A DNA stretch of 64,000 nt, from NCBI GenBank assembly GCA_051362555.1, contig CM120646.1, positions 7,998,001 to 8,062,000 of the forward strand, given 5' to 3'. Under the pieces are notes generated by a model, which was not told the origin of the DNA, searched no databases, and saw only the letters and a list, made by a program, of their open reading frames with translations. Made by a program: the position numbers and the translations under genes. This DNA is from Lingula anatina. Lineage: Eukaryota > Animalia > Brachiopoda. Shown here piece after piece: positions 1 to 64,000 of the stretch. Positions within the stretch are counted from its first letter, which is position 1. Each line of letters starts with the position of its first letter.

Positions 1-370
1 AACATTTATATTTCTGATTTCAATATTGGAATATTCAGGCACAATACAATTTCAATGAGTGATATGCGTTTTTATACATTTTGGATAACATTTTAATGGT
101 TGTAATTCACAGTAAAGCAACTGATTATTCATACCCGCAGAGGATATATCTAACAAACCATTCTGAACAAGATAAAATAAGTATTTTGTCATTTATTGAA
201 CATTTCATCGGTAAGGACTTAGGTCTCTGTTCAGTATTTAATACATGTCGATTGTCACCAGTGGGGCGTTACTTTTTCAAGCAAGACTATGAATAAGAAA
301 ACGCAATCCTTTTGTATTGCTGCTATTTCGGGTAAATGGTTTTATGTTCAATTAATTTTGTTTTAGGAAA

Positions 371-2066
371 ATGGCAGCTGAAATCGTCCAGCTTAACGAC
401 GACACGGAGGATTCCGATGCTGTGATGAAATTCCTTAATAAAAAAGACGGCGTGTCACGCTTTTTAGATGCTATGAAAAGACACTCACAGCGACAAGATG
501 AAAAGATTGAGAGTCTTAAAAGACTCAGTCGTTCAAACGAAGAATATTTAGCAAAAAATGACAGCGAAATTAATGCGCTCAAACAGGAAATCGAACAAGA
601 AACGGATCAAAAAGAAAATTATATGCAACAAGTACAGGAGGAAAAATCAAAATCTGAAGATCTTCGTGAAAAATTAATGGATGCCGAAAGTAAGAAATCA
701 ACACTTGAGGCAACCACAGAGTCCCAGAGGAAAACTATTGAGAACTATAAAACAGAACTAACCGATTGTAAAAGGCAAATCAAGGAAAAGGAAACCGAGC
801 TTCAACAACTAAATAATTCCCATCAAATAACAATAAAGACAAAAGAAGAAGAAAATGCGTCCATGTTGCAAGCTCTAGAGTCTTCAAGGAGAGATGTACA
901 AACCACAACAGACGAGCTGGAAAAAGAGAAGAATGAAAACGCCGAACTGCGCTCAGGCCTTCGGCAGCGTGACTCCGACTTCTCTGCACTGAAGCAAAAT
1001 TGGGAACGGGAGGTTTGTGAGAAAGAGGTACTCGCTGCGTCTCTCAAAGATGTACAACTCACTTTAAAAGATCTTAAAATGAAAAACGAAGACGACATGC
1101 AAAGAAATGGATATGAGATGACGGCATTAAACGAAAAACTAGAGCGGACCACGAATGAAAGAGACGAATCTCTTGATAGGCAGAAGGAACTGAAAGAAAC
1201 CATGAAAAATCTGGATGAAACACTAACGAAAACCTCGACAGAGAAGGTTGGACTAGAAAATGCCCTTAAAACAGAGATAGAAGATAAAGCACGTCTTCGA
1301 GTGTGTCTTGAAGAGGAACGGAAAGACTTTGAGATCAAAATACAACGATCTAGAAACGAAGAGAACATTCTTTTGCAAAATTGCGAAAAACAAAAGAATG
1401 ACATCAGCGCTCTTCAAAAGAAATTGGACGATGCAAAATCTGAAAAAGAGAAACTTTCTAAAGAACTTTGTTTGACGAAAGAAAGTCATTCCATCGCCAT
1501 GAAAGAAGAGCGGGACGCAACGGCTGCGAAATTACAAGAACTACAAAAAAAGAGCGAAGAGGAAAAAAGAGACGCCGAAGCAAGAATGCAATGCAAAATC
1601 GTTGACCTGGAATACCGTAATGCGGAGCTCGATGATTCTCTGAGTCGCGAACAGGCAAGGGTCAAGAAGAGAGATGAGACACTGTCCACAGCGGAAAAAG
1701 CCGTTCGAGAATGTATACAGCTGTCCGAGCAAGGCATAAAGGAGAGGAAGGAGAGGAAGGAGGTGCTGATAAAGATCAAGGACAAAATGGAGTTGTATAC
1801 AAAACGGGCATATGCAGATCAAGCGGGCAGTAGCAGCAAGCGATTTAGTTTACTGGAACAGCCAATCAGAAAAGGTAAGGCATAATTATTTTAAAAACAT
1901 TCAACCTTGAATGAATGAAGTAAACGCAAATTACGATATATTAATAAATGAAGAATTAATATAAGTCAAAGCTGTTTACATTTATTACAAACGTGTCAGG
2001 ATTACACTCCACGATCACAACAACAGCAGCAACAACGTTAACAACAATACTACTGATACTTCGCAC

Positions 2067-2109
<43 letters not shown>

Positions 2110-2903
2110 TATTATTATCGTGATTCTTTAACTTTGATTTGATCCCAAGTCTTTTCTGTGCTTATTTTTATTACAGTTAAGACACAGCGAGAAATTTACT
2201 GTGACAATTTGCGCGCTGGATGGACCGCCATGATTCGAGACCTGGACCTTCTTCTCGATACAGAGTCCAACGAACTCCTAGATTCTCTCTTTCAAAACAG
2301 AGTCATAGAATCAGCCGAGTACAACAAGATCCGCAGCCTCCCCAAACGAACGGGGGAACGAAGTCGTGAGTTTCTGCAGCTCCTTATGGGGAAGAAGCCG
2401 GATTCTATTACAAAATTCATAGAGCTGCTGAAAGAAGACGAACATGCTCGTCATTTAGCTGATATCGTGGAAGGTCCTTCTGCTTTTAGTTCCGGTAAGC
2501 CCCCGACACACACGCACACAAACACATCGAGCGTGCGCAATATTTGCAAAGATCGAGCTAATATGCAACGATGATAGCAATTACATTGGTTTTCCTGTAT
2601 TTGGAGACAAAGAAATCCATCTTTATTGTTTTATTTAGACAATATACTAGTACATATATTTAATCCCCATTTACCTGACCTGAACTGCCTGCACTACTAA
2701 TGTTATGCAGTGTATTATAAATATATATATAAAAACGATAATACTTTTAATTATAGTAACAAAAACACATAATATAATAAAAATAACATTTGGAACTTTG
2801 GTTTTCAGGAGCGCCGTCCTCTGAAGATTTAGCATCATCTGGCAGTGACAGTGATGTCAGCACAGAGAGGAAGGCTGTCCAGGTTTCTGAACCAATGTCG
2901 TAA
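371..2903 (+). CDS. Long coiled-coil protein with C-terminal CARD (death-fold) domain; coding exons 371-1874, 2177-2494, 2809-2903 (~638 aa)
   Basis: 504-aa E/K/Q/L heptad-rich ORF ends at AAA G|gtaagg (1874). A phase-1 acceptor ttacag| (2177) opens an exon resembling a CARD (LLDSLFQNRVI..EYNKI...RSREFLQLL..K...ITKFIELLKE...HLADIV). Donor G|gtaagc (2494), acceptor tttcag| (2809), TAA at 2901-2903; all phases are consistent. Confidence 0.8.
2068..2108. repeat. (TAA)n microsatellite
   Basis: Direct reading. Confidence 0.95.
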
Positions 2904-3227
2904 CAAGCAAAATCCAAACTATTTTCTTAGAGATACAGCTGATTCACATTTTTTTTTGAGAAATAACTTGTGTGTGTGTGGGGGGGGGGGGGGGGGGGGA
3001 GATAAAAACAACAGCATTCACATTTACCTGCATGGGGTTTATTGTTGTTACCACAGTGTTTTTCCAATTAAAACAAAGGCAAAGAAACTCTGATAACCTG
3101 AAAATAAAGGCTGATCCCGCTTGTTCATCAAAACATCAGTTTTATCGGGCCTTAACTGACCCTTGACAAACACGTATAGGGAAGCTTGGGTGATGGTACT
3201 CTCATAACCTAAGTCATAAACATGCCT

Positions 3228-3229
3228 CC

Positions 3230-3284
<55 letters not shown>
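3228..3284. repeat. (CT)n(CA)n compound microsatellite
   Basis: Direct reading. Confidence 0.95.
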
Positions 3285-3286
<2 letters not shown>

Positions 3287-5111
3287 TCGCTGGGTAAAAG
3301 AGTGAAATTTTGCTTAAAATCTTCGAACCCCCAATTGAGAAAGAATAAATAGATTAAATCTCCGGGTATACATGTAGGTATGTGTTTTGTATACTTTTCG
3401 GCTAATTAGTGGGAATAGTCCACATGAATAACTTGTAACGCTTCTCCCCAAAGTTCATAGCCCCTGTTGCAGCTAGAATTCTGTTTTCCAGGTTAAGATA
3501 CATGTACTGTAGGTTGTTCAATGTTTAGAATTCGCATTCAGTCTCACCTAGCACATTCTGCGCAACTGCATTTTAATGAGAAAGATGGCGTTTTTTTAGT
3601 ATGAACGGGCACACGCTTTATTTTCTCATTCTTAAATAATCAGTATGCTAAAACAGTTAGCAATATCATTAAATACAGTTTTGTTTTGTTGTTTTTTTTT
3701 CATATGTATTAATAATTTAATTATTGCAGTGCTAGCAGTCAAAAGTTATCAGTGTAAAGTATTAACAAGTCTACAGTATGTAAGAGGCCGCAAGTTTATG
3801 TAAACTGTTACAAGTTCAAGAGGCTTCACAAGTTCTAGTGAGTAGCTAGCCTATGTATATTATTATTTATTTTCTGCGGTTATCATTGTTCTTTAAAGCT
3901 TTGGAATGACTTATTAATGTGTTGATAGATTAGCACGCAGCCATTATATGATTAAGTTTGATATGTAAAGAAAGGTAAAGCATAGATGTTCAAGACCTGA
4001 TTAAGTGGACTTTATTTCTCAATTGCACGTGACAAGATCAGAAGAAGTCCATTTCAAATTTTATTTTGTATATTTATTTTTACATAATTTCCCTTTGCTA
4101 CTGTTTCAGAACGTGTTTAACCATTGGTGGTTCAATAAAAGTTCAAGAAAACAAGCAACGCATTTGCCAAGATATTAGCCATCATAGTCCCCTACCCCCC
4201 CTTTCATACATAAACATATAACAAGCAAAACAAGACAAAACCAAGCAATATTTCCACCCCTGTGCCTTACACTTTATCGGAAAAAATAGTAATATTTGTC
4301 GAGCGTTGAGAAATTTAATCGTTTTCACCACCATCCCCTCTCTGGAAAGAAAATCCTGGATCTACCAGTGCACCTGTCTGTCTATGCCTATATTGTGTGG
4401 GGTATAGGTCAGTTACAAGTCACGTTGAGTATGATGCAGGAGGTTGTGCCGCATTATGGCGGAGAAGTAAAGCACGATAAGTCTGCCCCCACTGTTCCCG
4501 GTAAACTGATGTCAGGAACAACAGTCATTTTCATAGATCATTATCTTTTCTGGTGTCCTGCATTTTTCGTTTTATTTAATTGAAAAATATATATTACTTC
4601 TATCCCACTGATCAGCAAATGAGTATTACATGCTATTTGTATTGTCATGAAATCGTTCGTATCGCATGGGGGTCATTAGTATGATAAAGACACCAGGCCG
4701 GCGACACGTGTGTGCCTTTTGTATGTTTTAATAACTTGTCTGTTCCCTTGCAAAACATCATGTTCTCATATGTGATTATGGTGTCAGAATGAAATAATTG
4801 CTATGGAAAAACGCTTGAACAGTCCGATTTTTTTTTCACATTGAATTGAACTTCGCGGAATTAATGGAAGAATTTTACTTTTATGGCTGTTTGATTATAT
4901 CTTACAAGTAAAATGCTTCACAAAGTCGCGTCTCTTTTGTTATGTATGTTATGTGGTGCACAGGCTAAAATAACGAAAGCGTTTTGATTCAGACAATGAC
5001 AATTTCAGCTTGATAATAAAACAAAAATAACAAATTGCTCTGGTTACTTCTGTTGTTCGACTCTTGACCTCTTAAGTGTTCACTAATTGAGACCATATTA
5101 GAGCCATTGGA

Positions 5112-6186
5112 TTAGGTTACTTTCCCGTAAAGATTTGCCCCTTCCATGGTGTCGCCTGTATTGAACAGCAATTGATTTATAACCATTTCATTTTTGCTTA
5201 TAATACCGTTTCTGTCAAAATCCATTTCAGAGAAAACTTCTGCAGAAAATTTAGCGTGGAAAATCTTGAGAAAATTGGCATACTCTTTTTCATCAAGAGT
5301 GTCATCCCCGTTTTCATCCACCAGCTCAAAGAACGTAAGATCCCAATTGTCTTCTATGTCCAGACTATGACGCTCAACCATTTTCGCAATGATTTCGGCT
5401 TTGTTTTTGATCACATCGTTTGCGCTAAAGCCTACTAAGTTTTCGTCATGCATAACCACTTTCCACCACTTGTCCCATATGGCCTGCAAATAAGCTCTGA
5501 TTTTCTCTTCCTTCTCGGCAGACTTCGTTATTGCACCTACTCTTGCTGCCGTCATATTTACATATTCGTTTTTATCCATCCTTCCATCTCCGTTTAGGTC
5601 CATGATGCCTATGAAATATCTCCATTTGGCAGTCCAAATATCACTTGGTGGCTCTTCTTGTACCTGTAAGAGAAACAGGCATTCACCATCTTATGATTAA
5701 GGTTCTATCAATTTTCACCGTTATTAATGTCCCCATACCATGCTTTTCGTCTGTTATAATTAAAGTAATAAAATAATATGCTTTTATTGTGTTTATGTGT
5801 CTTGCTTGTCGGTGCTCAGAACATCAGTTTATTTCCTGCGGCTTTCTCACGTATGAGACGGTGTTATAGTGTGCAGTTCTGCAGTTAGCAGGACTGTTTT
5901 ATGGATCTTAGTATTTGTTATTGAATTAACCTGAACTGCTAACACTGACCTTACAATTCAACATTCGTTTCGCCAAATTGGTTGTTTTTTGAAACGCCAA
6001 ACAAGAAAAATGATTAATAAGATTTTTTGTCATGCCTTATCCGTGAAATATTACATTACATAAAGAAAAGCTTTGGTAGGTCAGCGCAGGTAATTTTGAT
6101 ACCTTTTTATCCCGTATAACCAGTGTGGAACCAACGCCACTCGTCAACATGACAACGAAAACGGTTATCAATAGACTGCATAACAT
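5112..6186 (-). CDS. Sarcoplasmic calcium-binding protein (SCP)-like EF-hand protein with signal peptide; exons 6103-6186, 5112-5663
   Basis: Exon 1 is MLCSLLITVFVVMLTSGVGSTLVIRDKK|gtatc. A phase-0 acceptor cttacag| gives VQEEPPSDIWTAKWRYFIGIMDLNGDGRMDKNEY. Three canonical EF loops (DLNGDGRMDKNE, DENGDDTLDEKE, DFDRNGIISKNE) with a degenerate second site, as in the SCP/photoprotein fold; ends LYGKVT. Confidence 0.85.
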
Positions 6187-6656
6187 CTTGGTTGGGTGCA
6201 GGTATTCTAACAGCGGTTATATTCCAAGACCTAAAAGACATCATTTTAAACCTTCGTTATGGTCACTTACAAAGCCATCTCACATTCTCCATTCAATTTA
6301 ATTAATTTTTACTAAGTAGAAAGATATGCAACTTGTCAGGGAGTGAGTATGATGTCTAACGTCTCAGAAAATGCGTAGAATGTTTATTTGTTTACTTTAA
6401 ATAACTCAATAAATAGCTTGCGGCTACTTTCGTGGTTTTAAGTAATTTAAAAACCTTCCTTACCTCTTTTAGTGCAGGTCATTATTTTTAGTGTTTTTTT
6501 TTTTTTTTTTTACAATTTAGCCATTCATAAATTCGTCAAATCTATAACATCCATTATTAGCAAGACGATATGGTGACAGGGCAAGATTAAACGCTTTGCA
6601 GAAAAAAACACGGCCAACTGCACTCTCATAGAAAGTAAATTCTCAAAAATGTCGAT

Positions 6657-7380
6657 AGTAGAAGTGGGCAACTTTGGCTTACTCGATTTTTGGATTTCTG
6701 AGTACCTTATAGCTTACAATAGATTGTGTAAACAATATTTTTGGATTTCTGAGTACCTTATAGCTTACAATAGAGTGTGTCAACAATAAAGACATCATTT
6801 CTTTTGTATTTTTGGGCAACTTCGACTTACAATAGAGTGTGTCAACAATAAAGACAGCATTTCTTTTGTTTTATTGGCAACTACGACTTACAATAGTGTG
6901 TGTAAACAGTGACGCTTACTCGCAGTTTGGAATTCTGACCAACTTATAGCTTACAATAGCCTTTGATCGGACAAAGAGCGACCAGCTAACATTCTGCTTA
7001 CTTAACAATAATGAATGGCGATATTTGTTTATTGACAAGGTAGTTTTATTTACAGAAGGGTTTACAATCACATGTCCATCACCAGAATATATGCTACGCA
7101 TTTAGACTGTGGGTTATATTTTATAAATAGCAATATTCAGGAAGTGGAAGAAAATAAATCAACTTATACAACAGATTATTTACTATTTTCTCTGAACTGG
7201 TATCTTGAGAGGAATAGCATATCGGCGATGGAAAGTTAACGGCGGGTGTTGCTCTCCCTTTTGATAGTAATGTAAAAGCGCCTTGCATATTGGATCATTC
7301 TCGATAAGGTTATTATTGTAAATAAAAGGGTCAAGGGATTTGTTCCCATATTTGCAATTTTCCGATTCACTATCGTCCCT
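6657..7380. repeat. Left terminal inverted repeat (724 bp)
   Basis: Reverse complement of 9358-10081; about 3 substitutions noticed by eye. Confidence 0.95.
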
Positions 7381-8703
7381 CTCTGTAGCCGACTCGTTGG
7401 AAGTTGCACCGCTTTCCAACTCGCTGTCCTCTGACTCTGTGTTTGACATTTCGGTTTGCTCCGATTCCCCAGTATTAGCTAATTCTATGCTGTCAGACAC
7501 ATCGGAATCGGTAGAGTATTCACTGTCAGGATTCGCTCTATGGCTGCCAGGCATAGATCGACCTTTATAAGTTAACGGGGACTCTTCATATTCTGAATCC
7601 GACACATACCGTTGTAATAGGGGAGTTCCCTTTCCTGTCTGTTTAGTTTTCGGTCTAAAATTATATCTCTTTGATGGAACAGCGTAGGGCTTAAAACGCG
7701 TTCGCTTATGCACGGGTTCTCTTGGTGTTTTATCAAACAGCTTTCTTTTAGGTCCCGCCATGGGACTGTCGACTCCACTGGTAATGGTGGGCGGTCTTTG
7801 CGGTGAACCTACAGTCCTATATGGCGGAGGGAGTGCTGAGTGTTGTGTAGGAGTGGTCTTCATATACACTGTTTCAGCCACCATAGGGTTATGGAACTGC
7901 CCTTCTTGTGTTTTTTGTCGTTTCCAGTATGACTGTTTCTCGAGGGACAGTTCGTCATTCAAATCAACCTTTTCGTCCAAGGTAAGGTCATCTCTTTTCC
8001 ACAACTTGCGTTGGTCTGCTTCTATTTTATCAGTTATTTTGGTAAACGGTTGCGCCTTATGTTTCTCCTCTTGTAAATACTTTACAGTCTCTGATTGGTA
8101 CTCATCGTCGTTGTTTTCCTCGGGAAATATACCAACGCGTAGACGACAGTCGTCTGGAGTGTCCTGTTTTAGATCGATGAAGAGGTAGCCATGAGGAGGA
8201 GATGTTGCTTGTTTAAAAACTCGAAGGAAATCTTTTACATCACCGGGATACATCTGCTGGGCTAGTGTTCTGACCTGCAATGTGTCCCTTGGGTTTTTAA
8301 AGAGGACGAGATAATGGCAGTTCAAGGAGATGGTTCTCGCTTCCTTCTCTCTGGGAAAAAGGTTTTGGGTAATAAGGATGACGCTAACATTGCAATGATG
8401 GGAGACTTTGGTAAATAAGTCACGTATTCTGCTATCAACCGCTGCTTCGGCAAATAGGTCGTCAAATACTATGAGATTGTTCACATTAGGATCAAAGAAA
8501 TCGTCATCTTGGATATTGGAAGGAATGCCTTGGTGAAATGTAATAAAACCCTTTGACTCGACCAGCATGACTTCATATAAATGTTGCCACACATCGTAAC
8601 ACCAAATTATTCTTTGTGGGCGTGGTGAAATCATTGATTGGGCGTGTGCAATCAATCGTTTCACGAAAACCGATTTCCCACTCCCCGTCGGACCAGTCAC
8701 CAT
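7183..8703 (-). CDS. Polinton/adintovirus-type A32-like (FtsK-HerA superfamily) packaging ATPase with long C-terminal extension
   Basis: Walker A GPTGSGKS, Walker B LIVFDD, SHH.NVSVILITQNLF and RTISLNCHYLVLFKNPRD motifs; intronless. About 310 aa of C-terminal extension; the stop codon lies inside the left TIR. Confidence 0.9.
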   Translation of the reverse strand: MVTGPTGSGKSVFVKRLIAHAQSMISPRPQRIIWCYDVWQHLYEVMLVESKGFITFHQGIPSNIQDDDFFDPNVNNLIVFDDLFAEAAVDSRIRDLFTKVSHHCNVSVILITQNLFPREKEARTISLNCHYLVLFKNPRDTLQVRTLAQQMYPGDVKDFLRVFKQATSPPHGYLFIDLKQDTPDDCRLRVGIFPEENNDDEYQSETVKYLQEEKHKAQPFTKITDKIEADQRKLWKRDDLTLDEKVDLNDELSLEKQSYWKRQKTQEGQFHNPMVAETVYMKTTPTQHSALPPPYRTVGSPQRPPTITSGVDSPMAGPKRKLFDKTPREPVHKRTRFKPYAVPSKRYNFRPKTKQTGKGTPLLQRYVSDSEYEESPLTYKGRSMPGSHRANPDSEYSTDSDVSDSIELANTGESEQTEMSNTESEDSELESGATSNESATERDDSESENCKYGNKSLDPFIYNNNLIENDPICKALLHYYQKGEQHPPLTFHRRYAIPLKIPVQRK

Positions 8704-8739
8704 GGCAGTAAATGGGGATATGAGTGGTCCACACTCACT

Positions 8740-8847
8740 TCAAGCCTGCAGATTAAGCTGAGTTTTCGCCTGGTGTACACTCATTACGTGTCTATCCAAG
8801 TTGTCCTTTCTGGAGAAGGTTTTTGCGCACTCTGTACACTTGAGCAT
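8740..8847 (-). CDS. 35-aa C2H2 zinc finger ORF, in frame with the ATPase ORF (separated by one TGA)
   Basis: MLKCTECAKTFSRKDNLDRHVMSVHQAKTQLNLQA* matches C-x2-C-x3-F-x5-L-x2-H-x4-H. The TGA at 8742-8740 is 13 codons upstream of the ATPase ATG. Too short for the supplied ORF track. Confidence 0.8.
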   Translation of the reverse strand: MLKCTECAKTFSRKDNLDRHVMSVHQAKTQLNLQA

Positions 8848-8898
8848 CTTTTGAAAGAATGAGAAGGGAGGGTGAGGAGTAAGCTATTTATATACACC

Positions 8899-9250
8899 CC
8901 TCCTCCTCCTCCTCCTCCCTAACTACTCCGAAGGTGTACACCCCTCTACTCCTCCTCCTCATTTTCTTCTTCTCTACACCTCCTGACTTAATCTTCCTCC
9001 TCCTCCTCATCTTCTTGGAAGGAAGGAAAGTGTAGGTAGGACGGATGAGGAGGAGGAGGGGGAAATATGTAGGGAGGAGCAAGAACACCCACCTCCTCCT
9101 CCTCCTCATTTTCTTCTTCTCTACACCTCCTGACTTAATCTTCCTCCTCCTCCTCATCTTCTTGGAAGGAAGGAAAGTGGAGGTAGGACGGAGGAGGAGG
9201 AGGAGGGGGAAATATGTAGGGAGGAGCAAGAACACCCTCCTCCTCATCCT
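8899..9250. repeat. Two ~147-bp tandem direct repeats built of (CCT)n and (GGA)n tracts inside the element
   Basis: ATTTTCTTCTTCTCTACACC at 8961 and 9108; near-identical units. Confidence 0.9.
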
Positions 9251-9357
9251 CTTCCCTACACCTCTAAATAAACAACCCAATAATGCACTGGAACAAACTA
9301 GAGTGCGAGCGCACTTTTACCTATAAGATGAGACGAGACTGAAAATCAAAACAGACA

Positions 9358-10081
9358 AGGGACGATAGTGAATCGGAAAATTGCAAATATGGGAACAAAT
9401 CCCTTGACCCTTTTATTTACAATAATAACCTTATCGAGAATGATCCGATATGCAAGGCGCTTTTACATTACTATCAAAAGGGAGAGCAACACACGCCGTT
9501 AACTTTCCATCGCCGATATGCTATTCCTCTCAAGATACCAGTTCAGAGAAAATAGTAAATAATCTGTTGTATAAGTTGATTTATTTTCTTCCACTTCCTG
9601 AATATTGCTATTTATAAAATATAACCCACAGTCTAAATGCGTAGCATATATTCTGGTGATGGACATGTGATTGTAAACCCTTCTGTAAATAAAACTACCT
9701 TGTCAATAAACAAATATCGCCATTCATTATTGTTAAGTAAGCAGAATGTTAGCTGGTCGCTCTTTGTCCGATCAAAGGCTATTGTAAGCTATAAGTTGGT
9801 CAGAATTCCAAACTGCGAGTAAGCGTCACTGTTTACACACACTATTGTAAGTCGTAGTTGCCAATAAAACAAAAGAAATGCTGTCTTTATTGTTGACACA
9901 CTCTATTGTAAGTCGAAGTTGTCCAAAAATACAAAAGAAATGATGTCTTTATTGTTGACACACTCTATTGTAAGCTATAAGGTACTCAGAAATCCAAAAA
10001 TATTGTTTACACAATCTATTGTAAGCTATAAGGTACTCAGAAATCCAAAAATCGAGTAAGCCAAAGTTGCCCACTTCTACT
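9358..10081. repeat. Right terminal inverted repeat (724 bp)
   Basis: Reverse complement of 6657-7380; explains the identical 61-aa ORFs at 6916-7101 and 9637-9822. Confidence 0.95.
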
Positions 10082-11612
10082 GTCGATACCAGGTATTGTG
10101 AAACGATGTACTTCAGGTTGAGGACAAAATGTGGAGGTAAAATTAACGTTCATCTCGTTATATCTTTTAGCGCAGTCTGATTTAGAATTAATAACATGCG
10201 AATATTATCCAGAAGGGTTGTTATTTTTGACATTTTCGTTACTTAAATAGGCTAAAACCTACGTTACTGGATACAAAAATTACCCATAGTAGCAAGGCAA
10301 AAATGTTAATTTTTTCAGTTATTTATGCAAAAAAGCCAGATATATTACCTTCTGTCACCAGGGATTCAGGAAATGTAGAATTCGCAAAAATATGTTTAAC
10401 TTCATATTTAATTTTCTGTTTTCTTCTTATGGACCTATTTATTGAGAATGAGTGTTGTTCTTTCTCAAATCCCCATTAAAACATTCTTGGCATCATTCTC
10501 ATGGAAATTGATCGCTTTAGTAATGACGGGGTTTCAAACTTGTTGCGTTCCTGCAATATCGTCCGTCCCAACACTCGAAACTTCATCATCCACAGTGGAG
10601 TTATGAGACAGTGTATAGCAAACCCCCTGTGGTTCAACCGAAGGGTAAAGAAGGTCATTTACATTTGGACCCAGAGATCTTCACTCACCAAAGACGGGGC
10701 CGGGGAAGGTGCCACCTGTCTCACATTTGGGACAGAGTTATAGTGTGCAGTTCTATAACGAGTAGCACTGTTTCACATTAGTATTTACCGGGTAAGTACA
10801 TAACTTTTCTCCACAAACATAAAGAAGAAAAAAGCGATTTACCTTGGCTGTTCCAAACAATCTTATGTATATTCTACCGACTCCGTGATCAGCAAAGGAA
10901 TAAGAGAAAACTGCGCAATACTTGTTATATGTTGTAAAAGCTATCCCATCCCATGGTGGTAATTAACATGATAAAGACGTCAGGTGATGATTAGACTTTC
11001 CGTGTTGTTCGATTTTTGTAACAAATCTACATCCACCTTGACATCCTTATACTGTAACATGACTATGTGTGTGATAATACACCCAGTTCGAAATATTTGA
11101 TAAGGAACATCATTTGAACAGATTTTATGATTTTTGAGTACGAAAGGAAAACTGGTCAGTTAAATCTGGTCACAAATCCGTATACATCTATAGAAAAGAA
11201 AGAGTGCTAATACTGCTTTTTTTAAAAGTCTCAGTCCATATTTCTTTGAAATTGTGGTCAGCACTGTGGTTAAATAGCACCAAGTCTACACATGCACAGG
11301 GGCGGATCCAGGATTATTTGAAGGGAGGGGGGGGGCCGACCCTTCTGCCCTCCCCTTGACGTGGCGTTCAAGGCCCGGAAACGGAAACTTTTGGTATTTT
11401 AGAGGGCGAACGGTGCCATTTTTTACGGTTTAGAACTATGATTCAGTTAGTCAAAATTCAAATGGTATGATTTTTTTCAGAAATCGAAGGCCACTGCATG
11501 CATATGTTTCTGCCTGGCTGCGTATGTCTGTTTGTAGAACGTATAAAATATGCCACTAAATTTAAACATTACAAAATGAACATAAACACACACACTCGAG
11601 CACACGCACATT

Positions 11613-11652
<40 letters not shown>

Positions 11653-11784
11653 ACAATGATTGTGTGCATATATTTTTGTTGATTTTGACTTATACATTTC
11701 AAGATATAAGTTTGAGAAGAAAACCTGTATATGAATTTGATCAGCAGAATGTTTAAAACCGGTAGTCTGCCCTCATTGTATGAT

Positions 11785-12068
11785 CCCGCACGAAAATGCA
11801 GTAGTATCGAAGTAGCAAAGAAGCATTAACGCAGTAGTGGTGTGGAGCACATTTGCAGTAGAAATGCAGTATACCCTACTGCAATTATACTTCAAAAATT
11901 ACATAGGGTTGTACAGAGGAGGAGCATTAATGCAGTAGATTAGCAGCATGATAGAAGCATGTTTCAAATATGCTAATTAGCTCCCAATGCGAAGCAGATT
12001 TGAGGCATATTTGCAGTATGATTGCAGTAGTCTACTGCGCTGGAGCATCTACTGCGTTTTCGTGCGGG
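11785..12068. mobile_element. MITE with CCC..GGG termini (CMC/EnSpm-like), 284 bp
   Basis: TIR CCCGCACGAAAATGCAGTAG / CTACTGCGTTTTCGTGCGGG (1 mismatch), AT on both flanks (2-bp TSD), internal GCAGTA repeats. Confidence 0.75.
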
Positions 12069-12317
12069 ATATAACAAATCAGACATCGTGCAAAAAATTG
12101 CGCTGTTTAACCAGCATAACAACACACATAACCGACTGCTTATACTACCTGCATTGTAATCAGTAGACTAAAACACATGTCGCAGACAGAGGTATATCAC
12201 TAACCATTCTTTATCATGCAATTGTCGCCAACCTGAACAAAACAAATCTAGGTTATAAAAACCCATCCATCGTATAACCTTGGCTTCCTCACCTGTACTC
12301 GCTTTGACCTACTAATG

Positions 12318-12605
12318 AAACTAGAAAAGCACTCCGAGAGCGCAGACCTTTGCCAAGGCAGCAATGCCGTTTCACCCCTAAAATTTCATTCTATAATGAT
12401 GTAGTTTTTAATTTTTGATTATTGATTATTGATTGATTAATGATCCGAATCACACCAAAAACTAATCATCTGTTCCTTGGCCCACTTCTGACAGTTTCTG
12501 AAAATTTCATCAAAATCGGTCCATAACTTTTTCTGTAATGTTACTAACAGACAGACAGACAAACTAACGGAACCAAAAACTTAACCTCCTTGGCGGAGGT
12601 AATAA
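12318..12605. mobile_element. Helentron-associated (HINE/DINE-like) non-autonomous element
   Basis: Subterminal IR ACCTTTGCCAAGG / CCTTGGCGGAGGT, (ACAG)n microsatellite, terminal hairpin ACCTCC-TTGGC-GGAGGT; related copy at 45247-45669. Confidence 0.7.
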
Positions 12606-14491
12606 TAAGACAGCAGGGCGGTACATTTGTAATGTTAGTAATTGACAGGAACGAATGAATAAGGAACGGGGAGTGATTTGTAGAGTAACTGAGTTGATTG
12701 ACATGCTCTTTTGACACTCACACAACTGCATACAAACGGAGAGAAGATCGCTGGAGATTGCATGAGGTAGGGGTCGAAATGGAAAGAAATTGAAAGCGGC
12801 AAGGGAACCAACTGGAAACTAGTTTTAACTAGTTTTAACTAGTATTCTTTCTAGTTATTTATTAAAATGAATAACAAGAAAGAATATAACAGAGTTGTAT
12901 TTACTTCATCGCATAACAGCAAAATATAAAGACAACAACTCCGTCACACATTCAGGTCCTGTTACAGCAATGGTTCACTTTTCCTCATCTTGCCATTTTA
13001 GCAGTAGTAGTTCTTAAATGCTTGTTATATGTGTATGAACATTAACCATTTCATGAGATCCAATACCTGGTACAGGCAATTCCGTTGGTTTACAAACTCC
13101 AAGTACCAGAGATTGCTCATTTTGTCAGATATGTTTTCTTCACATACTTTTTCTGATTGAATGAAAGGATTTTACACAGCTTTTTATTTCTTGGCCTCAT
13201 TTTTATAATTTGTTCCTGTTAATTTTTCAGCATGATTATGATGTTATAATTTTCATCTTTTTAATCATTCACTGCTTTAATTTATATAGTCATTTAGCTG
13301 TCTGTGACTAAAAGCTAAACTCAGTGTGCAACAGTTTTGTGGAGAGACACTCCAGAAGTCATTGCATGACCAGATCTCTGTATTGATAAAATGTGAATGT
13401 TTGGTCTTCACATGTTCCACAGCATTTATATGCAAATTACGTTTTATCTCAAATACCATTTTACTGGGCAATTAATTTGACGTGTTGGATAAGTTCAAAC
13501 TATCAAGACATTCCCTACATTCTTGGCACTCAAACGGAGATACTTGGACTCAAATATTACAATTTATTATTTTTATTTGGCATTTTTGGTGGCGTGTTTG
13601 TTGGTGTTAAGAGTTCACTAATACATCGTTTGCATTCACTTCAGTAAAACCGAAAAAATGGATCTACTGATTATAAGATCTCTTTTATCCTCTCGCAACT
13701 GACATTAATGTTTTATTATCATATGTTGCAGTATAATTATAGGTATCATTATAAATCTGTTGCTTTTCAATGGTAAAATTTATAAACTTCATTACTAAAA
13801 GACGTGTTTTTTTAGATAAATTTGATAAAGAGCTTCTTCTGTCTCTGAGAATTCTCAAAACAAACAGGCGTTTAAACCCAAAATAATGATGTAGTATTTA
13901 CACTATATTATTGATTTGTGTTTTAAATAACTTTTTCATTTCACTCGTTACTACATATATGTAATCAACAAAATTATTATGTACAGGTACATTATACTTA
14001 TATATGACCCCAATCGAAAGGAGCTAGAAACTTCAAAAACATATTAATTTACCGATCGGTTCCAAATGGCCACTATGTCTTCTTACGACGCAGTTGATCA
14101 GCACAGGAAGAAATGGAATATTATTGTCAATTTGACTTGGCAGAAAAGGGGACCGTCACACGAGAATAATTAACATGTTAACAAATTCAAATTATCGTCA
14201 GTTTTGTGCTATCAAATCTAAAAGAGAAAATGTTTTTTTAAACATTAACCAATTATGATTTTTAACATCTGAGAATATTATATATCATTTATTTTATAAT
14301 CACATCCCACTTATCTGCACCGTTTAAGCGGCATTAAACACGTTAAACCACTTCCAATATTTACCACAACTAAATGTAAAGTTTATTTATTTATTTATTT
14401 ATCAGTATTGTATATTTTGAAGCCTAAACTGGTTGATTTTCAGCACAAAATACGTAATGCTTGTTGCCTTATATGCAAATAATTCCTAGTA

Positions 14492-17400
14492 CTAACGAGG
14501 TTCAGCAAACACGCGTCTCAGGCAATCATCTGTGAACACCCCCAGGGGGTCGAGGGTATTTCTGATTATTTTGAAGATGGTCAGGTCGATGCCGTAGCCT
14601 CTTTTGATCCTCTGCTTCAGGTTTGGAAAATGTTGGAACCCTTTTCCCCAGTGCGGCAGTCCATTCAGACCACTTTGATCCCATGCTGTCACCATCTGAA
14701 ATCACAACGACACATCTTAACAATTATTAAATCACACTAAGTTGTAGTGTTACGGCAAACCATATCTCATTTAGAATACAAGGCACTGAGTAGTTGTCGA
14801 TGGGTATGTTTATTATTACTTAGATCATTTATAATTTCTTGTGGAGGTTAAATTAATTTAAGTGGACTTATTGAGAAGAAGGTGTTAAAAAATTCTGTGG
14901 GAGATAATAACTATCTTCACAATAAATTACTTCATCGTCAAAAACAGAGTCAACGCTTTTGGTTGTGACAAATTAAACGGTTAAAATTAGCATAATTTTG
15001 AGCACCGCTGTGTGGAATGCATCAGTTCGATTTTCATCATCCGGAGAGCCTACTCGTCTGTGTAAGTGAAAAGATGCAAAGTAGCTCTGATCCACTGGCT
15101 CCTCTTGTTCACTCCATCCTACTGGTACTGAGCCAGGACAGATGAGGCAGTCGGTGCCCTTGAACCATTTAAAGATACCCTCCTCCATCGCCTGCACTCC
15201 ATTCTTGTAGGAAGCCTCGTTAAGGACTGACGAAAGAACCTGAACATACAAGTGTGTATACATGTATATTTATCAAATATATTTCTCGTAAAGAAGTATT
15301 GCGTGTAAAAATGAGTTTGTAAAAAGATAAAAAGGTAAGCCTAACTGACAAATTCAATATTTCATTTAAAAAAAAATGTATGATCACAGAAACTTACATG
15401 AACCTGATGACTACAAGTCACAAATCAAGACGGTGTTGGTGACCATTACGAGTTCATACGATTACCCCAACAAATACCACATATACATATATAACAATCA
15501 CGTACAATCATGTAAAATTAAAAGATGAAATATGTGGATGATTGTGCCAAAATGTACACCTCTTTAAATGTAAAAGAAATTAGAAACCGTGGTTTACCCA
15601 AATTTACACCCGCTTTTAATGTATACATGTAATAGCTACGTTGCAATATTTTTGTCGGTCTGTGTATATTGCTTTACATATCATGTTGTTATATATAAAT
15701 ATTCATTTGTATCATATGTATTTTTGTTATGATTTCCAAGTGTTTTAGCCGCCACCGACTAGCGTTTCTCACCCGAAGAGCAGTAGCTCCTGCGGCGAAA
15801 GAAGAGTCCTCTACAATATACTCTATCATCATCAATGAGGGGAAGTAAGAAGCTGGGAAGTGCATGGATCGAGTAAGAGGCACCTTGGTGTAAGCAGGTA
15901 AAGATAACTCTTTCTTAAAGGCGTCCTGAAATGAGTTTAGAATAACAATGTCGCACAGTATCTTAGAACAACATACCGTATTTCCTCGGTGTTTTGGTGA
16001 ACTCCTATACCTTAGTATGTAATTATCAAATGCAAAAAAAAAGTCAAGTCAGCACAATCAAGTACCCTAAGCTTCACTCCGATGCAGACCAGCATGTGTT
16101 TTTATCAAGAAGCAGGTCGATTCAAGGTTACCGCGCCAATGGTCAACTCACTATTAGTGGTTCCGTAGATGAACACGTGGCATCGTAATTGAATGACCTC
16201 GTGTTACATTTGTCATCTGTACCTCAGATTTCAATCGAATACCGCTGCATTATGGACAAAACAAGCTGGCATGATTGGAAATTAAAAAAAAAAAACTCGG
16301 AGTAATGATTCCAAAATTAGATCATATTTGCACATGTATATACCTGGCTAACTGAAACCTTTGTGACGTTAGGAGCAGATTGGGGTCTTTCGTCAACTAT
16401 AGTAAACTTCACGTGGCTAGACGCTGGTCTAATTAGTCTGGAAATGGAATACGACAAATTATGTAAAACAAAATAAAACGTTATAGGTTTAAAAGGTATC
16501 TGAGTTTAAGAGGAATATATTCTTTCGAGCTAACTAGTTTACTAGTTCACTGTAATAGGCCTAACTACTTTCGATTTATAAATATCGGTTCAGCTTTTTT
16601 ATCAATTTGAAGCTCAAACTGCTTTTGTAATTAATTACTTTGTGTGTTCCGCCAAATCTTTACTCAAATTGAACTGTATTTTATTTTTATTAAAATAAAT
16701 TAAGAAAGAATTGAAAATTCTGCGCGTTGCTAATGAGTCTCGCCACGACCTTCACACTCTTGATGTCCTTTGTTGTTACTTTATGAGCTCCATGTTACTT
16801 GAGATGCAACGGCATTGTACATACAGGAAATCGACACACCTTCGCTCTTTTACATCTCCATCCATGATTCAAAGATGTTCAACAGATGGTTAAATGGGGA
16901 AAAAGTCCTTCGGATTTGCAAAGAACTTTTACTGAGTTAAAATTTTGAATCAAGTGACGACGCTATCTTACGTCCAGACGTCGACTGGACTATGTCAGCA
17001 AGAAAACAGCAAGAAAACAACCAGAGTACTAAAATACATAGGAATTACATCACTGAACATTGGAATTTTTCCTTGCTCAACAAACAATCAGTCGATGACA
17101 TTCGGTTTAAATAAGCTTTAGGGCTACCTAGGCAAATAACTCACTGTAACATCACCAAGTCGTTAGAACTATTCCAGGTTACGGGAACCTTTCCGGTATC
17201 TAAGACTGATTTGGCCTCTTCATCTGTCAGCGAGTTATATGGAGCATACAATCCCATTGCAAAGTAGTTGTCAAGCACTGTGTTGTGGATGAAATCTGGG
17301 TTAAACAGGTTCCTCAGTGGAGTGAATACATTCCGAACAATGACGTCCTCTTGTTGAACAACCTACAAAAAGTTGTGAAATTTTTAAAAGTTGCATTATC

Positions 17401-20400
17401 CATCATGCATATGATATTTTTGTAATTTATCCTTTGCTTGAGTAAGAAGTATTGCATTTCAAAATTATAACTTTTTTATCAAATGTCTGGTTAAATATGC
17501 TTCGCAGACCCACATCAAATGACCATTTGCATTATACACTATATTAAATGCCTGTCTCACTTTTATTTATGAGATACTTTACACAATCTAGTGTCAAATA
17601 TATAGTCATGAATATTATCATGCAATGCACATTATATGATCTATATTTTCTTCCCTAACGCTTCCCAGAGATTTAGATCGACCTTACTAGATCGACGTAA
17701 CTCCTTGGGGGTTCACGCTAAATTGCAGTCAGTCGACCGCGCACGGAAGTTACCCCCTTACAGCTTGTAGTAGGCGGGACGGACATTTAAGCCGGATTAT
17801 CTGACAGTTATCTAGTGAGACTCCCCACAGGGATAGACCGATCTAAAATCTATGGGAATGCACTCTAAGATAGCAATTTTGCAGGTTACATTACATATGC
17901 TGACACTTACCCTACACTGAGATACTCCCATAGTAGCGCTTCAAATACTACATCGATTGTCGAATGTGACAACATCTACACACTTGCTCACCAACGTTGA
18001 ATTTTGGTTAAAATTGTGGAATAAAATCGACATTTCTACTCACACAGTATTACTTACTCTAAGCTCAATTTCAAACAGTATCCCAAGAAGTCCAAGGTTA
18101 CATCTTAACGCTTTCATAACAAGCGTGTCTGCGTCTTGGCTGAACTCTTTGACGTTCCCCAATCCATCAACTAGCCGCGCTCTCGTCATGAGGCCGCCCA
18201 TGGAAGGTGCAGTATGGATAGAATTCTATGACAAGGAATGAAAACGGATCTGAAGCACAATGAAAATCTCAAGCGTTGCGTACCTATCACTACAGAATTA
18301 TTTTTTCATAAAATGTGCCGCCAGTTTGCTAAACAGGGGCACCATACGTAAGCCATTGTTGCCCACCAACTAAAAGGGCTAGTTGGGCATGGCCATGGAC
18401 TTCACATGGGTGCCAACTCAGCAGGCAAGTTTACAATATTCAAGTTTACGTGAAAAACCCGTCTTACATGTGATGCCGTAGCAATAGCGCCCCCTATTGT
18501 CACGTCATAGACCATGGGTCCATGGGGGAAGGCGTATCCCTGATCCTCCAGTTCGCTTATCAACTCTGCCTGGTTAATTCCGGCTGCAACTGTCACGGAA
18601 GTGAAATTTCTGATTGAGCCATCAAGTGCTTCCGTTCCCTGAGGATTATTGTTTCAAAAATTTAATATACGTGTACGTATTGCTATTTTATTTCTTTGGT
18701 ACAAGTGAAATCGGAAGACGTTATTATGTGCAATGTGTGGTGGCACTTTTGAATAAAGGAGATTGCAATGCTCAAAGCGTACATAGCAAGAGCATGTTTT
18801 ATTACACTTTTGCAAATTTTGATACATTCCTAACTCGATTTTTAGCAACAACTTTTTTATACATACATATATGCATGTAACTAAGGTACTTTTATGTAGT
18901 GCTCACCTCCGGATGGAAAATTATTCTTTTTCCGCCGTCCAGAGCCAGCTCCGATAAATTCAAATTGATGTGCCCAGGGTCTGCCCAGATTGGTTCCGTT
19001 GAATGTGCACTTCCCACGGCACGCACGTGTCTCCGGCAATGCAGGGCAGCACGCACTATTCTTTGTATCTACAGGAAGAATGAATACTCTAAAGCTGCCT
19101 TATCTTATTAAGAAAATAATTCTGTATATCATATCACCATTAAAAGCCACGAATACTTGTCAGACTGAATTGGGGAATTGGAGGTAAGTTTGCGTGGTCG
19201 TTGTTTACCGAGATCCTAATGTTGCGAGTTAAAGAAACTTATTGCAAATGTCGCCCCCAATTATAATGTTATTTCACAAAATAAAATTAAAGCTCACACG
19301 AAAGGTCAGAGCTGAGAAACCACGGTTTATATGACTATTTAAACATTTTGGCAAAATATAAAAATGCACTTAGGCCTACCTCCTCAGCTGACTTCGGTTT
19401 CGCCACTAACACGTATTCATAACTGACCAGTGTCTCCCAGTTGGAAAACGACTCTAGTTGGATAATCGGAGACGAACCAATAAATAACTGCAGGCATTTC
19501 TGTATTACCAGTAACTGAGGTCGCGTGACTATGTCTAAATGAAATGAAGAATTCAAGTAGGCTTGATGGCAGTAGTTTTATTTAGGCCTACAGTGACATT
19601 TTGTCATCAGTACAGCACAGTTTCAATGTATCATAGGGTGGCAGAAGTAGCGCTTAGGGATAGATTTTAAAAACAATTATATTTATGTGCATATTTGTAT
19701 CAATCATAATCATTATCATATTCGGGATTTGAGGCCTGCTAAATTGTTTGTTTCATGATCACGAAATCGAGCATTCCGCCTTTAGTCCGGTGGCTTAAGG
19801 CAAAAAAATGGCCAAATCGTGACACGTCGGATAAAAGCACCAAATTTTGCATGGGGGTACCTTTTGACACACTAAATCAAATTAGAGCCGTAGCCCACGG
19901 AAAAAATTTACCGTTTGGCCAAAAAATCCAAAATGGCCGCCAATTTGTGAAATTATGTAGAAATATATACAACCCTATGTTGATTGTTATCAAATAAATT
20001 ATTTTCTCAATGTTTTCCACATTCTTATTACCCATATTGTGCATATATGTCAGATAACAAACGATTGTCCTTGGACTTTTTGAAAAATCCAAGATGGCCG
20101 CCGTATGGCATACTTGCACATGTACAAGCCCTTACGAAAAAGTCCTATAGGATCCTATAAGATACTATAGGATTGTATAGGAAATTGGCCCAATTTCCTA
20201 TAGGCTCCTATAGGATCTTATAGGATCCTATAAGACTTTTTCGTTAGGGAGGGTTTTCAACTAATGCCAACTAGGAAGACGCATTCCCCACTATCTAATT
20301 AATTTTGTTTCTGAGTGCCTTATTACACAAAAAATACATTTGTGGTGAGTAACTATTATTCTCAGGCATTTCAACAAAAATCCAAGATGGCCGCCATATC

Positions 20401-23400
20401 AAAGGCATACTAGTATACACATAGGGCTTCTTCTGCCAAGGGGATATTATATTAATTGATAAACTAGGTTTGTTTCTGAGTATTTTCCACATCTTTTTAA
20501 TCCTTTAATCCACATAATATATATGTGATGAGAATGTTGTGTGTATCCTTTTTGGTGGGGTTCAGTTAATACCTGGGAGAGATAGGCTTCCGTATAAAAT
20601 GAAGCTGAATTGAGTTGTTTTTCTGTTTTTTTTTAATATTATTATTATTATTATTATTATTTATTATTATTATCCCATGATACATATTTGTTAGGTCATA
20701 ATTGTGCATATTTGATCATTTTGGGGAAAACCAAAATGGCCTCCTTTTCCCCATAGGAAAACTGGTGCATTGGATTTTATAGGCACTTCAAAGGCAAATG
20801 AGGGTAATCATGATATTTTGTCAAAATACTTAAGGGTACACACTTGTAACCAACCAGATAGATGTGTCAAAGTCCAAAAAGATGGTGGGAAATACCGCGA
20901 AACAAAATTCATTTTATATTGAACCCAATGTCTCCCTGGTAGTAGTTGACTGTACTTTTCCTATTGTGAATTGCAGCAATCTTAAATTTTCTCAAATACG
21001 CAAGATGCACACTTGCTAGACACCAGATTTATATAGAGTAAGGTTAATAAGGATGTCAACATGTTTGAACATCAAACGGCTTTATTTCATGTTGGAATCA
21101 ATGTCTGAACTGTTCCATTAATTGACACCTATGTGCATTTGAATGATATATTCCTATGACAACTGGCAGCTATTTTGGGATTTCTCCGAATAGTACTCAA
21201 GGATACATACACTTTCTACACACACACACAGTCTTTGCATAAAGATAAATAGGATATGAAAAAGATTTAAAAATGATTTAAAGTTAACTACATTTAAATT
21301 GTACTCAGTGTATCTCTGTCATTATTTGATTATGTGTACGAATATTCAAACGACAAAAGGCAGACATCTTGAATTTTTTTCAGAATACCCTAGATACACA
21401 CATGCTACAGACCAGGTATACATCATAGTGGTAATAATAAATGGAATGAAAAACTAATTATTTTTAAAACAAACCCATGGTAATGTAATTGTATAATCAA
21501 CCATATGCCTCTCTAGCCCACCCATTAGTATTTCTATGTCAATTAAATTGAACCTATCTTGGATTTTCTCAGAATATACAAGGATGCACACTATTTACCC
21601 ACCAGATATATATCACAGGACTAATAAGGATGGGCAAAACTTGACAAGCGAACAAAATTTCACCCTGGTAGTAGATGAAAAGCCATGGATGTGTAGTTGT
21701 ATTTCCGGTAGTATTCCTATGGCCAATGACGACCATCTTGGATTTTCTCAAAATGATCAAATATGCACATTAAATACCTGCTAGATATGTATCACAGTGT
21801 AATAATAATGTGTAAAACACTGAAAAAATAAACTGAATTTGATAGTGAATTATGTTTTTCCTAGCTGGCATTAGTTCCAACCCTTTGTAATACTAGAAGT
21901 ATTCCTATGACATATGGCGGCCATCATGGATTTTCTCAAAATGCCCAAGATTACATGTTAGTTACTCACCACATACATATTGTGTGGATGGAAAGGATGT
22001 GGAAAATACTCAGAAACAAACTTAATTTGATAGTGGAAAATTAATCTTTCCAGTTGTCATTAGTTCAATCCCCCGTACACTAGTATTCCGGTGGCACATG
22101 GCAGCCATCTTGGATTTTCCAAAATGCCCAAGTACACTTCCTAGTTACTCACCACAAACATATTATGTGGGTAACAAAAAACTGAGAAACAGACTTAATT
22201 TGATTTTGGACAAGGAATCTTTCTAGCTGGTATTAGTTGTGCACTAGTATTCCTATGGCTGTCTCTATGGCGTATGTCAGCCATCTTGGATTTTTCAAAA
22301 AGTCCAAGGGAACTTGTTTGCCATCTGACATATATGAATGAAATGGATAATAAGGGTGTGGAAAACTCTGAGAAAATAATTTATTTGATAAAAATCAACA
22401 TAGGTATGTGCATATTTCTATAGAATTCCATAAATTGGCGGCCATTTTGGATTTTTTTGCCAATCGGTAAATTGTTTGAGAGGGCTACGGCTCTAATTTG
22501 ATTTAGAATGTCAAAAGGTAACTACATGCCAAATTTGGTGCTTTTATCCGCCGTGTCACGATGTTTTCCTTAAGCCACCGGACTACTTTCCACGTCGAGA
22601 AAAACACAAATTTACCGGTACATTCGCGGAGTGGATTGAAAAAGATTGTTTCGAAATATGTGCTCTATATTTACTTGTACCAGACCTAATCCTATTCAGA
22701 CTATCCACCAAAGCTTGTTTAATAAAAAGGTTCCATGTGATAAGTTTTATGTATTATGCTGCAGCAGCACGTCGTCTTCTAGACTGAGAGGTTATCCAGC
22801 CGTTATTTGATTTATATATCAAAATTGTTGTTCGCTTACAGTGGACGGGTCTACAAATATTATTTGAAAACCCAGAGTTATCCCTTTTAATTGGAGACCT
22901 TGGAATGCAAATTCCGAAACAATAGTACATTTGTACAAAATTGGTTGCACGAGAATCCGTGGGTTTGGAACTAAAGGAGATAGATCAAATTATAAAGCTA
23001 AAGGCCAAGTTTCAAGTCGGCTGTATTTTGGCCGACAGTATTTAAGAGAAATTCAAAGTGGATTTGCATAACAGATATATCTATTCTTTTTATAACAAAG
23101 GTATATCTAAAAAAAGTTAAAATATTTTTTAAAATCTAACAAAGGTCGAACAGATATAATTCAGAATTGGCCGGGCTACAGTGTGTAAGACATAATATTT
23201 GATTTTTAAAGACTGAATTTCACATTCAGGAACATCAGGAGTTCATTATTTATAAGACTGGACAAATAACAAACACGTGTTGTATTGAAAACTAAAGTAA
23301 ACAACACAAAGAAAAAATATACATGTATACTAACGTATTTCAAAGATGGAATAAATGATCCAGTAAATTTAAAGCGGTATGTTTACTCATTGTGTCTTCA

Positions 23401-23981
23401 ATCCATATCTTGATTTTGATTAATCAGAAATCGTAAACCAGAAATAACACAGGACATTTAAGTCGGGCTCACGATATTGCCTGATGAGCAAGTAATCCTC
23501 GCGGAAATGCCTTGATCAGCAACATTGTGGAAGCAGTAAAAGAAACGACGCGAAACAGGACAATAATAAAAAAAGAAAATAGTGACATACCAAAAAAGTA
23601 ACTAAAATTGTTAAATTTGAGGTTTGGTCCGTATAAGATATGTTTGCGTACGTTTATCATTTTCAAACTTTTTAACATATGGCAAGGTTATTGAAAAGAA
23701 TACAATCGATGTACACAGAGATAGTACTAATATTTAATAGGCAAAACAGGTTAGACTACTTGTCCATATACCTTTTACAAAGATTTCTACAAGCAGCAGA
23801 TACATTTATTCAGCGTCTTAAATCTTATATTTTAAATAGACTTTGCAAAATGAAATTAAGCACTGTAAAAAATGAAAATTTTGATTAAGATGTTAAAACA
23901 AACACTGGTATAGCGTCACAATATCCTACCTGGATTAAACAGCATGCAGACATAGATACAGGACAGCATCGGGTCTGGCAT
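14492..23981 (-). CDS. FAD-linked aldonolactone oxidase-like (L-gulonolactone oxidase/ALO family) protein, probably secreted; exons ~23930-23981, 22616-22713, 19380-19487, 18907-19068, 18469-18638, 18058-18225, 17145-17362, 16345-16437, 15772-15926, 15006-15239, 14492-14695
   Basis: Spliced translation contains FSNW, KPKSAEEIQRIV, VRAVGSAHS (flavin-attachment His position), VTVAAG, VTIGGAIATASH, LRCNLGLLGILFEIEL and C-terminal GLPHWGK...LDPLGVF. Splice phases are consistent. The first two exons are less certain and internal boundaries are approximate to a few bp. Confidence 0.8.
17662..17859. mobile_element. Probable degenerate MITE in intron
   Basis: Imperfect TIR TTCCCAGAGATTTAGATCG / CGATCTAAAATCTATGGGAA; no clear TSD. 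Confidence 0.5.
19783..22585. mobile_element. Non-autonomous DNA transposon with TAG..CTA termini and long imperfect TIRs (Academ-like), 2,803 bp
   Basis: TAGTCCGGTGGCTTAAGG / CCTTAAGCCACCGGACTA ends; 3-bp TSD CTT (19780-82, 22586-88); arms remain complementary for >300 bp; recurring TCCAAGATGGCCGCC / GGCGGCCATCTTGGA-like motifs; no transposase ORF. Confidence 0.8.
20129..20249. mobile_element. 121-bp palindromic MITE nested in the Academ-like element
   Basis: CCCTTACGAAAAAGTC...GACTTTTTCGTTAGGG, 2-bp TSD AG, internal CCTATAGGAT 10-mers. Confidence 0.8.
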
Positions 23982-26529
23982 ATTGAGCCTTTTTTGTTGC
24001 AGACAGATGCGGTGATGAATGAAGTGCCTTGGTTTCAGAGGATCTCTTATTATATTGTATGCATAACCGGTGATTTGCCACGATAGTTATTCATTGGTTG
24101 GCACTATTGGCAAATGAAATTACCAGCATGTTTTATTTGTGATTCGTCACATATGGCACAACAGTAGGCCCTATCAGTATTAATTGCATTTGACGATTCT
24201 GTGTTAATTTTGTATTGCTTGTTACAGGCGATATTGCCGGCGCATAGAGTTTCACTCGTATCGCTAAATAGTAAAACTACCCATACAGCGGTTTCTTGAG
24301 CAGTATTAGTCTCGTATGACGTGACGCAGTACAGACCAGTAACGAAACTTTTGATATCTTAGCATGTTTAATGCCGAAAACTATGTTATCATAGCATTCC
24401 CGGTATTCTTTCAAAATCGGTGAACTTGTTTGTTTTCTGTATATGGCTAGAGCACTTTGGCACACCAGTGGCTGAGTGGGCCTATCTCTTAAATTATCAA
24501 TTACTGGTCTGGCAACGACTAAACTATAAAGTAAAAAAGTTTTCACTTTCCAAAACGTTACTTTCTGTAAGTCAGCAATTCGTAACAAATGGAATCTGTG
24601 TGTGTTTTATTGACCGATGCGCAGATTTGCTACCACCCATCTATTCCATGATACTCCACACTGTGCATATGAGAAATGTAATATTTCTGAAACTGTTTGT
24701 TCGGAAAATTGTCGAAGCCACTACGCTAGCACATACAGTCATTTGATATATTTATTCAAATAGCTTACAGTCATTACGTGATATTCCCCTTTTTCGGCTT
24801 TTTATTATAAAACGATTTCGTTTTTAATGGACAATACCCCAATAAAGCATCGTGTATTGAGGGAAAATCTCACCTTAAGAATATGGTCGTAGAGCATATA
24901 TTTTCAGATTTGATTTTAGATGAAATGTCTCCTAATGCACTCGCTCAAAGAGCCAGATTACCCCGATGACCCGCTACCAGATGTACATGTATCAATGCTA
25001 CAAATACAATTTTCACTCGATATCTACAAATATTGCCCGACTTATTCTGTGTATTAATTTGAAGTTCTTTCGCAGCTACTCTTTGGCAGAGAGACGCGTC
25101 AGATTAAGACAATGTCCAGAGCTACTGGACGTATCCTCGCTCTGAAAATGTGGTTAAGATTCAAAGGCCTTTACGAGCAAATCCGAATTGTTTTTGCTTG
25201 TAAGACTATCTGGTGTTCATTGTTTTATAAATCGTCGGTCTCTATTTTTTAGTTCTGTAAGACTAATTTTTTGTGCAATAAACAGCTAGCCCCAGCTACG
25301 AAAATGAATTTGGCGACCATTTAAAATATACTTCAAAGCTATCCCAAACAAAATGCCTACAAGCTTGCTGAAATGTTACATGAATCATTAGGTTATTTAT
25401 AAATCCTCGCCTCTTTTTATGACAACTAAAAAACTGGGCAACTGTGAGTACCAGCATTTTAATAAAACATTTTGTCAAAATTATCGATTCAAAGCATTTG
25501 TCGGCTGTACGTTTTCAAATGACAAATACTGCACAGACAGATCGATAAAAACAACCTTACGTTAAAAACTTTGCAAATAATTGAATAGGTTTTGCAACCA
25601 CTATAAAAAGAACACGTCCGATTTTGTTAAAAACGTCATTATTTGGAAAAACTTGGCTTGTATGAAGGCTAATTTGTAGAATTTGAGGAGACGCGGCTTT
25701 TGAGAGCAGGGAGAAAGATACAGCTGAAAATGATTTGACTTTTCATTTATTGTAAGATAAACATGTAAACTCTCGCTGGATGCCAAACCCAATTGTGTTT
25801 GTCTCAAGGATGTCTTCTTTTCCAAAATAACCTTTATCGAGTAGCATGCTATTAACTGCAAAAAGAAATTTTATTCCATCCACCAAGATACTTGGTTAAC
25901 TTTGAGAGTTTTTTTTAATGCATTATGGTAATTTAATGCAGCGTTATCATTATAACACGTTAAGCATGAATTTATCGACCAAGGTAACAGCCAGCAAGGA
26001 TCACCTATTACAGAATATCTGAAAACCGTAAACTATAAACAAGCTAAACCAAAGGCATACAGCTATTTGATTTACTTCAAAGAAGGACCCAAGCAAGCTT
26101 TTTTTAACATTTACTTAATAATAACATCTTTCAACTATCAAAGAAGAGACACCTTTAAAGGTGGTCTTTTAAGGTTAACCTTGAAGCATTTTTGAAGCAG
26201 GTATCTTTGTTGAATCATTATCATAAAGAAATTACTTCAAGGCGGTTACTTCACAATAAAATAGCAGCACACAAATATTATTTCCTTACATTCATGTCCT
26301 ATGAATGTACAAGCTTCACATATAAATAACATAAAATATACACTGCTAAGTCACTTCAATATTATCAAAATAACTTGCTGCAGTGTTTCATATCATTATC
26401 TCTTTTCACCACACACAAAAAAGATTACTGATAATTCTTCAATGTTTCAATATAATACAGCTCATAAATGAATCAGCTGCACAGATTTATAAATCTTCAG
26501 TTTTTTTTCCTTATAGGCATAAAGACAGT

Positions 26530-28493
26530 TTACTCTGGTGCCTTGAGTGACAGTGAAGCCAGGTAGAGTGCGACAAGAATGGAGAGTACAGAGACAAAGT
26601 AGCCAGTTCTGTACAGAGTGGGGAGGTCAAAACCTTTGCCCAGGTCCCAGGCCTGAAACAGAAAAGATGCATCCATCAGAAAAATTTGGTTGAGTTAATT
26701 TCTTGGATTATGATATCACATTCAATTGGGGCCACATTACTAGGATTTATTAGAATCAGAGAAATTGTACGAGTTACACCATGATTCAGTATGTTTCAGC
26801 TAACAACAAAGAGCAAAATCTGTTTCATAAAATGCATTTGTTTGAATGTATATCTCTGAATTAGAACTAAACAATATATTACATCCATCCATGTGCCTGA
26901 AAACACCTGTCACTGTTATAATACTACAGCCTACTTACCAGATGTCTGACTCCATTGATGCAGTGATAGCAAAATGGCAAAGCAATGATGAATTTGGCTA
27001 GAAAGAGAAAGGATGGGCCCACTGCATAACCCTCTATATGGAGGTCCTTAAGGAAGGTGATGTACCACTGATAATCCACTGGGGAAGCCAGCATCACCCA
27101 GCTGAAGACATAGGTTGCTAAAAGAAAAATAAGTTGTGTAAGTAATACAGTAAATCTGAATATGTGGAAGTTTTAATTTTTTTCTTTTTGCAAAGTATGC
27201 AAAAAAGGTTTATCCCTTTGGCAGAGAAGAGCAAATACTTATATTCATTCAGTTCTTACCTGTCAGGAAATGCTACAAAACTTAACATGGTAAGTGCTTG
27301 GGTTTGAAGAAGATAAATATCAGCAAAAAATAACCCTCACTCACCACAAATCATTGCAACTCCAGTGAATCTGTGGAAAAATGAAAGTGTCATTGGCAAC
27401 TGGCTCCTGAAAGGAAGGGAACAATATACAAATCATATAAAAGTTACTAACAGATTTTTATACCCAAATGACAATAATACATCGAATTTCAGATTTTGTT
27501 TATTTCATGACAAAGAAAGATTAAAAAGCAACAACTATAGTAATGTACACACTGTGAGCATGTGAGTGGGTGTGTGTGTGGGTGTGTGTTACAGACAGAG
27601 AGAAAGAGAGTGACACTGCATGAAATGTTTGAAGCTATTGAGATACTAGTGACATTTTTCTACTACTGGTTTATGTTCACTCACCGCCAAATTGTAAGAT
27701 GTGGAGAAATGGGTCTCTTCAGAGTTTCATTTTTCTTCCAGAAATCGAGCATTTCACCTTGGGCCACCTCTTGGATAGTCTTTGGAGGTTTAGTAGTCAG
27801 GGCTTTCACAGATGCCATGGGGACTCTGGATATATACATATACATATTTATAAAAGGAAGAAAAGAAAAAAACAAATGTTCTTTAACAGTCTCACTATCA
27901 ATGATCAGGGTCAAAAACCTTTGTTTTAAAAGCAATGTTTAGTCTGAGAAGGGGAGGCTGAGATTAGCAAGCCTTGATTATCATTACATTACCTACTAAC
28001 CTACCAAATCCCCAGATCTAAAAAGAACACAATTTAAAACGTGTTAAGCCCTGAAATTACTGAATACAGCAATCTCGTATATACATGTAAATAGGAATTT
28101 CAAGGCTCGAGTCTACAGACTGTTATGCCTGGACAATATAATAGTACTCACAGTTTAGACATGATGGGACTGGATACCTGCTTGGATGACAGGAGGCCAT
28201 AATGCCTACCTGCTACCCTAAAATCAGCAGAAAATCAACGACGTAAATGTGGCGAAAATAAATACATAATGTGCTACAACCGAGCTCACCGCTTGGCTGT
28301 TTCGTAATAATTTTCACCTCTCTAAACGAAAATTTGACATTTGACAATATCATTATAAAGTTAAGTTTTAAATAAAAAGATTGAATAACGCATTTTCACA
28401 AATCGGCATTCTTTTTAAATGCAAAAAGCAAACATATACCCAATGTTATGAAAAATTAGAAGCAAACGAAGGTCACCTGAAGAGCATCGCCAT
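26530..28493 (-). CDS. SDHC: Succinate dehydrogenase cytochrome b560 subunit; exons 28477-28493, ~28152-28217, ~27685-27827, ~27345-27406, ~26939-27117, 26530-~26652
   Basis: Spliced protein has FWKKNETLKRPISPHLTIW, LSFFHRFTG, YHCINGVRHL|AWDLGKGF, after an N-terminal mitochondrial-type leader MAMLFRVAGRH... Confidence 0.95.
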
Positions 28494-28926
28494 CTTGAAT
28501 GATTTGACCTTTTCTGACCTCTCGTGTGTTACCGTATTGAACGAGATCCGCCAGATTAGAAATCAGAGACAGGTGAATTTACCTGGAAGATTCATTCACA
28601 GGTATTTTACTGGGACACACTCTTCTATATTTAGACTAATGCATTCAGAGAGAGGAAATTAGAGGTGTCAATGTTTAAATATGTCTGTTTTCAAGATAAG
28701 CGGTATTTTTTCTTGCAGCTTTAGAATTGACTAGCTTTATTATCTCGAGAAAAGTGTGGCGCCCAGAAATTGGCTAATTATTTGACGAGGCACTGCAGCA
28801 GGCTTGTGATTTTTAATTTACTCTAGGTGTATTTGAAAATATGTATTATGTGATGTCCCTGATTAAAAGAGTAAATCTCGCTTTCCAGACAGGGATACTA
28901 AAGATATCGATAACAACATTGGGACA
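28494..28926. promoter_or_regulatory. Probable bidirectional promoter/5'UTR region of SDHC and CKS1
   Basis: Divergent ATGs only 433 bp apart; a possible CKS1 5'UTR donor (cag|gtgaat ~28572) would shrink the intergenic part further. Confidence 0.6.
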
Positions 28927-29808
28927 ATGCCATCTTCTGAAATCCAATACTCTGAAAAGTACTTTGATGATAAATATGAGTACAGGTAAGGCGTCAGTGA
29001 TCCCCAGAATAAACTGAAACGACACGCGGGTTTTTGTAACCATTTCATACTTCAGTCGATACTAAAAACAAGTATATTCTCTTAATAAAATGTATAATGT
29101 ATTATACTGCTCATATCATTCTTGGTCAATTGTCTTTAATTATAATTTATTTATTTATCTATCATTATTATTATTCATTAATTTGCATTTTCTTTGAAAA
29201 AAATGTTGACTAGTAAATGAATAAAGCTTATGTTGAATTGCCAGCTTTCCAAGTGATTTTGCCTTTTGTTAAACTTTTAAACTAAATCAATCTTTTCAGA
29301 CATGTTATCTTGCCAAGTGACATTGCCGAGATGGTTCCTAAGACTCATTTAATGACAGAGACAGAATGGAGAAATATAGGAGTACAGCAGTCTCCAGGAT
29401 GGGTACATTATATGGCTCATAGCCCTGGTAGGTCCAATGCACTGGTAGATTTATTAGCTGATATCAGTTTTTAGACACACTTGCTTTATTATCTTTAAAA
29501 AACAGTGGTGTTGTACATTAAGTATTACTTAGGCAGTCAGTAATAAATCGCTGATGTAAAGAGTAATGTGACTCTGACACCAATCTGATAATTTTACATC
29601 TATTCTAATCCTGTGTACTGTTAATTATACTAATAAATTTTAAACTCTTTGTAAATATACATAAGACATAATTTTTAAAGTGAAAATGTACCGAGTCAAA
29701 TTTATAAATAAAAATAAGAATTCCCTTTTTTTTTTTTCAGAGCCTCACATCTTGCTGTTCAGGAGGCCGCTGCCTGTTTCTCATTCACAAGCTACAAGTC
29801 ATGGTTGA
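28927..29808 (+). CDS. CKS1: Cyclin-dependent kinases regulatory subunit; exons 28927-28985, 29300-29427, 29741-29808
   Basis: [20 protein letters not shown]|[42 protein letters not shown]|[12 protein letters not shown]...; missed by the ORF track because the exons are short. Confidence 0.97.
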
Positions 29809-32217
29809 TTCATACATGTAGCACAGTCATGACAGGACTAAAAACATTTGGACCACATCTTATATGTGTGATAAAAACACCAGTGGGATAGAGTTATTTG
29901 GAATCATGGAATATGTTATTCCATATTAACTCAAAATGGGGCAAATACCAATATAAGCAACAGTCTGTGATTATATATTTGTAGCCTTTTTGCCCAAGTC
30001 AAGTCATAAGGGTCTAAAACTTTACTGGTCCCTCTGGAAAAAAAATTACAATTTTTTTCGGGACAAGCTTTAATTTCACTGGAATGTGCCATGGGGCAGG
30101 TGGCTAATGTCACAGACTGCAAGTTGGAGTTGTCTTTGGTATCTGTAAACACGCTTGACACCCATAAAATAAGGGTTGGGTGTTGATGTTTTTCATGGGA
30201 CCAGTCCCAAGTCTGGGAGTCTGATTATCATCTTGCAGTGGAGTGAAGACATGCTATATTTTTATTTTTGAATCCCAGTTCCTGAGAGTGGAATTGGAAC
30301 CAGAACAGTTCAACTGAAATGTTCAGTAAGTCTGACACGTCTTCTAAAGATACTTTTTTAACCACAGGTGTGAATTAATTTTTATGTATCTCCAGGGGCA
30401 GCGGTTGCCTGTGCTCTGGTGGCTTGTTGATGCAGAATCATCATGATTATTATTCTATATCTATTGTTTTTACTTTTGGATGGGCCTCAATCCCATAAGT
30501 AACTGGCTGGACACAGAAAACTGTCAGAGTTCATGAAATAAGAAGTGTCAAAACCCCCAGGTTACTGTGAAACCTTGTCAGTGTCTATCTGCATCGGACA
30601 TTTTACGATTTGTTAATGATGAGTGATGATTGTCAATCAGTACAGGAGAAAACAAAGTTTTCTTTAAATTGTTTTCCTTTCAAACCTTTGTTACTTTGAG
30701 AGTTAATTTTTATCCAGTGGCACTACAATTATGAATTTTACTGCTTCCTTATGGAAATGCCATGTTAAAGTGTTTCCATATTACATTTACCTCGTCTTTT
30801 CATTTTTTGATTACAATGCAGTGAAGGATACTTACTTCATTTAAACTCAATTTGATAACAGTGATCTCTATGTTACCTTTTATTTTACAATTTGTGGATT
30901 CAAATTGTGAACACCAACTATCAGTTGTTATACAGAGCACAGCTCTTTTATTGATATAATACAGTAACACATAGACAAAAATATTTGTTCTTTGTATCAA
31001 ACTAAGCACTTTCAAGATGCATTGGAAAGTGTTACATTTAATTTAGCCAAAAAATCTTACAGAATCTAGGTTAATTTTTTCAAAGATTTTGAGTTGAAAA
31101 GTAAACTGCTTATTTACACAATTTCATTTGCTTAGTTTAGAAAACTTCAGCACCAATACCTGAGGACAAAAAAATTGTGTATGTTCAAGTTTTGTAATCA
31201 TGATTCAACTTAATACAATAAATTTATCACATAATTTCCTTACCTCCTTTCACTGAATAACCAACAACAACAAAAACTTATTTCTACACCCTGTTTGTAA
31301 AGAAAAATTACAACTATACAACTTCAAATAAGTTACATTGCCCATTTACATAAATATACATTATAACAAAACTGAAAAATTGCAGAGTTCTATGATTTTA
31401 CACAACCTGTTCAGCACAAAAGTGGTCAAATGAGAAAACAGTTTCACTGGATCTCAGTTTTGATATTTGAAAAAAATCATCAAGACTGAGGTAATTACCT
31501 GTTCACCTTCACCTGAACAGGTAATTCTATTGTGACCAAGTCTATCTGAGTGAACAGATGAAACAGTCAACAGGTAAATCAAATATGTGGATCTAACATA
31601 AATGAAAACTTTCTGACTATCAAAAGTGGTAAAAGTTTTGCCATTTTAATCCATCAGCTTTCCAGTGGCTGTTCCGATCAACTATATGTAAAGAACAACT
31701 CTGTAAAAAGGGCATATATCCAATATACCATACTCAACATGCACTGGTCAGTCCTTTATGTGGGGTTTACTATTGCCAGTCTTAACTTTTATTATTAAGA
31801 AAGTAATGCAAATGGTTTCATCTGCCTCCAAAGTAACAAGTATCTCTCAAAATCTCACTAATTTTTTTAGCTATTCAAAAATACTGAAGAGCAAGCTACA
31901 TTAAAGATAAATATGTAAATAAGTAAATAAAAAAAGCTTTTGAATGTGCATTGGTGACTTGTCTATTACATCACAGTAGATACACAACTTCTTGTCATTT
32001 ATCATTTTTAATGATAATTTAACTGAATAGTCTATAAAACGTGTCATACAATACATGAAAGATGTGAAAAAATTCTTTTCACTATGGATGGCTTGCTCTC
32101 CAATTCTCTTCAGTCTTGAAAGTTTCCGAGAAGAGGATTAATTTTTGAGCACAGATGGTGGTAACCTTGGTGAATGAACAACTGGTTTTATTCCCAGTGA
32201 AGATGCATACAGGAGAT

Positions 32218-35200
32218 TTAGAAGGAATCTGGCTTTGTGAACAGGAAGTCGGCTCTTGAATTTATGAAGTATGTGACAATCATGGCTACCACCATCAGCG
32301 CCACTCCTGTGGCAAACGTCAGGTTCTGGAAAAAAGCAACATTTTGGAATCAAATTCCAGGACTTTTTTCAAAAATAAATACAATAAAAAATCTAAAAAA
32401 ATTAGCCAATGTTAACTTCACAAAAGATATTTCATATACAAGAAAGAGGAATTTCTGTCATCTAAAAATGTCTAAAGTCAAAACTGCAACATTTCTTAAT
32501 TGTTCATATATCATTTACTAATCTTTATTTTTTATATATATACCCTAAATTAATGTCTTTTGTCATCAGCAACATCATTGGGTGAATCTTATATAAACCA
32601 ATTCATATTAGAACTAGAAATGCACCCTGGTAGAATTAATTTATAAAACCAAGCAAGTTAAGAGACATACCACCAAAACCAAGCCTAAAAGTGGAAGAAT
32701 GCATTCTATATTTATTTATTTCTATATTTATTGTTATTTATTTTTATTTAATAAAAGAGATATTAAAAGGTTCAATTATTTTTAATAGTGCATAAGTATT
32801 AGCAATGTTTGAAGTATAGATGTGACAGACTGGAATAAATGAAGGTGACAAAAGAGCCTTGTGGTTGCAATTTAAACAACCAATTTAGAACGACCCATGC
32901 AACATGCATACTCATGCCATGCAACTTTTGTTTAAGGGAGATTACTACATGCAGGTGTTATGTAGATACATTGTAAATATACTGCCTAAATCTAGAAGAT
33001 GATCACATCAAATTCCCTCCACTGGTTCTGAGAACAACAGGTAAGCTTTTCTGTCCAATTTAAATGCTATTACTATGGAAACAAGGGTCAAGCCAAGTCC
33101 AGAACCCAGTGTTATCCACTGAAATCAAAGTGGATGAAACCTGTCATTGATAAATACAGAAATAAATTGAACATCTCCAGACGATAAAATTAGTTTGAGA
33201 CACTAAAATTAATTGGGGTTAGGCATTCCACAAAGTTTGTTTGAGGCAAGACCTAATTTGATTTACAGTATGATGACTTATGTTGATTCTATGGAACATA
33301 TATCTAAACAGCAACTATCCACAAAATCCAAGACAGGGCAACTGGTATTGAAAATTCAGAAGTAAATTTGAAAGCTGTTGTCCCAGTAAATGCTATATAT
33401 ACCCTAAAGGACAGTCAATATACAATTCACTAACTTGAAGAGCATGGACCAGGATTAGACACATCTCTGAGGGGCAAAGACAAGGCAGGGATATGGTGAT
33501 AGTGCCCCCCTTAATTCAAGGGGCAATGGTCAAGACATAAATATAGAATCTGACAGGATTATTACTCCCATCTTTAGTTGCATGAAAAGGATAAGGATAA
33601 AATGTATTGGACTAGGGCTAAAGAAGGCCATGACTAATCATGTGTCCCTAATACTTCATACCAAAATGAAAAGGACGGTCTCATGTGTAGTGTCTACATC
33701 CAGAGAAGGGGAAAGGTGAGGTTTGTCTTTCATAAACTGAACCTGCTAGCTCCTCTCTTGGCAGTCAGCACTTAAGTTGGGGGTAAACTACCTGGTCTTG
33801 CAGCCAAAGATATTGTTCAATGACATATACTTGCCTTCAGCACCCCAAATGGCAGCTTGACTGAATCCTCTCTATTAGGTGGGGAAAATGTACAACCAGT
33901 TTGAATCAGGGCCAATAAAATATGCCATATACATATAAGCATCAGGCTTTTACTTATGAGCCATGGCAAGATATGGGTAAGGATAAAGTGTAACTCTTGA
34001 ACAGCATATGACTAAAGATTAGGGAAGTACCCTTTAATTTGAGCAATGGAAAGGCATAATTTAGGATAGGATGCATCCTTTTACTTGGGGAAAGAGCACG
34101 GCGTGGGGAAAGATGCTATAAATTTTTAACTTCTTGCCACCAGGACAATATGGGTAATTATGAGACCAATTCTTTTAGATCAGGGCAATTGCCAAGACTG
34201 TGTGTGATAACCCTAGGTGGCAGATCTACAAACTGAATCAGGAGAAGAGTTTTTACCTCCCAATAAGTAAAAAGCCTTGTCTTCATGTTTGTAGGAGAAG
34301 CATACTATACAAAGAAAAAATGCACATTTCCAAAATTAGCAAAGCATGCTTATCTCAGCTATATAACACAATATTATAATGTCTATTATCACTAAAAGCT
34401 AAGTTTTAAGAGGGAATACCATAAGAAGCAAATCACAGCTGATTAACTATGTGTGCAAAAGCTCAATGTAATGAAGGAGAACTGCAATCATAATACTTAC
34501 ACTCATGTGCTGACTTGGTGTTAGGAATATCCTAACCTGCATGGCGTCCCCTGCCCAGGAACTCTCTGTCCACGTCGAATACTGACCAGATGACCAGTCA
34601 TAGGTGTCAAAGTCTGAAACAGAGAGACAGAGACCATGTGTATATGACAAGAAATAATATAACATACATATAGGCACAGCAGCCTGTGCATAATATGGGG
34701 CAATTAGGGAGTGATGGAATGATACAAGGTAGGCAATGTTCACAGGCATCAACTAGATTATATTCTAAGTCCGGTAATTAATTTAGAAACTTTATTTTAG
34801 TTGCACAACGTCTGTTACCAGATAAACAATCATTGGACTTGTAGAATATACTGTATATTCACTGTTTCAACAGTTTCATGATAGCTCATCTTTTAATATG
34901 TACATTTTAACTGAACTACATTCAGCTTCATGCTTACCTTTCATTGTTACGGTATAAGCAATTCATTTATGTTTAACTTTTCTGAGTATCATTTACATTC
35001 TATATTTATACTTCTCAATCAAAAATTAACAAACATTAAGCGACAAATGCTTGCACCAGATACTTCATCCTGGTGACTGAGATTACATTTGCACCACTGA
35101 CTCACTTTCATCTAAAAATGCTGGTGATTCTGCCTCTGAGAAATTTGCAGTTGTCCTAATACACATCCCATCTGGAGGATGGCTGATCCAGTAGTAATTA

Positions 35201-38200
35201 TAAAGCTGAAACCAATCAGAAACAAATAACACACAACTGTAATTTGTATACTGCATATCGAGTGTGTCCATTTATGAGAGTTTTGAGAGTCTTGTGGTAC
35301 TTCGGGGAAAAAAGGCTTATTCTATAGGGATCAAAATGTACACTTTCCCATGAAGTTAATTTTGACCTTGAAAAATTACTATGCCTGTTATTAATTGCTG
35401 TTGAAACAAACTGTCATTTCACAGAAGGTTCTTGAAATATTTTGAGAAATTGACCTTTAAGAAGTATAATTTTTTCTCTCTTTCTACCCCTGCTCTTTCA
35501 AAAATGCTACTTTAAGTGAATAAGAAATGCCAACCCCCTCACTTTATTCAGTTGGGATCTGTCTACCTCTCACCTTACTGCTAGAAGAACAGTTACTGCT
35601 GGTATAACTGCTGTTCAGTCTATCTCCTGTATAGTAGGCCAGCAACTGCCGCACCCAGTGTGTGACTTGGTTCTGTGTGTTGGCTCTCTTTACTCCCACA
35701 TAGAATGGCTGTGGGGTTTCAGCTGAAACATGAAATAAATAAATATAAATTATGTAAATAAGTTAAGAATGACAATTACTTTCATACTTCAGTAAGAAGA
35801 CAACTTGAGGGTAAATGCAGTGGTTGCTCAGGATATTACTAAGATGGTTGAGTCTCAAGGGTAGAGGTTCCCATGTCAAATTTATGTCATGTGTATATCA
35901 TGTGCTCTATATGAAAAGAATAAACAGAAACACTCACCAAGCTGTTCAACATATTTTGGTTCCAGAACCTTTTTAAACAGGGCACACTTGGGGTTCTTTA
36001 AGAAGCAGTAGAGCATATGATTTATCTGGAAGAATATGATGAAAATATCATTAAAATAGTTTGCCAAACAAGTTCACTTTTTTCAATGTCTTTGATTGTT
36101 TTTATTTCCATGAAATACCAAATTTGAATTTTAACAGTATGGCTTCCTCTGAACTGCAATTACCGAATTTGTGATTAGAACAGTAAACTTCAATCAACTT
36201 ACCACTGAATGTCAGAGAGACACAAGGGTGTACAGTATGGATGTTTGAAAAAGATGAAACTAATACACATCTGGCCCAAAACTTGCCAATATATACTTCA
36301 ACAACATGCAATACCTTTACAGCAAGTGCATTTTAAAATATTACATTATCTTTAATCAAGTTAAATATTTTTACTCATACCTCGTCTAATGCTGCATTAA
36401 TCCTAGAGATATTCTGTGTACTATTAGTAGCCATGATGTAAAGTGACCGAGCCAGGGCAGTGGCCAGAATTTGAATATCTCTGCTCAGCTGAATAGTGGT
36501 GTTGAAGTTTTCTGGACGGTCAGATGGCCAGTCCATACCTTGACCCTTTAATGTATCCAGACGGCTGTTGTAAAACCTGAAACATATCACGCAGTCAAGG
36601 TTTCTGTACATATGATAAGTCATAATCTTATTGGTAATCATATACTGAATCTATTTGCAGTTTGGTTCTATCTAACTCTTTTCCAGTTAATTTATCCACC
36701 CAAGTAAAAAAATCAATAAAGGAGGGTGTCTTTTTCTACTGAATAAGTACTACCAACCTGGTGCATGTTCGACAATGTTTAAATTTTACAGTTGCATGAT
36801 TTCTTCCTATGAGGCAAGGTGCACAAAAAAGAAAAATTTACAGATCTAGTAGATATCTCAATGAGAAACAATTCACTCTCTAGAACTTGAACTGTCCTGA
36901 CCTGTTTTTAAACTCCCTCTCATGATCAGCCAAAACAACTCCTGAGATGTTAGCTTTCTTCAAGAAACTCTGGAAAGATGCAGGTGGCAGTGGCTGGGGC
37001 ACTGCAGTGCCCTCTATAGTCAAGTTGGTTATATTCATGCTGGCCACAGCTTCTTGGAAGTTAGACTTAAGTTTTGTTACCTGTAACACAATTAAGACAG
37101 TGGAGGACAAAATTCAGCAGTACATCAGGTAGTATCCTTATTCATAATAAATAAGAAAGTATATTAAATAATTCAGTGTCTCTAAATTTCAGCTGTTGAT
37201 TTGAAAAAACTGCCAGCATTACTGAGGATAATGATCTATTCTTATTAATTCCCCAAACCTACCTCTTTTGCCACCTGTCCATCTCTCTGACTGACAGGGT
37301 CGCTATGGAGATAGTAAGCCCCTCCCTCTGCCAGTCCCACCTGGCCCACCTCTACAAAGTGGGCAATGTGTGAAAAGTTCATGACATGAATGCCATACTT
37401 GTCTTTATTCTGTGGGAAAACACTAGTCTCTATGTCATATACCATACGTCCTGAGCCAATGTAGTCTAATGATTCCTAAATATAATTAATTTTATAGTTA
37501 GGTAAAGATTTTAAATGAATTTTTGATACTAATGGCAAAATGAATTACATAGACAAATAAGAAAAATATCACAAATATCAAATATTATCACCTAAATTCA
37601 TGACAAATGATTGGTTTTTGTTTAACAAAATAAATCATTACACGAAAATTTACACAATTCGACCAAAAAAGTTATCTCAGACTGTAGTAGTGCACCCCTG
37701 TATCTTACCCCTTGGAAGAAAGTGAACATGATATCCTTTGCATTCTTATCTTCTACTATATCCTGCTTGACCCGTCCAATAGCCTCTGCTGCAGCCAGTA
37801 AGGTAATAAAACTGACCACTGGGCTTTCAAGCTCAGCATACTGAGCTTCAAACAAACCAAATGAGTCCAACTGTAAAAAAAAATCACTAGGTAATCAATT
37901 TTAGTGCCCTCACCTTTATGAAGAGATATTATTAAGTAAAAGCAAAAACAGCAACAGCCAAATCAATAAGTCTGACTAAAGTAAATTTGCTGCGTCTTGC
38001 TGTTCAGATCCCCTGAGTGTGCGTTTAAATTTTGTGGACTTTTTACAGCCAAGTTAATCCCAGTTTTAATTTCTAAACATCACGGAAACGTTTCCACCAA
38101 ACTGAATATGAAGACTTTTCAAAATAAAAAATCTAACCTTTATAATCAGAAATATCATTAATTTGGCACAATTAAGAAGTACTTGCTTTATTCACTTCTA

Positions 38201-40784
38201 CATGCTATTACAATAAGGCAGCCTATGACTTACCCTGGCAGTTGCCATGATGATAGACTTCTGGGGAAGAGATTCATTGTTTGCCACAGGTTTCAGCAAT
38301 CCATACACATTCTGGTCTCCCAGAGGGTCACAGTAGGTTTCTGAAAGGTACAGAAATTTATTCAATTATTTCGTAAAACTGTGGATTACCTTTGTTTTGA
38401 CAAGGCTTACAATTAATAAAAGATCAAGAGTCTTTTTTCTTAAAAAAACATGAAATATATTTACAAGCCTATCACCCTTTTGTGAAGAAAATGCATTGGG
38501 ATATAATATGGGTTAGAGTTTATCCAGGCAACGTGCTGGATAACTTAAATTAAATGTCCAGATTTACAAATTGAACTAACAAACTTGCTCACCATCTGCT
38601 CATTTGTCAGCTTTTTATTACTTCAGAGTATTTGTATCTGCACACTTATTTCATGTCATCCTACTTAGAATCTTATAAACAAATTTTTACAGAAAATGAG
38701 GAGATAATTAAATCAAAGGTTGCCTTACACTTAAATACTTCATATTTGTATCAAATTAGCATCCTCCTTAAGATTTATTGGGAACAAAATGAATACTTCC
38801 ATAAGCTAAAAGTGAGGGCCTACCAGCAAATAACCATGCAGCATTCAAGCTGCCTGTGCTGGTTAATATGCATTTGGAAATAAATTGTTGTATTCAGAAT
38901 TACCAGGATTTATATTAATTATCCTCTTGGTTCTACTGAGGCAGGTGTGTGAATCCTTGGCACCTGTCATGAAATCTTTCAGCTGTGCAGCACACAGGGG
39001 GTGTTCCCTTGGAGTGCCATTGATGGGTTTGTTAAAGGCAGCAAAACACTGGAAATAAAAATATGATATTCATATCAGTTGACACTCTCGTAGAAAAACT
39101 TGTTAAATAAAGCAAATATCATATTCAGAAGATGAACTCTGTTAAAATCCCAATACTGGGTCTCCAAATATGCTTAAATAAAAGTACAATATACAAACTG
39201 TCATGGGCCAAATATACACTTTCCCCAGTCTTTCAAAAAGTGTTCTTCAAAGCTGATGTAGAGCATAATGAATAAATGGAGAATAAAAGACACTGTCCTC
39301 CTTCAAAATTTCACCAACATCAGATATCATTCATATTACAATATTGGTCTCCTCTATGGTAAGCCATGCATGTTTGAACTTAAAACAGCAAAAAAAAATG
39401 TAATTACATTAACACTCATGTAGACAGTATAGCTTGGTTATTGAGGAAAGCTGGAAAACTGCTGAAATTTTCACGAAATTTTAAAATGAGCAATATATAA
39501 ATATATATAGGTCCAAAGTCCTTTGTGTGCCTTTTACTTACCAACTTTCTCTTTTGACAATAAAAATATTTGATATCATATATCATTATTACAAAATACC
39601 TTGTGTATTATGTAGTCTATTTCTGTTTCGTTCTGAACAGAAAATATTGGCATGCCAAAGTCCATGAACATCAGGCCATTGCCAGCAGTGTTCCATGTGA
39701 CATTACTGCAGTCTGCATACTGGCTGTGCTTGTCATACAGACCTGTGATTTAAATATTGTAGTCATTTTAATGATTTTAGTATATTAGCCATTATTGTAC
39801 GGCGCCTTGAGATAGAATGTAAGGCGCCATATTAGAATCTTATTATTATTATTTTTTTTTTTTCTTGAAACCAAGTACATTATCTTCATAATTGGTAAAA
39901 AACATCATGTGTGAGGTGAGAAGGAGGCAAAGGGCAGTCTAGAAAGTACATTGTAATTCCCAATTTATTCCAGGTTTCTAATTCACACTATACCATCAGA
40001 GGAAACTTTCTTACCATTCACATTATTGGGACACGACTGATCAGGAGAGAAATGGAAACTAGAAGGCAGTGTGGAGTTCTCGTTGTTGATCACCATAATT
40101 CCATTAACCTTCCCAGATTGCTTGATAGCTATTACATTGGTCCTGCAGAGAAATAAAGTTGGTCTAAATCATTAAAGTATGAATAAAAAGCATGCTTTAT
40201 TATATCTGACACTAAATATTTATGTAATTGACGTAAAATTTTGTTAATGACCCTGCACTATATCTGCTTTAGATCAGCAAGTTCTTAGACCTTAGTTTCC
40301 CAAAGTACATAACTGGTGAACTGCTCTGGCTGTTCCCCCCACCCTGTCCTTATTACGCGTATATAGCTGGGTCCCGTAACTCGAAAGCATAGCGCATTGG
40401 ACAGAGCGCAAGTGTCTCAATTCTGTAACTCGCCCCACATAAAACATAGTAGCCTCTATGTGATATCGCTATTCACAATACATGATGCTTTCGAGTAATG
40501 GGGGCCCTGGTGAACTGCTATGTCCTTACCCCCACCCTGGCCCTTGTTACCTGTACCTACCTGTTAAAATGCTCTGGCTCCATCAGTAAAGCATATGGCT
40601 GGTGAGGACCTGCTTCCAGCACCCAGTCCAAGTCAGACTTGTTTTCTATATAATGCACCACACCCACATTTCCTGTCAGGTCAGCTGGAGATGAAATTAG
40701 GTGGTTAACAGGGAATCAGGTACAGGTTTTTGTAGAAAATTTAACAAAAAAAATACTACTTTGAAATATGTTTTTAATCTTAAT

Positions 40785-40869
<85 letters not shown>

Positions 40870-41880
40870 TTGCTTTTTCATAACATTTAAAGAAAATAAT
40901 GCCTAAAATTTTTTTATTTAATCCAACGTTGCCACTGCTCTTTCTTTTAAAGTGTACAAGCTATTTGATCAAAACAAAGTACTAGTCCACTGAAATGACC
41001 CAAGAAACCAAATATATGATGGTACTCAGTGAAGACAAAAATAAAATAAAACTGGTTAAAACAAAACCCAAGTCTTTATGATACTGATAACATCCCCTTT
41101 TAATAACTTTTTGGGCAGTAAGAGATGAATAAGAGGGATACTCACATGTACAGCCAATTTGGTGTGTGCCATTGAACCTACGGAAACAAGCACTTGTCCC
41201 AGTCACATCAAAATATATCAGTTTTTGCACACGAGTACCTGAAGCTGAAATGGAAGAGAGCATACCATTTCTTTTTAGTTCAAGATGCTGAAAAAAGAGG
41301 TTTCCATTTTGATTGGGTGGGAGACTGAGTACATAGAAGTATGATCAGCTTAAAAAATAAGTATTAAATTGTCAGTTATGTCTTACAATGTGGCCTCTAC
41401 TGAGCGGAAACAAAGCAATTGATCTCTGACATGTCAACAAGTCTGTTTGATACACTAGCTGTTTCTGTATCAAAAGTGGAAAAGAAAACTGGCCGGCTAC
41501 AAACTGACAAACCGATTCCGCCTCGTATATCTGACTGAACAAGTTGATTACTTGAGAAAATTTCATTTAAACAGCACACTTTCATTATAAAATAAAACCA
41601 TCGCCCATCTACGATAAATAAAATTACTGTCAATACTTACTACTTAGTATCATTTGCTGAATCGTGTTGATATGAGTCACAACTCGATCAGACTTTCCAG
41701 TCTATTATTCAACCTTGATATATAAATAAAGACTGGTAACACATCTACCTAACTTTAATATGAACCAAATAACGTATTTATTACTTCTGGTAGAACTTCA
41801 GATTGTTATTTGCACTTCTTACCTGTATTTATTAAAACAACTAAGGGTAACAAAAGCATACACTTCCTCCAGTCGGCCAT
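32218..41880 (-). CDS. NCSTN: Nicastrin (gamma-secretase subunit), about 16-17 coding exons
   Basis: Signal exon 41823-41880 ([19 protein letters not shown]); [13 protein letters not shown]; DIMFTFFQG|[14 protein letters not shown]; [11 protein letters not shown]; GVVLADH; FYNSRLD; ESPAF; YSTWTESSW; TM and tail exon 32218-32325 ([25 protein letters not shown]). Confidence 0.96.
40367..40509. mobile_element. Small MITE in nicastrin intron
   Basis: Imperfect TIR CTGGGTCCCGTAACTCGAAAGCAT / ATGCTTTCGAGTAATGGGGGCCCTG. Confidence 0.55.
40788..40861. repeat. (TA)n microsatellite
   Basis: Direct reading. Confidence 0.95.
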
Positions 41881-42771
41881 CTTTGTTTCCCATAATGCCT
41901 TGTCAAAAGGGGAAATCCTGTGCCAAGAGCAGCGCACACTCAGCGCATAGTAAGCCAAGAGCCATTCCTGAATGCGGCCTATTTTGTTGTTTCATTTTGG
42001 ATGTTTGAAAACTGATTGTTAATTGACATTTACTATATGGTTCAATTTCGTTGAAAAATTTCTTGTAATCCCATGCTTTATTGGCGGAATTTTAAACAAA
42101 TTTCACAAAGAATGCACGTAGAACACGTAGCCTACATGTAGGCCTACCAGTAGCTGGTGCCTACATATGTAGGCCTATCTTAGTTGATTACAGTAGGTCT
42201 AATGGGAATGAAAATCTACACTTTTATTACTTATGGTGGCCTGAGATGATTTCCTTTGATGGAAAAAAAACGAAATCTGTGCCTTATACCTCAAAATTTA
42301 GTACTTTAATTTTTTTTTCAAATTATTTTTGTCTTTTCCATAGACATAGGCCTATAGCCTATGCCTACTAGGTAGGTCTATATAGGCCTATAGGCCTATA
42401 ATTCGTGCTATAAAAATATGAATTAATTTCAACTACGGGTATTTTAGCCTCTTTTAGCCTACTATCGGCTTTGTCCTTTCTCATGGGTCCTCTACTTCCA
42501 CCTCTTTGATAACATCCATGAACCTTTTCCTCGGCCTCCCGCGCTTTCTCTTCCCTGACGGTTTCATTGCCAGAATCCTTTGCCCCACATTTCTCTTGCC
42601 TCCGTCTGACAAGCCCATCCAAGTTTTTTTTTAAAAACAAACTTTGCCTCACCTTCTCATTTCTCAAATTAGTGCTATTCCCAACGAGAAACGTGGTGTG
42701 AACATTAGGGCCGTATAGAAAATAAAAATTGTAGGCCTACTCTGAAGATAATTAAGATCGAATGAGTTATA

Positions 42772-42773
<2 letters not shown>

Positions 42774-42814
<41 letters not shown>
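42774..42814. repeat. (TTA)n microsatellite
   Basis: Direct reading. Confidence 0.95.
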
Positions 42815-42815
<1 letters not shown>

Positions 42816-43444
42816 AAAAGGCTAATCAATATATTGTTACCAGAATTTTGTAATTGATAACCATTATGAGAACTATGCGGTGTATAACACAAGAAGTTCG
42901 TTAGCTGTAGGCCTATAAAAATAAAAAAAAGCCATTTACGAACATTTAGAAACAGCCTAAGGACACCCGTACAGTACTCAGGCCTGTATGCCTGCCATCA
43001 TGTCAACCAGTTTGACAATATCTTAAATCACAAATCGTATATCCCCTGTATTTTTTTCATCAATAAGATAACATCACGAAATCCATCTCAGATAGAAAAA
43101 AGAAATAGAGAATTGGCATAAATTCGCAATGCAACGTACGCGCATCATGCCTGCGAATATGCATGAATTTCTTAATTAAGATGAAGGAAGCTATTGCTAA
43201 AAGATTATTTATGTTTTCAGATTCATACAGAGGTGCAATTAAAATATCAGTATCAGATATGTGAAGCCTTCTGTCGTACCTTGTTTACCTTTAAGGAATT
43301 CTAACACTTTCATTGTGGATCGATATTGTGTGACTGAAGTGATGGGGATTTGCTATATAACATATGTCACTGCGTCGTGTGATTTCAGTTTCAGGGAGTG
43401 GCAGGCATAGTTATCTGATTTATCAGCTACAGACAGAATATAGC

Positions 43445-46400
43445 ATGTTTTGCTGGCTTGCTGGATTTGTTGTCTTATCTATCGTATCTAAGGGTAAGTC
43501 TTCAGTACAAACTGATAAAAGATTGTGTGCTTTTTGGTGATTGGTGATTTTTATCTTATAATTCTTGACTCATTATATTACGAGTTTTTTTACTAAACGA
43601 TTCGAAACACACTGGCAGCGAGCACTCCTAATAGAAACTATATAGAGATTAGACTGAGATCAGTTCTGTTTGTCTAAATTGTTGATAATATAACATAATT
43701 TGCCACGAAGTGTAGAAACTGAAATCAACGTCAGAAATATGTACATTATGTCATCTTTTCTTGTTGACCAAAATTGAAAATAATCATTTTAAAAAAGCGA
43801 ATTATTTTATTTGTGCATCCCACTATAATATAATAAATAGAAAATTGAAATAGCATGATGCCCATCATCACATATACCCCTATAAGAATGCTTTTACTGG
43901 TTCAAAATTAAATGTAAAGGGGATCTGTTGAAAGGGTTGCCAATGCAGTTATATAGGCCTACATTGTTTTCAGTGAATTCCGAATATGCTTGAAATCACG
44001 TGCTATTGAGTGCAACAATTCACGTACAAGTATGTTTGATTTCTACCCTGAGTTCAGATGTCATTGGAAAAATCAGTGTTTTACCTGACGTACGTTTTTA
44101 GTATTGGAACTGCAGAGGCATTGGTAGATAAGTGGCGAGTGACTGGGGACTTATTAAACTCGGAGCGTTGCGCTCATAACTGTACAACGGCTGCCAGACC
44201 TGTTTGTTACGAAGTCTCATTATATAGCGCGATACCTACTATGACACGTATATCTCGCTAATGGGTTCTTTTGCGTGATTTGATTTGCTTAATAGAAATA
44301 TGAAATCTGCCCACCACTGGAATTTTATCCAAGAAATAATTTCACGGAATCTTCCCAAGGGGGCGTGAGAATAAAATTGTTTGAATTCAGCTGCATTCAC
44401 GCCCCTAACTCTATCCAATTCATCGAATATGAATAAACTTCATAGGAAGAGAACCTATCCGTGATTACATTGGTTGCATAAAGGTTGTAGGCTGTAGATT
44501 ATAGTCATCCAACGGATACAGATGCATCTGCTCTATAAAAAATTCTGACCATATTTAGAACCAATGAATTGAAGTCGACATATTTCACCGTTGTATCCAA
44601 GATATAGGCCTACAGATGTGTATATAGGGGGTGGATACAAAACTTTAATATTATAGTCGTAGAAAATAAAAAGCAGTTTATTGCTGTGCGGCGTTTAAAC
44701 AACAGCAAGGTGCCTTAAGTTACATTCCATTCACTGCAATTACAAATCTGTTGATAAAAGAAATCCTAAATAACCACAAACAGCATGTTATTTTATGATT
44801 GTCAGCATGAAATGATACGGATTCATTTGGACTCAAAGGTAATCCCATAATCTCTCTTTAAATGGGGAGTCATTCAGAGTTTATTTGAAGTCAAGAGAAA
44901 TAAAGAATGTACATGTAGACTAACGCGGAGTCCTTTGGTGACAGCATGTATGATATTTCTCGCTGATTTCAGGGCGTCAACAGCTTAGTGAAGTGAGAGC
45001 GCAGCTGCGAGATGTTTTCATAAACATGTAACAACAATCTAGTGTTTTGATCGTGATTTTAAGGCGGTTTTACACTGGTTCATTTGGTTCATTTGAGGTA
45101 AAGGTACATGACTCCTGCGCGCAAAAATATATCTGTTAAGAAGATGAAGATCTGTATTGTTTCTATAATAACAATTAAAATTTTTCTTGGTTCTGGAATC
45201 TTTTAAGAAAAGGCGATTACGTAACAATCATACATCACAAATAGTTACAATGTACGCACTCAGAGAGCGCAGACATCCGAAAGGAGAGCTCAATTCTCAT
45301 TTTCATCAATCAATTATTATTTAAGTAACAAATTAGCTGTATTTTTGAGTAAATAAATAATTTAACTAATGCATTAATACTAAACAGATAAATAAATACC
45401 ACCGAAATTTAGCCCATTTCTGAGTTATCTTGAAAATTTGCTCAATGTCCCTCCATAACATTTTGCGTAATGTTGCTAACAGATAAACAGACTTTATTAA
45501 TTTACAAATAAATTAATCATTGGATCGCCCCCCAAATCAAATCGTTTGTTGCTTGTTCCCCAACAGACAGTGTTTTTTTAATTAAATCATCAAAATCATC
45601 ACCTTTTTTAATGTTGCTACAGACAAACGGACCGAAAAACATACATTACCTTTCTTGGCGGAGGTAATTATGACATAAGCTTATAATGAAAGAAGAAATA
45701 CCTTGATATACAGTTAATTATACAGCTGAAGCGCACATTAGTCGTGGAACTCTCTGAACGAAAGAATGTCTCCAGTTTTCAGTAACTGTGTTGCTTTTAG
45801 ACATTCCGTTTCAATCCTGGTTCGATATTTGTTTGCACCAGCTATCAATGTGAAAACTCGCCTTGCCACTCATGCATTGCTTGCCGGCATCGTTGCTTAC
45901 GTGTCTCTCTCACACTTTAAGATTGACACACTCAAACAATCTGGTATTGATTTTAATGATATTGCAGACACTGTGAGTATTATTAAGTGGAGTGTTTCTT
46001 CTTATGAAGATGAAAAGAGAGACCCACAGAGAGAGACCCTATAGTAACTGAAAATGTTGACGTTTTGAAAGCCGGGTAAATCCAGAATCACCAAGTAGAC
46101 CAGGCGAAATGTTTGGAACCTACTGGTAAAAATCAAGTAAAATGATTACTTATATTGATTAAGGGTTGCAGGGCCCCACAGCGAGTTTGGTTGTCACTTT
46201 GGCAACTTACAATATCTCTATAAATTGGTGCCAAATATCCACCAAACATTTTGATATATGTGCCAGTGCCAGCCCAAGCTGCACAGATAGCAAAATAATC
46301 ACCAGACTTGCATGTTAATGGAGTCGCTTGTATGTGATCGTGACTCGTTTTATTTTCTGCCCTAATTATATACGCAGGTGGACGTGTGCAATTTGAAGTA

Positions 46401-47390
46401 TTGAAGGTTTGTATGACAACTCTTCAGTTTCATTGGAAAAGTACCATAAAACGGATTTTGCTGGGGTAAATAACAATTTCCCATTCTTTCAATGGTAAAT
46501 GAATCATTTTGACATTCTAAGTTAGCCTTTTTATAGTAGTCACTTAAGAGATTATTACCGAGGTAGCCATATAAGTAAGCCCAAGTGGTCCGATGGCAAG
46601 CACAGATTTTAAAAAAATTGCAATAACCGGCGTTTTGGAAATAAAATGGAATTTATTATATTTTTATGTGCTATTTACAATGTATTTATTGTGGTATTCC
46701 GAATCTCATATGAAGACTTGTTATCCTTTTAACCTTACTTCCCATCTTGAAGTAGTAATATTGTTCTTCTGAATTAAATGTGAATTATTTAAAAAGAAAT
46801 GGATTCATTAATTTTATACACGAAGTGATGCAGAAAGCCTTTGTTGAATATGTCGCCTTGCTGCTTCAAGCAGTCTCTTTGAACAATGTGGAATGCATGC
46901 ATGCTCGTATACAAAGCAAAGCCTTTTTTATTAAAAATTAAATCTGAATTATTCAAAAGGAAATAATTGATTCATTTTGTACATGAAGTAATGGCCTCGA
47001 GCCTCATTCTCCACTTGTACCAGTATTAACTAAATAGCTTGGCCACAATGTACACATTATAAGCTACACTAAGCAGGAAAAAACTACTCGCAGCCAAGCC
47101 CTTTTTTTTCTATTTTTTGACTTTCAGGTGTGCACTTAATAATGAAAGAGTTACTATTAGTATGATAGAGGGGTTTCCAGAAAAAAATGCTTTCGTCGTA
47201 AAGACCGTTTTCTCAGGCTTTTATTCCATCAGTGTCTATCCAAAATTCTCTCAAAAATTCAGATGTTTTCTGGAAATCAGTTCAGAATACATTTGATGTG
47301 GGGAAATTATATGCACAAGTACATGTATAGGTCCGAAATGTTCTGCAATACCATAGATTTACAAAACGCACCCTGGTACTGTTAATATAA

Positions 47391-47433
<43 letters not shown>

Positions 47434-48426
47434 CATCCAATATAGGGTCACTTTTCCTCTCTGGGAACAAAACCAGGTCTGTTATTCACGGTCTGAAACA
47501 CCACGAATGCATGAGTGCTATAAATATTATTTAATTTACTGATTTGTTCTCTATTTCGTCATCACGTAGGAAATGCCCGGATGTGCCAGCTCTGTGGTTA
47601 CAACAAGACTGTTGCGTCTGCCCCAAACGGTGCCACAAATTCTGCTCATCATGGCGTGCATCAGGGAATGAACAACACGGATTGTCTCTATGGCAACCAC
47701 ACTGAGAGGATAGACTGTGGCCATGGTTACTGTGACGTCATGGATGTGTCTGTGACGAGAACACTGACGGTAATCATTCTATCTGACGTCGATGAATTCT
47801 GTATTTATTGCTTACATTAAAACTAGTTCTGTAAGCAACATGAACAACTTGTGTCACGTCGATTTGTTTGTGGTTTGTTAAGCTGATTATATAACTAAAC
47901 CAAGAGTATTGCATTGTAATCATTATATTTTGGATATGATTCCTGTGAAATGTTTTGTATAGTTTTGATTTTTTTCACTTGGTTCCTTAATGAGTCAAGA
48001 GGATTGTTTGAACCATACCTTTATTAATATAATATGACACATTCCGCAGAAGGCTTACTTAAAGAGACAACTTTTCAGGGTAATACCAAAGTGGAAACTG
48101 TCCTGGTGTTTCGAACTTGTCGTCCGAATGTCACAGTTACTGGATGTGAGAACATGAGGGAAGACTCCCTGGTGGAAGGTTTCGCCGCTAACAAGATCGC
48201 ACTTTTGGAACTTGTAGCTGCGGGAAACACCGATGCCATGGCAACCGGCACTGTTGTCAAGGGGACGAGATGCGCGTGTAACAGCGGAGACAACTGTAAT
48301 GCAGCGCCTTCTGTGTTTATTCCTCAGGCGTCGCAGAGTGGGCTGATCCACAACAAAGCGGGGAGTCTTCTCCAGAATTCTCTTGTGATGTTCATTGGAC
48401 TTACTCTTTTCGCCTTCAACAATTAA
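43445..48426 (+). CDS. Ly6/uPAR three-finger (quiver/sleepless-like) GPI-anchored protein; exons 43445-43493, 47570-47769, 48079-48426
   Basis: Signal MFCWLAGFVVLSIVSK|GNA, then MCQLC; ten cysteines ending CACNSGDNCN; hydrophobic C-terminus with no cytosolic tail. Splice phases 1 and 0 are consistent. Confidence 0.8.
45247..45669. mobile_element. Second, more diverged HINE-like element
   Basis: GCACTCAGAGAGCGCAGAC start and ACAGACAAACGGACCGAAAA...CTTGGCGGAGGTAAT end, shared with 12318-12605. Confidence 0.65.
47393..47431. repeat. (TG)n microsatellite
   Basis: Direct reading. Confidence 0.95.
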
Positions 48427-50431
48427 TCATGTTAAGTCCACACAGGTGTAGGCCGAGGTCAACATATTTTACCTAAAAAAAATACAAATTTCAAAATTCA
48501 TGCATGGAAAATAATTTGTAGTCTATCAAGCCATACATCCCAGCCACGCATATGCAAAGTATGATAAAGTGTAGGGTAATAATAAACAGATAGCCAGTGC
48601 ACCTTTAATCATGATCTTAATCATACCTTAACATAATATGCATTAAAGTATTCAAAACGATCAAAATGCCTACGGACAGCTGCAATACTTTGATGTGATA
48701 AATGTATTACACGTGTTACCATTAACTAGAAGTTAGACAAAAAAAGAAACATCAAGCATGTTCTTGTATAAGGAATGTTATTCCAGTTTAAGTGCTTTGC
48801 ACTATTCAAATCGGTGGCAAAGGTATTCGATATATATAGGTAGTAGGTATGTATAGTATGTAATTGGTGTCACTGTTATTTTTATTTTACTTGGCCAAAT
48901 TCATCATCTAAGTATGCATACATTAATTGTGGCATTAATTCGGATTATTTGGGGTTCAGCGAATGAAACTACGAGTTAAAATATCTCAATAATACCTTCG
49001 TAATAAAATGTTATGACACCATCGATTGTGTGATTGTGCTAAATTTACCTTTTATATCGTCAAAGTAAACGATGCTAGTCGCATAGTGCGAAATAATAAC
49101 TGTACAACAACCAGTACTGGATAGTTTTAAATGTACATTAACTCGGTGACATTATAAATTCATATGATCTCCCGATCTTTGCAAGTATCTGAAAAACAAA
49201 CGCAAACGCAAAAGCCCATGTATAAAATTTCGGACGCAGGTGCGACATGGCATTGCGTCGTGACAAGTAAATCGAGAGAAATAAAGAGGCTTGACTTACT
49301 TCCTTCATATATCAATATCATAGAGAAAACGTCAGGTAAATGGCGTGTCTTCGTGCCTGCATGCACGACGGAGCCTGGGAAGTTTATGCCCTCTGATGCT
49401 ATCGCAGTGTAATTATGGTTGAACGCTAATGTATCGGGGTGAAGTATCGCCGTCACCGCCTGAGTCCCATGTGAGGATGGAGATGAGAACATAAATGAGA
49501 ATCGGCCTTAACTCACTAGATATCGAATCAGGGATATCAAAAGACATAAGTATTGTGTGGGTGGAAAGGTGCTCCCACAGGGAGACCCAGAATAATTTTC
49601 TAAAATTTGGACCTTTTGATGTGCGTATTTGGTGATTGTCCTATGCATACAATTAAGTTCAGTTAGATGTTTATTAAACTGTTTAACTATTCATTAAAAT
49701 TTGAACAAAGAAAACCATAAATCATTCATAAAAACGTGATGAATGTCAACAGGGACATGTATATGCTATCAAAGTGCGCCTCTCGCTCAAATAATTCAAT
49801 TTTTCTTATCTTTTGAAAGTTCCATTAAGCTGGATGTAAAAAGCTATATTTAAAAAAGCAACATTCTCAAGCGCATGGAGAAAAGCGTAGCCACAACCGT
49901 TTTTAATATCGCGTAACGTTAGCACTCTGAGTAAAATGTATGTATTTATAAAATTAAATTACTATTTTCAGGAAGCAAAAAGAGCATATTAAATACCACA
50001 CCATCGTTGTTAATTATAATGCTTGAAATCTGACGCGATATCTTAGAGGAGTGGTAATAATTCACATTTCAAAATATTTCGATTAATTTAGAATTTTACT
50101 TACTCGGGGCCTGCTCGGTTGACATTCTTGTAAGAACACGAAATAGTTCCATAACGTGTGACCGTGTGTTGCGGGGAATTACGCCCTGCGTGGATTTGCT
50201 GCCCCAAAGGTAGGTGCTTTTAGTATTTTTAGCGGATTAAATAAAACATGTATAACATTTAATAGATTAAATGCATAAAAAAAATTCATTTAATAAAAAT
50301 TGCATTACAAACGCATAATTGGCTTAATTTTGTATAGGGACAACTCCTTTCTTGTAACAGTTACAGCTGTTCATTCTACCCACGTGTAGGATTTGCTGAA
50401 CATGCTCCGAAGGAAGACTAGTACACGAACA

Positions 50432-53400
50432 ATGCAACGCGCTAAGGGACTTAATTTTCTCGTTCTTTGTGTCACTGTGTGGGTAACGGTAGAATCAGGT
50501 AGGTGTTTTCTGAGAAAAACACCATAAGATCTAAGCAACATAATTAAGACTAACAGTCAAACACGAAAGGAAAATATGCTTCCATCTCGAGCGATATAAA
50601 ATTAGTTTTAAACTAATGATTTTAATAGATTTTATCAGAAGGCATACATTTTGGAAGGAGGTCAAAATTAGAGTTTAGTTCTTTAGATTCTAGTTGTTTT
50701 TAAGGATAATCTAAGCAAAATAAAGGTGCAAATGGCCAACAAATTGGCATCGATAACTTCATCTGATTTTCATGGTTACTATACAATCTGATCACACAGC
50801 CTGCGGACCCCCAAGCAGCCTCGAACAAGCCACATATTTTCCTCCAAAGTCGGCGTACCAGTCCGGAGAGTCAGTGACGTATGCGTGCGTCCCCCCCTGG
50901 ATGTTAGTAGGCGGGAATTTCACCCGCACGTGCGTGGGGAACGCTTGGCAGGGAACAATGCCTGAGTGTGGCGGTATGTATGGTTTTTATCCATTGCAGT
51001 ACACTTTCAGTTCCGTAGGCCGATTGGAGGGGGGGGGGAGATGTTCGAAAGAACTGCTTCTTTGGTCGGAAAAGGTCCACTGTGAATCAAAATGTGATCT
51101 AACTTTTTAACCTTTTCTCAAGTTGTGTCAACCAAGGGCAAAAGAGTTCAGTTTTTCGGAATAAGCCCCCAACCCCACCCACACTCATACACATAAACAC
51201 ACTTTGAAATAAGGGGCTACAGACCAGTCTATTATTAGTAATTACATTAGTAATAATATTATTTGTCGAATCAGATAAAAAGCATTTACGCATATCATAT
51301 AATTATGAATTTTTTTTAAAGAAACACTAATTTTGTAAACTGACTGTCACATTTTTATGTTTACCTTTGTTTATTTTTTTTCTTTTTGCACCTATACATG
51401 TTCAGTATTCAAGGACATAAAAGTGATCAAACAATTCGTGCAATTCGTGGGTGGTGTCCGCCAGGCGGAGTATACCACGTTGGAGGCGTGTCTGACAGCT
51501 TGTAGGCGTTCCCGGAGCTGTCAAAGTGCTGATTGGCAAAACACACGACGACTCTGTGTCCACCACACCGCCAGTGATTGCTCCACAAATTACAGATACA
51601 GCCTGGGTGCAGCTACAACTCACTACGGGTTCTGTTTTGGTAAGTCTTACCAAGATTGCTTTCCATTTCCCCCTTATATGATTATTATATGCAGGGAATC
51701 GGATATTTATTTTTTCTTAAATTTGAGTAGACTTCAAATGTGATCATTGTGCTGAGTTTAAACACAATTTGGCGTTTTAATGACATAATTGGCCGCTGAA
51801 TAAATCTGTGCCATAGTGCTTTTCTTATCCAACTAATATCAATATCCTAATTTAATAAGCATTTTGCCTATTTTGGAAACTGGATAAGGCAGCAACTAAA
51901 AAGAATAACCGAATTCAGTTATAACCTCTGGGGTTGCTACTGTTGTGCCTGCTTAACTAATATGTTGTACGAATCAACCAAGAATAAGTATTAATCAAAG
52001 TACCCAAATACTCAATTTAAGGTCGATGTTCCAGTTGCGCGACGGACAGGGGCGCATGCGTCAGTCAGTGGGATTGGCGCACAAACAGAAACTTCCGTTG
52101 CGGATGCTATCGTGGATATGTTGGGGCAAATTGTGAACTTGGTAATCAGAACATTGGCACAAACATAGTGCCCACTTGATAAAAAAACGTATTAGTTCTC
52201 CTGTCGACGTACAGAAAAGTTGAATATAAACTTCAGAGCACTCAGACATACCTCATTCACAGTAAATGAAATGGATCAAATAATTACGAAATCGATTAAA
52301 TGAAAAACGATAGTGTTGTCGCTTTTCATTTCCAACTCTGACAATACTTTTGGAATATATTATTCTTTCAGAAACTTGCCGTGTTCCTGCCGTGAACTCA
52401 CTCCACGTGACCGTCCCCTATAAAGCCGTGTACAAGCCGGGCGAGGTGGTACATGTGGCATGCAAGCCAGGTTACCGTCACACTGACGGTTCTCTTTTTA
52501 AACGACTCACGTGCAGCACGACACGTGGCCAGTTCAGCCCACCGCTGCCACCCTGCCTCGCTTTCACATGCAACGTCCCACGCGTAGATGCGAATGTGGA
52601 GCGCAGAAACAATGGCGATCTGTCCTTTGGGCAATCGGAGTTGCTATCGTGCAAGGACGGGTATGTGTTTCCCAGCGGACTAAAGCACAGTGCAGTAACA
52701 TGCTTGGCCAGCGGTAGACTAGATCGACCTATACAGAGCTGTGTCCGTGTGACATGCTCTTTACGAGGCGCTGTTGCCAGGAGTAACGTTACAGAGGTGA
52801 TGCCGAAGGCGGCGTATTACTACAAGGATGTCGCCTTCGTGTCGTGTACGCGCGGTTTACTCTTTCCGAATGGTAAGGCTACAATGTCGTTACAATGCCA
52901 GGCGAACGGAACTTTTACACCGGCTCTACCGCACTGCGGCAATTGTAAGTAATATATTTTATGCATTGTTAATGCTGACACACACTACTTTATATAAGAC
53001 AAATTTTTGCATGGGACGATTCCCTGAATATTTGTACACAAAATCGTTTTTATATCTGAAGTGAACGTACAAGAAAAAAAAAGAATGAAATTCTAAATAT
53101 ATCATACCGTTATAAAGTTTGTTCCACAAATCACATGGTATCAATCACCCATAATCACAATATTCATGTTTTAATTTATAATTTTTGAGATACATTTTTT
53201 TAGATCGCACTGCAAAGATAGGCTTGTGGATCATCCTTGTGGTTGCGGTGGCGCTACTAATCCTGATACTCATCATAGTTGTAGCGGTTGTCTGCGTTAT
53301 GAAGCGGTAATGAACACTGGACGTTGTTTATATTGTTATTGTTATTGTTATTTTATAAAAATTCTTAAAAGAATATTACAAGATGACTGACTGCTGTGTA

Positions 53401-53946
53401 AGTTTTAGGCAATTATAAGAATAAGAGTAATAATTATCGACAGAATGTATGTGTAGCAGCATCATGCCTGTTTTTTGAAACAAACTTCAGCGTGGTTACA
53501 TTTAATGTTAGTTAATTGGAAGGGACTGGATATCGCAGAAACCTTTTTGAACTTTCTCTCTCTCTCTCTCTCACTCTCTTATGGTATATGCTTTTGTAAT
53601 TGCATTCTTGACCTTTGCTTGTAGTAAGAAGAAGCACGGAAGAGGTGTCATTGGAAGCGCCTTATCGGACGAAACTTTGTGCCGCAGTAGCGTGTACGGT
53701 GAGGCGTTCACGCTCACCCGCTCACCCGATAGCGGCTTAGGCCAGGGCTACAGGAGCACCAAACCCTCCGGCAGTACTTCCAGTCACTACGATGACGCTT
53801 CCTCCGTTGACATCAGCAGCCTTTATTCCTCGCCTGACAAGTCGAAGAAAAAGAAAAATTCAGACAAGGAGAAGTATTTCCATTATGGAAACCACTGCGA
53901 CGTCAAGCCAGGTGCAGCCGTGACATATGACAGCGTCTACATCTAG
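50432..53946 (+). CDS. Type I membrane protein: signal - sushi(CCP) - PAN/apple-like - 3x sushi - TM - Ser/Tyr-rich tail; exons 50432-50498, 50800-50973, 51406-51639, 52372-52944, 53204-53306, 53625-53946
   Basis: CGPP...VTYAC..PW.LVGG...RTC..NAWQGTMPEC (CCP); TLEACLTACRRSRSCQSADW...LCVHH (PAN-like); three C..P...C..GY...C...G.F...P.C repeats; TM IGLWIILVVAVALLILILIIVVAVVCVM followed by KRKKKH. An in-frame upstream ATG exists at 50402. Confidence 0.85.
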
Positions 53947-56900
53947 TCTTCACAGAGCAATCACATGGTGGACACCCGAGAACAAGTATGTTGGGACGCC
54001 ATAGTCTCATTCTGGGGAACCGATATCTTCTAACATGCGGCGCCTGTACCGTTTGATTTAAAATCTTGTTGAGCATGATTTTACCATATTATTATTATTG
54101 CTAACAGTGCTGACATCTAGCCAAAGTTATTTTAATGCTTTTTTATTCATTTTAGTTATGGTTACATAGCTATCACTGCAATTTTAGAGGGTGACTCATC
54201 ATGAAAGCCCAAATCCCCCCCCCCCCCATTCCTTACTCTTGCCATCTCACACAAGACTATGATCGATGCTGATAACGCCGTGACTGAATGATTGGATTGA
54301 AAAGGTTGCGAGAGGCTTCCAGCATTTTGTTTAAAAAGTTATATAAAAACATATATAGTTATTTGGTATTTAGATAATCAAATAAATTATATACAGGAAA
54401 TGAGACCGGGCCAACTTGATATATCGAAGGAGTTCAACCTTCGTTTCATTATGATTTTAAAAACAGCACATCTTTAATTGCCCATCAATTTAATTTACGT
54501 AATCTATACGGCTTGTTGTGTTAATCATAAGTTGTATGTTAATGATAAGTTGGATTTTATTCCCTTTATTGTTTATACATTTCACTTAAAACCAGTTGTC
54601 GTTGGGCCTACTTACTGGTATAAGTTGGTTCGCGTATTGCAGTAGTTGAGACCAAATCACACTTTTTCTATACAACGCGCTGGTTGCTCTCCGTTGTGTT
54701 AAGAGTCACTCCTTCAAACTGACTTTGGTCATTCTTGAAAACTTTGATGTCTACTTTACAAAAATATTTTACCTGTTTTGGTTATTGACCAAACTAATCG
54801 AGCAAAATGGAAATATTTATGTATTTATTTATTTATTTATTTATTTATTTATTGTCATCGTCATGGGTATTACTAGATGTTAACAAATGATAGTTCAACT
54901 GACAGAGAGGAGCCCTGCACCAAATGCAAATTATATCTATACTTTATGTAATCATAAATTAAGCAAAGCGCGTTTATACTGAAAGATCCATACCCTTGTC
55001 AACAAGACAAAAATAGCGACGAGGAAGTGTTTTTTTTTTTTTCATTTATTTACATATCTTTGGTTGTTGTCAATTACAAATGTGAAGCAAGTTACATTAG
55101 AAATAGAAGCATGCATAATATAGCTAACGGCAGATATAGATGTGATAAACATAGCTTACAGCTTTTAAATTGCAAAAGAATTTCGTCTTGTGTTTTTACA
55201 CGTTATTTACGTTACGCCTTTCTTTAAAAAGTTCTTAATTAGACTACGTTCACTCATTAAATTACCTATATTTCCAGTGACACATATTGCGCCACCTTTA
55301 AGTTTTAATGGTATGTTTTGCTTTGATTTCTGTTAGTGCAGACCTGTATTTTTATAATAACACCTCATACATATGTGAACATACACTATACAACTGCTGA
55401 CTTGCATAAAACAGTCATGTGCAATGGTTAAGGTTTCACATCTTACGCCCTCATTTATTTCAACATGAGGCACACATATTAGACGTGCTTCTTATTACAG
55501 TGAAAATAAGGAGTGATTGAAAAAATGAATCAATAACATGTATCCCCTTGTTACCTTGTTTCTCTATTGAATGTGTAACATACAGCTTCATAAAATGTAA
55601 CACCTCGCACAATGCACTTGTTGTAGCTTAAACAACAATACCTGGAACTGGTTACAGATCATACTTCAATTCTATGAAGTTCAAGGCTATCTTCCTGTAC
55701 TTACACCCCCCTCCCCACAATCTCTAGATCCGTGAAATCAAATGCTGTAAATAAATGCGCTTCCAAGATCATTTTTCCTTACATTGGATTAAACCAATTT
55801 AATGGTAAAATAAGGGCATTTACTGGTACTCTCGGTACAAATGAATGGTTTGAGTACAGAACGCAATAACCTCTCTTATAAACAACTACCAACTACTAGA
55901 AGATTGGCATGTAGGACACCGAAAAAATAAAGGACCGTAATTTTGGTTAATTTGGGCAGCACAAAAAATATAAACTAGTTATCACACCACTTCGTAGAAC
56001 AAGTATAGGTTTTACACGTGTGATATAACATCCATTTTCAGTGCTAAATTGAAAGACAGGACGTCTTTGCTGCTAACATATAAAAAATTGAGTACATCTA
56101 AATGATGAAAAAACGCAAATAGATCCATAGGATTGAAACGTGATTATTATTTGCTGCAAAGAAGGGGCCATCCATCTTGTTAGCGGAGAACCGCACTCGC
56201 GAACTGGGGAATAGTATATTTTAAACATTATTGATGGTCCTAGTTCTTTTGCATGGTGTATGAAGTAATATGTCTGAAAATAGTAGTATCCAAACGATCG
56301 AACATCAACTTACACTGTAAGTCATATATAAACAGTGTTCATTCTAGCACAGATGAGTGTATGCATGTAAGTATGTGTGTGCATGTGAGAGAGAGAGCGA
56401 GAGAGAGAGAGATTGGATGTATGATTAGAGAATTGTAGAATGTAGAACACGCCACGCCTATATTACGTGTCGACTTCCCTTTGACAGTCATCAGTATCTC
56501 TTAAAAGGTAAAATTTCTCTTTGTGTGATTATATAATTAAATATGGTATTTGTTTTTTTGTTTATTTCGGCAACTGCTGATAAACTTGCGCGTGACCTTA
56601 TTACCGATAAAAACTGTACTATGACTTCAAAATGATAACTTTAATATTCAAATAAAAAGGATGAAAAAATATCAAAATGATAATGTGTCGATATTGTTTC
56701 CTGCTTGCCACACACAACGAAATAAAAGGGAAGGTAACAGAAATTGACCAAGAGCTGTGTGGGATACAGATCTACCACAAGCGACATAAGCTTTAAGAAG
56801 GCATAAAATGGGGACCAACACTAAGAAATACCATTTCAGCAGATCACATAGCAGACCAAAACAACGTTTCAAGACACATGGTCCACTGAACAAGATCTGG

Positions 56901-57186
56901 TCTTCTTTTGTTTTTCACCAGAAGGGTTTCTTGCCCTTTCGTATCTAAACAGTGCGACTGCAATACTTCTGTTCAGACAGCGAGGGAGCACATGTATAAA
57001 AATCTCTCCCCAGCGTTTCTCAAAAATCAATCGTTTTCCACCCATTGTACAATCTTTGAATCGTGGAATCTATCATATTCCATTTGACGTCTCATCTCTT
57101 CACTTTGAACGAAAATCTGACTAGGACTACGCACTGGAATACACGAACAATTCCTTAAATCTATTACTCATTAATATCAAAGCCTA

Positions 57187-59319
57187 TCATGTCCTGTGCA
57201 GATCACCACTAAGGATTCGTTTGAAAGTCCGCTTAAATTGTGCATTGGCGAATGCATAGCAAAAAGGATTGATTGGGCTGTTCATGTAGCAGAACCAGTA
57301 CGAAATCTCGTACAGCCGTATATGCACACAATCATAGCAAAAACCTAAAATAATAACTATAACGTGGTATGGAGTCCAGAACAATACAAATGCCCCCAAT
57401 ATTAGGGATATGGTTCTGAGGGCTTTTCTGGCTCGATTTTCAGACTTCGACTTGTTTTTACCTTGAGCTTTTCCTTTTTCTTTTCGTTTTTGGTTTTTAC
57501 GTCTAAAATATGTTGTTATGTCGTGCCACTGTTGAGTAACCCTCTCCCTTGCTGATTTATGTTCATGGTTTCCGCTTGGTGGTTTTATTGTTTTAATTAC
57601 CGGTTTGCCTTTCGATTTACTATTCACGGAAACTTGCATGCAAACTTTATCTTTATCGCCGTTGCAACCAACCATATTGGCGGCTCTGTGTTCAGTCTCC
57701 TTCGCCTTAAAGGACTGTCTTCGTTTCCAAATTGGAGACGGAGGCTCGTCATTGGACTGAGCAAGCTTATCAATGTGGCGGGTTTCCACAACGAGTTTCA
57801 CATCCTCTCCAGAGGCAAACGATTGGAAGCTTTCTTGATCGATGAAACGAATGCCGTGACCTCGTTTTGGTGTTTCGCCACTGGAACCGCTTGTATCATG
57901 AGATCCAGCAGTTTGCGTCGACGACTCGTTGTCAAGGAGACTAGAAGGTGTTTGTGACACCGGAGTTGGGGTAGTCAGGTATTGCTCCCCCTTAGGTGTT
58001 GTCAAATGGTCGTCTGTCTTTTTATTTTTATGCCCATGTGCGTGATCCTTCCCGTGGTGATGATGATGGTGTCGATGGTGATGGTGATGGTGGTGTTGTT
58101 TAGGTTTATTCACTGGAGTTCCAGCGCTGTCCCCGTCTAGGCTGTTATAAGCCGGCGGAGGATGAGGGGCCGATTGACTGCTTGAGTCCTCCACGTCTGA
58201 TGGGTAGGCAGTGCTGGAAGATCCCTCCTCCTCTTCCACTGCTGCTGTGGCTTTCTTATTCTTTAAGGGACTTATTGTTTCCTTAACTTCCTTGACAGAC
58301 GCCTTCTTTGTTTGAGATATCCCAATCCCTATGTTCGTCATGGTTTGTCCAGCCATAGAAACGAGTGACGTCATCTTTTTCTGTTTTGCGGCTGATTTTC
58401 TGTGTAGATCCAAGGCCACTTTGTAGATCCCTGCATACAGGATTATCATCACGACCAGAGTTATCCAATAGTACCCTATAACCAAGATGGTATTAAACAT
58501 TGGGCTGGACATGAATTGGACCCAACACTCTTGAGCAGGGACAGTTCTTAGTCCAACAAAGTACTGCCATCCTATTATAGACGTGTAGAATATAAGAATG
58601 GGTATGACCCAGGTGACGGACACCATCACATTCACCTTGTGTTCTGTTCGCCAGTTGCGGTACTTTGCTGGTATTTTGACAGAACAAAAACGGTCCACAG
58701 TGATAAAGAACACGGTGTACTGCGAGGCGAGGCAGCTGGTGTAGTCCAAGGAAAGCCACAAATCACACACAGTAGGCCCCAGCGGCCACTTGGCGTCCAA
58801 CAATAAATACATCGTATACAAAGGCATGGAGAACAGGCCGATCAGTAGATCCGATACGGCGAGACTGGCAATGAAATAGTTTGATGGTTGACGGATCTGA
58901 CGGTCAAGATAAAATGACAGCAGCACGAGGGAGTTTCCCAGAACAGTTACAATGCTGACAATACCGCCAAATATTGCCAATAGAACTGTTAACCACATAG
59001 GATGACGGAGTGTCCATTCAAATGTAGTTGTCTCGTTCGATGTATAATTGAACGTTAGATTTTCAGCAAGTCCTAGTATTTCCAAGCAAAGAGACAAGTC
59101 GAATGTCCCATTGCAGTAATATTCTGTCAAGGCCCTTTCTTCGGTTAGGTTGTCATTAACGTACTCTGGGAGCCGAGGGATCGGGGAGTCATCATTAAAC
59201 GTGTACGGCGCGAGTTCATTCCTTTCAGCAGGACTCATGGCTGCCACAGATGGTACTAAGGGAACCCCAAAAGTGAACGGTGTTGTTAGCGGCAACGTTG
59301 TCGGCGTTGTGACGTTCAT
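57187..59319 (-). CDS. Muscarinic acetylcholine receptor, invertebrate B-type (class A GPCR), single coding exon
   Basis: 7 TM segments; GN, NYFIASLAVSDLLIG, CDLWLSLDY, SQYTVFFITVDRFCSVKIPAKYRNWRT (B-type/GAR-2-like), ENRARKALRTI, WTPYH (His where A-type receptors have Asn), NSPINPFCY. A 5'UTR acceptor lies near 59892. Confidence 0.93.
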   Translation of the reverse strand: MNVTTPTTLPLTTPFTFGVPLVPSVAAMSPAERNELAPYTFNDDSPIPRLPEYVNDNLTEERALTEYYCNGTFDLSLCLEILGLAENLTFNYTSNETTTFEWTLRHPMWLTVLLAIFGGIVSIVTVLGNSLVLLSFYLDRQIRQPSNYFIASLAVSDLLIGLFSMPLYTMYLLLDAKWPLGPTVCDLWLSLDYTSCLASQYTVFFITVDRFCSVKIPAKYRNWRTEHKVNVMVSVTWVIPILIFYTSIIGWQYFVGLRTVPAQECWVQFMSSPMFNTILVIGYYWITLVVMIILYAGIYKVALDLHRKSAAKQKKMTSLVSMAGQTMTNIGIGISQTKKASVKEVKETISPLKNKKATAAVEEEEGSSSTAYPSDVEDSSSQSAPHPPPAYNSLDGDSAGTPVNKPKQHHHHHHHRHHHHHHGKDHAHGHKNKKTDDHLTTPKGEQYLTTPTPVSQTPSSLLDNESSTQTAGSHDTSGSSGETPKRGHGIRFIDQESFQSFASGEDVKLVVETRHIDKLAQSNDEPPSPIWKRRQSFKAKETEHRAANMVGCNGDKDKVCMQVSVNSKSKGKPVIKTIKPPSGNHEHKSARERVTQQWHDITTYFRRKNQKRKEKGKAQGKNKSKSENRARKALRTISLILGAFVLFWTPYHVIVIILGFCYDCVHIRLYEISYWFCYMNSPINPFCYAFANAQFKRTFKRILSGDLHRT

Positions 59320-61430
59320 CGTAGACCGTGGTGTGATTTTGAATCGAAGACGAACCGAGTGGGTGATGAAAAGGATAGGAGCTCAGAATTAGATTTCAAT
59401 TATTTTGGAGATCTTCTCTTGCCAGGTCGACCCATCCTTCCGCCGGGCTGTTTACACTAGGAACTACGGCCTTTCGCAGGAGATCCCTCAGGATTATTGA
59501 AAATATAGTCTTCTCATTGGCATCGTAATATCCCATACAAATTCCTTATTATCCTCTTCAATTTAACTGTCTCACTCTATGAATAGCGATTATGGCCTTA
59601 AGCTCTCCCGTGTCAACTTGAATAGCTTTGAAATGCCAACGCTTGACACTTCAATAATACGGTTCAAATCCGAATGATTTTCTAAAACAGTAATTCGCGG
59701 TCTCATATCCGCGCCGAATAACAGGAGAGCTCGTGGGTTTTATATCGGTACAATGCAATTCAAGTCCCTGTTCAATTTATAGCTCACGTGGAACCATCAC
59801 GGACTTCTGGTAAAAGATTCCGCGACGATGATAGCTGCTTTTATCCCATCAAATATCTCAATCCACTTGCCAATATTTCCATCACTGCTTCCTGAAACAA
59901 TAAGACAGCAAATTAGGCAAAGAACTCCTAAGTTGGATACCTATCGCTAAGAAAATAGCTTATTCATGGATTAAATTGTTGAACCATTGGAAACCTGACC
60001 TGGTGAGTGTGGCGTGAAAGGTCATCCAAATAAAAGCGAGAAGGCATTATTTGAAACTGGAAACAGAATCTCATCATGCAATGTTAAGAAAAGCTGTTGT
60101 CTATCAGATCTCTTCATCAGGACTCGTCCCTTAACGGTGACCGCACTGCGGGTCATTTACTCGTTTGAATCTAAACCAGTCTCGACGTGCGACTACTTAA
60201 TAAAACATCAGTAGCACACACGCACAGTCAATTTCAAAAAGCCTTAAAGGGCACGAGAGGGTCTTTTTGTCAGACGTAAAGCCGCTAAAGTGGACAGTTA
60301 ACATATTTAGTTTGAACTTGAAATATTATATTTCCCAGTACAAAAGGCACAGAAACCACTTGGCTTCACGTAACACCAAAGGAAAGGCTTTATTATTAAA
60401 TCAACTGTTAATTTTTTTTGACATATGATACACGAGTCATTAGCTAATGGGTGGCACAATACCAAAGCGCTGGCCTGACATTTAGACTGATGTCCCTAAT
60501 GTTCGCTTAATGTGCAAGGCATTCCATTTGTGCCGTTATAGGATAATCAACTTTGTATTTCAATAAATGCAATGTATTCATGACGCGGTTTATATATAAA
60601 TAAATTAATTTATGAAACGTTGTAGATTAGTATTTCAGACAATTAGTTATACAATACATTTAGTTCTATGCAAAATTGGTAAGCAAGAGAAAATATAATG
60701 TAGATTTAGAGTTGAAAATATCTATTACAAGTAAAGTAAGTTATTCGATTTTCTGTAAAACTCCTTTGAAATAACCTAGTGGTGGATCCAGGTATCAGGG
60801 CACAGGAAATAAAATCAGGATTGCACTGGTAGATTAATGAGGCTCCCATCGTTTGTTTGGTCACGAGGGCAGCCAGTCGATAAATGTGAGGCCATTTTTT
60901 ACCAAGTTGTGCTGCATCTTCTGCCCTTTCTGCCTGCTTTTCAGTACAAATTAAATCACAGGGGTCCATACTTTCGATCGAAATTCAATTCCTTCTCTTT
61001 AACATGCTTTAGCCAAAGTTAAGAGGACATGGAAGTCCTAAATGCTTGCGCGGAGTGTGTGAATATTTGGTTCCCGGCGCGTAAAATGGAATAATTCGGT
61101 TTACTGAAGCAGATTAATTCGGAGGTGGCGTTTCGAAAACACTTTCGTATTAAATTTGAAGAATTGGTTCTGCGCCCGGGGACTTCGAAACTAAATGAAT
61201 ATTTCATCGGCGCCTTAAGTGGATCTTTTACTGTGCCAAGAGATGGAAATGGGTTTGAACACCTCTTCATGGGTGCAAAGACTGGGAAAGCGCCTGGCTC
61301 CTCCCTAACACCCAAGTCTCTGTAGCAATAGGTGCTCAGGATGTGCCGAAGCACACCTTCGAAATTTCCGTCTGCATGTTCTGGTTCTAGTTGTCGCCAG
61401 AGTAACTACAATGCTTATTATTGACAAATG

Positions 61431-61433
<3 letters not shown>

Positions 61434-61471
<38 letters not shown>
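61434..61471. repeat. (CA)n(TA)n microsatellite
   Basis: Direct reading. Confidence 0.9.
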
Positions 61472-64000
61472 ATCCGGAAAATGGCTTAAACATTAAATCA
61501 AACCATATTATGTACATTGGACGATTGGATGAACGCATTGAAAAACACATGTGCATTACGACGTTAATCAATAGGATTTTAAAGCAGCGGTAAAATTGAA
61601 AGATCTCTTGGGGAAGTTTTGGTTATGGTCAAATTTATATTGTTTGTATTACTATTACTATAACAGTGTTATGTAGAAAACATGTATATGTTCTACAGTG
61701 AACAGTGCATACTGGTACACTACACGTTTCCAACAGACTTCCACAGCTAATAATTCGTCATATTTTGAAAGATTTGTATAACAATATATCGACAGATGTG
61801 TGTGTGTGTGTGTGTGTGTGCGTGTGTGTGTATGGAAAGGTTGATGGATGAAGAGTGTGTCTATGGATAGAGTGACTGAAGAATGGATGGATATAAGGGT
61901 GGACTTATACATGGAAAAAGCATGGATAGATAGACTAATTTCCGTTCGTTCCGAGGGCACCTTTAACATGAAAAGATAGCAGATGGATCTTTAAATGTCA
62001 ACACATCATAGGTTTGAATAATTAAAAGCGTAATTTCATTTAGTTGACTTCGTATATAACCACACGGGAGGGATGTATTATTTCTTTGCCATTGTTTTCT
62101 TGGAAGCGTGCATGCTGGAGAAATTGAGTGTCCGGTTTTAGATTGGTACTTTTTTTAAATGGTTTGATACTGTTCTCGAAAATTTAGACGTTTTGGAGTA
62201 ATTGAGTACCCAGCAGTAAAATGATTCATCTGTTGCTTTGGCTTGACTTTGTGTTTGACAATGGAGACGTGTTGGCGATATTGAGTTTCCGGTATAAATA
62301 TGACACGTCTTTTGGGTAAATACAGGTAGATTGAAAATTACAACGGTAGCTCTCGACGTTTCGTGTCGCTTCCTACGGAAACGTGGTCCTCCATAAAAGC
62401 CAATCATTACTTTTGAATATCTTGGGCAACTTTAATGTTTCACCAGTGCTGAACATGTTGCAGTGGACTGTGTGGAAGGCATGCACTGCTCACCCCCCCC
62501 CCCCAACCCCACCCGGCGAGTGCTTGGGATGTGATTGTGTTTAGTTTAACCATGGCCAGTACAATAAAAGGTGAACACAAAACCTATCAGTAACACAATA
62601 TCATTGGTTTCCTATCTGTATTTTTCTTCTCTCCACCTGAAATCCCTTTTTTTCTCTGTTTTTGGGTATCACAGTAGCATCAAATGGGAGGAGGTGTGCT
62701 TCACTGAGAGGGCCACATTTTGTGGCCATTTATTTCCATCGAATGCCATCTCTCCGGTATATTTATCCCCCATTTTATCCTCTTTTTACTTATCATCATA
62801 ATATCAAACTTCACCATTTTGATAAATGACACGTATCATATCAACAACAACAAAAAAAAAAAAACTCGGTGAGCCTTTAAGCATTTAGAACCATAAATTC
62901 AAATTGGTTGTGTCATTGCGACGTTTCCATTTCAATCCGTCTGCTCTCACCCTTAAGGTAATCTTTATATATAATGCTTCTAATGCTTCTAAAGACTAAA
63001 CATTATATATGCGTTTAATAAGCCGGAGGATAGCCGCCAGTTACCACTACGTTAAGTCTAAGAATTCTCACGGGAGAGGCGTATTTTGGGGATCGGCTTA
63101 AAAGTGAAGAATAAGTATGCATTTGTAGACAGTGATATTGATTGGCATGCGGTAGACGAAGTATGCAAGACGAGCAAAACTGCAGCGTGTACAAAACAGT
63201 ACAAAGAGAGACGTATTAGAGCCTTTGACAAAATGCCTTTAATGGTTTCTTCTAAAAGACCACAATTCTCTCAGCACCCTAAATCTAATATTCTGTTCTG
63301 CTTGGTTGTTAAACTTCACAGAAAATATAACTTGGTTACGGGATTTACGTCTCTTGAGTTTATCGCACTAGGGGCAGTATGCATGCTTGGTACGGTTTCA
63401 TCTACCCAAGTGGAAAATATATTGTTCTCTTGCGTCTCTTCTCAGATATTTTGCACATTAAATAAATAAAATGAATATAATAAACTTTCAACTTCCAAAC
63501 CTCGACATGATGTGTTAGTTATAAACACACATTATAATCCTGATTTTAAGAAACAAAGGCCCTAAACTGTGTTGATATCAACATTCGTTTTTAACTTGCT
63601 CGTTCCAAAACCTTCGAAACAACGGACCAGTCAAATATAGGTGCAGTCATGAATGATGTTTGTCCAGTTATCGACTTAAGAAGTAAATTAAAGCACGCAG
63701 TGGAATGGGCCAGAATCCTTCTAAACGCAAATCAGGGCTTCGCAGGACAAGTGACAGCTAGACATACTGTTTTTCCATATGTTAGCTTAGTTGATATGAT
63801 TTATCATGCACAGTATTGACTGCATAACAAGATAATGGTGGACACGGTGCAACGTGACGTTGCATATAAAAAAAAGATATCACCTAAAATATTAGAGAAC
63901 ATTGTATCCAGGAATAATGTTAAGTGCTACTCAGTTTTACATGTTCATTATGTCCATTGGTTGAGAAGTACAGCTGATCCTTAACAAGGAGTTTGATTTA

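Follow-up and report, generated by a model that had tools for sequence, protein, structure and literature searches.

The 64,000-nt stretch of Lingula anatina DNA analysed here (the window) carries a small element that we read, with about an even chance of being right, as a recent insertion with a broken gene, which belongs to a multi-copy family of Polinton origin and seems to be present only once in this form. Members of the family are likely to be small, helper-dependent elements that would use a zinc finger-ATPase protein to steer their own DNA into the capsids of full-size Polintons.

The element spans 3425 bp (positions 6657-10081), has AGTAG..CTACT termini and lies between two copies of the hexamer GTCGAT (6651-6656 and 10082-10087), whose identity has a chance probability of 3.6e-4 as computed from base composition. 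Its terminal inverted repeats (6657-7380, starting with AGTAG, and 9358-10081, terminating in CTACT) are exactly 724 bp each and differ by three mismatches (99.6% identity). A preliminary description of this DNA had reported such an insertion with these ends and a 6-bp target-site duplication, as well as 724-bp repeats with about three differences, all of which is borne out. Ends of the form AGT..ACT and a 6-bp duplication are typical of Polintons/Mavericks. Specifically, the element has in common with the autonomous forms (polintoviruses, adintoviruses) these ends and duplication, long inverted repeats and an A32/FtsK-type packaging ATPase, although the gene for the latter is broken. In contrast, its length falls below the 15-20 kb that is the criterion for an autonomous Polinton (PMC4028283), and its ATPase differs from theirs in being joined to a C2H2 finger and to a helical domain. 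When the ORFs of full-size loci were compared with the whole window, the ATPase was the sole match, with no pPolB, RVE integrase, major or minor capsid or protease sequence found, and no ORF within the element has the size of a polymerase-SF1 helicase. The earlier proposal of a non-autonomous, recently inserted Polinton derivative, with an integrase most likely supplied in trans, is likewise supported. Five subterminal repeat units of 51-63 bp (6686-6973, plus strand) contain one CTTACAATAG motif each; there are five motifs per arm, and the 10 matches compare with 0.13 expected. A 22-nt terminal pattern had no match in the metagenome collection.

The gene lies on the minus strand. Its 506-codon open frame (7183-8703), described earlier as one long intact ORF, is real and forms the 3′ portion of a gene that fuses zinc finger, ATPase and helix. 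It is not the whole gene, because an in-frame stop (8740-8742) cuts off an upstream C2H2 zinc finger. This finger is encoded in the same frame as the ATPase by 35 codons (8743-8847; Pfam zf-C2H2, E 1.1e-6), with its Met at 8847 and the recognition helix RKDNLDR. The domain that follows (8113-8736; Walker A at 8694-8671, Walker B at 8475-8458) is an A32/FtsK-type packaging ATPase, of the A32/IVa2 kind in fold and motifs; its first predicted strand starts before Met 8703, which falls in the middle of that strand. Behind it, a helical segment (7894-8112) weakly resembles the helical domain fused to the ATPase in homologs (7.7 bits, E 0.066, a score reached by none of 500 shuffles) and is missed by the profile of a stand-alone helical gene, against which 476 of 500 shuffles score as high. 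The C-terminal tail (7186-7893), basic and proline-rich and then acidic, has no relative in sequence searches; residues 202-506 had no matches among 1.84 billion representatives, and residues 195-506 had none in Atlas. The stop codon and final 65 codons of the ORF fall within the left repeat and are duplicated in the right one. On the 5′ side of the finger Met, a TATA-like box (8894-8884) and an initiator-like motif (8862-8857), called from the general promoter consensus, form a putative promoter (8857-8894, minus strand).

Among the 120 homologs listed, 65 have the finger on the same chain, and in 61 it is accompanied by an extension at the C-terminus. The window protein is 37-54% identical to the homologs listed and its ATPase 41-54% identical to those of full-size-type loci; in a tree the ATPase forms a long branch whose placement with other fusions is not firm (an AU p of 0.147 neither rejects a single clade nor demonstrates one). 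IMG/VR yielded no relative of the window protein or of its alignment, and when solved structures were searched by sequence, most matches were zinc fingers, with no packaging ATPase among the best 60. In the RNA runs X12 and X15, no reads fell on 8300-9850 in the sample of about 6% of each run, which included no control gene. Because the first reading frame of the window copy stops after the finger, this copy likely produces no full packaging motor.

The premature stop is peculiar to the window copy, being present in almost none of the other copies of its family. The window form of this codon has a depth of 47.9 in X1, where the junction contigs have 42-49, and a depth of 0 in X5 and X6; the window letter is also present in X10 at a depth of 23.9. 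The parent family in L. anatina comprises roughly 20 copies, its depth in X1 being about 22 times the junction depth, a ratio of summed contig depths and not a copy number. The ATPase of this family gives a signal of purifying selection, with 10 of the 13 listed variants silent (0.22 expected; P 3e-5). The packaging ATPase that was said to be kept is under selection in the family, whereas its gene is broken in the window copy.

In the window copy, the right repeat seems to owe part of its length to duplicated left-end sequence. Contig comparison places the junction, where the copy switches into an inverted copy of its own left end, at 9357-9359. Loose contig ends occur at 9359 (five contigs in X1, two in X5), other copies, as read in short contigs, run into different sequence where the right repeat begins on its inner side, and the depth of the ORF tail is 0.8-0.9 of the ATPase depth, not double. 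Since the window copy appears to be single and its right repeat extended, it does not look like one of a set of same-size satellites, and since other copies diverge at that point, ATPase-only copies of 3.4 kb do not seem to make up a family. In the short contigs, this junction was not seen in several copies at separate sites; both the divergence and the depth of the stop allele in X1, which is that of a single copy, speak against a non-autonomous family of fixed size. The satellite idea of the preliminary description is not supported for the window copy and is a better fit to the parent family and to its relatives of 4-5 kb.

Such relatives are found in other animals. The complete element L081 (3163-8546, duplication ACTATG) measures 5.4 kb, or 4.3 kb minus an insert, and contains three ORFs and no polymerase, integrase or capsid gene. 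In the L081-type layout, the finger-ATPase-helix gene ends at the terminal repeat and has a triplet array upstream, which the window copy matches (weakly for the helix); two divergent small genes, both absent from the window copy, come next, and the other end lies within about 3 kb. Comparison of L081 with L003 and L021 gives dN/dS of 0.05-0.07 for the ATPase, while the two other genes have values of 0.17-0.19 and 0.11, a range of 0.05-0.19 across deep subfamilies. No polB, integrase, capsid or protease gene was found in the DNA covered for 13 fusion loci (among 80), L081 and L082, where flanks are long for L002, L011, L021, L081 and L082 only. Full-size loci have a stand-alone ATPase and no array, and nine polB-linked ATPases of the bin G001 likewise have neither finger nor array. 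L030, in which a finger was flagged by pattern, was grouped with the full-size type on account of its gene order. The small elements likely parasitise Polinton viruses or are pieces of them. A search of mainly openly accessible papers found no published description of small finger-ATPase Polinton derivatives. We also considered whether the second small L081 gene corresponds to the stand-alone helical gene in its C-terminal half, which comparison did not support.

The (GAG)n/(CTC)n arrays of the window copy (8890-9259) have 76 doublets per kb, versus 0.26 elsewhere in the window, and include a 147-bp tandem duplication (8938-9084 and 9085-9231); a unique spacer (9260-9357) lies between them and the right repeat. 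These arrays with their duplication, the ORF codons inside the repeats and the CTTACAATAG motifs are absent from the preliminary description. R-x-D-N-L-x-R is tabulated as the GAG module in PMC5260015, and the helix of the fused finger leads to the prediction that it recognises the (GAG)n array of its own element. The helix carries Asn beside a (GAG)n array in 10 of 16 fusion loci and Ser beside a (GTG)n array in two, the other four (L001, L010, L041 and L018) being uninformative or misfitting; triplet arrays occur in none of 45 full-size-type loci. This covariation amounts to one independent contrast, and a Fisher test relating finger type to array type (p 0.028, on 7 and 2 loci) was set aside because the loci are related to one another. 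Serine at helix position +3 favours GTG, a preference for which our literature search found no paper.

The history of the window copy may be reconstructed as follows. At 9357-9359, synthesis would have come off its template and turned back to copy the opposite end, which would have cost the copy the genes that relatives carry beyond the array, and the polymerase and integrase of a helper would have replicated and inserted the product. The Lingula parent would be small, like the relatives elsewhere. Its finger would bind the (GAG)n array, and such binding may serve packaging and not only autoregulation, in that it would direct element DNA into the capsids of a full-size Polinton.

These elements have no capsid gene and no obvious use for a motor, yet selection on it has lasted, from which it follows that their DNA enters particles or that they act on a particle-making virus. 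A selected motor in capsid-less elements bears on the question of whether animal Polintons form virions. Small elements of this kind would be a compact, countable marker for packaged DNA, and the match between finger and array points to a candidate packaging signal; the window copy itself, as a damaged family member, has lesser weight. Polintoviruses of corals have been surveyed with 10 kb, two capsid genes and an ATPase as requirements (PMC11131425), criteria to which the small finger-ATPase elements are invisible.

Several known systems resemble these elements in part. Nine capsid-less Polintons are reported to have lost the ATPase and the protease as well (PMC4028283), whereas the window element retains its ATPase. 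Non-autonomous deletion derivatives of DNA transposons and the polB-less Polintons of butterflies are alike in having kept their ends, lost core genes and moved in trans. However, the butterfly elements are at least 12 kb by selection and lack polB alone, and the relatives described here are 4-5 kb, with their remaining genes under purifying selection; Polinton repeats containing coding sequence were also reported in butterflies (bioRxiv 10.1101/2025.02.07.637071). Transpovirons are small and linear, have inverted repeats and no capsid genes, and travel in the particles of another virus (PMC5499653). They kept a polymerase-helicase and lost the packaging module, whereas the present elements kept a packaging ATPase and have no replication gene. 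In the phage satellites PICIs and P4, a protein of the satellite directs the capsids of the helper to satellite DNA. The parallel would hold if the element's protein directs helper capsids, and here the host is an animal, the origin is Polinton and there is no integrase of the element's own. In defective genomes of the copy-back kind, and when linear replicons undergo panhandle repair, an inverted copy of one end takes the place of the other. The window element is alike in this and in its sharp junction inside coding sequence, but it is integrated in apparently one copy and bears no sign of amplification or interference.

An unlikely alternative is that the Lingula parent is one segment of a multipartite Polinton-like genome, made of 4-5-kb pieces with common ends and different genes, in which the finger-ATPase would read a common signal; the window copy would then be an ATPase segment that has been damaged. 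Part of the case for it comes from bin G001, where at least four gene sets are bordered by the L081 repeat. One is the ATPase type (L081, L082). Another, on the complete 4851-bp element L122 (duplication TTCGTT), pairs an adenain-like protease with an exonuclease-like ORF. A third type has ORFs that are Cys-rich and acidic (L126, L129, L130, L141 and L142, all partial), and a fourth, L140, is a broken piece resembling the N-terminal region of pPolB. Short runs of GAG and GTG separate the two main ORFs of L122. In two Lingula runs, the contig depth summed for the unique spacer is 2.5-4.6 times the ATPase value, and further loose contig ends occur in the right repeat at 9584, 9695 and 9736. Against this, no capsid, integrase or intact polymerase gene was found beside these ends. 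Specifically, the L081 repeat was on none of the 38 capsid-gene contigs of G001, nor was a capsid gene on any of the 19 repeat-bearing contigs, in a bin of only 12 Mb; none of five contigs with integrase, polymerase or capsid genes (L133-L137) had these ends; and the broken L140 is the sole polymerase trace with such ends in this partial bin. The search of G001 contigs thus turned up no helper with the L081 ends, a point that also weighs against the leading reading. A minor-capsid query had no match at all in G001 and is hence uninformative. Furthermore, the shared ends around different gene sets are a finding on the G001 relatives, and a swarm of unrelated satellites with common ends would look alike. 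The broadest form of this alternative is equally doubtful: animals from corals to brachiopods would carry a segmented Polinton-derived virus, with 4-5-kb integrating segments, common ends and a split gene set, whose motor-fused finger would read a trinucleotide array and change with it (Asn with GAG, Ser with GTG), the window element being a copy-back of the ATPase segment.

It is similarly improbable that the parent is an ordinary full-size Polinton with a fused ATPase at one end, of which the window copy is a plain deletion derivative, the selection then reflecting an autonomous parent. The Lingula contigs are short and leave the far side of the family unread, the modest identity and loose tree position of the window protein would allow it, and deletion derivatives are the usual source of non-autonomous DNA transposons (PMC5381603). 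However, none of the fusion loci, five of them with long flanks, has the genes of a full-size element in the DNA covered, full-size loci have a stand-alone ATPase without an array, and the window copy is like the small elements of other animals in its finger, its array, the placement of its promoter and a stop next to the element end. The 3.4-kb form with its lone ATPase is very unlikely to be an active satellite or defective-interfering element in its own right, with an intact motor that disturbs helper packaging: the perfect target duplication, the near-identical arms, the Walker A, Walker B and downstream motifs retained from 8703 and re-initiation past the 35-codon frame, possible in principle, would suit it, but the stop removes the finger and leaves Met 8703 amid the first predicted strand, the stop allele is at single-copy depth in X1 and absent from X5 and X6, and other copies differ at the junction.

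The insertion site of the element lies inside a repeat. A contig joint from 6579 to 10087, present in X1, X5 and X6, would resemble an empty site but may derive from paralogs of this host repeat.

The element at 6657-10081 (3425 bp) is bounded on each side by GTCGAT, begins with AGTAG and ends with CTACT, and carries inverted repeats of 724 bp each with 3 mismatches. The target duplication, termini and repeats confirm the mini-Polinton recognized at this site in the preliminary description; there is no further copy within the 64-kb window. The 506-codon frame of the element matches packaging ATPases of the A32/IVa2 type, and the best structural matches of its predicted product (mean pLDDT 77.8) are viral A32 and IVa2 proteins and, among solved structures, STIV B204. 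A single stop codon (8742-8740) separates this frame from a C2H2 zinc finger upstream in the same frame, so the gene, previously described as an intact ATPase ORF, is broken. The proposal that the window copy is itself a satellite is likewise not borne out; this copy is a damaged derivative.

What we take to be a TATA-like box lies upstream of the finger's Met (8847). Among 120 listed homologs (228 were found, and those with names are cnidarian), 65 carry a finger ahead of the ATPase, 116 have a C-terminal extension of at least 60 residues, and 61 have both. Moreover, Met 8703 sits within the first predicted strand of the ATPase. From these features we conclude that the natural gene encodes finger, ATPase, helix and tail. 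The helix behind the window ATPase is weakly recognizable (7.7 bits, E 0.066; none of 500 shuffles scored as high), and a profile of the stand-alone helical gene misses it. No relative of the C-terminal tail was found among 1.84 billion protein representatives or in the Atlas.

Part of the stretch occurs in 10 DNA runs from four studies; four of these runs were compared, two of them again beside two RNA runs. In run X1 the summed contig depth of the ATPase, a rough guide, is ~22 times that of two junction contigs, both identical to the window; the window sequence may derive from X1. The stop-codon letter of the window accounts for a depth of 47.9 of 713.7 in X1, 0 of 642.6 in X5, 0 of 73.7 in X6 and 23.9 of 366.8 in X10. 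Ten of 13 listed ATPase differences are silent, compared with 0.22 expected (P 3e-5); these 13 come from two tables restricted to the best-supported differences, beyond which there are 745 and 118 more. Among the listed differences, one of six is silent in the finger and linker and four of seven in the tail.

The right repeat begins within a copy of the coding sequence, and at its start other sequence continues in five X1 and two X5 contigs. Relative to the ATPase, depth is 0.8-0.9x in the ORF tail and 1.5-2.1x in the distal repeat. To judge by loose ends at 9584 and 9695, the natural repeat may be shorter. We infer that the right arm was lengthened by copying of the left end, which would most simply have happened during replication, ahead of integration; lengthening by repair following insertion is a possible alternative. 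The arms differ by 0.4%, and the copying event is therefore recent. In this event the window copy would have lost its far-side genes, and its full reading frame afterwards or beforehand. In X1 and X5 a short spacer piece (9288-9339) has a much greater depth than the ATPase, and elements lacking the ATPase may share it.

Related ATPases were analysed in the best 80 of 422 metagenome stretches, whose host, judging from named proteins, is probably coral. The ATPase stands alone in 67 and belongs to a finger-ATPase-helix fusion in 13. Many stand-alone loci have the order polB, ATPase, two small genes, integrase, capsid genes and protease; the 13 fusion loci have no core-gene match within the available DNA of each. 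An AGTAGT end lies ~2.5-2.8 kb upstream of the ATPase in L003 and L021, and an ACTACT end ~1 kb downstream of the gene in L011 and L002. One locus (L081) is complete, with near-identical arms, the duplication ACTATG and 5384 bp including a 1.09-kb insert in one arm. It comes from a bacterial-labelled bin with collagen-like ORFs and has three ORFs, the finger being out of frame with the ATPase through a frameshift. Of the two genes that come after the ATPase in full-size elements, the first is homologous to one small L081 ORF and the second to the fused helix. Comparison of L081 with L003 and L021, at dS of at least 0.9, gave dN/dS of 0.05-0.07 for the ATPase, and the small genes had 0.17-0.19 and 0.11; the values of 0.90-1.20 among four close copies (L005, L007, L010 and L023) are as expected from decay after insertion. 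In a tree of 41 of 104 rows, all fusions except the window and P0087 form one group (82/91) with the non-fusion P0001 inside; the window branch is placed without firm support, and a single clade of all fusions was not rejected (p-AU 0.147) for the same 41 of 104 rows.

Directly upstream of the gene lie (GAG)n arrays, and the recognition helix of the window finger is RKDNLDR. GAG modules in a published table include RSDNLVR and RRDNLNR, and RKDNLDR fits the helix pattern tabulated there (PMC5260015). Across 16 fusion loci, window included, Asn at +3 is paired with (GAG)n in 10 and Ser with (GTG)n in two (L011 and L021), the rest of whose subfamily has Asn and GAG. The remaining four give no information or do not match: L001 and L010 are too short, L041 has no array and L018 has another repeat. 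None of 45 full-size-type loci with at least 400 nt upstream has an array. This finger-array match, one independent contrast, is a lead rather than proof. Most likely, the parent family would depend on a full-size Polinton for polymerase, integrase and capsids and bring its own motor, with the finger predicted to bind and select the element's own array. A role for the finger in promoter autoregulation is equally open.

The bin containing L081 (G001, 12 Mb) has 52 ATPase matches, with the fusion type on two contigs. Of 13 other ATPase loci in this bin, nine adjoin polB and have neither finger nor array, one lacks upstream DNA, and three (L086-L088) form a further kind, in which the Cys/His motif is different and up to 6 kb of DNA gave no core-gene match. 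At L123-L125 (C587, C690 and C744) the ATPase is of another type, bearing a Cys/His motif at its N-terminus and lying beside an acidic ORF; core genes were not matched there within up to 6 kb. Polinton DNA is present in two bacterial-labelled bins, G001 (38 capsid-gene contigs; collagen-like ORFs near L081) and that of L083 (full gene set).

The L081 repeat occurs on 19 G001 contigs, none of them among the 38 with capsid genes, and borders at least four different gene sets. Between its L081-type ends, a second complete element (L122; 1098-5948 of C535, 4851 bp, duplication TTCGTT) has small ORFs, an exonuclease-like ORF and an adenain-like protease, whose Pfam match (E 0.004) is below the cut-off; L127 is related but incomplete. 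At L126, L129, L130, L141 and L142 such ends lie beside Cys-rich and acidic ORFs, neither with a Pfam match, and the Cys-rich ORF also occurs downstream of a truncated ATPase in L082. A broken piece resembling the N-terminal part of pPolB (L140:2662-4184, C662) adjoins another such end. Because a linear parent has two ends and the repeat borders at least four gene sets, a satellite set or a segmented genome built around common ends must be considered.

Non-autonomous Polintons exist in Repbase. Literature searches found no paper on 3-5-kb Polinton derivatives that keep the ATPase, and none is described in the available portions of PMC4028283, PMC8502044, PMC11131425, PMC5499653, PMC6431247, PMC11071308, PMC5381603, PMC12166617, PMC5260015, PMC5859405 and bioRxiv 10.1101/2025.02.07.637071. 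The window copy points to a small, selected and putatively finger-guided Polinton offshoot that we have not found in print.

Both flanks of the element are repetitive, and it lies within another repeat; at 6067-6583 and 10087-10240 summed depth is high and loose ends are numerous. An intronless gene for an EF-hand protein (Pfam EF-hand; 5112-5603, minus strand, 163 codons) lies ~1 kb from the insertion. Elsewhere in the window, a long frame for a charged, coiled-coil-like product (356-1885, plus strand) is followed by one that by eye resembles a death-fold (CARD) domain (2143-2574, plus strand), and an intronless muscarinic acetylcholine receptor gene (57187-59382, minus strand) has, over 57190-59319, 100% identity to a record named as the Lingula anatina muscarinic receptor.
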